A DNA stretch of 64,000 nucleotides from Leucoraja ocellata (Eukaryota), in assembly GCA_036785375.1 (NCBI GenBank), contig JAWMAR010000063.1, positions 4,340,001 through 4,404,000 of the forward strand, in the 5' to 3' direction. How positions within the stretch are numbered: position 1 is the first letter of the stretch; each line of letters opens with the position of its first letter. Both the position numbers and the translations under genes were made by a program. The notes below the pieces were generated by a model, which saw nothing but the letters and a program-made list of their open reading frames with translations, did no database searches and was not told the origin of the DNA. Shown piece after piece: positions 1 to 64,000 of this stretch.

Positions 1-749
1 AACTTTTCCTGGTCCCTACCTGGTCTGAGAGGCGGTTTCCCTCCGAGCTGCTTCTTCGCCCCTTCCTCGCGGCCTACCATCAGACTGTTGCAGCGTTTCC
101 TGTCGGGATCGGCCGGGACTACAGCTTCGGCGGCGGTGCAGCGCTGGGACACCAACACGGAGTGGGTGATGCCTTACCGGGTCACCGTGCGGTAAGCTCC
201 GGAGTACTGTGACTGCCGACCAACATCCGAGGAGCTGTGGCTGCGGAGCGTCCAGTCGCGGGCGGCGCTGGATTTAAACACCGCGGAGCCTGGGATTCGA
301 GATCACCAGAGTCGGAGCTCAAACCAGCGCGGTCTGAAGACGTCGGGTGCCGCGGTCTCCGGGGAGGAAGCGGCCGCTCCAGACATTTCCAAGCCCCCGA
401 GGAGTGTTCACCCGATGCCGGCATTCCAGCTTTCTGGCAAGAGGGCCTGAAAACATCGGACTGGCTGCGGAGGCCACAAATAGGCCCCGACCTCGGGTGA
501 TCACAGAGGGAGAGGACTGAACTTTCTGATGCCTTTCCCCACAGTGGAAATTTTTTATTCTGTTGTGGGAGGACGTTTGTGTTGAATTATACAATATGTT
601 GTGTAATTTTTCTTAATTTTAATTTTTCTATGGATGTACGGAAGCTTAATTATTTTTTTTTTCTATGTAAAGCACTTTGGTCTCAAAGCGAGTTGATTTA
701 AACGTGCTATATAAATAAATTTTACTTACTTACTTTTTACTTACTTACT
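1..749 (+). mobile_element. GC/CpG-rich non-coding retroelement with L2-like 3' tail (may begin before the window)
   Basis: Body is colinear with the reverse complement of 43250-43807 (e.g. TCCTCGCGGCCTACCA, GCGTTTCCTGTCGGG, GCTTCGGCGGCGG, GGAGCCTGGGAT, CCCGATGCCGG). Ends TGTAAAGCACTTTG...GTGCTATATAAATAAAT followed by (ACTT)n. Confidence 0.7.
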
Positions 750-1289
750 CCTGTTTTATCGTTTAACGTGGTTTTTTTAATTTGACTGAAGTATTGTTTA
801 AAGCTATATTTTATTCTCATCAGAATTATTCTGTTATTCATCTTCTCTAAAATCGGTATTGTATACCAGACTGTGCTTCCATAGTGTTTTTAGTTCTGCA
901 GTAGCTAGTGGCAGTTTATTATAAATCAGGCCAGACACCATGATGTTTCTAGGGGAACTACTGAACTGGATCCTTTTCTTGTCAAAGGTCCATCTGATTC
1001 AATGAGTTGTAAATAGGCTTCAGAGCCCCGCGTGATGTTTCTTCTCTTCCTTAAATGTGTGGGCTCCTGAAATGTTCTACATGATGAGATCATGGAATGT
1101 TACAGCACAGAACAAGCCTAAGACCAATTCCATCATGCTTGTGCCAACACTCAAATAGCTATTTTTTTGGTCACATTTTTTTGCTTGTTTTCCTTGGTCC
1201 TGTAATTCCTTCCCCTTTGACTGCAGATCCAACTCCCTCCAGTGAGTTAGCAATGAATATGCTTTCATCAGACTTGCAGCAATGTGTTC

Positions 1290-1470
1290 CTGACTATAAT
1301 AACTCACTGAATAAACACTTGCCTGCCCTCTGATTCTTCTCCAGTTAGTATAAATCGGTGTCCTCCTGCTACCATTCTTTCGGCTCGGAAACAATTTCCT
1401 TCTCTCCGCTCCATTATAAGCATTCACAATTTTGAGCAAATCTAGTAAATTGTCAGTGTCTATCCTCTGG
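1290..1470 (-). mobile_element. Old CR1 LINE ORF2 C-terminal fragment
   Basis: Translation LLKIVNAYNGAERRKLFPSRKNGSRRT resembles the CR1 motif seen in this window at 48924-49220 (IEVFKMMRGIDRVDVDKLFPL...TRGH). Confidence 0.5.
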
Positions 1471-1485
1471 ACAACAATCTTACCT

Positions 1486-1798
1486 GTTTAGTTTAGTTTA
1501 GAGATACAGCGAGGAAACAGGCCCTTCGGAAACAGGCCCTCCACGCCGACCAGCAATCATCCCGGTACACTAACACTATCCAACACATTAAAGACAATTT
1601 ACAATTTTACCAAAGCCAATTAACCTACAATCCCGTACGCCTTTGGAATATGGGAGAAAACCGAAGCACCCAGAGAAACCCACGCAGACACAGGGAGAAC
1701 ATGGGAGAACTCTGTACAGACAGCACCCGAGGTCAGGATCGAACCCGTGTCTCTGGCACTGTAAGGCAGCAGCTCTACCACTGCACCACTGTGCTGCC
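1486..1798 (-). mobile_element. HE1-type tRNA-derived V-SINE, full length
   Basis: Minus strand shows A-box TGGTGCAGTGG, B-box GGTTCGATCC, V-domain GTGGGTTTCTCTGGGTGCTTCGGTTTTCTCCC, and a CR1/HER1-like tail CCGAAGGGCCTGTTTCC...CTGTATCTC(TAAAC)n. Homologous to the copies at 35708, 37008, 45884 and 54742. Confidence 0.88.
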
Positions 1799-3832
1799 TT
1801 TGTTGTTGTCTCGCCATACATCATTGTCCCTCATCATTGAATCTACAGTATTTAGCAAATCTCCTCTGAGTTCTCCACAATTTGAAATCTAGGTCCTACA
1901 GGAGTTGAGTGAAGATCATCCCTCTTGAACCAAGCTCATAGGAGTAAGATAGGATTTTACAATCTTAATTACCAAGCTTGCTTGGTACTTCCAACACTTT
2001 CTAATTTTATTTCATAATTCCACTTTCAGCATTTTCTTTTTTCCCCAAGAGATAAAGGCACCCCACTGTCAGAACTATCCATCAGAATTTGATGATGTTT
2101 GAATTACAGACAGCCAACATATATCGTAAATATAAATAAACAAAATCTCTAATGTGTAAACTCCAAGTGGCATGGAAACACAGTGAGATAGACTTTCAGC
2201 AATTAGGTGACTGCATCTAGATTAAGGCTTTGTATTTGGGAGGATTTAAATATGTTAATGTGTTTGCAATGATAAAGAGAGAGAAGCAATGTTATATGCA
2301 ATATGTCTGAGGTTCTAGACTTTGAATAAATCAAGGGCACATCATCTTTCTTCCATTCACAATTGGTGTTATGTTGAATCCACCAAAAGAACAGGTTATG
2401 TAGTGCAAGTTCAATTGCAGTGTAGAATTAATTCACACCTACAATTTGATCCCCCCCTTATTGAAATATAGTTTTTACAATTTTTAACTACTGACACTTA
2501 TGAAAGTGATGGAGAAAATAAGGTTAAAAGCATTTCACGTTTCTCTTTCTTGTCTCAGTGAGAAATTTTCCTGAACCATTTTACATTTCAAAACGTTTCT
2601 CAGGCCCCGTTCTACAATGCTTCTTGCTTGCAGTCACCATATAAGTGGCTCATTTCTAAAATTGCAGTAAGACTGATCATGATTAAGGATTTCAAATAGC
2701 AGAATAAACAGTCCATTCAGTTAAGATTTTGCAATTAAGTTAAAGAATAATGGAAATCTGGAGGTTACTCCTAATGGAGGACAGTCACGAAGGAGGGAAG
2801 AAATATTTGCAATAACTTGGCGTGTAGTAAAATGCAAAAGTCGAACCGTGTTATTTTTTCCTCATATTTTCTCATATCACAACATTCTTCTTCCATTTAA
2901 AAAATGCAATGTTAGAAACCTTTACCACAGTGCTTCAGTGGTTAAACCATACTGAGAGTATTCAACAGTTGGTGGTAGTTGTGGTCGAAGGACACATCAC
3001 AATACAAACAGTTGCTAACACCAATCCTGTAGAATTGTAAATAGGAAGAATAGTTTCCAGTGCCAGTCTTTGTTGTTTAGTCAATGGAGTTATTCTACTC
3101 TGAATTCAATGTGTTTTGAAATAAATACAAAAGCCTTCACCCGAACAAGCTAGGCTTTTAGAATTAGCTAGCAGAACGTGGTAACCAAGTACTCTAGAAA
3201 TTGTACAGACCAAGGAGTGAGCAAGGAAAATCAAAAAAAAAATTGTCATGTGATGGATGTTATTTGACATATTGTGCAGTTATCTTTTCATGGTGAAATA
3301 TAGAGAGAAGAGAGTTACCATGCTGTACAGCTGAAACATTCAGTAATGCCACAAGCCCTTAGAGAAATACTTGCGTGCTTTATAAAAATTATGTCTGATC
3401 TCAGAGACGATTTGGTCTTTAAAGAGCCAGTATCATCTGGCAAAAATGAATGTTTGAAACTAACACTAAACGGGCATGGGCGTAGAATTCCCAAATACAG
3501 GTATTTGGGATATTTTACTGAATTATATCTGCCACTGACACTGAAGGTGTTCACTTCTTGCTCAAGTACAGTTCCATGACCGATGTTTGCCTGGAAGTGG
3601 CACTTCTTTAAATGTGACCATTGGTAAGTTATTGCAAATGGGAGGAATAAAATCTGAAAGTAGTCCTTCCTCACTCGGACACTCCCATGAGTGATGCTGA
3701 ATAGAGGGCAGAATCGTGGTTTGGGTCCCTATATCACCTCTTATTTGGATGAAGTGGGTGGCAATTCCCCATCACTGTTCCATCAGAAATTAATTGGACT
3801 CCTATAAATCTGGGATTTTGTTTAGCTTTAAT

Positions 3833-3905
3833 TCCTTCCACTGATGCTGCCTGATCCAGCACTGAGTTCCTCCAGCACTGAGTTACTCCAGCCCTTTTTT
3901 GCTCT
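3833..3905 (+). mobile_element. Penelope-like element 3' fragment with a short internal duplication
   Basis: GATGCTGCCTGA...CTGAGTTACTCCAGC matches the PLE repeat family. TCCAGCACTGAGTT is duplicated. Confidence 0.6.
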
Positions 3906-3909
3906 CATA

Positions 3910-4030
3910 TAGCCCTTTATTCATTGATCGCTACATCTCTTCAGATGTCTCAGTGTCAAATTATGTTCAATAATACTCTGGCAAAACACCGTAGGATGTT
4001 TTACTCAGTTAAAGGCATCTTGTAAATGTT
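3910..4030 (+). mobile_element. Degenerate L2-type 3' tail
   Basis: GGATGTTTTACTCAGTTAAAGGCATCTTGTAAATG resembles L2/DeuSINE-type 3' ends. Confidence 0.4.
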
Positions 4031-4193
4031 CCCAGATTGCGTTGAGGATGTGTGTGGAGAAAGAGAGCTGGGGAAGGGGGCTGTTTAGGTTGGTTACACA
4101 ACCTAAACAACATGGACTACTTATAGGGGTGGGGGTGTTGGTTTGGGGGTCTAAATCAAAGATGGAAGAAAACAGGCTTTGGAACAGACTGAA

Positions 4194-4290
4194 CGTAGAC
4201 ACAAAATACTGGATTACCTCAGCGGGTCAGGCAGCATCACGGGACAGAAGGAATAGGTGATGTTTCAGGTCAAAAGCCTTCTTCAGACTG
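4194..4290 (-). mobile_element. PLE pseudo-LTR (pLTR) fragment with degenerate hammerhead core
   Basis: Minus strand reads CAGT-CTGAAGA-AGGCTTTTGACCT-GAAAC-ATC-ACCTATTCC...GATGCTGCCTGACCCGCTGAG. Confidence 0.75.
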
Positions 4291-4540
4291 ACTTCACCTC
4301 CACTTTGGACAGACTGGATTGGTCCCACGTAATTCCTAACCTGCAACTACCTGCTTACTAGGTTTATCTATTTCACTAGGTATGAAATCCAAAATAACTG
4401 TCCAATTTAATTTGTTTTTTTTCTTTATCAGGATTATCACTGAGCTGTGCGGGCATGAAGTAACAGGGGCCAGGTACACAAACAAAAAAATCAGGGGAAA
4501 GGCTGCATCCACGTAGGACCCAGCCCGGCATTGCTTACAG

Positions 4541-4636
4541 CAGATGCCGAAGATAGACACAGAATGCTGGAGCAACTCAGCGGGACAGGCAGCATCCCTG
4601 GAGAGATTGAATAGGTGACGTTTCGGGTTAGGGTTC
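4541..4636 (-). mobile_element. PLE pLTR fragment (hammerhead 5' core missing)
   Basis: Minus strand ACCCGAAACGTCACCTATTC...GATGCTGCCTGTCCCGCTGAGTTGCTCCAGCATTCTGTGTCTATCTTC. Confidence 0.72.
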
Positions 4637-4769
4637 TCTATCATTGATTACAGCCGGGGTTATATTCCTCAATAATTCCCACTACTTTATGAGTGTAAAT
4701 AATAATTAAATACGCCAATTGTTTTAGATCTCAAAGGGAGCCAGTTATTTTATAATAATTCAAGACAAT

Positions 4770-4788
4770 CGCCGGTAGAGGGCAGAAA
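4770..4788 (+). promoter_or_regulatory. Candidate CTCF site
   Basis: CGCCGGTAGAGGGCAGAAA is close to the CTCF core CCNNYAGRKGGCRS. Motif match only. Confidence 0.45.
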
Positions 4789-5380
4789 GTATTGTATTTA
4801 TTAATTTGCTTTGTTTTTTCCCCCCAGAAGTATTTAAAAGCAGAGCCGAGCATCCTTGAGTTCTGACCCCAAGTAACTCAGGCACTAGGGGGGGGTTGCT
4901 ATTGTCCGTGCCAGTCCACCAGCAGCTAAAGTAATTCTGGCCGTGATCCTCACCAGCACTGGACCTTAATTATTTACAATAATTTGCAATCACGTCAAAC
5001 ATATTTTTGGTCACGAATTTAATTCTCGCAAATGTTCGGCTGTATTGGCCACTGGATACTGGCGTGTGTGAGAAATACTGAGAGGGTGAGGTGAGTGAGA
5101 GAGACAGAGAGACAGAGAGAGGGCAACATATTGGAGTAGGATGTTGAGGTCCAGAAGTACAAGCGCGGAGGGGAACCGCCGCGAAAGCCTTGAGTTAGGG
5201 TGAGGGTGGTGAAGTGTGGTGGCGTGTGAGGCTGGGAGTGAAAGTTGTTGCTAGTCATCCTGTAGCTGTTTGATAACCTGCCAGACGCTATCACTGGGCG
5301 AACTGACCCGAGGACACTGTACACTGTGGGTTTCACCTGCTCGCTCACAGATACCGTGCAGGAAGGACATGCTTTCGGGG

Positions 5381-5579
5381 TTGTGCAGGAAGGAACTGAG
5401 GATAAAGCCACAACATGCTGAAGTAACTCAGCGGGACAGGCCGCATCTCTGGAGAGAAGGAGTGGGTGATGTTTTGGGTCTAGACTCTTCTTCAACTCAT
5501 GCCGGTTTACACCGAAGATAGACACGAAATGCTGGATTGACTCAGTCAGGCAGCATCTCTGGAATAGAAGGGATGGGTG
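5381..5579 (-). mobile_element. Two tandem degenerate PLE pLTR fragments
   Basis: Two same-orientation units of ...ATGCTG(A/G)A...ACTCAG...GCATCTCTGGA..AGAAGG..TGGGTG. An opposite-orientation piece lies at 5796-5843. Confidence 0.7.
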
Positions 5580-5935
5580 TGATGCAATACTTTAGGGTTT
5601 GTGTGTGATGTGAATGGAGCCCAAAATATAACATTTTCATATCGGTGCTTTGAAAATGTTACATAACAATACTTAGCATTTCGGTTTTCCAAGTCTGCGT
5701 GCAATAACATCTGCGCCTGTTTTCGCGCTGACGGTCGAATACATGCCTTGGTGTAAAGCGTATTCGACTTCACATAGGTGTCATTTGTGTCTCATGAGAT
5801 GCTGCCTGTACCGCTGAGTTACTCCAGCATTTAGTGGCTATCTATGACTAGAAGATGATGTCCTGTCCACCATATACACCCCGGACTCCTGTGCACTCGC
5901 TCTGTGTGCGAAAATAGATACACATAATACCAACC

Positions 5936-5982
5936 ACTGCAGCCAACTCAAATCCTGACTGCAGCCAACTCAAATCCTGACT
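5936..5982. repeat. Perfect 22-bp tandem duplication
   Basis: ACTGCAGCCAACTCAAATCCTG twice, plus ACT. Confidence 0.95.
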
Positions 5983-6280
5983 TTGCGATCATGAAATGCT
6001 CTGAAATATCATTAAATTGGAAACTGTCAAAGGAGCGGTCGTAAAATGATGCGGTTTAACCCTAGTCTAATGGGGAAAGTGTATCCCAGTGCGCCTGTAC
6101 AACAAGGAGAAACTCGGCCCCTGAGTACACGACTCTTTCTAACACAACCCAGCATTTCCATACCTACGCTAATTACTGTTTTCAAACCCCGGCACATCTT
6201 TTTTAAGGCATCATACATAGGCTGGTAATCTGAAATCATTTGTAACACCTTCAATTCAAAGCTAGCCCGTGTCTAACCCT

Positions 6281-6470
6281 TGTGTTCAAGAAGGAACTGC
6301 AGATGCTGGAAAATCGAAGGTACTCAAAAATGCTGGAGAAACTCAGCGGGTGCAGCAGCATCTATGGAGCGAAGGAAATAGGCAACGTTTCGGCCCGAAA
6401 CGTTGCCTATTTCCTTCGCTCCATAGATGCTGCTGCACCCGCTGAGTTTCTCCAGCATTTTTGTGTACCT
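6281..6470. mobile_element. Fold-back (palindromic) mini-PLE with 14-bp TSD
   Basis: Arms 6318-6393 and 6395-6470 (76 bp, 1 mismatch, 1-nt centre). Unpaired 37-nt tail at 6281-6317. Flanking direct repeat CCGTGTCTAACCCT at 6267-6280 and 6471-6484. Confidence 0.9.
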
Positions 6471-6734
6471 CCGTGTCTAACCCTGACGTTCGCAATATTC
6501 CCATTGAGTTGAATGTCTGGGTTAAAATATTTTATTACGAACTATCTTACCGCAAGAACCAGCGAGGTGAGACAATCAAATTATATACGGTCAGTTCGGG
6601 CAAGCAACGGTTTCCTTTGGTGATAACCTCGATAATCTGACACCCAACCTCTCCCATCCTTTCTCTGCAATCATTTCTACAGTGGAAACCGACAACAACT
6701 ATTATCATTTGTTCTTTGTAGCTTTTCATACCTC

Positions 6735-6889
6735 TAATTTCCCGCTCCCCTGACTCTCAGTCGGAAGGGTCTCGACCCGAAACGTCACCTATTCGTTTTT
6801 TTTCCAGAGATGCTGCCTGGCCCGCTGAGTTACTCCAGCATGATATGTCTATCTTCAGTGTAAGCCCGCATCTGCAGTTCCTTCCTACA
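6735..6889 (+). mobile_element. PLE pLTR with tail, hammerhead core partly deleted
   Basis: CAGTCGGAAGGGTCTCGACCCGAAACGTCACCTATTC...GCATCTGCAGTTCCTTCCTACA. Confidence 0.78.
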
Positions 6890-8510
6890 ATTGTTGACAT
6901 CGTTCTTGGCCCAGACTTACTTTATCCTGATCTTTGCCCAGTGGGGCGGTATTTCGGGAATACCTAACCCAGGATGTTCCTGATCTAAATCATATTTCGA
7001 CTGATTTTGAAACATCTCCCGCCTTTGGAACACATTTGAAGATTGGTCACTAGAATGTGATTGGACTAATGAAGAACCGAGAGCAATTCGCTGAAAGTTC
7101 GGTGTATAACAGGTTAAATGATATAACCCGCCATGCTTTACCACACGCGTCCCCCTTCAGAAACGCCTTTCAGATCATGTAAAACGTAAGAGTCATCGTT
7201 TTAATAAATTAATAATCTCTCTGTTGGACTTTGTCAAATTAGCGCCGTTTTGCGGGTCAGCAAAGATAAAGAGAGATAGGCGGCCCATATAATATTTAGC
7301 ATAATGGGGCGAATGATAATCCTACAAACAACACTTCAATCAAACATTTGATTTTTGTTTGAATTTGCACAATAAAATTGTATTACATTGTTTTAATTCG
7401 ATACCTTAAACCTATTTTCTTATTCTCTGAACTGGAACGACGAGGACGTGTGTATATTTACATTTGGTTCTATACTTTTGAATAATCGTCTAATATTATT
7501 TAATATTTAAGGATCTGGGATTAACTGATATTATTTCTCTTGTGCCTCTGTGACCTTGAATATTTCACCACATATTATGTTCATGCCTCTATCTTGTTTT
7601 TCTAATTTCATAGTACACTTTAGATAAATTATTCATATAATATATGCTGCTTTTACTATTTTATTATATATTAATGTAGCTTTTGCAGGTATGTGCAATG
7701 TTTATCTCGGCAACTCCATGATTTATTCATAATGACTAGACTACGACATTGCTAATTCCCTATTGCTTTATTTATAGATGAATATCATAATGTACTTACA
7801 GAAGGTGTGACTGGTGATTATTTATTTATTTGCTGAGATTACCAATAAAGTCCATTCTCGTCTTTGGAGATTTCCTCCAAAACAGTCGACAATAATCCCA
7901 ATTTTACCTGCAATGGTTAATAATGCATATAGCCTTGCCTAGCTGTGCATAGATTTCATTCTCAGTAAACTGAAAAAAATGACCATAAAGATAAATTTTG
8001 TCTGGCAATGCTGTGTAGCCTCTCTCAATCGTTATTTTTTTTTGTGTGCAAATTGTTGTTTAAGAAATTCTGAATATCACTGTAAAGTCATGCAGAATGT
8101 GGCAGGGTAAGACTTGTAATTAAGGATGAGTGGTATATCCAGATTGATCCCAACTGAGCCTCTTCAGATTAATTGAAAGATATCTGAATTTATCCCTGTG
8201 CTCAGTTTAGATGCGCCCCTTTGAGTACAACATTGACACACACACAAAATATCCCTTTGCACATCTGTGATCCCAGTTCTGCTGTTTCTTAATGTGTTTT
8301 CCCGCTGTCTGTGCCTTGGAGGGTATATTGCTCCTTGCATTGTGTATGATGAGTGTTTCGTTAACATTTTTCTCCACCATTTTGACCGGACCCACAATGA
8401 CAACATCAAGGCAATATCTTTTAATTTAAACTGACTCCTTTACTACTTTGTGGCATTTGTAAACTGCTGTGCTGGTCATAAATCTAAGATGGGGGCACTG
8501 AGATAGGGGC

Positions 8511-8710
8511 NNNNNNNNNNNNNNNNNNNNNNNNNNNNNNNNNNNNNNNNNNNNNNNNNNNNNNNNNNNNNNNNNNNNNNNNNNNNNNNNNNNNNNNNNN
8601 NNNNNNNNNNNNNNNNNNNNNNNNNNNNNNNNNNNNNNNNNNNNNNNNNNNNNNNNNNNNNNNNNNNNNNNNNNNNNNNNNNNNNNNNNNNNNNNNNNNN
8701 NNNNNNNNNN
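8511..8710. other. Assembly gap (200 N)
   Basis: Run of n characters. Confidence 1.
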
Positions 8711-11700
8711 GAAGAAAGGAGATATACATCTGAGCCCCCTTGCTCTTTAGTTGCACAATGCAATCAAGCTCCCGGTGGACAAGCAAAGCAAGCTCTCTGC
8801 TTACTGGTGTAGCATTAATATTCAAACATTTTCATTCCCCTCCTGCCTTGTTACTAAGCCTGTATCACTCAGTTTACTATTCAATCAGGAATCAGCACAT
8901 TCTCCCTTTCATGCAAGCTTCCATGTTATTTGTCACCACACTGGCTGGATGAGGGCTCCGCAAGTTAAAATAAATTAGTCCTTACATTTGTCTTATTATG
9001 AAATAGTTTTAAATCCGGCTCTGATATCAGAAATAGAGCTTTCTGCTCCTATTTTTCATGCAAATGAATTCTTCAGATAACATCCAGACCATATACCACC
9101 CAGAAGACCTAAAATTTTATGTTTCCGCGATCAAGTTGGTACCTCATCCTGGTGAAGATTTTGTTCAAATAAAATGCCAGTTATGGAGTATTTAATCTCG
9201 TCATATCTTGAAACTCAGCAAAATACAGGACGGCAATAAATTCTAGTAATTCAGTGTCATGTATTCTTTGAGGGAAATTCTATATAGTACAAAAGACCAG
9301 TCCATTAGATCAAAATTTCATATTCTAATATTGAGGCAATTTCATATACCAATTAAGTCTTTGCATCTGTTTGGTAGCATATGATGTGTAGAAATCTTAA
9401 ACAATCTGCCTACATCGATGCTCTATAATAGGTGGTCTGCATTAAAGGATAAAATAAGTGTGAAATAGACTATTTTGGAAAAGCAAACTATTTTCTTTTT
9501 CCTGGCATCTGAGTTATTTAAAACAAAATAGTTTAGAATGCTTTTTTTATAATGGAATATGCCTGTACAGGTAGGAAAAATACATAAACATGTATGTATC
9601 GTGGTATATATTTCATTTTTTATTAATTTATTTTGAGTAATTGAAGGTGAATGACAAATAATTTTATTGTTCTGTACCTTGCCTTATTATTTTGTTAAAG
9701 CAATGGGTTAGGAAACTTTGGCTTGCAATTCTTCTCTTTCAATATTGAATCTGAATGTTAGCTACATAGAACTGCAACAATCTAAGTTTCCAGGTATATT
9801 AGCCTAAGATGAACCATATTATCTTTTGAATTCAGATTCAAAGCATTAAAATGTTAGTTATATAATCAGTTTATAACTTAGTCTAAAACTTGGCAAGGCA
9901 ACAACTTTTTTCATCTGATCTTACTTACTATTTCCTACTGAACGGCATAAGCTGCTGACTTGCAAAGATTCAGAGGCAACCCGCTTAAATGTAAATTGGT
10001 GTCATATTTAAAGTTTCAGTTGATCTATATTTAAATTTACTTCAAGAATGATTGAATGGACTGGAGGTTCTCTTCAGATGGTGTAATAGTCTTAATTGAA
10101 GACGTGTTCATTTACTTCTTTGAATATTATGCAATAGTAAACAAAGAGTTGTCTAATTTGCACAAAATTGAGATAATCGAAATCCATGTCGATATTTCGA
10201 CTACATTTTGGTAATATATCTACTCATTAATAAAAATATTTTAGAATATGCTTTAATGTCCGTTATTCCCTTGCTATACAAAAGGGGTTCTGTTTCTGAC
10301 ACAACAATAAGATTGCCTGGGGCAGTGTTGAACTATTTGTTGGGGATTTTCCAGCAGTTTTTAATTGATTAGAGCCCTTTGTTATTGCTAACCATAACCT
10401 ATTCTCAGATAAGGTTCACAACACCACATATTTATAGTGACAAATAAGTTAAATTTACTTTATATTAGATGAAATTTGTGTAGATTTAACAGTGTTTTGG
10501 GGAGCCAGATTCTGGATTTTTATCCATTTCATTAAAACAGAGTGATAAGAACATTGCATGTACATAGAGGAAATACTATTACTATAGGTCAAATAAGACC
10601 TAACCGCATTGGTGTTAAACCCAATCTTAGATTAATAATAAACACACCATCTACAGCAGCCTGTCTCTAACTCTGCCAATAAGTGATTCCTACTAAAACA
10701 TCAGAACTTGGAGTTGTTTAAAGGTATTTTAGGCAATTAGCAATTTCAATTACTGATTTTAATTCAGAGCCATAATGTCAACAATTAACCTTAACATTAA
10801 GTTGTCAATCCAAATCTATGGGTCCCTAAATTAGTCATATCCTATTTTTATAATATCAAGCATTAAACATGATGCCCTACTGTAGAAAATACACAAAACA
10901 AGCCTGTGATTGCAAAGTTCTCTTTAAAAAATCTGGTATGAAATCTAAATGAAGTAAAAACTAATTGCCCTTCATAGAGTTGTTTCTCCCTTGTCATTTC
11001 TTACTGGTTCCTCTGCCAACCCTATTTTCTTTAAACAACTCAAGTAGGGAGTTAAGCTGTCCAACAGGGGCCCCTTTTATGTTAGGTGTGCATTGCCAAA
11101 AGACTGTGAGGATAAGATTCTTGGTATGCTGATTTTGAATTATTTTATGAAACTGGCTTACCATTCAAATGAAGTTAACTAGTATTCTTTTCATGTTACA
11201 ATAGAACTAGGGCTGTGATGGGAAACTGCTCGCTGTTATGATAGTGATATATTGGCAAATAGAAAAGGGATGATTTCTTTCAATTGCAAACTCATTAGTA
11301 TTCGTTGAGCAGCATTAACCAGGGTTCAGGCAAATTTGAATCAGAAACTGGCAAAAACCCACTTCTCAAAAGCATCTGGACTAGACTGTCTCAAGTTGGA
11401 TGGAAAGCAATGGTTTTGAATCTCAGCTCCTGCTAACATTTGGAATCAAGTTTCCCCGCAGGCAATCAGCTACTACTGATCTTGGCCAGGTGAAAAATTT
11501 CACTGACGGTATGGAGCAAAAAAATATGTGGGGCTCCAAATTGGTTAGTGGGCAGAAAATAGGAATCACGGGGTCTGTTGAGATGGCTGCCCAACTCCAG
11601 ACCTTTGGAAACAGAGAACACTAGGTTAAAATTGTAATTCCAACCTAATCGCAAATTTGGTAATAAAAATATAAACAAATATTGTAACTGAATTATAGTA

Positions 11701-12194
11701 TAGATATGGCCACATATGGTCTGAGACAACAGAAGGATCTATGTGACAGCGATTTGTTGCTAAATCGTACATAGCCACACCACTCAAGTTCAGATCTTCA
11801 AATTGTTACACAATCACAGCCAATGCTGCAAAACAGGTATTATAATAAATACTAACTACTAACTACATACACCCATAAGGTTAGAGCTAAACAAATAAAA
11901 AGGGTGAACAATTATTTAAATGAAAAGGCTCTCGGGGCCAATTCTACTATGCCGCCTTAAACAGTATCATAACTGACCATTAGTATCCTGAAATCAGAGA
12001 TAAACATGTGCCTTTGCATTTGTATCCAGTCATTAATAAAAACATTTTACTTATCTAGGAAAATTAATTTTCCCTCTGAATTTTGACGAATATGAGCAAA
12101 ATTGAATGGAGAGAGGGATACTCTAATATGCTTAAGAATGCACAAAATAAAGAAATAAAATTGACAAACCAGGCAACTATTAAAATTCGAGAAA

Positions 12195-14478
12195 TTTAGT
12201 TTGACCTTACATCACTTTTAATGATTTCTTGTCACTGCTTTTTTGCTTAAGTGACATTCAATCCAGGCAACAGCAGAAAGGATTAACAAGTAAAACCCAG
12301 CATGGTGTCAACACCCCCCCCCCCCCCCCCCCCACCCAACCTCCGGGAGAAGGCAGGGCACAGTTGGGTCCTGCGTATACATTATATGCAAGTAATAAAA
12401 TATTACTATAACAAAATATTAATATGGCTCTGCAGCCTGTCTTTGATAAGATACAACAAAAAAATGTACTAAAACAAACATTGTTTGAATTGCTGTAACA
12501 TAACCCCAATGAGAGCTACAGGAAAAAGAAAGTTTCAAATACGCGTTTATGAAATAAATACAAGGGGGAAATTCATATGGAAATTATATTAAAATATCCT
12601 CTGGGAATTAGTAAGCATACAAAAAAAATCATCCAAAATCATTAAATTCCAAAAAACAAATACATATGTAACATAGTCAACATATTTACATATTACATAG
12701 TGGTACAGTAAAAAAGCAGACCATTATTATTTTTCCAATTACTAAACAAGCCACTTTTTCCACTGCTTTATGTCCTAAGTAATGTTTAACTCACCGAGGT
12801 TTAACTTCTTCACCTTTCTTTAGATGATCTGTAAACATTCTAACACGTATAATGTACACTTTATTTTGGCAATTGTCTAGGTGAATTATTTTTCAGAGGA
12901 AATTTACAAGGTCAGTATCTTAGGTCCTGATGAAAAAAAGAACAATGTCAATTAGCTTGAAAAAAATCCAGATAGAAATAAAACAGTATTGTGTGGTAGG
13001 GGAACCCCAAATGATTTCTTCTTTACATCAAATAGCAACTCTGCTACTTGGAATAGTAGCGATTTCTCAGAAATGCACGGTTATGTTTTTCCTGCTCAAA
13101 TGTCTGAAATGAAAAAGGAAACGCGTCTCGGGGAATGAGGCGTTTTGTTTGTTAATCTGTTCTTTAATTCCTGAGTTCTTTTTTTGGGAGGGGGGTGGTG
13201 GTCGGAGACCCGAGAATTATTCGCGTCCGGTAAGATTTAAGAACGGGGAGGTAAACTGTGGCCTGCACATCGGCACATTTACTCGTTTGCCATGTTTGAC
13301 GTATTTGCATTTACAGAACAATCAAATATATATTGTTGCTGTAAAAAGAAACCAGCAAACGAAATGAATGTACAACGCGATACCAGTTCAGTCATTTAAG
13401 TGCATCTCGATGCAAAAGGGGCCACTACTCCTCATTTTAACTTGTTTCTATTTTCCACATGGTAAACTTAAACGGGTGATCAGCAATGGACCATTTCAAC
13501 TCTCCAATTATTTTCATTCACGTGTTTCCGCCTCGTCCCAACATTTAAAGACACCTTTTTACAAAGTTGTTAGCTGACGTCACTTTCTTTGATTTCTTAA
13601 ACTTGTCTTAACTCGCCTGATTTTTTATATTTTAAAACAGGATCGGCAATGAACGCTTGCACTGATTCAGAAAACTTCAGTCCTCAGTCAGTACTCCCTT
13701 TCAGTTTTCAACAATTTATCTGACAGAATGACTTCAACATTTCATGGGCAAAATTCGCAAGTAAGTGCACAGTCAAAATCAGGGTTTGTTTTCAACAAGA
13801 ACTGATGTTTGTAAGACATTGATTTATCTGGGATGCCAGACCATGTTCTCAATGAATCGATTTGAATATTTATTTAAAATCACAGAAAATAAAAGTCAAA
13901 ACAATTGATCTTCCGGCGTCCTTTACTTACTTACAAGACACATCCTCTGAGGGCGAACTATATATAAATATTTGTTTTAATAAAATTCGTGACAGATCAG
14001 TTCAAGATAATAAATATACGCTTTTTCCCCCACCGGCGGTCTGCCACATTTAACAAACCTGCGACTGTATGCGGACAATTCGATGGTTGTCTTTACTTTT
14101 TGTTTAAACTCAGCTCTCGCTTACCCTTTAAGAGAAACCGCTGCTTTAAGGAATCCCCTGAAACAATTCAGCAGAGAAAACGATTATTTTTTGTTACAAC
14201 TTTTGCAAATTATCCGTGTCAATTAATTACGGGGAGGGGGGAAGCTTTGTTCTACAGCAGGGGGAAAAAATAACCACTTGATTTACCACAAGAAATGCAT
14301 GAAATGTATGTTTTCCCTCTTTCCTAAGCATGAGTACAGTCCAGTGCTAAATAAACAGTCTCTGCAACACTGGCTAGATCCCTTTTTCAGACAGTTTTTT
14401 TTTTTGCTTTGTAAAATCCAGTTTAATTTTTTTTTAGTCTTTTTTTCTTGGTGGGAAGTGGGTGTGTGTTTGGAAGAG
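12195..14478 (-). other. Putative long AU-rich 3' UTR of POU3F1
   Basis: Minus-strand AATAAA at 13869-13874 and 12860-12865. ATTAAA at 12217-12222 is followed by a U-rich tract (plus-strand A-run ~12144-12160). Pumilio element TGTAAATA at 12683-12690. The end point is inferred. Confidence 0.5.
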
Positions 14479-15612
14479 TCATTGAACAGGGGACTGCAGT
14501 GTGTGATGAAGCGGCGGAGTGTCCCTTTGTGAATATACATCCTCCATCCCTGGGTGCCCGGGGATCCCGGCTGGGGTCATCCGCTTTTCTTTTTGTCTTC
14601 TGTTACAAAACCAAACTCTGACCACTTCTTTCTCTAACTGCAGACTGTCAGCCAAGCTGGTGATCTCATGAGCCGATGGCTTGGGGCACTTTAAGAAGTG
14701 ATTCTCCAACGCCCCCTTCACTCCTATCTCAATGGACGTCCGCTTCTTTCTCTTCCTCCCCTGGGCAGCGATCTTGTCTATGCTGGTGGGACTCCCCGAG
14801 GTGGAGTCAGTCTCCTCCAGCCATTTGTTCAACAGGGGCTTCAGTTTGCACATGTTCTTGAAGCTGAGTTGCAAGGCTTCAAACCTGCAGATGGTGGTCT
14901 GGGAGAAAACGTTGCCGTACAGTGTGCCCAGGGCCAGGCCCACGTCCGCCTGGGTGAAGCCGAGCTTGATCCTCCTTTGTTTGAACTGCTTTGCAAAGTG
15001 CTCCAAGTCATCTGACGTGGGCGCATCTTCATCCGAGTGGTCCTGGTGATGTTGCGGAGGATGCTGCTGGTGGTTGTCATGGCCACCTGGATCCTCGTGG
15101 AGTGCATCCGTCATCCCATGGTGGAGAGACTGGGTTTGTGGGCTCAGCATGCTATTGAGGCTGGTGAACCCCGGCTGCGAGTAGATGAGCGGTTGGTGGC
15201 CGTTAGTGGATGGTGGCATCCCCGGGATGTGATGCGCCGCCGCCGTTCCCCAGCCGCCGCCAGGGTGGTTGCCATGAGTCTGTTGATGGACCATATGATG
15301 TGTCCGGTGATGAAGGCTGTTTCCAAGGTCATCCCTGGCTGTCTGCACAGTGGCCTTTACTGGGTCTGGCTGTCCGAGGTGAGAAGCGGTGACCCAAGGT
15401 GCCCCGTCAGTGACAGAAGACAGCCACTGGTGGCTGTGCGTAATGGGATGCCCATTGCTGGCCAGCCCATGCAAGTAGTCATTTTGCACCATTTTCTGAA
15501 CTTCTCTATAGGTAGTTCCTGGATGCATCCTGTCAGAGTCCGGATGCACCAAAGAGTTAGAGTGGAGCGAGTTATTCCTCGGAATGTAATGAGCCGAAGC
15601 TGTGGTGGCCAT
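14479..15612 (-). CDS. POU3F1: POU domain class 3 transcription factor 1 (Oct6/SCIP/Tst-1), intronless, 377 aa
   Basis: POU-specific domain ([67 protein letters not shown]) and POU homeodomain ([10 protein letters not shown]...[15 protein letters not shown]). N-terminus [30 protein letters not shown], homeodomain [12 protein letters not shown] and C-terminus [16 protein letters not shown] are POU3F1-diagnostic. ATG at 15612 is in a good Kozak context (GTCATGG); the ORF track's 15627 start is a TTG. Confidence 0.96.
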
Positions 15613-16010
15613 GACTCGCACTTCCAAACTGATCAGGTTGCAGCTACTTTGCAGAGCTTTAGCGGAGCCAAGTCCCTAGCAGCGGGAGGGGGGCAAGGAT
15701 CGTACAACACGCCCGCCTGCTCAATTGGCCCACACCCTCTGACTGACAGCCAGACTTCGCTTCTTGATTCGTCGCTGATCGGCGACCTGCCCCTTCTTGC
15801 CAGCAGAGAGCTCAGTGCCTTTGGTTAGAGACGCAGCCGGACGCACATTGGACACTTGCCGCTGACTGACACCGCTTTGGTCCAACGTGAAGCAGCCGAC
15901 TGGCCAGTCAACGGGCGCTCGGGGCTTCGGATCCCGTCTGTCGGCGTGGGATTGGTCACCGTGCAATTCGTTACCACGTGGGGAAACTAATCTCACAGCA
16001 ATCCCCATTT
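15613..16010 (-). promoter_or_regulatory. POU3F1 5' UTR and proximal promoter (CpG-rich, multiple CCAAT boxes)
   Basis: CpG-dense block directly upstream of the ATG. Minus-strand CCAAT boxes near 15724, 15847 and 15951, and an E-box CACGTG near 15975. No clear TATA box. Confidence 0.7.
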
Positions 16011-17119
16011 AACAAAAAAAGTAACAATAAAAGAGTGCGGAAATGGCTGGGGTCTGCTCATAGATAATACCAATGATCTCAGTGAAGATAGCCCGCGTGT
16101 GTTTTAACGTCCGCCGGCAAGTGTTCTCAGCAGAACAAGCGCGACTGCGGGCTGTTTCACACCCACCTATAATGTTGTTTGTTTCCGCTTTGTTTTTGTG
16201 TACACAGCCGGTTACTGTGGCTGCTTTGGAGAAGTAAAAAACGAACGACCTTTTATTTTCAGGGAAACCGAGCTGCAAAATAAACGAGTTCTGTGCAAAA
16301 ACACAGTTGTACATCATTATCACACCAACAAAGCGGGATTGAGACAAATATGACTTATTTGTTTCAATTCATCCACGTTTATAAAGATCAGAATCGAGAT
16401 AATTATATCTGGTTTATTGTTGGAACAATCCATCTGAATAACTGAAAGATAAGTTTCTAATTTGTTTATTTTTATGGTTAATACTCATTTCACTCCACCC
16501 TCAGGGGAATACACTTTCGGCTAAACAGTCCTGGTTGATTATGTTTCTCTTCACGTCTCTTTTTTTTTTCGCTCCACAGCAAATTACCAATTCTATGAAT
16601 TGCAGAATAGCATTCAGCGCAGGTCTCCCCGCTGCAGGGGAAGTCTCTTATAAACACAAGCACGTTCTTTAATGTTAATTTAGGGCATTTTAATGTTAGA
16701 TCGTACTTTGCAAGGCACCATAACTCTAGACCCACATACACGTTTTATATCGCCCTTAATTCCCATTAGTCCCGCAAATCTCACCGTGGATGCATCTATC
16801 CCTCTTATTTAGTGCGTTTCTTTGCTTTGCAAGTTTTCTTCACACAGTGGACTCTCATTACGAAACTGAGCGCTTGGGAAAGATGGTAAGTTTGCATACT
16901 TCACGGGCTGCAATTTGATTGACACTTATTAGGAAATAATAGTTTTTCTCGCCTTAAAACTCAGCTGAAGTTTTATTTTAAACTAGAGGCTGATGTATTC
17001 TCAAGTTTTGAATTAGAGGTTTGTAGATGCCCACTTTATCAAAATATGCAACCGCTGTATGGTTTTCGTAAAGAAAACATTTTCTGTTGAGTGAAATATA
17101 TGTGAATAATATTGTGTGG

Positions 17120-17122
<3 letters not shown>

Positions 17123-17168
<46 letters not shown>
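17123..17168. repeat. (TG)20 microsatellite followed by CGCGCG
   Basis: Direct read: an alternating purine-pyrimidine tract. Confidence 0.97.
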
Positions 17169-17382
17169 GTTGTTTATCTTCAGGCTTGCTTCCTCGTATC
17201 GCCGTGTCTTTCTGGACTATTTCTGATGTCCTTTTCTTTATTCGCATCGATTAACCCGGCTTTCGCTCATTTACAGGTCACGTTAAAAGTGTGATTTACT
17301 TTCACGGTTACATATGGGGGCTGGCGGGCCACAAGTGTGAGATATCTCAGTGAGGCAAGTTGAGCAAATCCGGTCTCGTCTC

Positions 17383-17492
17383 TCTTTCCCCTGGTCCTCA
17401 GTCTGAAGAAGGGTCTCGACCCGAATCGTCATCTATTCCTTCTCTCCAGAGATGCTGCCTGACCCGCTGAGTTACTCCAACATTTTGTGTCT
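17383..17492 (+). mobile_element. Short PLE insertion with hammerhead core (GAAA changed to GAAT)
   Basis: CTGAAGAAGGGTCTCGACCCGAATCGTC. Probable 10-bp TSD GTCTC(G/A)TCTC at 17373-17382 and 17493-17502. Confidence 0.8.
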
Positions 17493-17887
17493 GTCTCATC
17501 TCCCGAATGGTAGGGGCGAGTGTCATTTCTGCCTAGGTGAATGGTCAAATCACTAGTCCGAATTCACCCCAACATTAATCCTCTGTGAAATGCAGTGCCA
17601 CTCACCGGTACCCTGTCTCCGACTTAAAAACAATTGCAATTCAGGGGATGTGGAATATCTTTTGAAAGTTATAGAGACTATTCGGGAAAATGGCGAGAAA
17701 GTACGACTGTTCTTGTTGGAAAGCGAGATACTGAACCATCTATCTATCGTTCGTCCTAAATTAACAGCACGGGATCATGCCCAAAGCCTCGCATGAGGGA
17801 GCACTACCCCAGGAACAACCATGCACACTATTCAGTAGGAGCGCTGCCTTAAGTGAGTCGTGTGGCCGCGCAGTAGTAAAAAAAAAA

Positions 17888-17995
17888 GATTTGTATTGAT
17901 ATGGCTACTTGACATGGTTCATAGGACGCCCCAAATCGCCTCACGGCCAATTACGTGCACTGGAATTGCGGTCACGGTTCTAAAGTGGGGAATGC
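17888..17995 (-). mobile_element. Ancient DeuSINE/L2-like 3' end remnant
   Basis: TTGTATTGATATGGCTAC...AGGACGCCCCAAATCGCCTCACGGCCAAT resembles the reverse of AmnSINE/SacSINE-type 3' ends as recalled. Very degenerate. Confidence 0.35.
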
Positions 17996-19856
17996 AAGTG
18001 CTGAGGGAGTGGCAACGTGATTAGAGTTGTCACTCCTATTTGTTAACTTGGCAGTTGTCTTATCCCAGGATTCAAATAACCCTCGGCAGCTCGTAAGGTT
18101 AAAACTACTCTAGAACAGTGTTCACAGTATCCGGTACTTAAAAAAAACAACAATTCATTGCGTACATAACTTTGAGAGGGTTTGTTGTGAGCATGCAGTG
18201 TATAAATAGACACGCCAGTCACGTTATCTTCATGATATCCCTCAGTAATCTTCGGGTCACACACTTTATAATCAAGGAAGGGTCAGTTTGTATTTTGCCG
18301 ACCCTCGCTTTAACCCATGACCATGTTCTGCCATCAAGCTTGTGGATGGAGGATTGTGTAAGGTGCCATTGAAATATTAGATGTGAAATTCGTCTTTCAA
18401 TGAAAAGCAGAGGCCTGTCCGTTTTAATTAGTAATTAACAGCCTGCTAACAAAAACTTATTGGGAATCATCAATGTTACATTTCCCATGATTTTTTTATT
18501 AGTAAACCGTTAATTATAGGGGGGGGGGGGGGGGGGTGGGGGAGAAGGAGGGGGAGAAGGAAGGGGAGAGAAGCCAAGTCCCCGTTGTGGATCAGACGGA
18601 ATTTCATCATTCAACGGAAAAGGCCAGTGTATGTAAAGAAAAAGTCTAACAGAGCCTTAATCGTGAGACCCAAGGCCAATCAACAACGTCATTCAAGTTC
18701 CCCAATTAAGACATGTGATATCTGATTCCCCCATTAAATTCCGTTGCGTTAAATCCTCGGTATTTGTTACATATATAACGTGAACAACCTCTTGCATGTT
18801 CTTTTCAGCAGTGTTGCTTTTCAATACTTTAACAAAAGGATTTAATGCATTAGTGGCATGTAACGCACAAACAGTTCAGAGATCAGTGCCTGTAATCAAT
18901 ATCTGAGCAACACATAAATTATTGATATTAAACAAACACCATGATATGATTTGAGCGTTATATTGATAGGGTGAAATTGAGGCATTTTAATTTTTAAACA
19001 GAGGAGTTTAGAATTTTAAAAAGTCTGATTCGTGACCTCGATTTCATTTACAAAGCTTTTAAGGAGTAACGGACCTCACACTTGAGAGTGGAAGTGAGAA
19101 CCACTATATATAAATTTCTTTTGCTCCTTCTGAGACATTTGGTTGCACACTGCTGCAGTAAAAACAGTTGGTTTTCTTCTTGATTGTGAACATCAGTAAA
19201 TCCAACAATAACGTAAAATGGGTTTATACTTCAGGATCTTGGATTAGTCTTTTAGGAGAATGCTAATATAATTTGAAATAATACAATAGTAAAATGGTTT
19301 ATATCTTGTATGGAGCACCGAAATATATCTTCATAGATGGGATGATTATTTGAGAGTTTTACGGTTCTGCTGTGAGCCATTTAGCCAGACCCTCCTGCTA
19401 TTTCAAAAACTGTTTTATTTTATTCTTGCACGAGGGCTATTCCTAAAGTGAGGTTATCAGTCTCTCCAAAGCTATATAGAATATGAGATGATGACTATAT
19501 TTGAGCATTGCTGCTGCCAGAGTGACGAACAGCTATGTTATCAATTGAAATATACATCCATCCTGTGATATATCCGTGGATGGGAGGAATACATCAGAGA
19601 GGTAGATGTGGAGGGGAAAAAAGCCTTTAAAATTGCTGTAGAACTAACTGCACTGAATTAAGATGACTCACTTCCAATTTGCACAAACAAGATAATAAAA
19701 ATAAGCCTCAGGTGATTTTATTGCAGAAATATACGAATCATAAAAAATACATAGCTGCTGACAATGCTGTTTGATATTGATTAATGCAAAACTCCAGTTT
19801 GCTTACTGCTGGTCAGCTTCATATTGTTAAAGTTACAAACTCTGACCAGGAATTAT

Positions 19857-19988
19857 GTCAGGGGTTATGGGGAGTAGGCAGCATAATGGGGTTTGGAGGG
19901 AAATAATAGATCAGCCATGATTGAATGGCGTAGTAGACTTGATGGGCCGAATACCCTAATTCTGCTCGTATCACTTATGACCTTATGA
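19857..19988 (+). mobile_element. CR1/HER1 LINE 3' end
   Basis: GGGGTTATGGGGAG..GGCAG...GATCAGCCATGATTGAATGGCG..GTAGACTTGATGGGCCGAAT..CCTAATTCTGCTC with a (CTTATGA) tail. Shared with 41176, 45465, 52115 and 62695. Confidence 0.82.
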
Positions 19989-20760
19989 ATGGCACTTCTA
20001 TCACCGCATCAAGCTTTTGTTCGTGAGGTACAGAAAAGGGTTTATTTTCTTGCAATTCCTGAATTATGTTGAGTTCCTTTTGAGGTACAGGTGGCTCTGT
20101 CTTGGTTTCCTTCTGGTATCTTGGTGAAATGACCATTGTAATTGTGAGCTGTAACAGTGGAGTGAAGCTTCTCTTCTTACTGGAGGTCATCTCCCAACAA
20201 ATCAAATACATTGGAAAAACAACAATGGGGTTTGAAAAGCTGGCACTATTAGGTGAATTTCTCAGGCATGTAAATGGATAGTATGTTTGTTCCTTTCCCT
20301 CACAATCCATCTTCAATGTGCCTCACCCTAATTGTCACAAAGGACTTGTTATGTCATACTGCATGGAGTCTCTGCAAAATCAACTGGTATTCAATTCAGT
20401 TGATGCAAGATTTAGAAGAATATTCTGAACTATTGCTGATGATGTGGACAGACCAAGGCAAATAGCTTTTCCTTTGATTACAACATAACAATAAATGGAA
20501 TAAGAATTACTCCAAGTATCTAATTCTCCTCATGGTGTCAATCAATGTAGCCAAACACTGCAAATTTCTGACCATTTGGAACTTGAAAATTATAGAATAA
20601 GTAAAATACTTTTAAAACATTTGTTGAATCATGTTTAATTTCATCCTTCTTCCCCTAAACCTGATATTTTAGAAAGTCTGTAAGTTATATTTGGAAATCT
20701 GCTTCTGGGTGGCTGTAGGGTTTGAAAGGATGATGGCATGATAGCATTAGTACTGCCACC

Positions 20761-21065
20761 TTCACAAGTTCACAAGTTATAGGAGTAGAATTAGACCATT
20801 CGGCCCATTGAGTCTACTCCGTCATTCAATCATGGCTGATCTCTACATCCTAATCCAGTTTTCCTGCCTTCTCCACATAACACAATTAGTTCCACAGATT
20901 AACTATCCCCTGACTAAAGAAATTCTCACCTCCTTTCTAAATTAATTCTTTAATTCTTTAATTCTGAGGCTATGACCTGTGGTCATAGACTCTCCCTCCA
21001 GTGGAAGCATCCTTTCCACATCCACTTTATTATTTTTGTATTCTGTAAGTTTCAATGAGGCCCCC
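20761..21065 (-). mobile_element. CR1/HER1 LINE 3' fragment
   Basis: Reverse complement of the same tail plus the ORF2 end (CTCATTGAAACTTAC.GAATA). Confidence 0.8.
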
Positions 21066-22640
21066 CTGTCATCTCCAGCCACAGCCATCACCATGTGCCA
21101 TGGTGCTCTGCCCCTTGTTTAACTGAGGCTGCAACTCAATTGTGTCCAGGAGCCACTCACCACAGGACTCCCACACTGCTAATGTTATTTTTTACATTCT
21201 CACAGAGCAAGAAAATGGTCCCGTTACAGGTATCTGGTGATACTGCAATTTGTTTTGAGATCAACTTAATTTCACAGAAGTGGTTTTCTGGTTGTGGGAC
21301 TGACAGAACTGACCAGAAAAACAACAAGGAAACCTTTTTTTCATTTGTATATATATTCAACCAGGCTGAACGGGCTCAGGGCTGGCAATTATATGTTCAG
21401 ATGTAACATTGGGCATGGGTGTTCAAGTTGGATTAATTTAATTAATTCCCTCACTTCTCACAAATTGCCAATTCAACTTCGAATGTTTCTGCATAAAGAA
21501 TGAAATGATTCACTAGCACCAATCCAACAATTTCGAATCCACAAGAGGAAATATATTATTTTTCTAGGTTGATCGTTTCAACGCTCTGTTTCCAGTAAAG
21601 TGTATTAATTTCTGTATTTCCTACCACACGATCATTCGTAGTTGATATTGAGTTGCTCGATGAGCATCTTTATCAGTTCCGAAGTATGTTTTTGCTGCAA
21701 GTTTACACCAGCGCAGAAACTGCGTTTCTTGCGATATTTCCTAATTGCAAAACATCAAAAGCTCATATTTTACTTTCAATGGAATCAGGCGGAAGTGCAA
21801 GGCCTGTTGTGGTCGAAGGACAAGCAGCAAGTTTGTTAAAAGTGTCCAGATGCTGGATGGGGAAGAATATGCCCTTGTCTGGGTGAGGTGCGTTTTTGCC
21901 GGGATGTTGATGGTTTCCATGGAGAGGGAGATGAAGGAATCACAGAGCTCACATTGAAGGGAGCCTAACCTCAGGAGAAAAAAAGCCTGTGTAACTTGAA
22001 AATAAAGGCCAGAATCAAAGTCTAGTCTTTGCATTGAGTTATGTTATGGAATGCAATCAGTTTGGTCAAACTTTAAAAAGAGGATCACTTTTGATCTTTT
22101 TTTAAAATACATGAATCACAACTTATTTAAAAAAAATAACTTTGTTCTTTTCTCGTTAAATGGCGCATCTCACTTATCAAAATATCTTATAACATTGTGG
22201 AAATCACGGTGCAAATATCCTTAAACGATTTATTCAGTATTATTATTCAGGCACCCATGCGTAAAACAAGAACATACGAAGTTATGTATGGAAAATATTT
22301 TGGTCAGTGTAAGTTCAGTAACATTTTACAATACCAGGTTTCTATTTGAACAGTTGTTGTCAGTGGGACTTTGCGGAAATTATTATTAAAGATGCACAGG
22401 ACAGATCTCCATTTATCTCTCCCAGCAATAAACATATCGTGCACTGTATGGTTCATTCCTCAGTAATGTGCTTACAAGTAACTGTTATGTTATGGTGTCA
22501 CTTCGCGATGTTAGTAACTTTCAGGACGTTCGTCCGCTCCGTCTCCACTTGTGCCTCTATCTACCCAGTTAGAAATTACACTTTTGTTTTCCTGTTCTCG
22601 ACTCCCTAAAGGAGATAAAAAGTGGAACATTAAGCTGTAA

Positions 22641-23352
22641 CTTGAACATTGAATTCTCCAAATTCAAGGTAATACATCGCCCATCTCTTTCCCAACCCCG
22701 CCCTCCCATCCAAGTGCACACGCGATTCTAGTAACACTGCTCCTTCCCTTACGCTCATCTCCCATCCACGTCCCCATTTCCCCTTTATCCCGTTTCCCCT
22801 CTCTCCTCCCCCTTTCCACCCACATTGCTCCCTCTAGCCTTACAATTCGCTCTGCTTTCTCTCCTCATCTGACATCCTTTTGTATCCTTTTCACCTCTGC
22901 CCTTTGTCACAAGTCCCATCTGCTAATCAGACCCATCTTACCCACCTATTCCCAGATAGACACAAAATGTTGGAGTAACTCAGCGGGACAGCCAACATCT
23001 CTGGAGAGAAGGAATGGGGGGCGTTTCGGGTCGAGATCATTCTTCAGACTGGACGAGTCTGAAGAAGGGTCTTGACCCTAAACGTCACCCATTCCTTCTC
23101 TCCAAAGATGCTGTATGTCCCGCTGAGTTACTCCAGTTTGTTGTGTCTATCTAAAGTTTAAACCAGTATCTGCAAATTCCTTCCTACCAATTCCCAGGTT
23201 TTATCCACCCCTCTTTTTCAGCATTCCCCCCCCCCCCCCCCCCCGCCAACCCCAGTCTGTCCGAGGAAGGGTCCCGACTAGAAACGTTCCGTCCATTCCC
23301 TCCACAGATGCCGAATTCCTCCAGCACATTGTGCTTTGCTCAAGATTCCAGC
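22641..23352 (+). mobile_element. Older PLE 3' region (ORF end, pyrimidine-rich UTR, decayed hammerhead) hosting a nested element
   Basis: Starts TTG AAC ATT GAA TTC TCC AAA TTC (LNIEFSKF, a GIY-YIG C-terminus), then a C/T-rich UTR, then CCGAGGAAGGGTCCCGACTAGAAACGTT. Confidence 0.72.
22956..23186. mobile_element. Nested fold-back mini-PLE with two back-to-back hammerhead cores
   Basis: Imperfect arms 22954-23050 and 23056-23152 around a GGACG loop, with a one-sided tail 23153-23186. TSD CC(T/A)ATTCCCAG at 22945-22955 and 23187-23197. Confidence 0.85.
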
Positions 23353-24574
23353 CTTTTCAGATTCTCGTCTGAAAGTTACGGCTGTGATGCCATCGGACCT
23401 GTCCACGGACGCACTGCCTGGTGTATTGACAACCATTCATTATCCTTGCCTTTACAAGGGCCATTTGAGGTCACTCACTTCGGCGGCAGAAAGAGGTCGG
23501 TGGGAATCAGTGTACCAGCCCTGCTCTGCTCCTGACGAGCAATGGGCCATTCAATTGTTCTGCGCTGCCTTCGTGAATGTCGTCTCTCACACTCGCCCGT
23601 TGCTCTGAAATGTTCTTAGAAACACCAGCCCCCTCTCGCATGAGTTCGATAAGTGATTGAGAACAATCAGCCCAAGAAATACATGGAAACAGTTCTTGTA
23701 TTTTCGGACAGCACATTCTCTTTGTACAGAGTACAGTGGCTCCACTGAGTATCACATTATCATTTGTTATTACTAATTAGCATTTAATCACAATTTTTCA
23801 CATAAGGGTAATCACTTTAGCATGACTAACAACATATATTCTGGTTTTTATTTCATGCCCTAAGAATGCACGTCATTCGTGGAAGTGTGTAAACAAAGGC
23901 GCTAGGGACATATTTGCATAGTGCAAAGGCACGCATTCTGCACCCACTCAAGAGTGAAAACAGCAACAAAGGGATTCCTCCACGAACAATCTCCGCATTA
24001 TCACCATTGTCACAATGAATTCTTACAGTGCGTTTAAAACCCTCGGTTCTCTTACTCAAGTAAGGGAATATTATTTTACGCGAGCATTTGATTCCTCTCA
24101 ATTTAAATTAATCAAAACTCCTAGTCTCTGTTCGCTTACCACGTATGGCATGCATCAGTTTGCAGCCCAATTCATCCCTGAGAGATTGTTCTCCTGGATG
24201 GGCATCTCAATGCTTGTTATAGCCCTGAGAGTAAGGTGACATTTGGAGGGTGTAACCCCCCCCCCCCCCCCCTTCCCCCTCCTCCCCCCTCCACCTCTTT
24301 CTTTCCACCGAAGGCTTCCAGCCACGTACGCTCTGAACTCTGAGGAAATTTAGCTGAAGCGAAGGCAAACAGCCCAACATCCAAAGTTTCATTTCAGGGC
24401 CAGACCTACCATTTCCACTGGCACCGCTGTAAGAAATGCTGTTCTTAAAGTATGTTTGCTCTGCTGACTATTTCCCTTTTGAAGCTGCTTTGAATCGGGG
24501 GGACAAAGTGCTGTTTTTGTGCAGAGGTGGTGCCTTATTTTAACCCTTTCCTGCAAGAAGCAGGGATAAAATGA

Positions 24575-24662
24575 AGAAGGATTTCGACCCAAGACGTTGC
24601 CTATTTCCTTCGCTCCATAGATGCTGCCTCACCCGCTGAGTTTCTCCAGAAGTTTTGTCTGC
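24575..24662 (+). mobile_element. Short PLE insertion with 14-bp TSD
   Basis: CAGGGATAAAATGA at 24561-24574 and 24663-24676. The insert begins inside the (C)TGAAGA hammerhead core. Confidence 0.85.
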
Positions 24663-24967
24663 CAGGGATAAAATGAGACGGCTCTTGAGGATATTTAAAG
24701 CTAAAACGACAGGCACATTTTTGATTTAATTTGTAGCAGGTGATTAATTTACAAAGTAAAAAAATAATGTCAAATGAATAAAACTTTTCTTTGTTCTTAG
24801 AGATTTTGGGAAAAGAAGGCAAATTATTTTTCTTTCTAGGGGGAAAGTCAATGTTATTATTTGAATATTTTAACTTAAGGATGCACCTAGCACCTTGCAA
24901 TCCAGAATCTGTGACCAAGGGAACTTTGTATAAACACCATTATTTCCAAATGAACCACCTTACCATA

Positions 24968-25045
24968 CAGTCTGAAGAAGGGTCTTGACCTGAAACGCCA
25001 CCTATTCCTTTTCTCCAGAGATGCCGCCTGACCTGCTGACTTATT
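24968..25045 (+). mobile_element. Short PLE fragment with hammerhead core
   Basis: CAGTCTGAAGAAGGGTCTTGACCTGAAACGCCACCTATTCC... Confidence 0.78.
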
Positions 25046-28000
25046 CCAGCTTTTTGCCTCTACCTTAGACTTAATGGGTAGGTGAACAAAATGCAAATTG
25101 GAGTACTTTCAGCGAACACAAACAATTGCTAAAGTTTGTAAAAAATGTGATCTTTAACCCTATGGAATTTTCATTTTCAAATGTGAGATTACAAAACTGC
25201 TCTTTGAAATGGTCCCTGAAAAAGGTCATCTTCATTTGTTTTATCAACTTGCGGACTCCTTTAATGGGTCTAATTTAAATGAATTTCTTTCAAAAACCTT
25301 TGCATTTTTTTTAAAGCGACTGTAGGACTAAAGTGTTAGATTAGAAGCAGGCAAGATTTAAGTAAATCCACAGCCGGACATCTGTTTGCCACCCACTGAG
25401 AATAATGATTCTGGACTGGTATAGTGGCAATGCAGGTTCATTGAACATTAACATGTGTATGATTTCTCAACAACCAGAACTAACTTTCTCGTCAATTCCC
25501 TCTGCAGATTTTCTTGTTGTACTTTCCTCTTTCATCTAAGGTTCAGATCACCACTTTGATTCCAAATCAATGGAACTTATTTCACAAAGATTGTATATGC
25601 TTTATTCAAATTTTAGCTGCGTCAAGTTAGTAACAAAAACTATGTTTTCCATTTCCAATTTAGGAAGTGTTTCTAAGCCAAATCCTCATTTGATATTTAT
25701 TTTGATTGAGACTACAACAGTCACCAAAGAACCAGGCAGAAAGAAAGGGCAGCTAAGCAAGGATTCCTTTGAAGCAACATTAACAAATTGTTCAATAGAA
25801 GTTTCAATATAAGGTTGTAACACAAATGTTCGCTGTGCATCACAAATTTTGCTTCCCCTCCACTTCCAAAATGAACACTGATGTTCAAAATGTTCATCTC
25901 ACGGTAATTATCATTACGATATTAACACGTCTTTTTATAGTTAATATTAAGATCAATGTCTCTAATCCACTGAATGAACAACCTATTGATAAAGAATGTT
26001 TTTCAAAGTTTTATATTTATGGAAACTGCACATTACATAGAGCAACCCCACAAATATGGGACTAATTTCTTATGTTGTCGTTGGCTAGATCTGCAGAACT
26101 TATGTGAAGGAAAACCCATTGATGGCTTTGCACAACACTTCAGTTATTTCCAAGGCTCTTTAAAATGTTAGTCAGAGGATGAAGCCTCAGAGATACCACT
26201 TGGGAATATTTTGTATTTTGCTATATTATTTTCATTTATGTTTTTTTGTGAATAGGAGCAAAATGTTTGCACAAAAGATATTTCATTGTTTATTCAGGAG
26301 GGATTTAATAGATTTAGTTGATAAATTCTCAAACAATTTTTCAGTAATTTTTATATAATGTTATCATGTGGACACTAGCTGTCATTTCAGGAAAGTTGCT
26401 TTTTACTTTATTCTAAATATGTTCCAAAATATATTCTCTTTATGTACAGCATGTCTTTACTAATATATCCCATGACTTTATGCTGCACGTAATGGGAATT
26501 TTTGCTGTTACAGTCACTGTAAACTGCATGAGTGTGACTTGTACCTTGGTTAGTTCGTACTTTTTGCTGCAAGCTGTTTCCACAGGTGCTGCTGTGGGAC
26601 AAAAAACAATGAGATGATCAATCGTGTAATATTTCAGCCTGGCCCCAGCCTCCCACTTTTCTGACTGTCTGCCTCGCCTCTCAATAAGCACATCTATAAT
26701 CGCTCAGTTCTGGATGGCAGGATTTTGATTGGCATTTTCTCGGTGCACAGTGGGAGGTTTAATCATTCTGGATTCTACTTTTCCAGCTCTGAAGGCTGAA
26801 TTAAAGCCTAGTATTAGCACTGAGAGAAAGAGCGATGAGCACATAATGATAATGGCTGTAGGGGAGGAGAGGGATGAAAGAGATTTAAACCTAACTGTTG
26901 GTGGCCATTTTTGGAGAGGTCTCCCTTAGAGTGGGGCCATTGTGAGCAGCAGTGCATTGTCTCATCGTGTGTCCAAACCAAAATCATTTAAACCATTTTC
27001 CCAGCAACATTGATAAACAACATGGCGATGAAGGATTCTTTTAATCATAAATTTTGAGTTGTTTGTAGGTTGAACAATTATGGCAATTAATAGATCTGCT
27101 GGGGTTGTGTTCATAAAAAATACAGCCTCATCAGGCCTATTATTGGAAAATATCAGTCTTGGAGGAATTTCAAACATCAAATAATGCCAATCTTTATTAG
27201 CTATCAAAATGATAAAGTAAGTAGGATTAACTAAGAGGGACAACAGAATAAGTGAGTAAGTGAGTGTGCTTTAGCTTTGGAAATAAGCATCTCACTGGGG
27301 TATTGTACGCAGAGCTATAGGCCACAGAAATGGGTGGATAAAATAAATATTTTATTTTAGAATAATAAAATAAAAACAAAATATTTTTTTAAATGCTCAT
27401 TAGCAGCAAGGCGAGAGTGCGGTGTATGTGGGTCGGTCCAATTCACGTTACACTACAAAGAGTGAACAGTTTCTGGACTTTGAAGAACGAGGCTTGGATG
27501 CCTGAGGTGATCAAGCAGCTGAATGGGCTGCCAGAGGGGGTGGGCATCCATAATACTGGATTTACTTAATGAACTGGAAGGGTCTACTACATCCAAGATT
27601 AAGTACTCATATTTTTCATATTATTACAGAGGAAGCTAATTAAACTGGGGAGCAATATTTTTAAACCGTTCTTCTTTCCAGTTGCTAGTTAAAAAAGGAA
27701 GTGAATAAAAATGAGTCCGATATGTTTCACAAACTGAAGCCTGGAGGTAATGGCTCAGATTTTGCAGTGGGGATTTTGGTGAGGCCATCTGCAATCGCTG
27801 TTATGTGGTAAATCAAAGATCAACTTGGAGAATCAGCTTGTGGTCAGTCAGGAGTAGAAACCTGGAAGTTGCCCTTCACTATGTTCAAACCACGGTGAGA
27901 AGTGTGGCCCCAAGTACAGGCATGCATGAAGTTGTGGCACTTACTGAATAGTTACCCACTAAATATGTCAGAACAATTTAGTACTGGTGCATACAGATAT

Positions 28001-28338
28001 AAGTATTTTTTTTAATGGTTTGTTAATTACTGCCAAATAATCTCAGTGGTACAGTAAGGTTGATTTATAAGCAAGAAGATTCAATCCATGATGTAATTAT
28101 TGTGGGAGATTTAAAACATACACATTAAAGAACTTTGTTTTACTTTGCAGTATTTCAGCTTCCTTTCCACCTAGTTATTCTTATTTCTGTGCATGATTTT
28201 ATGTTGTGTCAAATATTTTACTTTACATTTCCTGGTTCAGAGTCTGGATTGTATAAATTGTCTCTGCATCACATGCACTAAATGCACAAGTCAATGTTGT
28301 TGTATTGCATATTGCTCCTGAAGTTTGGTTCTATTAAT

Positions 28339-28476
28339 GGCAATATAACTGAATTTTGGAATCAAAATACAAAGCACATGCAATATTATTTAATATATTC
28401 TGTTCCATTTAAGGCAATGTAACTGAATTTTGGAATCAAAACACAAAGCACATCCAATATTATTCTGTGCATTTAA
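28339..28476. repeat. Imperfect ~74-bp tandem duplication
   Basis: GGCAAT(A/G)TAACTGAATTTTGGAATCAAAA(T/C)ACAAAGCACAT(G/C)CAATATTATT starts at 28339 and again at 28413. Confidence 0.9.
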
Positions 28477-29483
28477 CATCAAAGAACCCTTGTGACCTTC
28501 AGTGGGTATTCATCAACCTGATTAGTTGATGGACTCACTGTTGGATGGTTCCAATTGTATATAGGTAGATGACAAATACCTTGTGTAGAAATCAGTAGTA
28601 TGAACCATCTCAACCAAAAACCCAGAGAAATCTGTGAGCAATATATGTGCTTAATCATTCTAAAATTTGTGTCGGTGTGTTACATGACTTATTGCTGAAC
28701 CATTTTATTTGTTCAGGTTTCGGGCATGGGAGTCCAGGATTACGCAGTTCCTCACTTAATGACTCATCTTAGGACATGAAATGACCATGTTTCACGTATC
28801 TATTTTGTTCCACAAATTCAGTTATACAACATCTATTTCTTGCTCATACTATTGTCGTTTGCCATTATTAAACATCTGATGTCTACTCAAATATCTACAA
28901 TTTTCTATTTTTCATTCCACCTTAAATGATGCATGCACTTACTCCTAATCACCGTAGCAATGTTACTGTGTGTTATGTATTGCCTCTCTGCATTAAATGG
29001 TACATTCACCTAGCTGTAATTTATTGAGATTATTAGAAATACTTATGGTGTAGATTTTTTAGGTGCCCGGTATATTAACGTTTTTGTTGCCAACCTTTTC
29101 CTGTCTAGCGAATATTTTGCCTTTTATTGGTTTCCATTTTCCCTCAGTAATTTCTCTCATGAGTACCATTGGTTATTTATGATCCTGAAAAGTTAGTATG
29201 GTTGGATTAAATCCATGAGGTTGAACACAGCCAAGTTCATTTCTATTCTCACACGATGCTTAGTCATATGCACTTCCCATATTGTGCCACTGGATAGGAA
29301 TGCCGTCTGGATCACATGCTGCCAGCTCATTCTTATGCTCCTTCTATTACTTGGACTAAGCAGTTAACAGCACTGATTGGGAATTAAGTCCCAGGGTATT
29401 CTCGAAGCAGACATGGGACTCTTAAGGGAACCAGTCCTTTAGCAGCTTTAACTATAACTACTGTCATTCATCAGATGCTCCCA

Positions 29484-30200
29484 CGGTTTCTTTATCATCA
29501 TGTGTACCAGATACAGTGAAATACATTTTTTGCATACGGATCAGCAGGACTATCCCCGTACATAAACACAATCGCCTCAGGTTAGTACAGAATGTACAGA
29601 ACAGCCCACCGAGTCCATATGCAAGAGGCACTATTTTGGCGCCATTTTCAGTCCCAGCTACAGCTGGCCACAAAGACCTGTTGCAGCCGTCACCTCCATT
29701 TTGGTCATCTCGCGAACTGGTGTCCCTCTCCATGCCTGGCCCTCTTCAGCCCTTGATCCCTGAGGGGAGGGGAGGATGCCTCCCACAGCCGACCTTGAGG
29801 ACGTGGAAGGTCCGACGGCATCCCCCGGTTCTGTCAACGGGCCCTTTGTCCAGCATCTGCCTCTCTCGCTGTCTCTTTCCACCCATTCTCCGATTCCTGA
29901 TCCACGGGGCGAGCAGGGGCCGGGCTCGGTGGCCTTTCCCCTCCGAGAGGGCAGGGCCTACAGTTGGAATATAGCTGTGGGTCGGTGGGCCACTGAGCCG
30001 AGCTCCAGGCTGCTGCAGGGCCTCCAGCAGCCCTCTCCCCCATTGAGTCCCTGCACTCTCTCCCGCCGGCCATCCACCTACCGGCCCTCGTTCTTACTCC
30101 CTTCCTCACCGGTCCAGGGATGTGCAGAAGCCGGGCTCGACAACAAACTCTCCAGGCTGGTTCTCGTTACTGCGGTAGTAGGCTAGGCCTGCACTCGGGC
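29484..30200 (-). mobile_element. GC-rich non-coding retroelement with Rex1-like 3' tail
   Basis: An isolated GC-rich block whose minus strand ends ATTTCACTGTATCTGGTACACATGATGATAAAG, similar to the Rex1 tail at ~50620-50655. Confidence 0.5.
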
Positions 30201-30707
30201 ACAGAGCCTTTTATTTCTTGTCATTCACCTACTTCATTTCTAAACTTTTATTCTCACCCTCTTTATTCACAACAAAATGCTAACTATTGCAATAATTATG
30301 AAACCAATGGTCAGATTTTGTATATTTTGTGGGTGGATGCCAAGGATTCTAAACTATTAGCGATCAACCATTTGGAAGTTATGTAAATCCAACGCCTCTG
30401 TCTGTGCACTGTGAAATGTGGAAACTGGGACCTTGTCAAATGTAATCATTTTTAATATTTTATGATTACCACCAACAATTTCAATTTTGTTCATGTCTTT
30501 AAATGTTAGAGACATTTAAACACTATTAAAATCAATTATATCTTTTATAGCCATCAAAGCCCCACTGCCTGCTGTTGGAGGCTGCCAGGTACATTCAGGG
30601 ATAGATCCTCCTTGCCGTTTTATCCCAATTGAGGCCAGACTGCTGGATTCCAGGAACTGAGGGCCCTTCACATCTGGACAAGGTAGGTACAGATGAGGAG
30701 GTACAGT

Positions 30708-30760
30708 AGATGTTGCCTGGCTGTCCCGCAATATTGCTCCAGCATTTGTGTCTGTCTTTC
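30708..30760 (+). mobile_element. 53-bp PLE tail insertion with 12-bp TSD
   Basis: AGGAGGTACAGT at 30696-30707 and 30761-30772 flanks AGATGTTGCCTGG...CTCCAGCATTTGTGTCTGTC. Confidence 0.75.
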
Positions 30761-30859
30761 AGGAGGTACAGTGACTGGGCCAGCACAATCTGGCCCATTG
30801 AATATGAACTAATTCTACAGGACACAGTAGTAACAGTGGGCTGAGGCTGCAACGCAGGA

Positions 30860-31196
30860 GGACATGGATAGGTCATGTTTCAGGTCAGACTGATTCAGAC
30901 TTATTATGGAAGGGGGGAGCTGGGAGAGAGGAGAAGCAGACAAAGCACGGCAGGTAACAGGGTGGGCAGACACAGGTGAGGGGGCATTAAATATCCAGAT
31001 GGATGGAACAAAAGCCAGAGATTAAAGCAGACAGTGTGAGACAGAACAACTAAAGAGTCGCAAATTGTGAAGGCCCCCTACCCGCTCTTTTCTCCCCCCT
31101 CCCCTGTGCCCCACCTGGACTCACACCTATTTCTCACCTCCTCCCCCTCATTCCACATTCATTCCTCTGGCTTCAGAATTTGCGACTCTTCAATCC
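30860..31196. mobile_element. Decayed inverted PLE 3' UTR segments
   Basis: A purine-rich half followed by a pyrimidine-rich half. AAGAGTCGCAAATTGTGAAG is inverted against CTTCAGAATTTGCGACTCTT. Confidence 0.5.
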
Positions 31197-31384
31197 TTTA
31201 TTTGTTGAAATATATTGAATATTGAGAAGTTGCAGAATTTTGCAGCAGATTCAGACCAAGTCCGCAAACTTGCATGATCAGGGATTAAAATGCAAATACT
31301 CTTTTAATGATATGTTAAGTGTTAATGGTTGTCAATCAACAGACCTGGAATCAAAACATGACTATTATAAATTCTTAGGCCCCC

Positions 31385-31772
31385 TTTATTCATGGCTGAC
31401 CATGGGTGTCTCCAGGGTTGGACGCCAGTGCGTGACTTTGTTTAACGTGGGGAGACTGCTGCACAGACAGCCAACATGCGGTCCTTGACAGATCTGGGTC
31501 AGGATCCAGTGGCATGGAGTCCAAGACGACCGGCGACCCTTTTCGGCTGCAGCCTTCATCCACCAACCCAGCCGTTGTGACGCTACACTAAGGTTAGCCA
31601 TCATCCTCCGCCTGTTCCACCGTTGAGGTAGTTTGGATTGCTCTTTATCAAAGTCCTCCCCTTCGACCTTTACCATCATGGGTGGCCCTACCAGGAGTAT
31701 AGCTCCAGACGGCATCGCTCTCAGGATCTCAGGACCACACGAGCTTCTCCACCACGACAAGGTGACAATCCA
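31385..31772 (-). mobile_element. RTE-derived ~390-bp non-coding element with HDV-like ribozyme fold (copy B)
   Basis: Colinear over its full length with 46167-46560. The 5' part GGATTGTCACCTTGTCGTGGTGGAGAAGC resembles BovB/Rex3 (RTE clade) 5' ends as recalled. Confidence 0.75.
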
Positions 31773-33785
31773 CAATCCATAATTGTAAACATTCCAAATT
31801 TCAGATGTTCATATTTCATTCCTAGTTCTCAACCCCATCCAGTCTTTCTCTCTGTTTATTTCCCTATCTATCTGATATGACTTTCAATTGACTTACTTCA
31901 AGCTCCTTAAAGCTCTCACTGTTTATTTCTGTCTCTCCAAATCGCTCCCCAGTTGTTTGTCTTATTTCCGCAGACGCACTGCCCTGTTCACTTGCAGCGC
32001 CACTATCAGTTTATACTTTCAGCAATCTCACAGATTATGTAATGTGGGCAAGTCTAATTTTCAGCAAAGATCTGCATAACTGTTTGATCTAACAATTGAT
32101 ATGCTGATGGAACCAGAGATTATAGACTGTGAGGTGAAACATAGAAAGCATGAACACCGGCTGAATGTGCCCATAAAGCCCATGCAATTCTGCACTTCCA
32201 TCTGTGGCTTTACCCTCTCCTTTATATTGATAAGTCCTCCAAATAGGTTCTCCATGTTCATTCACAACTTTAATAAAATGCCCCTTCTGACCTGTTAACC
32301 TCTGTGTTTCTTAGACACTGGCTGCATCTCTTTGCATTCCAATTTTTACCACTTAAAATTTACAAGCCTCTTTTCATTTGTTTTAATGGAGTTTGTCTGT
32401 AGTTCATACAGGCATCTGTGCATTTCCACTGTGTATCTAGCATCAATTTGTGGTGTAGATTATATTTGCCCTGTCTGCCAAATGCATAATAATTCCACTG
32501 CGAAGAAACAATCAGCCTACTGTATATACAGGCAACCATGTCTAAGCAAAAATTATTCCAACGGGTTCTATATGTTAAATGTTACATGTCTAAAGGAAAT
32601 GTAAACACATTATTTTAATATAATGATTTTCACATTGTGAGTGACAGTATTACATAAATTTGCAAGGCTTTCAACACAATTAATCTGATGATGTTAAAAG
32701 CCTTTTAGTTAAAAGCCTAAGTGGTGTAAGGCATAGTTTATTTTAATAAAGCATGCATAATTAAGCACATCACCATATACTATTCAAAGTATAAATTATT
32801 ATGTACAAATACATAACTAAATCACATGCTTTATACCAAAATGGCACAGTCAGTGTGAACCTCACCATAGAATAAGGTCTTCTTTGTGAATAGTTCATTA
32901 AGAGAGCACACATGTACACGAGTGGACATATTGAAGTTAATGGCATGTGTTATACACTTATAAGCTGGTAAATCTCGGGCATCACAGAGTGAAATATCTT
33001 TTTTTTTCCATTGACGAAATGGTTGTACATTTGGACGCGTGCATACTCACTGTTAATTCTTGTTTATGGTCTGCAGAGTTCGAACATTTAAAAGGGAAAG
33101 ATAATGAATGAGCAGAGAAATGAGTCTGAAGTAATAGTCTTGTTGAAAAGCTGGTACTGAGACAGGAAACATAAGTTGTATGACCTTCTTGTGTAATTTT
33201 GATGCCTGTTGTACCCAACTACTAATGTTTTTTTTTTAATCAATTAATATTGCAGTCATGGACAGTGCTAAGAATTATTCCAGGTCTGGCAAACTACCAT
33301 TTTCAGTGCAATTACACAAACACCTAATCCATTCCTTTCTATTCTTCTGTCTATGTTTAATGGAGGTTTAACCCAGAAATATTGAATGGATGGGTAAAGA
33401 GTGCAGGTATTCATGGAGTAACATTACAATTGTAATTCCCATGTGTATATTCCTTGATAAACTGGCAAATTCAATGCACATTTCAAATTTTGATCCAATT
33501 TTGCCAATGGCTTATATGGCAAACATGTAAAAATATTTACTTTCTCCTCATTTAAAATTAATGACCCATGAATATGATGCAAGTTAATTTGCTCTTTGAT
33601 TTTCTCATTTTTACACTGGATAATTCTCAATAGCCTGACATGCACAAAATAGGATTCACCTACTACTTCTGTACTTGCTAAACTACACGGCCAAGAAAGG
33701 CTTGACTTTAAAATTCTCCTTATTGCATTCAAATCTTCCCTTTGCCCCTTCCCACTTCCGCGGGCTCTTCTGGTTCAACATTAAA

Positions 33786-33975
33786 AACATAGAAACATAG
33801 AAAATAGGTGCAGGAGTAGGCCAATCGGCCCTTCGAGCCAGCACCGCCATTCAATGTGATCATGGCTGATCATCCAACACAGAGCCTTCTCTCCATACCC
33901 CCTGATCCCTTTAGCCACAAGATCCACATCTAATAGAAACATAGAAAGTAGGTGCAGGAGTAGGCCATTCGGCCC
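33786..33975 (-). mobile_element. Two stacked CR1/HER1 3' tails, (ACATAGAA)n subfamily
   Basis: ACATAGAAACATAGAAAATAGGTGCAGGAGTAGGCCA.TCGGCCC occurs twice. Same tail as at 37538, 43856, 50757 and 53385. Confidence 0.8.
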
Positions 33976-33994
33976 TATCTCAACCTATTGCCCA

Positions 33995-34255
33995 GGATCT
34001 CAATGCTCTTCCAAATCTGGCTTCTTGCACATACCTGATCTCTATTGTTCCACCTTTGGTTGAAATGCCCATACCTGGAGCTCCGTAGTTTCTTCCTTAA
34101 ACCTTTCCAACTAGCTCTATCTCCTTCTTTAAAGCATTGACAAAGTGTTAGGTCAATGTTGCGGTGTGCTGGTCTAATCTTGACTGATAATGTCGCTGTG
34201 GAGTGCTTTGGGATCTTTTACAATGTAATAGCTATAAAAATTATATGTCTGTTGG
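33995..34255 (+). mobile_element. Degenerate L2 3' region
   Basis: TTCCTTAAACCTTTCC...TCTCCTTCTTTAAAG...CTGTGGAGTGCTTTGGGATCTTTTACAATGTAATAGCTATA. Confidence 0.45.
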
Positions 34256-35707
34256 AAAGTAATCTTTCATTCTAAATATTCCTCAAAGCAGCTTTGTATG
34301 TGCATAGCACTGGCATAATTCCTAATTTAAGATTTTATGGAGTACTCTAGGACACAATGCAATAGTTTTTGTTTAATTATAAATGTTTTGGAGTTTCCTC
34401 TTGGATTTTATGAATGACTAACATTTTTTTTCACTCAAGCCTAAAGGTCCCTTGCAGCTTTCTGCAGCTGAGGTGGATCTTCAGCCTAAAGCTCGAGGCT
34501 CATAGGCACAGAGCAGTAACGTTTTCTCACAACATTTTCAGTGACGCATGGCACCCCCTGAACATGCTAAACCCAGACATAGTCAGTGATAGATTTCAGG
34601 CAAACCAATTCTGGATGTTTTCAAATGCGAATTATTTGAGGGAGACGGACTAAAAGGGGCGTTAGAGATTGTGCAAGTGAATGAACGAAACAAGAGAGCT
34701 ATTGCCCTGAAGAATATTTGCTTCCATGTATCTTTATTATGAACTTCTAAATAATGATGATGGTTTCATTCTGATTTTCAGGGCACAAAATGCAAGGAGA
34801 GTCACCTGAGCAATATTTTATTTGAACCACTCTCTTCAATTCCCCTTTCATGGTTTGCTGTACTCAGACCTCTTAAATAGCCTTCGTTCCTACAACACAA
34901 ATACCTTTACGATACGATTTGATACAATAAAACTTTATTCGTTCATCCCCAGAGGGAAATTGGTCTGCCGACAGTCACAACACTCAAGGTCCACAGTAAA
35001 CTTGAAATTAAAAGTAGAAACAAAAATAAAAAGGCAAACAACTGCTGGTTGGCATCCAACAGACTTCAGGTCTAATGGACCTTCCCTCAGTGGCCAGCAG
35101 CCAGTCAATCTGATGAGCAACCACTCACAGTAAAATATACTCACAGGCAGCATCACATGGAATATAAAGGACACATATTTAATTAAAACCCTCAAAGAAT
35201 AATACCGGGTGCCACATATACATCTGAACATTCACATCTAATTAAGTGACATAATATACATAATTTGCATGATAAATGTCATAATGTACATTACTCAAAG
35301 TTGTTGTTGATTTAGTGACAAATATTTTGTGAAATGATAATCATGATTCAGCACACCATTTAAAATATACTTAGATCACACGCAACAAAGATTTCCAGCA
35401 CAGCTACTGGTATTAGTTCTGAATTTTCTTAAGATTGTTGACGATTTGTGAGAAGGAAGGCTGAATTACTTTCAAATTGTGGATATTTCCATGTTGAGTG
35501 GTACATGAGTTGAAATGGTGTTTCATCACTGAGCGATAGCTTTGTTTCATTTACAGAAAAATACAACCCCATTGCTGGCCAGCCTATTGACAATCAACAC
35601 CTTGCACAGGGAGGCACTGAATGATTGCTATCAACTCTTGTCATTATAGCCCACCCATTATAATGTGAATTAGAATTATTTTAGTGACTTCAAACTGATT
35701 AAATGAG

Positions 35708-36018
35708 TGGCACGGTTTCACAGCGGTAGAGTTGTTGCCTTACGCCGCCAGGGACGCGGGTTTGATCCTGACTCCTGTTGCTAACTGTATGGAGTTTGTA
35801 CGTTCTCCCCATGACTGAGTGGGTTTTCTCCGGGTGCACCAGTTTCTTCCCACATTCCAAAGACGTACAGGTTTGTGGTTAATTGGCTTCTGTAAAAATT
35901 ATAAATTGTCCCTAGGGTGTAGGATAGTGCTACTGTGTACAGGAATCACTGGTCGGCGCCGACATGGTGGGCCGAAGGGCCTGTTTATGCGCCGAATCTC
36001 TGAAACTAAAACTAAAAC
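35708..36018 (+). mobile_element. HE1-type V-SINE
   Basis: tRNA-like head (GGCACGG...GCGGTAGAG, GGGTTTGATCC), V-domain, and GGGCCGAAGGGCCTGTTT tail with AAACT repeats. Confidence 0.85.
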
Positions 36019-37007
36019 CTGCTTACCTGAATACCTGACTTTTGACTTGAATTACCTCTGCCACTTTTTTGGACTAATTCTGCTTTAATACACCACTTGT
36101 TTGACACGATTAACAGAAAGATGAAAACATGCAAGCCAGAAAGATATGGCTATTTAGAATTCATAAAGAAGGACAAGAAGATAGAATGGAAAATTCCTGG
36201 GTGAATATTTTGTGAAGACTCTGACACTGTTAAACATTAAACTGGCTGCAAAGTGACAGCAGCCACTTTGAAAATATACTTGCTCTGCAACTTCTCATGA
36301 ATGATGTGATGTAAATTTATGCATTGATTATTGTAATTAAGTGTAACATTTCATCCTTGTATGACTATGGTGTATTGTACTGTGACAACAGCAAACAATA
36401 AACTGATAGTTGATAAAGCATGATGTTTTTATACCGAGTGAAGTGATTTAAAGTAAATTTGTCAAATGAGACACTGTGATCATTTTCCTTTTCAAATGTC
36501 AGATCTCAAATGTAACTTTGTATGAGCTCAATGATCCAGATACAAAGAACAGCAAATTTGCTTTTTTATTTTCATAGTAAATGTATTAATTTTCATAAAT
36601 AAGCATGGATTTTTACTAGAATCCAATTAGAAAACCAAAACAGCAGACACAATCCTGACACGGTCTCACCAAAGTCCTAATTACATCAACAGTTTCACAC
36701 CAACTCTTTACAACAATGATTACTCATTGCATGCTATACATGAAGTTTTGAGTAAAATAACTAATTGAATCTCCTTAAAAAAAGTGCTTATTATTATCCG
36801 GTCTTTTAAAAGATATTCAACCTTTTTATTTTCCCTACCATAGTGGTAAGTTTCCCACATTTTTACAATCCATCAGTTATTAGGACAGTCAATTAACTGC
36901 AATATGAGGATCTTTCTGGTCCTTTACATCCTTCTCATCGGGCTTTGTATTCGCTAAATTTAGCTAAATTATTGAAACAAATTGAAGATTAGTAAGGTTT
37001 TAGTAAG

Positions 37008-37321
37008 GGGCGGAGCAGTGGAACAACAGTAAAGTTGCTGTCTTACAGCTCCAGAGACCCGGGTTCAATCCTATTAACGCATGCCGTCTGTACAGAGTTC
37101 TCCCCATGCCCGTGTGGGTTTCCCCCATGTGCTCTGGTTTCCTCCCACACTCCAAAGACGTACAGGTTTTGTAGGTTAATTGGCTTCAGTAAAAATTGTA
37201 AATTGTCCCTAGTGTGTAGGATGGCGTAAATGTACAGGGATCACTGGTTCACACAGATCTGGTGGATCGAAGGGCCTGTTTCTACACTGTATCTCTAAAC
37301 TAAACTAAACCTAAGCTAAAA
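37008..37321 (+). mobile_element. HE1-type V-SINE
   Basis: B-box GGTTCAATCC, V-domain, tail CGAAGGGCCTGTTTCTACACTGTATCTC(TAAAC)n. Confidence 0.85.
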
Positions 37322-37537
37322 AGGTCCAGGTAAGGTTCCTAATTGCCCACCACTATTCCGTAGATGATCTATTTATTGCTACAATCCATATCCATTTGGT
37401 AATGAATCCTTAATTCATGTTACTCTATCTTCTGCCGTTTTAATGTGATTTCTGTCAACAGATCATCACATCATATACAACATTTGCGACAGTTTTCTTA
37501 AAATATGTCAGGACGGGGTTTTCACGCCAAAATATTA

Positions 37538-37690
37538 ACATAGAAACAGAAACATAGAAAATAGGTGCAGGAGGAGGCCATTCGGCCCTTCGAGCCAGCA
37601 CCGCCATTCATTGTGATCATGGCTGATCTTCCCCTATCAATAACCCATGCCTGCCTTCTCCCCATATCCGTTGACTCCATTAGCCCCTAG
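37538..37690 (-). mobile_element. CR1/HER1 3' tail
   Basis: ACATAGAAAATAGGTGCAGGAGGAGGCCATTCGGCCCTTCGAGCCAGCACCGCCATTCA. Confidence 0.8.
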
Positions 37691-40600
37691 GGGGGAAGGC
37701 AGGCACGGGTTATTGATAGAATTGATAGATTCTAGAATTGTTTGGTGCAACATTAGCTTGAGCCATCAAAAGCAATTTTTTTGCATCTCTCATGGAGTTG
37801 ATGATGTTTGTTTTGATGCGTCTCCAACAGGTTGCAGTTCAAAACTTTAGCTTAAGGCTTCAAATGCTGGTGTCAAAACAATTGCAGACTTGCTTCTTCT
37901 CATTTCTGGTGTCATTTCCAACGTGCTTGCAAAATGTCCTTCTGGTCCTCACGTATTTTCAATATTCTTTACAGCTAGTCATACACTGAAGGTTAATTGC
38001 TAGTTTTGGCAATGTTAAATGTTTGTATCCTGTGTAATTCTTTCACTGCCTTCAACTGGCTTAATATCCTCTGACGCAGAAACGATATTTCAGTTGACAG
38101 ACAACACATTGCGTACAGGGTTGTAGATACATGTGTCACTACTGGATCCATCAAAATGCATTGCCTTAAGTTCCTTTCAAATCAGTCAGAATCACATCCT
38201 GCTCACTTGAGAGTGACGAGTCGGCTGTATTTTGTATTCCTCTGTCTCCAAGGAGAACTTGCATGAGGCAAAGGACAATGCTGCCTCCAAGGAGTCCATG
38301 AACTCCAGGGGTTTGCCCTCACATCCATGGGTTTGTTTCAATCCCTTAGTTGTCCCATCCCTTCTAATTCCCATATCCTCATCATGCATGGTCCATATGT
38401 GTCGAGACAATGGAAATCTTCATTGAAACGTTGTAGGCAATTTCTGTATTACAGACGTTTAAAATGCGTAGAACAGGAAAGATTATTGTAATTGCTAATT
38501 GCTATTGCAAAAGGTGGAGGCTTCTCTCTTTGAGATCACACAGGGCACCCCGTTTCTTCTCATACTTTCGTTGATCAAGCTTTTTGATACTGCTCTCGGC
38601 AGCATGAGGTCAAGTTCACATCCCCCACCTCCGCACAGACAGTTGCTGATCTGCTGCCTTGCTACACCGGTTTAAAAATAAACAACTGGAACTGACAAAG
38701 TGGCCTGAGACTTGGGTAGCACATTGTTTTATAAATCATTCAAGTGCCCCTTATATTAATTGGTGTGAGTCTGATCATTTTAGGCTAATGGATCTGTAGC
38801 AGGTAAGTGGCTGGAAGCACTTAGGATACTACAGTCCTATATATTATGAACTAGTGCCGTCCTGCCAGTATTAATATTGGAAATATTTTTAATTTTCCTC
38901 TCTTGTATTGGGGTCCTTAACGCAACAAAGATCTATAAGTAAACTTGCAAATGTAATATAAATGTCGACAAAAACATTGTCCCACACTTCCAATTGTCAA
39001 TATTCTAATATTGATGAATTCATCACCAGTAGCAAGTTGGAACAGATGAAGTGAAGTCTTTAATTACGATTTCAACAAGCAGAAATCATTGACGTGCCAA
39101 GCAACAATGCTATGTCTTTTGTCGGCCATATTTACTGGTACGAAGAACTGATGCGGGGATCACAATGTGCTTTTAACATGTGTCCGTTGATTATAATCCA
39201 TAATGCATGCTGACTTTGTGCTGTCATGATTGCAGTATCCACTCAGTGCTTCAGAAGCTTTTGATTGTACGAATGAATTCCAAGAGTAAGAAATGGCTGA
39301 AAACTTGCATAGAACTGCCCAGTTCTATTCCCTTGAGATTCTGCTTTTAGAGTCATAGAGTTGTACAGAAACAGGCCTTTCAGCCCAGCTTATCCATGCC
39401 GACTAAAATGGTCCATCAAAGCTAGTCTAATTTCTCCAGAGTTGGTCCATATCCCTTGAAACCTTTCCTATCCATTTTACTGAGTTACCGCTCAAAATAC
39501 CTTTGTTCTTTTACATTACTCAATTTTCCATTAATTTGTCAAAACAAAATACTCTAGATTTACAGACACAGTTTGTCAAACCCGTTTTCGTTCACTCTAA
39601 CTGTTTTTATTTCAATATCCCCTTGCAACTTTATCCCTCAGACTTATTCACTATTTGGTGTCAACAATAACAGCGAGTTGGGATGAATGCATCATGTTCA
39701 GGTTAGCAAGCAGTGGGATGTCACAGAAATCAGTGGTGGGGCCTCAATCATTTCATCTCAATGAAGGGACCAAGTGTAATGTTGCTACATTTGCTGGAAT
39801 ATAAATGCATGAGAGATGGCCCCAACAGAGAGAGTATAAAGCATTCTGCAAGCAACATAATCTGCAAGAGGATATTGATGGATGATGTGAGAGGCCAAAA
39901 GTTTGGCAGATGCAGTGTAGTGTGGGAAATTTTAGGTCATTAACTTTGGCAGCAAGAGTGAGAATTAGAATATTGTTTCAGTGGAAATAGACCACAGAAT
40001 GTTGTTGCATATTGGGACGTGTGTATTTTTGTATATTCTTCCTTTCATATTCATTTCTTTGCTACTGGTTTCGACTCCATTTTTATGGGTGCCAGTCTCA
40101 GTCTTTCCGAAATCTTTTAATCATTCGTCCAATATTCTCTTCCTTTGGTTCCTGCATTGAGTTCATCATTGATGTGGACACTGCCTTGATCTGTATCAGG
40201 TGAAACATCATTTATTTGCTACACATGAAGTCTAAATCAACAAACTTTTCTCAAATGTCTGTTGCGACCAGTTCAATAATAACAATGCAAGTTTGAGTCT
40301 AACAGACAAGCTGCACATATTTGATTGAGCATTAGTGACAGAAATATTGCCTTGCGACAGAGCGTGAACTGTAATAAATTTCAAGTACTCATTTTACATT
40401 GTAAATCCTGCCATTTGTTGAAAGCATTGGTAAATACAAATCACTCCAAGAACAGTTACAAAGTGTGGATTGGATAAGAACACTAACAGCTAATATTTTC
40501 ACTACTGGAGTATGTCATACTTATGGACGTGAACTAATTATTTTTCTTCCCCCACCCTCCTAATAGATGGATGCATAGTTATTTTACTTCTGTTTAAATT

Positions 40601-41175
40601 ACTGCTTTCAAACTATCAATCCTCTTTCTCGATCTGGAACAGAGCATACATTTTGATAACATGCCAGTTGCCCTCACAACGGATCCCGAGGATGTGGCTT
40701 TATGCTTCAGTGGATCCTGTTCAGTAGCTACGCATGGAGTATGTTATGCTTTGTTGCCTTCATTTATTTTCAAGTTCAGGGATGACTTTGCAGGATTGTT
40801 TGGGAATCCATCCAGCAAATTGGCTAGAACAAACAAGAGGTGCCCCCTTTGCATAATCAAATATGACTTTAACATATGTTTCGCCTTAAGCAGGCAATTT
40901 TCATAATGTGTAGAGGAAAAATCAAGGAAAAAGCAAGGAATCTATAAATTAATCATATATCCTTCTGCTCCTGAGAGACCAATCTTCTGAACTCCAGATT
41001 CCGGTCATAATCTTGAATGTTAAATTCCTTCGAGTGAATCACCCATTCCATACAGTACCATACAGGACAGCACTCACCCGCTTCATCCAGCTACACCCCT
41101 GCTCTCAGGCCACAATTTTCAGAACCTACCAAGCCTTACAGTCCAAGTAATGGACATAGGACACAGTCCAAAGAA

Positions 41176-41382
41176 GGCCACAGAAGGCTGTGGAGGCCAA
41201 GTCAGTGGATATTTTTAAGGAAGAGATAGATAGATTCTTGATTAGTACATGTGTATGAGAGAGTATGGGAAGAAGGCAGGAGATTGGGATTAGGAGGGAG
41301 AGATAGATCAGCCATGATTGAATGGCGGAGTAGATTTGATGGGCCGAATAGCCTAATTCTACTATTTCTTATGACCTTATGA
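41176..41382 (+). mobile_element. CR1/HER1 3' end
   Basis: GCCACAGAAGGCTGTGGAGGCCAAGTCAGTGGATATTTTTAAGG...CTTATGACCTTATGA. Confidence 0.83.
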
Positions 41383-41889
41383 CCAAACAGAGTATCTATT
41401 CACACCTTCTCCATGTAGCATCATCTTGAATGCAAGGAGGTTAAAATCCAAATTATTTGGCTCATTTTCTGTGTAGCAATCCTGGAATGGTGCAATGTTC
41501 AATATGTGAACTCCCAAATTTACAAAGTTGAGCAAACTTGTTGATACCCCTATTCGCAATCTCATTCGTTGCTGACTTTCCCTCTAAACCTATGACCCAT
41601 ATGACCCATATATATCCCCAACAAAGACCCTCAACTTGTTTCCCCACCCCCGGATCGATTTTGAGTCCATCACAATACTGAGACCTTATTCAACTTCTTC
41701 TCCTTCTACATTTGAGTCAGTGGTGTCCTCCTGCCTCTTATTCCATTTTGCCCTAATCTCACTGGCCGCTTCTTGTCTCTAGATCTCTCTTACCAACATG
41801 ATACGGATTGTTTCCATTTTTCCACCCTGCCCAATCACTCTCACCTACCAGCTAAGGAGCTAGGAGCAGATTGTTCCATCTAAACCTGA

Positions 41890-42062
41890 AATTGTTGCAC
41901 TTTATCTGTTTTATTTATTCATGTGTGTATCTATTTATACAATGGTATATGGACACACTGATCTGTTCCGTCTGTATTCATGCCTTCTATAATTCTGTTG
42001 TGCTGAAGCAAAGCAAGAATTTCATTGTCGCATCTGGGACACATGACAATAAACTGTCTTGA
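41890..42062 (+). mobile_element. Rex1 LINE 3' UTR fragment
   Basis: Closely matches 50494-50660 (GCTGAAGCAAAGCAAGAATTTCATTGTC...CATGACAATAAACT). Confidence 0.82.
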
Positions 42063-42284
42063 ATTTTGAAATACTGGGATACCGATGAATCTCTAGTTTA
42101 GCAAACCACCCCCTACCCTCTGGAGACTAAACACCAACTACCTGACATGTTCTCTGGCTTCATTGGATATCAAATCATTGTGTCTTAGGTTGTTACTGAT
42201 CTCATGAATTTTGCAGCTCTATCGCTTCTCTGTCCCATACTATTGGAATGAGTACTGGTATTGACTAATAATGGTCGTTTGTGG

Positions 42285-42770
42285 CTAGGTACAGTGAAAA
42301 GCATGGTTTGTGTGCTATCCAGTCAAATCATACTATACATTAATGCAATCAAGCCATACACAAGTAGAACACATAGTATCATGCAATAAAATGCCTGCGT
42401 GCAGAATATAGTGTTAGAGCATTATAGCATTACTGTTACAGAATAAAAAGTCTAAGGTCCACAATGTGGCAGGTTGGAAGATCAGGACTACACCCGAGTG
42501 TGTGGGAACACTATTCAGGATCTGGGATGAAGCTGTTCCAAGAAGCTGGTTGTACGTGCTTTCAAGCCTTTGTCCTTTCTGCTTGAAAGGAAAGGGGAGA
42601 AGAGGGAATAACTGGGGTGAAGAAGACAGTGTAAAGGGTACATGAAGTCAATGGTGGGGAGGCTGCCCTGTGTCGTGTACTGGGCTGCATCCACAACTCT
42701 GCAATTTCTTGTGGTCTGAAGCAGAGCTGTTGCCAAACCAAGCTGCGATGCAACCTAATATGCTGAGAGG
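42285..42770 (-). mobile_element. Older Rex1-like 3' fragment
   Basis: Minus translations GCIAAWFGNSSASDHKKLQ and VVDAAQYTTQGSLPTI parallel the Rex1 C-terminus GCIVAWFGNL...RLQKVVNTAQSIIGSDLPTI. Confidence 0.75.
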
Positions 42771-43109
42771 TCTGACCTTAGGTCTATTCCTGCCCTGTGG
42801 CCCAGCACTGGGAAATAGAATAATACACAAATCTTAAGATAATGTCCATTAATTCCAGTCAAAGTCCTTTTTCCCACATTTTCCACCATTGCAAAATGTG
42901 CTAAAGAAATCAGGTGAAGCAGATTTGAGAGTTAGTTAGCAAGCTAGGGTTGAATGTTAGATAGAGAGGGCCATAAGGAAGGTTTGTGGTCAGTGATCGG
43001 TGGGTAGGTGTCAGGGTCAGCAGTTTAAATTAGAAATACAGCATGGAAACAGGCTCTGCGGCCCACCGAGTCTAAACAGACCATTGATCACCCCCAGTTG
43101 GAAATGAGA

Positions 43110-43807
43110 TCAAAGTATCAAAGGTATTTTATTAGTCACATTCACATACACCCAGGTGTAGTGAAGTGAAATGCTTTTTGCATTTTGCAGCACACAAAAA
43201 AAGAATACAGACATAACACCAATAAGAGTCTTAAACACAAAGAACATCCCCCCACAATGGCTCCCACCATGAGGGAAGGCACAAAGTCCAGTCCCCAACC
43301 CCAGTTCACCCATAGTCGGGCCCATTGAGGCCTCCACAGTTGCCTCTGCGGAGGCCCGATGTTCCAGGCCGTTCTCGCCGGGTGATGTTGCTCCGGCATC
43401 GGGAGAGTCATCCCAGTGGCTTGGAAAGCCTGGAACGGCCGCTTCCACACTGGAGGCCGCGGCTTCCGAAGCCAACAAGGCCGCGGCGGTTGGAGCTCCA
43501 CCACTGGCGATCTCATCTAGAGATCCCAGGCTCCCGGTGTAAAGTTCAGCGCCGCCGCCCGCAGCTGGTCGCTCCACAGTCCCGCAGCTCCGCGATGTTT
43601 TACCCGGCGGTCTCAGCTCACCGGAGCTCCAGCGCAGCGACCCGGGCAAGGCATCGCCGGCTCCGCGATAGCGCTGCAGCGCTGTGCCGCCGCCGAAGCC
43701 GAGGTTCTGGGCGGTCCCCGACAGGAAACGCCGCTCCAGGCCCGCTGGTAGGCCGCGAGGACGGGTCGAAGCTGCAGCCCGGAGAAAAGCTGCCTCTCCG
43801 ACCAGGT
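43110..43807 (-). mobile_element. GC/CpG-rich non-coding retroelement with Rex1-like 3' tail
   Basis: Body homologous to 1-580. Minus-strand end GCATTTCACTTCACTACACCTGGGTGTATGTGAATGTGACTAATAAAATACCTTTGATACTTTGAT. Confidence 0.72.
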
Positions 43808-43855
43808 GCTGGCTCGAAGTGATGGTCAGTAGATTGGTTGTGCTGGAATGAGATT

Positions 43856-44150
43856 GACAATAGACAATAGACAATAGGTGCAGGAGTAGAGGCCATTTGG
43901 CCCTTTGAGCCAGCACCGCCATTCAATGTGATCATGGCTGATCATCCCCAATCAGTATCCCGTTCCTGCCTTCTCCACATATCCTCTGACTCCGCTATTT
44001 TTAAGAGCCCAATCTTGGTCTCTCTTGAAAGCATCCAGAGAACTGGCCTCCACCGCCCTCTGAGGCAGAGAATTCCACAGACTCACCACTCTCTGTGAGA
44101 AAAAGTGTTTCCTCGTCTCCGTTCTAAATGGCTTACCCTTTATTTTTAAA
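43856..44150 (-). mobile_element. CR1/HER1 3' fragment
   Basis: (GACAATA)n tail, then AGGTGCAGGAGTAGAGGCCATT..., plus the ORF2 end (CACAGAGAGTGGTGAGTCTGTGGAATTCTCTGCC on the minus strand). Confidence 0.85.
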
Positions 44151-45464
44151 CTTGAAATTAAGAGTGCTCTAGTTTGGGCTACTGATGTTTGTTGGTTTGA
44201 GGTGCTTGTGTAAGAGTCAGGTGCCAGGATGAGTTAGTGAGTAGATTGGGGATGTGACATAGTGTGGATATGGTCAGAAGATCACTGACTGCAATGTGAA
44301 GCAAGCTAACAATTTTCCAGCACACTTTATTTTTTTTAAATAAAATCAAACTAAATAGTGTACAAAACCTCGGCACTTCATAATTCAATTCCTTGCTAAT
44401 GTTATTTCAGTTTCTCTATCCTTATCTCTCTTTCCTTTTCCTCTCCATTTAAAAGTCTAAATACTTTTGCTGGAGGTTAGGGAACCCTTTAGCTGACAGC
44501 AACAACATCCAGATGCAGCCTTTATTGCAAACATCTGATTCAGATACTGAAAACAACGGAATTAGCAAGAAAAAAATTGAGCTTCTACCAGGAGGTCAAC
44601 TTTCCTGCTGCTTGATCACATGGTTCCCTATTCATGTACACTTCTAAAGAAAACGTTATGTTCATGTATAATTGATAGCAAGTTTTCCACAGATGTTAGC
44701 TCAAGAGACACCATTGGGAACCTCTATAAATAGATGATCGGTTGTAGCCAGCAGTGTGATATGATGAATATCCCCATAAGTGAGACGAGCCTGATAAATT
44801 GTGAAGAATGATATCAGAAGAAAGTTATGCTCAATCTCAGGAGTGGAGTTATTTGCCACATCACACTATTAATCTGAATATGTTCTGCTTTTAGGAAGGT
44901 GCTCACTGCTTTGTCATGGGGATCTTTGACAGTTCCTCCCCAAGACCCTATCCCCATTGGGGAGACCACAGGTGCCTGAGGACACCACCACCTGCAGACT
45001 CCCCTCCACCGTGCATGCTCTTCTGACTCAGAGAATCATTACCTTGCCTTTCGCTTTGACGGGTCAGACTTTTAATACTCTCCACCCACTCTGGGAGAAC
45101 CTTCATTATGCACCTAGCAGCTCTTACAAGGAAGTACCTCCACATCACCTTCTCAAGGAGGCAATTAGAGATGAGCAATAACTGTTGTGTACGCTAACGA
45201 TGTCCACAATCTGATACAGGGACAGAAATGATTGTGTACTGGATTTGGGTGATTCTCACAACATGGAAGGAGGCCATTCTGCCCATCAAGTCTATGTCGA
45301 CTGTCAGAGCATTCCCAAACATTATTTCCTTGTAATTCATTCACTCTTATTTGCTCTTCCATCCTCCTCCTACCACCCACCTGTACTGGGCTAACTTACA
45401 GTAGCCATCTATCTAATAATCAAATTAGCATATTTTTGGAATGTGGGAGAAAAACAGATTTAAA

Positions 45465-45630
45465 GTGTATTTTTATATCGGAAATTGAGAGGTTCTTGCT
45501 TAGGAAGGGCATCGTAGGTTATGGGGAGAAGGCAGGAAAATTAGGTTGAGGGGGAAATGTAGCCATGATTGAATGGCTCGATGTGCTAAATGGCCTAATT
45601 CTGCTCCTATGCCCAATGATCTTATGGTCT
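45465..45630 (+). mobile_element. CR1/HER1 3' end
   Basis: GGTTATGGGGAGAAGGCAGG...AGCCATGATTGAATGGC...GGCCTAATTCTGCTCCTAT. Confidence 0.75.
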
Positions 45631-45631
45631 T

Positions 45632-45790
45632 CTGGTTGCCTGTCACCATCCCATTCCCAACATGATCTTTGATCTGTGTCCTTCTGCAATGTTATAATGA
45701 AGGCCAATGCAAGCTTCAGGAACAGTTCCTCATCTCTTGACTGGGCACGTTGCAACCAGCCGGACTCAATATAAAATTCTCCAACTTCCA
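45632..45790 (+). pseudogene. Degenerate PLE GIY-YIG endonuclease C-terminus
   Basis: Manual translation VLLQCYNEGQCKLQEQFLIS*LGTLQPAGLNIKFSNF parallels the intact copy at 47019-47162. Confidence 0.72.
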
Positions 45791-45883
45791 TTCAATGGCT
45801 TTCAATCTAATTTGATGGGTTATAGGTTATAGGCCATTGAATTGAGGTTGGAGAACTGGCCAACTTTAGACAATGCATACCTT

Positions 45884-46112
45884 GTTTAGCTTAGTTTAGA
45901 GATACAACATGCAAGCAGGCCCTTCAGCCCACTGATTCCAAGCCGACCAATGATCACCTGCGCACAAGTTCAATCCAATACACTATTGCAATTTACAGAG
46001 GCCAATTAACCTATAAACCTGCACGTCTTTGGAAAGTAGGAGGAAACCGGAGAGTCCTGAAAAAAACCACGCGGGCACAAGGAGAACGTGCAAACTCCAT
46101 ACAGAGAGCCCA
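45884..46112 (-). mobile_element. 5'-truncated HE1 SINE
   Basis: Tail and V-domain present, tRNA head missing. Confidence 0.75.
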
Positions 46113-46158
46113 CCCCCGTCGCGGTTTTCCTTTCATTGTCATAGCATGTCCCTATAGT

Positions 46159-46560
46159 CATCTCCATGGATTGTCACCTTGTGGTGGTGTAAAAGCTTGT
46201 GTGGTCCTGAGATCCTGAGAGTGATGCCGTCTGGAGCTATGTTCCTGATAGGGCCACCCATGGTGGTAAGGCCAAGGGGGAGGACTCTGACGAATAGCAA
46301 TCCAACCAAGACCTCAATGGTGGAACAGGCGGATGATGGTTACTGACCTTAGGTGGAGCGTCACAACGGCTGGGTAGATGGATGAAGGCTGCGGCAGAAA
46401 AGGGTCTCCGGTCGTATTGGACTCAATGCCATTGGATCCTGACCCAGATCTGTCAAGGACCGTGTGGTGGCTGTCTGTGCACCAGTCTCCCCTCGTTAAA
46501 CAAAGTCACGCACTGGCGTCCTCCAACGCTGGAGCCACCCACGGTCAGCCATAAGAAATA
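46159..46560 (+). mobile_element. RTE-derived ~400-bp non-coding element with HDV-like ribozyme fold (copy A)
   Basis: Homologous to 31385-31772. TGGATTG (46167-46173) pairs with CAATCCA (46298-46304). CGAA at 46291. 3' hairpin GACCGTGTGGTGGCT/AGCCACCCACGGTC. Confidence 0.75.
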
Positions 46561-47018
46561 GGCAATGGTATACGATATTACACAGACTACACAACATTAG
46601 CAACATGTTACGCAGAGGAGCCCTCAAAAGTTCCCCCTGAAAAGTTTCCCGCACAGAAACGTTTCCTTTGTTCCACTTACCTCCCTCACCACCTTCTTTG
46701 CTCTCTATCCAAGCTTATTTCTCCCTTTCTCTGCAGATGGATCCCAAATCTAAAACATTCATTATTTATCTTTTCCCAGATTCTGCCTAACCTGCTGAAA
46801 TTTTCCAGCGTTACACAGAAAAGCTGGAGAAACTCAGCGGGTGCAGCAGCATCTATGGAGCGAAGGAAATAGGCAACGTTTCGGGCCGAAACCCTTCTTC
46901 AGACTGATCGGGGGTGGGGGTGGGTGGGGACAAGAAAGGGAAAAGGAGGAGTAGCCAGAAGGCTGGAGGGTGGGAGGAGACAGCAGGGGAGCTGAGGAAG
47001 GGGAGGAGACAGCAAGGA

Positions 47019-47162
47019 CTAACAGAATTGGGAGAATTCGATGTTCATGCCCCGGGGGTGTAGAGTCCCCAAACGGAATATGAGGTGCTGTTCCTCCAAT
47101 TTCCGGTGCTGCTCGCTGTGGCCATGGAGGAGACCCAGGACAGAGAGGTCGGAGGCGGAGTG
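47019..47162 (-). pseudogene. PLE GIY-YIG endonuclease C-terminal fragment (open, ends at TAG)
   Basis: Manual translation HSASDLSVLGLLHGHSEQHRKLEEQHLIFRLGTLHPRGMNIEFSQFC*, matching the R..E...I..L.T..P.G.N GIY-YIG signature. Confidence 0.85.
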
Positions 47163-47324
47163 GACTCTACACCCCCGGGGCATGAACATCGAATTCTCCC
47201 AATTCTGTTAGTCCTTGCTGTCTCCTCCCCTTCCTCAGCTCCCCTGCTGTCTCCTCCCACCCTCCAGCCTTCTGGCTACTCCTCCTTTTCCCTTTCTTGT
47301 CCCCACCCACCCCCACCCCCGATC

Positions 47325-47358
47325 AGTCTGAAGAAGGGTTTCGGCCCGAAACGTTGCC
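47325..47358 (+). ncRNA. Minimal hammerhead ribozyme motif (mirror copy on the minus strand at ~46872-46905)
   Basis: CTGAAGA (47328-47334), an extra A, stem II GGGT-TTCG-GCCC, GAAA, palindromic stem III AACGTT, and a predicted GUU cleavage triplet. Stem I is very short. Confidence 0.7.
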
Positions 47359-48104
47359 TATTTCCTTCGCTCCATAGATGCTGCTGCACCCGCTGAGTTT
47401 CTCCAGCTTTTCTGTGTAACCTTCGATTCTCCAGCATCTGCAGTTCCCTCTTAAACACGAAATTTTCCAGCATTTGTTTTGTTTTCATTTTGTAGCAAAA
47501 TGCTAGTTTTCTTTTGCAGTTCGACCTGTAAGGATTGTTTTCATAGAACATCATGTAACCGCTGTGGGATGATGGGAATGTTGATGTAGAGCTCAAGGTT
47601 TTCAACAACATATGGATGAATGAGTAAAAGGTGTTAAAATTTATATATTATTGATTTACACATATGAGGATTGGGAATTACTCCATGGGAATCAATTGCA
47701 ATTAACATTATCTCAAGGTTGTAGAGCCAAACAGCGTTAGAATGGAATATTTTCTGAAGAGGACCATGTACATAAGTGCCGATACAAAGTAGCAATTAGA
47801 TAAAATAAGTTTTCATCACAAATAGTAGATACAGTAAAGGATTATCGGCAGCTGCCCTGGTGAAACCATAACTGCTTTCCAGAATTTTAAAGCGTAGAAG
47901 TAACCGATAATTGAAATTGAAGCTGGTGAAAACCACTTAATGCCTATTGTAAAATTGGATATCATCTTTATCTGCCGAAATGCTACACTTATTAAAAATA
48001 ATTTAATTCTGCGACCAGAACCACCACATATCTCGGAGGGTATGAGGAGATGTGGTGAGGACTGTTCAGAGCTGGTCGGAGAGGGGGGGGGGGGGGGGGG
48101 GAGG

Positions 48105-50680
48105 AACAACTCCAGAACTGTTTGGAGTCTGTAGACTGGGCAATGCTCAGGGATTCGGCAATGGACCTGAACGATTACGTCATAGTCGTTACAGACTTCA
48201 TAAAGAAATATGTGGAGGACTGCATCCCAACAAAAACCTTCCGAGTGTTTCCCAATCAGAAGCCTTGGATGAACTTTGAGATCCGCACTATTCTGAAGAC
48301 CAGACACCAGGCATTCATGTCCGAAGATACAGAGGTCTACAAGAAGTCCAGATACAACCTTGGTAAGGACATCAAAGAGGCCAAAAGGGACATTTGCTCC
48401 AAGCTGGAGGATGAGATAGATGTTCGGCAACTGTGGCGGGGCTTGAATGCCATCACTTCCTCCAAGGCGAAATCAGGAGGCAGCTCCAATGTCAGCGTAA
48501 CATCACTCCCTGACAAGCTCAATGCGTTCTACGCATGCTTTGATAGGGAGAATACTGATGTGCCTTCCAGAGCCCCCATTCGCCATGATGGTATTTTGGT
48601 CACAATCACAGAGGTTGACGTCAGAAAATCCTTCAGAGGGGTGAACCCTTGGAAAGCACCTGGACCTGATGGTATACCTGGTCGTGTTCTCAAAACCTGT
48701 GCGGACCAACTGGCGGGAGTTTTTACAGACATTTACAACCTCTCACTTCTGAGGTCTGAGGTTCCCACCTGCTATAAAAGGACATCAATTATACCGGTGC
48801 CCAAGAAGAGCAAGGAGACGTGCCTCAACGACTATCATATAACCATATAACCATATAACAATTACAGCACGGAAACAGGCCATCTCGGCCCTACAAGTCC
48901 ATGCCGAACAAATTTTTTTCCCCTTAGTCCCACCTGCCTGCACTCGTACCATAACCCTCCATTCCCTTCTCATCCATATGCCTATCCAATTTATTTTTAA
49001 ATGATACCAATGAACCTGCCGACACCACTTCCACTGGAAGCTCATTCCATACCGCTACCACTCTCTGAGTAAAGAAGTTCCCCCTCATATTGCCCCTAAA
49101 CTTCTGTCCCTTAATTCTGAAGTCATGTCCTCTTGTTTGAATCTTCCCTATTCTCAAAGGGAAAAGCTTGTCCACATCAACTCTGTCTATCCCTCTCATC
49201 ATTTTAAAGACCTCTATCAAGTCCCCCCCTTAACCTTCTGCGCTCCAGAGAATAAAGACCTAACTTATTCAACCTATCTCTGTAACTTAGTTGTTGAAAC
49301 CCAGGCAACATTCTAGTAAATCTCCTCTGTACTCTCTCTATTTTGTTGACATCCTTCCTATAATTTGGCGACCAAAATTGTACACCATACTCCAGATTTG
49401 GTCTCACTGGACTATCGACCAGTGGCACTAGCGTCTGTGGTGATGAAGTGCTTTGAGAGGCTGATCATGGTGCAAATCATACCTCAACAAAAACCTGGAC
49501 CCACTGCAGTTTGCTTACCGCCACAACAGATCAACGGTGGATGCGATCTCGCTGGCTCTCCACTCCACTCTGGACCACTTGGACAACAAAAACTCATATG
49601 TCAGACTGTTATTCATTGACTACAGCTCAGCATTTAATACAATCATCCCCTCCAAGCTGGTTATTGGTGGAAATGTGTCAGCCTCGATAACAATCAGCAC
49701 AAGAGCACCTCAAGGCTGCGTGCTCAACCCCCTGCTGTACTCACTCTATACTCATGACTGCGTAGCCGGCCACAGTGCAAACTCCATCATCAAGTTCGCC
49801 GACGACACCACTGTTGTGGGACGTATCATTGATGGAGACAAGAGAGTATAGAGGTGAGATCGACCGACTGACCAAATGGTGCCAGTACAATAACCTGGCT
49901 CTCAACACCAGCAAAACCAATGAACTGATTGTGGACTTTGGAAGGGGTAGCATGGGGACCCACAGTCCCGTTTATATCAAGGGTGGAAAGGGTCAAGAGC
50001 TTCAAATTCCTGGGCGGGCATATTTCTGAAGATCTCTCCTGGTCCGAGAACACTGATGCAATTATAAAGAAAACACATCAGCGCCTCTACTTCCTGAGAA
50101 GATTACGGAGAGTCGGTATGTCGAGGAGGATTCTCTCGAACTTCTACAGGTGCACAGTAGAGAGCAAGCTGACCGGTTGCATCGTGGCTTGGTTCGGCAA
50201 CTTGGGCGTACGGGAACAGAAAAGACTGCAAAAAGTTGTAAACACTGCCCAGTCCATCATCGGCTCTGACCTCCCTACCATCGAGGGGATCGACCACAGT
50301 CAGTGCCTCAAAAAGGCTGGCAGCATCATCAAGGACCCACACCATCCTGGCCACACACTCATCTCTCCACTGCCTTCAGTTAGAAGGTACAGGAGCCTGA
50401 AATCTGCAACATCCAGGTTCAGGAACAGCTACTTCCCCCAGCCATCAGACTATTAAACTCAAATGAAACAAAAATCTGAACTTTAATAACCTATTGCACT
50501 TTATATGCTTATTTATGTGTGTAAATATATATATATATTCAATGGTATATGGGCACACTGATCTGTTCTGTATTTATTTATGCCTACAATATTCTGTTGT
50601 GCTGAAGCAAAGCAAGAATTTCATTGTCCTATCTGGGATACATGACAATAAACTCTCTTGAACTCTTGAACTCTTGAAAT
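48105..50680 (+). mobile_element. 5'-truncated Rex1/Babar-clade LINE with reverse transcriptase, disrupted
   Basis: FPNQKPWM, KAPGPDGIPGRVLK, IIPVPKK, CLNDY|[38 protein letters not shown]. Frameshifts, an internal deletion near 49660, and an (AACTCTTG)n tail. Confidence 0.9.
48837..49409 (-). mobile_element. CR1 LINE 3' fragment inserted into the Rex1 RT
   Basis: VRPNLEYGVQFWSP...LERRRLRG and IEVFKMMRG...FFTQRVVAVWNELP. TSD GACTATC at 48830-48836 and 49410-49416. (TATGGTTA)n tail. Confidence 0.92.
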
Positions 50681-50756
50681 TGAGGGCTAAATTTAATATC
50701 TCACAAAAACAGGAGGTGGAACTACATACAGGACTAAACTGCATTCATTGAATGGA

Positions 50757-51862
50757 ATAGAAACACAGCAAATAGGTGCAGGAATAGGCCATTCGGCCCT
50801 TCGAGCCAGCACCGCCATTCAATATAATCATGACTGATCATCCAAAATCAGTACCCTGTACCTGCTTTCTCCCCATATCCCCTGATTCTGTTAGCCCTAT
50901 TTGCTAAATCTTTTAAAAATATATATTTTTATTAGAAGCATATGTACCAATAATAGTGAGCAACAATTTAATTACAAATTTCTTACATAGCTTCAATTTT
51001 TTTTAAGAGTAAAGATAAAGGGAGAAAAAGGTGAGAGAAATTGATAGAAGGAGAGGAGGAAGAGAAAGAAAAAAAACCCAAAGGAGACGCAGAAATAAAC
51101 TACCAATAACAAGATTATGGAGATAGATCCGGGAACTGTAGAGGGTAACTATTCATCCATTCCCCAACTCAGGTTTCAGCCCTGATTCTGCGTTAAACCA
51201 ATTTACCTTTTCAAATATTCAATAAATGGTGACCATATTCTAACAAAAAGTTCTGGTTTGTCAATTAAGACAAGTCTTATTTTTTTCCAAATGCAAGGTC
51301 TCAGTCATTTCCGTTACCCACATTTTAATTGTGTGGGCTGCTGGGTTTTTCCAGAATTTTAGCTTTAATTTTTTCGCAGTTATTAAACTGCAGTCAAGAA
51401 ATTGTCTCTGACTTGCCGTAAAGTTATAGTATGTTCTGATAATCCTAAAATTATTAATTTTGGCTCTGGGTCCAATTGGATATTGATAACTTCAGAAATA
51501 ATTTTAAAAATGTCCACCCAGAAATTTTGAATTTTTATACAAGTTACAAAGGTATACGTTAAATTGGCATCTTGAAATTGACCTATCACAGAGAGGGGAA
51601 ATATTTGGAAAAATCCTATTTAATTTTCCCTTCGAATAATGTAGTCTGTATAATATTTTGAATTGAATCAAGGAGTGTCTAGCATTTAACGAACAGTGAT
51701 TTATATATTGTAAACTTTCATCCCATGTGTCTTTTATTATGGATTGATCCAGCTCGTCTTCCCATGCTCGTCTATATGATTCTGAAGATGGGACCTCACT
51801 ATTTGTTAAATCTAATTCTCTCTTGAAACCATCCAGTGAATTGGCCTCCACTGCCTTCTGGA
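50757..51862 (-). mobile_element. CR1/HER1 3' tail split by an L1 insertion
   Basis: The tail at 50757-50911 resumes at 51799-51862 (TCTCTCTTGAAACCATCCAGTGAATTGGCCTCCACTGCCTTCTG). Confidence 0.78.
50912..51798 (-). mobile_element. 5'-truncated L1-clade LINE (ORF2 C-terminal Cys-rich region and 3' UTR)
   Basis: RRAWEDEL...W...CSLNARHSLIQFKILYRLHYSK.KL..IFP.ISPLCDR and FVTC.KIQNFW. 15-bp TSD CTATTTG(C/T)TAAATCT at 50897-50911 and 51799-51813. AATAAA near the 3' end. Confidence 0.85.
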
Positions 51863-52114
51863 ACACGGAGTTGTCTGATTTCCATAACTGCTACATTCAG
51901 GAGGCACTGTCCATTGGCCAGTCACTTTAGTTAATGACCTGAAGTTAAAGCTTGATGCATTCACCAAAGGCACGGCCTAAAATTAAGATGACTGAAGAGG
52001 GTGGGGCCAATTATTCCACCAAGGGAGTAAGCCTCAGAGTTGGTGCAGTGAGAGAGACTAATGTTCAATGTGGTATCCAGAACTGTTGTGGGTTCTTTCT
52101 TGTGCTTAACAAAA

Positions 52115-52482
52115 ACCTCATTGAAACTTACTGAATAGTGAAAGGATGTGGAGAGGATGTTTCCACTAGTGGGAGAATCTAGGGCAAGAGGTCATAGCCT
52201 CATAATTAAAGGACGTTCGTTTAGGACGGAGGAGGATTTTCTTCAGTCAGAGGGTAGTGAATCTGTGGAATTCTTTGCCACAGAAGGCTTTGGAGGCCAA
52301 GTCAGTGGATATTTTTAAGGCAGAGATAGATAAATTCTTGAATAGTATGGGTGTCAGGGGTTATGGGGAAAAGGCAGGGGAAAGAGTTAGGAGGGAGAGA
52401 TAGATCAGCCATGATTGAATGGCATGGTAGACATGACGGGCCAAATGGCCTAATTCTACTCCTATCACTAATGATCTTATGA
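52115..52482 (+). mobile_element. CR1/HER1 3' fragment
   Basis: CTCATTGAAACTTAC...GAGGTCATAGCCTC...GTGAATCTGTGGAATTCTTTGCC, followed by the family tail. Confidence 0.85.
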
Positions 52483-53167
52483 CATTAACATGTTTTTGGC
52501 TGGGCATGGTTACGACTGGGTATTGGTGCTGCTTCATGGTAGTCTTGGTTTCAGATCAATATTGCGTACATCGATTGATTGTTCACTGCACATACACCAC
52601 TACACTGCAAGAAACCCAGACTGCTATTAAGCAGCACAAGTACACACCCTTTCTTGTTAAGCACCCACAACAGTACGCTTTAAAGAAGTTGTTCGATTTT
52701 GACAAGTTCGCAGTTGGCTAATTTGTTTAGACTGTTGTTCTAATTTTACAATCTTTTAGTGTTTATTGTGTTTATTTTTCAAATTTCGGATCTACTGTGG
52801 TACTGTGTACAATGTTCCTCTAGTTCATTACTCGTACAGTCTGATTTATCTTACAAAAGCATACTTACAGATGGATAACATTTTGAGGATTTGATCGCCA
52901 TTCGTGAAGTCATGAATGGGCGCAGCCAACTTGAAATTTTCACCGTTTAATTTTTGGTGATAATATCCTACCTGATGTCTTTAGAGTTGCTTTGTTAAAC
53001 AATATCATAATTATCACTCATGGTCATGGCAATTTGTGATATACCATCCTCTTTGTTGCCCATGTCTGTCATTCCCTGTCATAAATACTGAGAAATAGAA
53101 GTGTGTGGCTTGAACAATGCTGATTTGGATTCAAAAAGCTAATGTTTTATTCAGTTCTTTAACTGGG

Positions 53168-53290
53168 GATAGACACAAAATGCTGTAGTACCTCAGCGGG
53201 ACAGGCAGCATCTCTGGAGAGAAGGAATGGGTGATCTTCCTGAGACCCTTCATCAGACTGATGTCAGGGGAGTGGGCGGGACAGAGATAA
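53168..53290 (-). mobile_element. PLE pLTR fragment with degenerate hammerhead (CTGATGA core)
   Basis: Minus strand CAGTCTGATGAAGGGTCTCAGGAAGATCACCCATTCC... Confidence 0.72.
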
Positions 53291-53384
53291 CCAGAGGATT
53301 TCTTTAAAGCGAGAGAATGCTGAAACCTCAGTAGCATCTCTGTATTGTATCCTTTGCTAACTCTAAATATTAGATTTAGTTCTT

Positions 53385-53535
53385 AGGGCTAAAGGAATGA
53401 AGGGATATGGGGAGAAAGCAGAAACGGGGTACTGATTTTAGATGATCAGCCATGATCATACTGAATGGCACTGCTGGCTCGAAGGGCCGAATGGCCTACT
53501 CCTGCAACTATTTTTTATATGTTTCTATGTTTCTA
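53385..53535 (+). mobile_element. CR1/HER1 3' tail
   Basis: GCTGGCTCGAAGGGCCGAATGGCCTACTCCTGCA followed by (TATGTTTC)n. Confidence 0.8.
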
Positions 53536-54514
53536 AATAATATGGAGATGTACAGTACATTTAACATGCACATATACTCTCAGTATTTATACTTCTCAGA
53601 AGAGTGAAGGTTAACACTTGATTATTATACATGTGTGGTTTTTATACTAACCACCATTCTCAAAGTGCTCCTGTGCTGTAGTGCAGTGAGGCTATGTTGC
53701 GACTGAGATGTGAGAGAGAATTCAGATAGTATAATCCCAAAGCAGTAGATTATTTCCTCTGATTAACATTCCCAACTTTCAACAGGAAAGGTCTGAGAGA
53801 ATAGAATCTACACACCAATGGAGAATATTTAGCACCAATAATATAATATTTAGTAAATCATTTAGTCACATCTAAATTTCAAAATGTGGTTGTGAACATT
53901 GTTTTTTTGGCTCATTTCAGAGTCACAGGCGATGTGTATGTGGTTTGCTCATTCAGTCACTTACACAGGTCACAGAGGTGAATGGTCAATGTGATATCTC
54001 AAAGGGTGAAGAATCCATCTTTTGCGTTCTGTTTTATTGTGCAAAGGAGAAGTGGGGTTTGCCACAAATTCCCATTTTAAAAAAAAATGCATGTCACAAT
54101 TTCCAGGGATGTGACTCCTAAAAATTGGTCATAGAAGTATTTGCTTAAAATCCATATGAAAATTACCTGTGTACAAAATGTGGTCTGTGGGCCTCCAATT
54201 TAAATGTATTATGGCTTTTGCCCTCATGTATTGAGGCATTACCCCTAATCAGCCTTTGCCATATCATGTATTCGCTCTTAGGTATAGTGGAGGGTGGGAG
54301 GGGGGAGGGGGGGATCATTGGTGGAAACTTCATTTCTGTCAGTTCCATAATGATATTAACTTTGAATTATTTATAATAATTTTTTGACCAAACATATTTT
54401 TCTGCAAGCAGGATTAATGCATGTATTTGCAATTATGTATTACTGCTTCAGCTAACATTGTTAAGTACAATATTGTGAATCGTCAAATATATTGAAGTAT
54501 TAATATATTAAAGT

Positions 54515-54612
54515 CTAAAGAAGGGTCTTGACCCGAAATTTCATCTTTTCCTGTTCTCCAGAGATGCTGCCTGACACTGCTGAGTTACTCCAGCATTTTG
54601 TGTCTATCTTCC
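54515..54612 (+). mobile_element. Short PLE insertion with 10-bp TSD
   Basis: ATATTAAAGT at 54505-54514 and 54613-54622. The insert starts at the mutated hammerhead core CTAAAGAAGGGTCTTGACCCGAAA. Confidence 0.82.
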
Positions 54613-54741
54613 ATATTAAAGTGATTACTTTAATTATTAGCAAGATAGCATTGTCTCAAAAATAGATGAAGATTTTCCATTTCGACTGCTGAATGGCGAA
54701 TAGCCATACGTGCAGTTGATATAGAGTATTGAGAAGTGTTC

Positions 54742-55038
54742 AGTTTAGTTTAGCTTAGAGATGCAGCGTAGAAACAGACCTTTTGGCCCACCGCGTCTGC
54801 TCCGATCAGCGATCCCCGCACACTAACGCTTTCCTACACATACTAGGAACAATTTACATTTATACCAAGCCAATTAACCGACAAACTTGTATGTCGGAGT
54901 GTGGGAGAAAACTGAAGATCTCGGAGAAAACCCACTCTGGTCACGGGCCGTATGTATAAATTCCATACAGACAGCACCCGCAGTCAGGATAGAACCCGAG
55001 TCTCTGGCGCATGTAAGGCACTGCGCCTCTGTGCCACC
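54742..55038 (-). mobile_element. HE1-type V-SINE
   Basis: Colinear with 1486-1798. Confidence 0.83.
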
Positions 55039-56339
55039 GATCGGTGATTAAATGATGAGATATTTCCTTTAGCAGAGAGGTCAATAACTGGAGGGTATAA
55101 ACTCATTGATAGAAGGAGTAGAGTTGAAGATTTTCTGTACATGCAGTGGAAGGAAAGGGTTTGGAGTTCACTTCCCAAGAGAGATGCAAGTAGTTGTGTT
55201 TAAGATGTACTTGTCTGAACACTTGCTGTGGCAAAGTTATGGACCAGAGGTAGGATTAGGAAGGCTGGCTCTTTCTACATGGGCGTGGGTTCAATGGGAT
55301 GGTGATCTCCTGTTGTAAACATCTCAATGATCCAAGCAGAGGAGACACCATGGGGGATTGGATTGGACCCTCTCGGATTTTTCTGCCTGCTAAGGAATTA
55401 TCTGAGAAGAGATTTGAAGGATTTGATGAATATTATGGAAAACGTGCCTTGGAGAAGCAAAGGAACAAAAGGATTTTGTTCAAATTACAATAGGATTAGT
55501 GTCCGTTTCTTTGTGTAGAAAGAACAGATTAACAAACGGAATTGTGGAAAGCGAAATGATGGAAGCAAAAGTTCCAGAATTGCTTATGAAGATAAAAAGG
55601 AGGAATTTGTGCATGTTCTGAATAAGTGAATTATAAAAATTTTACTCATCCACCAATGTGATGCGGTTAAACTCACAAATGATTTGAGAGTTTATTACTG
55701 AAGCTGCTGATAATATTCAACTATGTAATATTCAACTGTACATTCTGCCTATCTATCACTAACAGGCCCGCGTCCAACATAATCACAAGGTTAATTATTT
55801 TAAAGGTGTGGAAACAAAGGGAAAATAAAAATCTTCCCTTAGTTTTAAGTAGCTATAAATTTACAAATATATTAATGTAATATTTGTCTCAAAAGAAGCT
55901 ATACCAGATTTATGTCATTTCTAGATAATCATGATACCATGAACAATATTTATGTGGTTAAAACTTAAATTTGGCATCATTGACTTGTGTTAGGTTGCCT
56001 TGGTAAACTGAAACGTTGGGCTGCATTGTATTCAAATCTTGTGGGTTGTTGAGCAAGTTTCTGTTTACAGAGATATTCCTTCCGTAGAAAGATTGTTGGG
56101 CTTTCACCACCGATATGAAGCTGCTGCCTAATGCAGTGAAATGCTGTGACTTTAATTTAATGATTCCTTCTTGAATACATTCTCTCGCAGCCACAGAATC
56201 CACGAGAAAAGTTGCCTTGCTGCTAAACTTTGCAACCTTCCTTAAAACTTACAGTGTAAGTGGTGGGAATATCTGTCAGATGCTTCTACAAAATAAACTT
56301 CTGGGAAACCTGCAATCATCAGTCGATTAGAATTGGTCT

Positions 56340-56670
56340 ACCACATTTTCACCACCCTGATCCTCAGCACAAGGATATGTCCTCTTCACTATTCCCTGTG
56401 CACCCATTACTGTGTAGTCCAGTGCTGTGCCAACTCGATCTTTAAGTTCACTTATGATATCACTGTTGCCTGCTGGATCAACAAAAAGGATAAGAGGAAA
56501 TGCACAACTATGCTTGCACCATTCTGTTAATTTGAACTGGTCAATGTATTTATTAGTATATTTATCGTTAATGTGCGTATACTGTTTACTCTATTAGTTT
56601 CATGTGAACAAGGAATTTCATTGAACACTAGTGTATATGACAATGAGGTAACCTGAATCTGAATCTGAGC
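56340..56670 (+). mobile_element. Old internally deleted Rex1-like fragment
   Basis: HYSLCTHYCV..CCANSIFKFTYDITV parallels [10 protein letters not shown]...[13 protein letters not shown], followed by a GGAATTTCATTG...ATGACAAT tail. Confidence 0.6.
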
Positions 56671-56789
56671 ATAGACCTGCTGGACTGAAGAGCTTGTATC
56701 CATGATGCACGACTATGATGTCTAAAATGTCTGATCTAGACTAGAATCGGTTTCTTTGTGTTACGTCAGCGACTGGCTGAAACTCTTCC

Positions 56790-56982
56790 AAAAGACACAA
56801 AGTGCTGGCATAACTCAAAAAGTCAGGCAACATTTCTGGATAGAACATGGATAAGTCAGAAGGGTCCCAACTCAACACGTCACCTATCCATGTTCTCAGG
56901 ATTTGCTACCTGACCCGCTGGGTCACTCCAACACTTTGTGTCTTTTTTTCTGGATCGGCGTCTGCAGTTAATTGTTTCTCCA
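56790..56982. mobile_element. Older fold-back mini-PLE with 12-bp TSD
   Basis: AAAGACACAAAGTG...AGAACATGGATA is inverted against TATCCATGTTCT...CACTTTGTGTCTTT. TSD TGAAACTCTTCC at 56778-56789 and 56983-56994. Confidence 0.8.
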
Positions 56983-57689
56983 TGAAACTCTTCCTACCTT
57001 GGGCAATAATGATGGTTTCAAATTAGTGTTATATAACTTGCACATTAAATGTTAAATGTTAAATAATGAGGTCTCAAAATACGTCAAAGCCTGAGGACAC
57101 ACATTGAGCTTGTGGAGCGCATGAATTTGTAGGGATTACTTACTGTCCTCAAGGGGGTGATATTCTAACAAATGTGGCATGCGAAGCACTGGGTGTAATT
57201 GGCTAAAGATGGCCTTTGTGATTGGGATCTCAGGATGAAGCAGGAGATGGAATGCCCACTCATCACTTCTGGCTGGACATGGTTGCAAACATTTCAGCCC
57301 TGTCTTTCTTATTCATGTACTGGCAACTCAGAGGCTGATGTTGTTGTCAGAGACACTTCCTTTCATTGGATGCTTAATCATCTACCACCACATAATTAGG
57401 CAGGATGGTAGACCTCTGATCTGATCCTCTGTTTGTGGGATTGCTTGCTCTATCTGTTTCAGCTGCTTATCATGCATCCCATCCTCTTTGGAACTTCACC
57501 AGTTGATGCCACATTTTGGGGTATGTCTTGCCAGCTGATAGATCCTCCAGAGTACCATGACTGCAGGCATTAAGACCATACCCTTCACACTGCGTTGAAC
57601 CATTTGCCTGAAGAATTAAAAAGGCAGATTTCCATCTGAAGGACCTTATTTTCACTTATTATATGATCAGGTCATAATCATAGTTCATG

Positions 57690-58010
57690 AATCCAGCTCG
57701 GGTCGGGGGGGAGTTACCCCCGCCAAGGGCACCATGTAATCTCGTGCTACCTGCTCCATGGTCGGATAGTCGGTGACTAAACAGTCTCCCCCACCTGGTT
57801 TGCCAGGTGAGGAGGGGGCTGCGGACCCCCAGCAGGACCAAAAACAAGACCTGTCAAAGGGCGGATGAGTTTCTAGCGAGCCAATGGCCATCCACACTCC
57901 AGTAGAAGTTGCGATCACTGTTGTACACAGCATTGTAAGGAACACACACACCAAAATCCTATACTTCCAGCAGCAGAAGTCCACAGGAACTGGAGGACAG
58001 GGATGTGTGG
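57690..58010 (+). mobile_element. Structured GC-rich segment resembling an RTE-type 5' UTR
   Basis: Multiple hairpins, a GACTAA motif, and CAAGACCT...GGCGGATGA shared with the element at 46159. Confidence 0.45.
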
Positions 58011-59659
58011 TGCGTCCGTCATCGTTCCCGTTGAAAAACAAGCACCACTGCATCGTTAATGTTTTCAGCAATGATGAATGAAAGAATGAATTATGACATA
58101 GAAGGAGGCTATTCAACCCTTCAAGTCTATGCCAGCTCAGAGCACTTTCATCAACCTACTAGCCCCATAGCAGAAGCATCCACATCGTGGGGCTGGAAAC
58201 TGGAAGTATCCTGAGCTAATTCTGCTACCACCATCATCTGTTGTGACAAGTAATGGCTTCCACTGATTGTCGCTTCCACTGATGGATGGACAATGACAGC
58301 AAGGTCAACATTTCGTTGTACCATGTGCAATGACAATAAAGAGATTCATTCATTCATTCATTCATTCATTTGTGACAAGATGAACACGAAAAGAAGAAGA
58401 AGAAGATCAACCCAATTCCCTCTCTTATTTTCCCCTGACCTATTTGCTCTCGCTCATGCCCACCAACTTATTCTAGGTCAATTTACAGTAGCTGATTAAC
58501 CCAGCAGCATATATTTGGGATGTGGGAGGAAACCAGGAAATTGGGAGGAAACCCAGGCAATCACAGGAAGACTCCACATGGACATCAGCCAAGGTCAGGA
58601 TCGACCCTGGGTCAACAAAGTTCTAACTGCAGTGCCACCATAGGTCCCATTACTAAACTGTAGTGGCACCATACCTCCCATTCCTTATTGGTGACCAGTG
58701 TTTTTATAAAACCTACCTCATTAACTGATGTTCATTTTCACAGCTGAGTTGGCTGGATTGAATCATTGCCTCAGGATAGTTAGTCCCAGGACATCAGGTG
58801 ATTAGTTCAATAACTTGACTGTGCCATTAGTGTGCTATAATGACTCTTATTAACTCCTTCACAATAGACACGTTTGAGCTCATAGACATTGGAGGGTGGA
58901 TCTCATTGTGTTGAATACTTTGTGTCATTACCATTCCCACACATTTCACTTCAAGAAAAATGATCCCTCGTTTATTGTGTAACTTTTTCCTGTTACGGTG
59001 AAACTTTAGATTCTGATTAACCACTTAGTTATCTCAAAATGGGCTAGAAGTTGCTCCACACATTTCCGGCATGCAACATCACTCTTGGTTCTCCAGTTAT
59101 GTAGAGCGTTGTCAGCTTCTCCTGTGTAACTGAAACTGTTTGTCTGTTTCATCTCGGCATTGCCGGTGTGGCACAGGGTCAGAACCCCTTAAAAGGAACT
59201 AACCATTGTAAAAGGAACATGCTTCTCGGTTTGGGGCAGTGAGGCAAATGGAAAGAGAAGCTGCAATAATGTGATGGAGATGAGTCGGGGTCCTAGCAGG
59301 GGGGCAAGGGGGGTGGGAGTGATGGAGGGAGAGTTCGAGGAAGCTGGATAGATTGACAAAGCCGCAAGGGATGTAGTCTTCATGTGGAGAGAGGAATTGG
59401 GGGATGCATAGTGTTTGGGGCAGGAGGCAGGAGTTAGCCAGGGTGGTCCCTATATGGACAGGATTATGGTCTATAAATTCCTGCTCCCTGGGAAAGTGCA
59501 AGAAACAGAAACTGCCGTGCCAGTGTTGTCTGCTCCTTTTGGGGTGAAAGATGAGAAGATGCCTCCAGCCCTTGAGTAAGGGACTTGGATGACTTCCCCA
59601 GTGTAGTGGTGAACAGCAAACTGGGCAATGTGGCAGAGACGGTAGCCTGCAGCACAAGT

Positions 59660-59970
59660 AGGCACACCAACGTCTCTACCTCCCGAGGAGACTGAGGAAA
59701 TTCAGCATGTCTCCAGTGACTCTCACAAGCCTCTACACATGCACCATAGGAAAAATACTGTTGGGTTGCACCACAGCTTGGTTGGGGAACAGCTCTGCCC
59801 AAGACAGCTCTGTCCACCACACAGACCAGACTTTCCACCATTGATTCCATCTACGCTTTGCCTCGGTAAAGCAGCCAACATAATAAAAAACTTCCCACCC
59901 CATTCATTGGAAGCACGCACAACAGACTCAGGAACAGGTTCTTCCCCTCTGTTATCATGCTTCTGAATGG
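59660..59970 (+). mobile_element. Old Rex1-like ORF2 3' fragment
   Basis: Similar to 50080-50460: CGTCTCTACCTCCCGAGGAGACTGAGG, CLGKAANIIK. Confidence 0.65.
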
Positions 59971-60659
59971 TGAAGAGAGTCAAGTGTGTTTAATTACCAA
60001 ATGTTACAAAACGGAGCAATGAAATTCTTACTTGCATCAGCAGAACAAGGTTGTAATCATAATGCTCCATAGATAACATAATGAACAAGCAATAAAAAAA
60101 GTTTTGCAATAAAGGATGAGGAATGAAGCTTAAGTGTTAGCCCTTCATCTAGGTCACTTTCATGAGAAACAGGATTAGTAAAAGCTGGTTGCTCCTTGAG
60201 TAAATAAGAACCATTTTCAGACGCTCTGAATGTTGAATATCGCACTGATGTTTATGTAATCGGGAAGAGTTTTGCTCCAAATAAAACTGCTAAGGAGAGC
60301 AAAATCCAACCGATAAATGAAGTTGTAATGTTCCCGATGGACCAGTTAAAGTAAATGAATTGACATTCAGGCACCATAATACAAATCATTATATACCAGT
60401 TAACCTGATTTCCAACAGCATAGCTCTCTTTCCTTGCAAGTTTTGTGGATGAATTTCAGGAACTCACTCAGATTTGCATTTTGAATAAGCTGCCAATTTA
60501 CCACTGAAATCAGATGATCACATGTGGAAATCCAACAATACCACTTTCAATGAATCTTTGGACAGATGATGTGCATTGGCCCAGTGTGATATTATATCAG
60601 TGTGACGTAATTCAACATTCACTCTATAATTTGTTGAAACATGGAGGAGGAGGAGGGCT

Positions 60660-61060
60660 TTGAGTTGGGATGGACACCTGAGTCAGAAGGTAAGACACTT
60701 CTTACTTCTTCAACAGACCCTTGGGGATTGAGAATGACTCTGGTACCAACTCTGGTTTTACAGACTCTAAACTGGCCCATTAGGCACATTTTGGGAATCC
60801 TACAGTAAGTTATTCCAATGTTGGGGCAGGTTAAGTGATCTGTGTGTAAAGTGGTCTGCTTGTTCCATTGTTTATGCAGGTCCACTGTGTACTCCCGATA
60901 CATGGCCTTAAGTTCTCAATAGCACCCTGAATGCACCTTCTCCATTCTCAATGCAATGGTACAGAAACTCCCAGGAGTCAGTGGAGAAATTGCATTTCTT
61001 CAACGAGGCTTTACGTACATCCTTGAATCTTCCATCCACCTGGTGATCTCTTCCGATGAC
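60660..61060 (-). mobile_element. Very old RTE-like 3' fragment
   Basis: Minus strand GGAAGAGATCACCAGGTGGA...AGATTCAAGGATGTACGTAAAGCCTCG reads approximately KRSPGG..RFKDV.KAS, an RTE C-terminal motif. Confidence 0.4.
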
Positions 61061-61272
61061 TCTATAACTATAGCAGAGGATTCCTTGTGAAGCAACATTT
61101 ATAATAAAGTCAATGCAATGTTTGAAGGATTACGTTACCCTGCAAAAGCATCACATAAAAGGTAAGTTATGTGACGTTGAATGGGACCTAGAAGGATTAT
61201 TAACCTAGGGTGAATACCCTGAGCTTTTCTCAACCTTTTTAATCAATTCATATTTAATGAGAATGTATTTTA

Positions 61273-61472
61273 AAAACTGCAGATGCTGGAAATCTGGAAT
61301 AAAATTAGAAAATGCTGGAAAAACACAGCGGATCAGGAGGAATATGTGGACTGAGAAACAGTCAATGTTTCAAGTTAAATGCCCAGAGTTTCTGATGAGG
61401 ACTCTTTGACTTGAAATGTTCACTATGTCTCTTTCCACAGATGCTGCTCAATCTGCTGATGCTTCCCAGCAT
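61273..61472. mobile_element. Old fold-back PLE remnant with canonical CTGATGAG hammerhead core
   Basis: AACTGCAGATGCTGGAAATC tail, inverted arms, and CTGATGAGGACTCTTTGACTTGAAATGTT. Related decayed pieces lie at ~61925-62030 and ~62330-62460. Confidence 0.65.
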
Positions 61473-62694
61473 GGTCAATCATTTTAAACTGTTTCACATC
61501 ATTAATCCTGTTTTTACCTTTATTGTTTTTCTTCTCATTTGAAATGTAGGAATCGTGCTTTGTTCAGTGAAATGCCTTGTGTAACTAATGGGGTTTTCAC
61601 TGATCAATGAGGCCAAATAGATCACGACGATGCAGCCTTGACATCCTGTTTTGAGTGGTTGATGTATCAGTCTGTCAATATATTTTTTGCCAAATAATTC
61701 CCTGATGTTTGCCTTTCAACCCCCACTCAAACCCTTCCTCAGTTGCACAATGGGCGTGGAACTTGGAGCAAGAACCTAGATATAAAAACAGATTAATGTT
61801 TCCTCGTTTAAAAAATAGTCACGATAGAAGTGGAGTGACAAATAAAGCAAAATACCATTCCCTTCATTGTTTTAACCCGGGAGAAAAAAGAGAAATAATA
61901 ACTTTGGCAATGTGAGTTATGAAACAGTGCTGCAAATCTGAAGATACACCCAACAATGCTGGAAGTACTCAGCAGGTCAGGCAACATCGTGGAGAGAGAG
62001 AAACAGAGCTAATGTTTCAAGTTGATGATTCGGATTTTTGTCACCTGCTGTGTCCAGCATCTTACACTTTCAGCTCTGTTGAATTGGTTTCTCTCTATCT
62101 GCCCTCAATCTTCCAGTCAGAAGCTGCTCGTGGCTGCCTCTCAAACCAGTTGTCTCACCTAGTTGATTTGAGTTTGAGTTGGTGAGTTTAGTTTATTGTC
62201 ATGTGAAAAGCTTTTGTTGCGTGCTAACTATTCAGCGGAAAGACAATACATGATTGTCATCCTTGGTCTCCACCCAATCACAGACATTTCCTTTTCCTTC
62301 TCCATTAATTAAAACATGCTTGTTTGCTCAGTTTTCCAGCTCCTGTGAAGTTATTGATCTGAAACATTAGTTCCATTCTCTCTCCACAGATGCTTGCAGA
62401 ATGTCCCCAAATATATAGTATGTGTTGTTAATTTAGATTTCAGTAACTGCATCTTTTTGCTTTTCAAAGCGAGGGAATGTTCTACTTCGATAACCTTTCA
62501 TCGGTATTTGTAATTCTTTTCTTTCTGCGTTTCAAAACTTATACAACCAGAGGCAGTGAACTCCCAATGTCTCTTCCAAACTAATATCTTGGAAAGCCAA
62601 AACTCTTCAAGAAAACTGTTTTTTTTTATTTTGTTATAGTTCCACTACAATAGAGCAAACACAGGTGGCTCTACCTAAATGTATCTTTACTGTA

Positions 62695-63027
62695 AACTGT
62701 GAAAGGCCTGGATAGAGTGGAGATGGAGTGGACGTTTCCACTAGTGGGAGAGTCTTGTATCAGAGACCATTGCGTCAGAATAAAAGGACATACCTTTAGA
62801 AAAGAGATGAGGAGACATTTCATTACGTGGTGAATTTGTGGAATTCATTGCCACAGAAGGCTGTGGAGGCCAAGTCAATTGATATTCAGAGATTCTTCAT
62901 TAGTACATATGCCAGTGATTATGTGGTGAAGGCAAGAGAATGGGGTTGAGAGGGAAAGGTGGATCAGCTATGATTGAATGGCGAAGTAGACTGCCTAATT
63001 CGGCTACTAACAGATATGAACTTATGA
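62695..63027 (+). mobile_element. CR1/HER1 3' fragment
   Basis: GTGAAAGGCCTGGATAGAGTGGA...GCCACAGAAGGCTGTGGAGGCCAAGTCA, followed by the family tail. Confidence 0.82.
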
Positions 63028-64000
63028 AGTTAAGAAACTTTTATTTTAAGCAATATGGCTAACTCTTTTATTTGCCGGGAAATTTAATTATGACTATCTC
63101 ATGGATAACTATCGGATTGAATACATTTTTAGTCTACAGAACAACGCTGAGTGTTTTGAACTATTCCAAGTAAAATATTCTTGTTCTACAATTAACATAT
63201 GTAAACTAAAACCTATGACTTGTAAAGTATCGCACTAAGCATTGGAATTAATGAGTTGGATAAGCAGAGTAAAATGGTTAATTATGATTTATGCCATGTT
63301 GCCCAAATGCCAGTTCATTTGCTTTAGCTGCTCCATAAATCCCACAACCAGGGTCAAATCAATTATAGCAAATGGAAGTGGAATTCTGATTTGATTGAAA
63401 GTGTGCTTGTTATACAACCGATTAGTGCATTGGTACAACACTGTCACAAGAAGAGAGAACCTTTATCGCCATGCCTCTGCCTTACTTTAGTTGCATTGTT
63501 ATCCTCCCAAACCCAATTGTATAGGAACTGGTGGGTGGTTGGAATGCCAGAGTACATTGGGAAATCAAGTACACTGGACCACAAATAACACGGGGAAGTC
63601 ACATTTAAGTCAATGTGCTGATTCATGGTCTCACTCTGACAGCTGTTGGGAAGGTAGGAAAATAGCTTCAGGTGGATGGATGGTTCACAGATAACTAAAT
63701 TCAATCAGCATGCATTTGGTTGAAGGATATGCCTTTTAACAGTAATTGAATTAATTTACCAAGTAAATATCCTGCTTAATTTTGAGTATCTTTTATCGTT
63801 CAGTTGAAACATTTTTTTTAGTCTTAGAACCTGCCCGCTGAACATTGAAACACAACATTCAGAACTGCATAAACCTGCTTCTGCCTGAGGCCTGAATAGC
63901 AATCTGGCCCTGAGCCAGCGTAAACAAAAATATGTTTTTGTTTTCTTGGTTGGAGAAAATGCAAACTTTTATCCCCTGAATTAAGCACCATCCACCTCTA

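Follow-up and report, generated by a model that had tools for sequence, protein, structure and literature searches.

Two copies of a sequence of about 400 bp lie on opposite strands of one 64,000-nucleotide stretch of Leucoraja ocellata DNA (hereafter the window), and they raise the question of whether they are chance remnants of a larger retrotransposon or a unit that spread in its own right. The first-pass annotation had taken them for a ribozyme-headed, promoter-less element analogous to the short internally deleted elements (SIDEs) of R2. Our preferred reading is that both copies, A and B, are decayed remains of a protein-less hybrid of ~410 nt, in which the 5′ UTR of one RTE family (X) is joined to a tail matching a second family (Y), and that the RNA was likely freed by a predicted HDV-like ribozyme and likely copied by the enzyme of family Y. 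Taken as a whole, we consider this statement probable: it combines a hybrid, non-autonomous RTE anatomy of which we are highly confident with self-cleavage of the head in some form, which we hold to be likely.

Copies A and B are 87.6% identical over 387 aligned nucleotides, and their edges are sharp and common to both. The true ends lie further out than the first-pass coordinates: the ORF-less element is some 30 nt longer than first delimited. Reading 30 fetched copies, which are the best full-length matches and hence a biased sample, we found that intact copies start ~8 nt earlier, at CTTCTCC (written (C)TTCTCCGTGG), and end ~20 nt further on, in CCTAAGAA(GAA)n. The common end at GGTCAGCCAT, once taken as the end of the element, arose by accident, through loss of ~15 nt from copy B and substitutions in copy A. 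A first look at the element's own genome (3.44 Gb) gave 2,736 candidates, of which the best 40 were scored; leaving aside the locus itself and one 99% duplicate, these showed 89-92% identity. Divergence from the majority sequence of 82 heads is 7.8% in both window copies. Copy A has lost its first ~7 nt (the 5′ strand of helix P1), with a short duplication of the start in their place; the terminal stem-loop of its tail is damaged, and a target-site duplication (TSD) script found only a chance-level 6-mer in its flanks. The locus of copy A occurs twice in the assembly (L002, G000:C329:535285-535680, 99% including flanks), and as many other loci are also paired, the assembly may hold duplicated haplotypes. 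The window also contains long inverted repeats at 46810-47420 (610 bp, 90%), 6315-6473 (159 bp, 97%) and 22954-23152 (199 bp, 84%), which are common repeats back to back; the first of these starts 250 nt past copy B. Table 1 collects the coordinates.

Table 1. Features of the two element copies, in window positions.
Feature	Positions	Strand	Remark
Copy A, whole element (type 1 hybrid)	31372..31781	-	
Copy A, head part	31415..31781	-	from comparison with family X loci
Copy A, junction 12-mer, also in the endonuclease-coding region of family X	31403..31414	-	
Copy A, family-Y-type tail with a GAA-type repeat at its end	31372..31408	-	
Copy A, candidate 5′ target-site duplication	31782..31789	-	8 nt, 1 mismatch, by eye, uncertain
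Copy A, candidate 3′ target-site duplication	31364..31371	-	
Copy A, predicted HDV-like fold, P2 5′ strand to P2 3′ strand	31634..31773	-	
Copy A, predicted P3/L3	31751-31763	-	
Copy A, predicted P1 3′ strand and P1.1 base	31743-31750	-	
Copy A, predicted J4/2 and P2 3′	31634-31649	-	
Copy B, whole element (type 1 hybrid)	46161..46557	+	~15-nt deletion in tail
Copy B, remnant of family-Y-type tail	46536..46557	+	
Copy B, candidate 5′ target-site duplication	46154..46160	+	7 nt, 1 mismatch, by eye, under script threshold
Copy B, candidate 3′ target-site duplication	46558..46564	+	
Copy B, predicted HDV-like fold	46161..46304	+	
Copy B, predicted P3/L3	46176-46188	+	

The element is not a SINE with a tRNA, 5S or 7SL head and Pol III transcription, a possibility rejected for want of a small-RNA-derived head together with A and B boxes. 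No tRNA was found in any of six loci scanned, one of which holds copy A; none of four copies has a B box, and each has a single A-box-like match with one mismatch. The longest ATG frames of four copies differ (109, 59, 85 and 78 aa), so that no shared ORF is present. On these points the first-pass annotation was correct, and its description of the element as promoter-less stands for Pol III boxes, the one promoter type covered here. Its claim of a long terminal hairpin in copy A, decayed in copy B, did not survive folding against shuffled sequences: the whole element gave z = 0.06 (A) and 0.49 (B), and the last ~118 nt gave z = +0.54 (A) and -1.83 (B). Among seven sequences folded whole or at the 3′ end, none beat its shuffles, the best z being -1.83.

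The first ~365 nt of the element, its head, are the 5′ UTR of a LINE family, X, in the same genome. A pattern for a GAT-repeat tail (tail 2), from which the short-element junction was excluded, gave 208 matches; most of the 20 that were read are LINE 3′ ends with a zinc-finger-like C-terminus, and walking upstream from them led to full-length, decayed copies of X. Two of these loci (L136 and L143) carry the same head followed by more UTR, an endonuclease and a reverse transcriptase (RT). Frame fragments from the decayed copies match Pfam RVT_1 (E=2e-27) and Exo_endo_phos_2 (E=3e-5), and X has the RTE layout of a single ORF with AP endonuclease and RT, in the order read along L136. Its placement in the RTE clade would follow from the likeness of the 5′ UTR to Repbase RTEs: by eye, the head resembles the 5′ UTRs of RTE-3_Crp, RTE-7_PM and RTE-1_AC_1 as given in the supplement to PMC5786205. 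Across 18 extended X loci, some of them duplicated, the head matched copy A at 82-90% as one full-length match in 13 and partially in the other 5. Short-element heads and X heads differ at only 5 majority positions in 359. None of the 18 loci carries the window's tail; 11 reach the 3′ end, all with tail 2. Because X 3′ ends all carry tail 2, a sister element with head X and tail 2 (type 2) is a plain internal deletion of X.

The window's tail has another source. Comparison with the 3′ ends of full-length RTEs, as proposed at first pass, did yield a match, to the last 33 nt of family Y (91%, E=5e-9), after the stop of a zinc-finger-ending RTE ORF. Families X and Y show no significant DNA similarity and are 28-45% identical at the amino-acid level in the C-terminal part. 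Among 38 Y loci the tail is present in 33, Y's own unrelated head in 3, and head X in none. Since head X is joined to a Y-type tail, the window element is a hybrid SIDE and not a plain internal deletion; a simple internal-deletion derivative was rejected for the window type, whose tail occurs in 0/18 X loci and whose head occurs in 0/38 Y loci. The SIDE analogy of the first-pass annotation thus holds, with the correction that the window type draws on two families and not on the internal deletion of one RTE. The element accordingly has a LINE-derived 5′ part, a LINE-derived 3′ part with a microsatellite, and neither ORF nor small-RNA head, as in bipartite non-autonomous RTEs and SIDEs. Y also has its own short element of ~430 nt, with an unrelated head and a TAC tail (L165, L168-L170, L174 and L178, around 1501-1960 or the mirrored place), and at L184 and L185 a few more bases of the end of Y's ORF are retained.

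The hybrid tail differs from that of Y in one loop base (C in 24/24 versus T in 20/21) and in the repeat unit (AAG versus TAC), fixed differences that leave room for a possible third, unseen donor. Two pattern searches aimed at a LINE that ends in exactly the window element's tail retrieved only short-element variants, in 11/11 loci read for one and in the 30 read of 84 listed for the other; a third gave 115 matches, mostly family Y with the TAC repeat among the 30 read, and no LINE with the window's tail among them. Twelve nucleotides across the head-tail junction also occur in the endonuclease region of X, where 6 of 7 copies have 11-14 nt exact. The chance of such a match in 4 kb was estimated, post hoc, at ~2e-4, and the 12-mer is possibly a relic of a template jump.

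That the unit is discrete is seen from its junctions. The exact motif at the head end occurs 305 times in the genome followed by A (type 1, the window's type) and 824 times followed by another base, counts that are minimum figures where copies have diverged and that duplicated loci have raised. The first 30 of the 824 in genome order comprise 17 with tail 2 (GAT repeats), 12 of type 1L, which is type 1 plus 13 nt, and one mutated type 1. None of these 30 runs into an ORF, and at least 20 of them keep the full head, compared with 2 of 38 X LINE copies found via the RT region. Full-head hits numbered 116, of which 82 were left once duplicates were removed. Among 57 short copies with a locatable tail end, 26 have TSDs of 7-13 bp with a score >=7, against 13 of 338 mismatched flank pairs. 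Mean divergence from the subfamily majority is 4.5-4.9% for the short types, with type 1 sampling that favours close copies, and 6.6% for LINE heads. The short elements show amplification of their own, with TSDs and fixed junctions, as expected of a bipartite non-autonomous RTE or SIDE; together with the parent LINE, these results bear out the first-pass idea of a discrete RTE-derived unit. At its head-tail junction, one type 1L copy (L100:861-1560 in element orientation) is split by ~310 nt of inserted sequence, accompanied by a 14-nt duplication.

Comparison between families gives the first ~147 nt of the head an HDV-like nested double pseudoknot with helices P1, P2, P3 and P1.1. In the X head, P1 is CTTCTCC/GGAGAAG, P2 is TGGATTGT/GCAATCCA, P3 is ACC/GGT, loop L3 is TTGTCGT and joining region J4/2 is a C followed by adenines; the P2-P3 junction is irregular, with a bulge or mismatch. 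The J4/2 C and the L3 bases U20 and G25 are present in the X majority and in two further families of the genome, W and V. U20, G25, a P1.1 of one pair plus U-U, the C at the catalytic position and two J4/2 adenines match CPEB3 as described in the available part of PMC4836649. Family W, 69% alike, has P1 CTCCCCG/CGGGGAG, with three both-side changes relative to X; in all, four of the seven P1 pairs are changed on both sides, three of them from X versus W, so that P1 covaries between RTE families. In the elephant element RTE1-N1_LA, P2 and P3 are changed on both sides, as judged by eye from the supplement to PMC5786205. An 11-row alignment (four X, four W, one V and both window copies) has 91.7% of cells paired, against 36-49% with the partners slid; its rows represent only two or three lineages and the row for V is shifted by one column, for which reasons shuffle counts on it are not probabilities. 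Heads of this type occur in X, W and V and, judged by eye, in Repbase RTEs of crocodile, elephant and other origin.

The 5′ ends fit a boundary at this fold: position 1 of P1 is the start of 27 of the 82 full-head copies, and 50 begin at one of the first three positions. The base at position 1 is C, with G as its partner in P1, and not a purine. Just upstream, G is not enriched, the bases being A12 T7 C4 G3 in X (n=26) and T6 C3 A3 G3 in W (n=15). The core is intact in 25 of the 82 copies and in neither window copy. In copy A the putative catalytic C reads T (31647) and 3/7 P1 pairs remain; in copy B a conserved L3 C, beside G25, has become G (46183) and 4/7 P1 pairs remain. Both window folds are predicted to be inactive. 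Rfam returned no ribozyme hit in the window at gathering score and none for an intact copy at E<=10, with chance-level hits only for the intact X head and the Y head. A twister reading was rejected, as no Rfam twister model was hit and the pairing pattern is HDV-like. Family W is a second short RTE with a predicted ribozyme head, a TAAG tail and variable internal deletions (L153:44-563, L220-L249); its exact core has 492 matches, mostly W among the 100 listed. The head of V (L270:500-1016, minus strand) is a third, older one with the same core, P1 still pairing through wobbles.

Pairing between head and tail was also considered. An end-joining helix was rejected, its duplex energy beating shuffled tails (p<0.01) in only 1 of 15 tests. 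A 10-nt exact complement between head and tail is present in four of five intact hybrid copies (each with p about 0.01, though these values are not independent), in none of three type 2 copies and in neither window copy. It lies at head position ~181 of intact type 1 and 1L copies (31592-31601 in the window, mutated in copy A) and would pair with the tail stem-loop; the one loop base at variance with Y gives a standard pair there in place of a wobble. We regard this complement as a weak, post hoc lead to pairing.

If the preferred reading is right, a donor copy within a host read-through transcript would be cut by the fold at its first base; the 3′ stem-loop and repeat of the RNA would be recognised by the endonuclease-RT of family Y, as the identity of the tail suggests; and target-primed reverse transcription would produce the 7-13 bp duplications whose footprints are observed. 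The hybrid may have been born by template switching, the longer type 1L first and type 1 by a later 13-nt deletion, and two template jumps guided by microhomology would fit the junction 12-mer. RNA data from a probable relative (seven runs and one contig set), whose listed runs share few sequence words with the window, were aligned to two intact copies. In the seven runs reads lie in both directions, continue past the 5′ edge into unlike flanks (39, 91, 24 and 41 reads at that edge in four of the runs) and do not pile up with starts at the predicted cut site. Such a pattern is what read-through of old copies would give, and it is hardly informative on whether a young donor is cleaved.

A Pol II promoter inside the same hybrid might instead fix its 5′ end, or the fold might only protect the RNA or help translate it, the pseudoknot being structural or vestigial and non-cutting. 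We think this unlikely. A C at +1 breaks the purine rule, the RNA reads lack a start pile-up, bipartite LINEs are described in available text of PMC5786205 as probable Pol II transcripts driven by the 5′ extreme, and in L1Tc the same 77 nt are reported as both promoter and ribozyme (PMC3383444, in the part available). A promoter, however, needs no covariation of P1 with the first seven bases, and X, W, V and several Repbase RTEs have all retained U20, G25, the J4/2 adenines and a C at the catalytic position. The missing purine could alternatively be explained by a conventional ribozyme whose RNA begins with a G that pairs with the pyrimidine after P1 (an 8-bp P1) and is systematically lost at integration. 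The base after the P1 3′ strand is indeed one that can pair with G (C in X, W and V, T in BovB_Plat), and slight 5′ truncation is common, only 27 of the 82 copies reaching position 1. Yet any new copy lacking the G would be unable to cleave itself, and the families nevertheless spread; P1 is typically 6-7 bp (excerpts of PMC3774820); in BovB_Plat the base in question changes with L3 position 22, from G-C to A-U, as for a P1.1 pair (one case, by eye); and the Vingi heads in the supplement to PMC5786205 keep their 5′ G run. We hold systematic loss of a G to be improbable.

Two further readings concern the anatomy itself. The element could have come by simple internal deletion from a sister of X, unseen or extinct, with a native Y-like tail and GAA repeat, in line with the two fixed differences from Y's tail, with a short motif shared by X and Y tails that shows how RTE tails can be alike, and with genome searches made by exact patterns or best-40 lists. 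Against such a sister, the three exclusion patterns returned short-element variants or Y only (11/11, 30/84 and 30/115 loci read, with all 84 listed), and the five majority differences leave the heads very close to X; we judge it quite improbable. Chance 5′ UTR fragments of decaying LINEs would agree with the weak TSDs of both window copies, but hundreds of copies share the fixed junctions, the tail is foreign to the parent and TSDs are family-wide. With boundaries at true ends and no short copy of the 30 running into an ORF, this origin is refuted, and we give it practically no credence.

In one genome the parent LINE occurs together with its simple two-part derivative and two hybrids that carry the tail of another family. 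This natural experiment supports the idea that RTE heads are portable and that the copying enzyme is chosen by the last ~35 nt, a point relevant to retrotransposon-based gene insertion. If the C1 fold cuts, the rules for the HDV-like class are wider; if it does not, the 5′ ends of this RTE group are made otherwise. A bolder extension, which we put forward only speculatively and consider doubtful, is that this widespread RTE head is an active HDV-like ribozyme with inverted C1-G and P1.1 pairs that breaks the 5′-purine rule, a portable 5′-processing module that was transferred to the tail of a different LINE family and reached hundreds of copies with the help of the hybrid-only 10-bp complement.

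Self-cleaving RNA at the 5′ end of retrotransposons has precedents, and RTE ribozymes are reported in available extracts of reviews. In the RTE Perere-3 a twister ribozyme processes the 5′ end (excerpts of PMC8501958 and PMC7761336), as is predicted for our element by a head that has no Rfam twister hit and pairs in an HDV-like manner. With the HDV-like ribozymes of CPEB3, R2, L1Tc and RTE, as portrayed in the accessible parts of PMC4836649, PMC8495972, PMC6765202, PMC4908430 and PMC3774820, the predicted head shares the nested P1/P2/P3/P1.1 topology, a 7-nt L3 with U20 and G25, a one-pair P1.1 with U-U, a catalytic C followed by adenines, and a place at the element's first base; cleavage at the first base of P1 is described for the class (PMC4908430, in part). 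It differs in its first pair, C-G and not G-U or G-C, in a reversed P1.1 pair with the G in L3, in the irregular P2-P3 junction and in a P4 region of ~95 nt, and it is known here as a predicted fold. Within the available text, G1 is called invariant (PMC8495972) and a 5′ purine required (PMC11331408).

Bipartite non-autonomous RTEs have been catalogued (RTE-N1/N2_Lch, RTE1-N1_LA, RTESINE1/2, WALLSI3, MAR4_MD and Bov-A; Kojima 2018, PMC5786205), and the portions of that paper available to us tie retention of the extreme 5′ end to ribozymes. They resemble our element in lacking a small-RNA head and in joining an RTE 5′ UTR to a short piece of RTE 3′ end that finishes in a microsatellite, and RTE1-N1_LA has the same fold as the element head. 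RTE-N2_Lch, the sole case there with both ends spelled out, has one parent, as does sister type 2 and unlike the window type; tail exchange is described there for the SINEs WALLSI2 and IdioSINE2. In the literature as available in excerpt, we found no account of this hybrid family or of an HDV-like ribozyme with C1. A close parallel is provided by the hybrid R2/R1 SIDEs of Drosophila, whose ribozymes are active, with cleavage demonstrated (Eickbush and Eickbush 2012, PMC3414825, in the sections available). Like our element, they combine the 5′ end of one non-LTR family, with a ribozyme proven there and predicted here, with the 3′ end of another, without an ORF, and they move by the machinery of the tail donor, as would our element. 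There are also differences: both parts of our element are RTE, with dispersed insertion and hundreds of copies or more, and it keeps the whole ~365-nt UTR where the SIDEs keep the ribozyme and 5-8 nt. Bipartite RTE derivatives, hybrid SIDEs and RTE ribozymes were thus already known, so that the architecture is familiar and the copies themselves ordinary; new here are an RTE hybrid across families, dispersed and high in copy number, whose two donors can both be observed, and a fold predicted to be HDV-like yet lacking G1.

Follow-up and report, generated by a model that had tools for sequence, protein, structure and literature searches.

The HDV and CPEB3 ribozymes carry a G at position +1, and HDV-like ribozymes of RTE retrotransposons were reportedly described by Ruminski and colleagues in 2011. 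Ribozyme-headed RTE elements, and short derivatives of them, are already known. In the trypanosomatids, L1TcRz of L1Tc and NARTc, together with the SIDER ribozymes, provides HDV-like ribozymes of proven activity at +1 of a LINE and of its short derivative (PMC3185411, PMC4035085, PMC3383444). The L1Tc primers place a C at +1 (PMC3185411), the L1Tc and NARTc ribozymes cleave there, and the Pr77 sequence of L1Tc acts as a promoter as well as a ribozyme (PMC3383444); the very low activity of one SIDER ribozyme has been ascribed partly to a C1–A39 mismatch (PMC4035085).

The family described here is represented by two copies, A and B, in a 64,000-nt stretch of Leucoraja ocellata DNA (contig JAWMAR010000063.1, positions 4,340,001 to 4,404,000), which we call the window. 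It shares with the trypanosomatid ribozymes a C at +1 and a single-pair P1.1, but L1TcRz, of the Ingi clade, has 77 nt and a small P4 and is also a promoter, whereas the ribozyme predicted here has 145 nt with a 93-nt branched P4. With the R2 ribozymes (PMC3774820) it has in common the double-pseudoknot topology, the U–G pair of L3, the catalytic C (putative in our case) and the variable 5′ junctions that R2 shows when cut at the element end; R2, unlike this family, is rDNA-specific and often cuts upstream in the 28S. The drz-Agam-2 ribozyme (PMC4908430) also shares the double pseudoknot, the L3 U–G pair and the catalytic C, but has a large J1/2 domain where only 2 nt are present here.

In the supplement of Kojima 2018 (PMC5786205), positions 24–155 of RTE-3_Crp are about 87% identical to the head of our element (counted by eye), and the printed 5′ UTRs of RTE-1_Crp, RTE-7_PM, AviRTE, BovB and RTE-3_Crp have the same L3, P1 3′ strand, P4 motifs and C-N-A-A-G-A spacing. 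The Repbase RTE LINEs of that source resemble the parent LINE identified below in their single EN+RT ORF, microsatellite tail and target-site duplications (TSDs); unlike those families, the commoner form of our element carries the tail of a second LINE family. The bipartite elements RTE1-N1_LA, RTE1-N1b_LA, RTE-N1/N2_Lch, RTESINE1/2 and WALLSI3 likewise consist of RTE 5′ and 3′ ends, are about 400 nt long and, as presented there, have no small-RNA head; unlike them, the commoner form (tail-1 form) takes its head and its tail from two different LINEs. By eye, the elephant elements RTE1-N1/N1b_LA show the same pseudoknot, with a covaried P3 and with a P2 that lacks the bulged purine seen here, which agrees with the P2 register of the preliminary description of this locus, where that purine is bulged out. 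No description of this family or its parent under a name was found in the literature searched; Repbase and Dfam lay outside that search, and the family may be catalogued there.

Our principal conclusion is that the intact copies of the family probably have an HDV-type ribozyme head, by which they are predicted to cut themselves from host transcripts. The ribozyme observation holds for the family and not for copy A.

Two decayed copies in the window

Copy A is a non-autonomous, RTE-derived retroposon of about 400 nt at 46159..46557 on the forward strand, with a head from the 5′ UTR of the parent, LINE-A, and a tail from the second family, LINE-B. Its decayed HDV-like ribozyme domain extends over 46159..46303 (+) and opens with the 5′ strand of P1 (46159..46165), the first base of which is both the predicted cleavage site and the element's 5′ end. 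After a 2-nt J1/2 come the 5′ strand of P2 (46168..46175) and, at 46176..46188, a 3-bp P3 (46176–78 with 46186–88) closed by a 7-nt L3 (46179–85). The segment 46189..46197 comprises the 3′ strand of P1 (46189–95, with two substitutions) and J1/4 (46196–97), and is followed by a 93-nt branched P4 domain (46198..46290). The domain ends at 46291..46303 with the putative catalytic C (46291), J4/2 and the 3′ strand of P2 (46295–303), which includes the one bulged purine. The remainder of the LINE-A 5′-UTR-derived body (46304..46525) is 85% identical to L164, a LINE-A copy; the 3′ tail (46536..46557), all of these parts being on the forward strand, resembles the 3′ end of LINE-B and is clipped, and a clear TSD is absent.

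Copy B lies on the reverse strand at about 31372–31778 and is 89% alike to copy A over the aligned stretch. Its LINE-B-type tail (31372–31408) is fuller than that of copy A, its P1 5′ strand is missing, with a short duplication in that place instead, and its catalytic C is changed to T at 31647. The preliminary description had named P1, P2, P3, L3, J1/4 and the C of copy A and had recorded the T and the missing strand of copy B, and each was found at its stated place. Its mention of P1 and L3 mutations in copy A was also correct, but the list was incomplete: P1 has lost three of its seven pairs, L3 carries G instead of C at position 5, the putative catalytic C is followed by an altered base, and a G>T substitution at 46295, which had been missed, breaks the closing pair of P2.

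Rfam scans of the window and six related loci gave no relevant match, including to the HDV clan. Single-strand folding, a method blind to the pseudoknot, rated copy A no better than its shuffles (z=0.21) and copy B at z=−1.6. Judged by their sequences, copies A and B would be ordinary fossils, and the mutated ribozyme head of copy A is likely dead.

The window also contains an intronless ORF of 377 aa with Pou and Homeodomain matches (14479–15612, reverse strand), which resembles a class III POU gene; the distance upstream from this gene is about 16 kb for copy B and about 30 kb for copy A. Only this position would suggest that the host has co-opted copy A for regulation or cleavage, which we consider very improbable: the P1 pairs, L3 base and P2 closing pair just mentioned are broken, copy A is about 90% identical to other copies of the family, and selection has left no sign among the copies. 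At 46810–47420, 250 nt downstream of copy A, a common repeat forms an inverted repeat whose 259-nt arms match perfectly across a spacer of 93 nt. It either stems from a recent fold-back duplication or is an artefact of the assembly; that common repeat also forms smaller palindromes at 6315–6473 and 22954–23152.

Size and sampling of the family

A first look at the 3.44-Gb genome yielded 3,647 candidates for the element, 40 of which were scored. The first 39 nt of the element occur exactly 328 times in the genome (control, 0) and are exact in nine of 74 sampled copies; therefore at least some 2,700 copies, as a rough figure, reach the 5′ end. Copy counts are inflated by paired loci, since the assembly holds either both haplotypes or recent segmental duplicates: L002 (G000:C329) is a 97% identical copy of the window locus, flanks included, and many other loci are paired likewise.

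The family was sampled by its 3′ tail, which avoids a bias at the 5′ end. The 120 loci taken (90 of 676 matches to tail 1 and 30 of 452 matches to tail 2) were reduced to 110 by the removal of duplicates; 13 of these have no element body nearby and are mostly LINE 3′ ends, 23 are 5′-truncated at scattered positions, and 74, out of 97 element-bearing loci, reach the 5′ core. Median lengths to the tail motif are 411 and 396 nt for the two tail forms, and the mean divergence from the family majority is 4.8%. A search for L3 variants turned up nothing but copies of this family with point mutations (30 of 54 places examined).

The copies decay about neutrally, and a sign of selection among them is absent. 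Non-CpG substitutions amount to 29 of 1,099 positions (2.6%) in the core and 288 of 7,677 (3.8%) in the rest, a difference that is not significant (p=0.07); that the core is not significantly better kept is expected for dead-on-arrival insertions.

The fold at the level of the family

The preliminary description had assembled the fold by combining the two window copies. In the majority sequence of the 74 copies, P1 complementarity and the conserved C are both restored: it has a 7-bp P1 opening with a C–G pair, a 2-nt J1/2, a P2 from which one purine bulges out, and a P3 of 3 bp. The L3 of 7 nt has U as its first and G as its sixth base; P1.1 is a single G–C pair, P4 is 93 nt long, and C-A-A-A precedes P2. 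The bases of the L3 reverse wobble are well kept (of the 74 copies, 71 have the U and 67 the G), and the putative catalytic C, which sits in J4/2 four nt ahead of P2, is found in 70/74 copies, in 124/127 copies and in all five lineages compared below. Two details of the first account apply in part. J4/2 reads CGAA, as proposed, in copy A, but C-A-A-A in the family (A in 71 of 74 copies); the basal P4 stem exists, but as a minority haplotype (16/127 copies), the commonest state being a U–U mismatch (64/127), and the association for this stem as first described is not significant among the 127 copies (p=0.07).

A strict HDV descriptor, composed after the fold was known, found the nested double pseudoknot (P1 of 6–7 bp, P2, 3-bp P3 and P1.1) in 19 of the 74 copies, and 38 have it when one mismatch per helix is allowed. 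The same descriptor gave no match in 268,112 bases of background and one in 640 kb of shuffled window. Neither window copy passes. This failure, the lack of an Rfam match and the z-score of copy A would be in keeping with a chance pattern that arose from mixing two mutated repeat copies. Such an origin is hardly conceivable, given that 19 single natural copies pass strictly against none in the background, and the compensatory changes seen in P1, P2 and P1.1 already refute it for the most part.

Covariation across lineages

A search of metagenomes with a 21-nt core pattern gave seven loci in four lineages; the pattern fixed positions 14–34, and therefore the invariance of P3 and L3 there is by design and is no evidence. 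One locus per lineage was combined with L104, a LINE-A copy from the present genome, into a covariation set of five lineages. Five of the metagenome loci pass the strict descriptor, and in L063 and L065 a deletion has removed J4/2. Over the five lineages P1 is paired in 35/35 cells, and its pairs 2 and 3 vary, with changes on both sides. P2, P3 and P1.1 are paired in 55/55 cells, with four pairs (three of P2 and that of P1.1) changed on both sides; none of 500 shuffles reached this paired share, and slid controls gave 31–49%. In P1.1 the first base of J1/4 pairs with L3 position 3, and G–C is replaced by A–U in L062. P3 covaries, by eye, only in the printed RTE1-N1b_LA. The structure of P4 is only loosely conserved: four lineages have a branched form, in which both partners differ at 8 of the 23 consensus pairs, and L067 has one long hairpin. 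Covariation, a check proposed in the preliminary description, is present as compensatory changes in P1, P2 and P1.1.

The unpaired C-N-A-A spacing before P2, the U and G of L3, and P1.1 are kept across the five lineages and in many printed RTE 5′ UTRs. The C1–G pair is also kept in all five. The preliminary description had listed the C at +1 among its caveats; with this pair conserved, and with a C at +1 in active trypanosome ribozymes, the objection falls.

In the four relatives outside this genome an adjoining ORF is absent. L067 is a compact, 109-nt version of the ribozyme in AT-rich DNA, and L062 has an intact ribozyme head followed by AT-rich, bacterial-looking ORFs, on a contig that is probably chimeric or host-contaminated. 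Four matches of the core pattern in genome contigs were chance matches in bacterial DNA and were used as negative controls (0/4 pass the descriptor); viral contigs contained no match to the core pattern.

The element's 5′ end

Among the 74 copies chosen by their 3′ tail, 37 start at +1, 53 by +3 and 65 by +8, so that genomic 5′ ends do pile up at the predicted cleavage site, a point that the preliminary description had proposed to check. At P1 position 1 the base composition of the background gives way to that of the element: C occurs there in 46/74 copies as against 18% upstream (p=5e-17). No two of the 74 copies share an upstream flank, and 38 have candidate TSDs, 22 of which end within 3 nt of +1. 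By analogy with R2 elements that cut at their own end, as treated in PMC3774820, this pattern would be expected for RNA cut at +1, with variable junctions.

Much the same would be seen if an internal promoter initiated at +1, and a sharp 5′ end alone proves no cleavage, because LINE-B also has a fairly sharp 5′ end and does not match the HDV descriptor. RNA reads were available from a poly(A) run, X24 (a fragmented library of a related organism, about 6% of which was read), in which the element is present with no pile-up of read starts at +1, while 89 reads continue past +1 into the host. A P1 substitution is found in about 110 of the 125 reads of that orientation; the read-through in X24 therefore derives for the most part from a single broken copy and is hardly informative for intact copies.

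It is conceivable that the pseudoknot is real but cleaves poorly and serves mainly as 5′ protection or as a protein-binding site, and that an internal promoter for RNA polymerase II, starting at +1, defines the 5′ end. The double role of Pr77, the missing pile-up in X24 and the defined 5′ ends of LINE-B would fit this, as would the short J1/2. With only 2 nt, J1/2 is a real caveat for the predicted catalysis, by analogy with the short spacers of drz-Agam-2, of which those of 0–1 nt gave little or no activity and those of 3–7 nt several cleavages per hour in the experiments reported in PMC4908430. The promoter explanation nevertheless seems unlikely to us in view of the C-N-A-A spacing, L3 bases and P1.1 kept across five lineages and many printed RTE 5′ UTRs, and of an element whose first base is exactly position 1 of P1, where HDV is cleaved.

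If, as we prefer, the intact copies cut themselves free, the source copy would be transcribed by read-through and the double pseudoknot would form in the transcript. The J4/2 cytosine and Mg2+ would then catalyse cleavage 5′ of C+1, leaving an RNA with a 5′-OH. An RTE protein would recognise the 3′ tail in trans and copy the RNA by target-primed reverse transcription; the variable 5′ junctions of 1–3 nt would arise at second-strand priming, and the new copies would then decay neutrally.

A parent LINE and two tails

The (GAT)n tail led to LINE-A, a LINE of this genome. When LINE-A copies were picked by an internal piece, 4/30 showed the same head within the flank (L104, L114/L115 and L123), and one more did so on a longer flank. 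The LINE-A copy L164 is 3,854 nt long, with the head at base 1, a 682-nt 5′ UTR, a broken single EN+RT frame in which EN (below the Pfam cut-off) and RT pieces are recognised, a (GAT)n tail and a TSD. P0001, the closest intact LINE-A relative, consists of EN+RT only and is 81% identical over the RT piece. The 5′ part of the short element matches L164 from its first bases, over about 360–385 nt at 85–88%. The single EN+RT ORF, the absence of ORF1 and RNase H, and an RTE-type 5′ UTR that matches named RTE families would place the parent in the RTE clade. No solved RTE structure was found, the best matches being L1 and R2, and cluster names gave no clade assignment for the LINEs. With the parent LINE, the near-identity to RTE-3_Crp, the alignment, the covariation and the pile-up of 5′ ends, the central proposal, that a short RTE-derived element starts with an HDV-like fold, is upheld.

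A tRNA-derived SINE was rejected as the source of the element, which begins at the LINE's own 5′ end; no tRNA was found in the window. A generic search of the genome for RT families returned an unrelated, L1-like family. The RT matches of this genome are dominated by a young L1-like family with many intact ORF2 frames of 1,270 aa (L098–L103). One LINE-A copy, L075/L104 (G000:C2), has an intact ribozyme head and an EN region joined straight to the 3′ tail, an internal deletion of intermediate length.

The short element has a microsatellite tail and occurs with two 3′ tails. Tail 2 is common to LINE-A, and tail 1, 33 nt long, is 85–94% identical to the 3′ end of LINE-B; the tail pattern has 323 exact matches. 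Compared piece by piece, the protein of LINE-B shares only about 25–54% identity with P0001, and LINE-B begins with a different 5′ end. With a LINE-A head and a LINE-B-like tail, the tail-1 form, which is the commoner one and that of the window copies, is therefore a chimera. The terminal repeat of tail 1 (AAG) differs from that of LINE-B, so that the true donor may be a sister family; none was found among the LINEs examined. Exchange of tails among SINEs is described in PMC5786205.

The 5′ ends of LINE-B gave no match with model R1 (5 loci), Rfam (2 loci) or the strict descriptor (6 loci), and no consistent match with a long-L3 descriptor (6 loci). Near-full-length LINE-B copies (L287, L290, L291, L297, L298, L311 and L312) start at nearly one point and are GC-rich and structured there; a promoter or another ribozyme is possible at this structured end. 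L153 is a short internal-deletion derivative of LINE-B in which its own 5′ UTR is joined to its own tail, and constitutes a second bipartite element.

Implications

That RTE elements and HDV-like ribozymes are linked was known; the present family adds a well-supported vertebrate case, with covariation and 5′-end mapping. Here a ribozyme-headed short element uses the tails of two different LINEs, and about a quarter of the sampled full-length copies keep the full fold, which makes them ready test material. The family bears on a question raised in PMC5786205, namely whether ribozymes explain the bipartite derivatives of RTE, Ingi and R2. More tentatively, and with appreciable doubt, we suggest that the ribozyme may be a portable, self-releasing 5′ module, which could have saved the head of a dying RTE by a swap onto the 3′ tail of another RTE family; that several hundred copies may still be intact, active and cutting host transcripts; and that a C+1, short-J1/2 subclass of HDV-like ribozymes, not modelled by Rfam, may extend across the RTE clade, including the mammalian RTE1/BovB and AviRTE.
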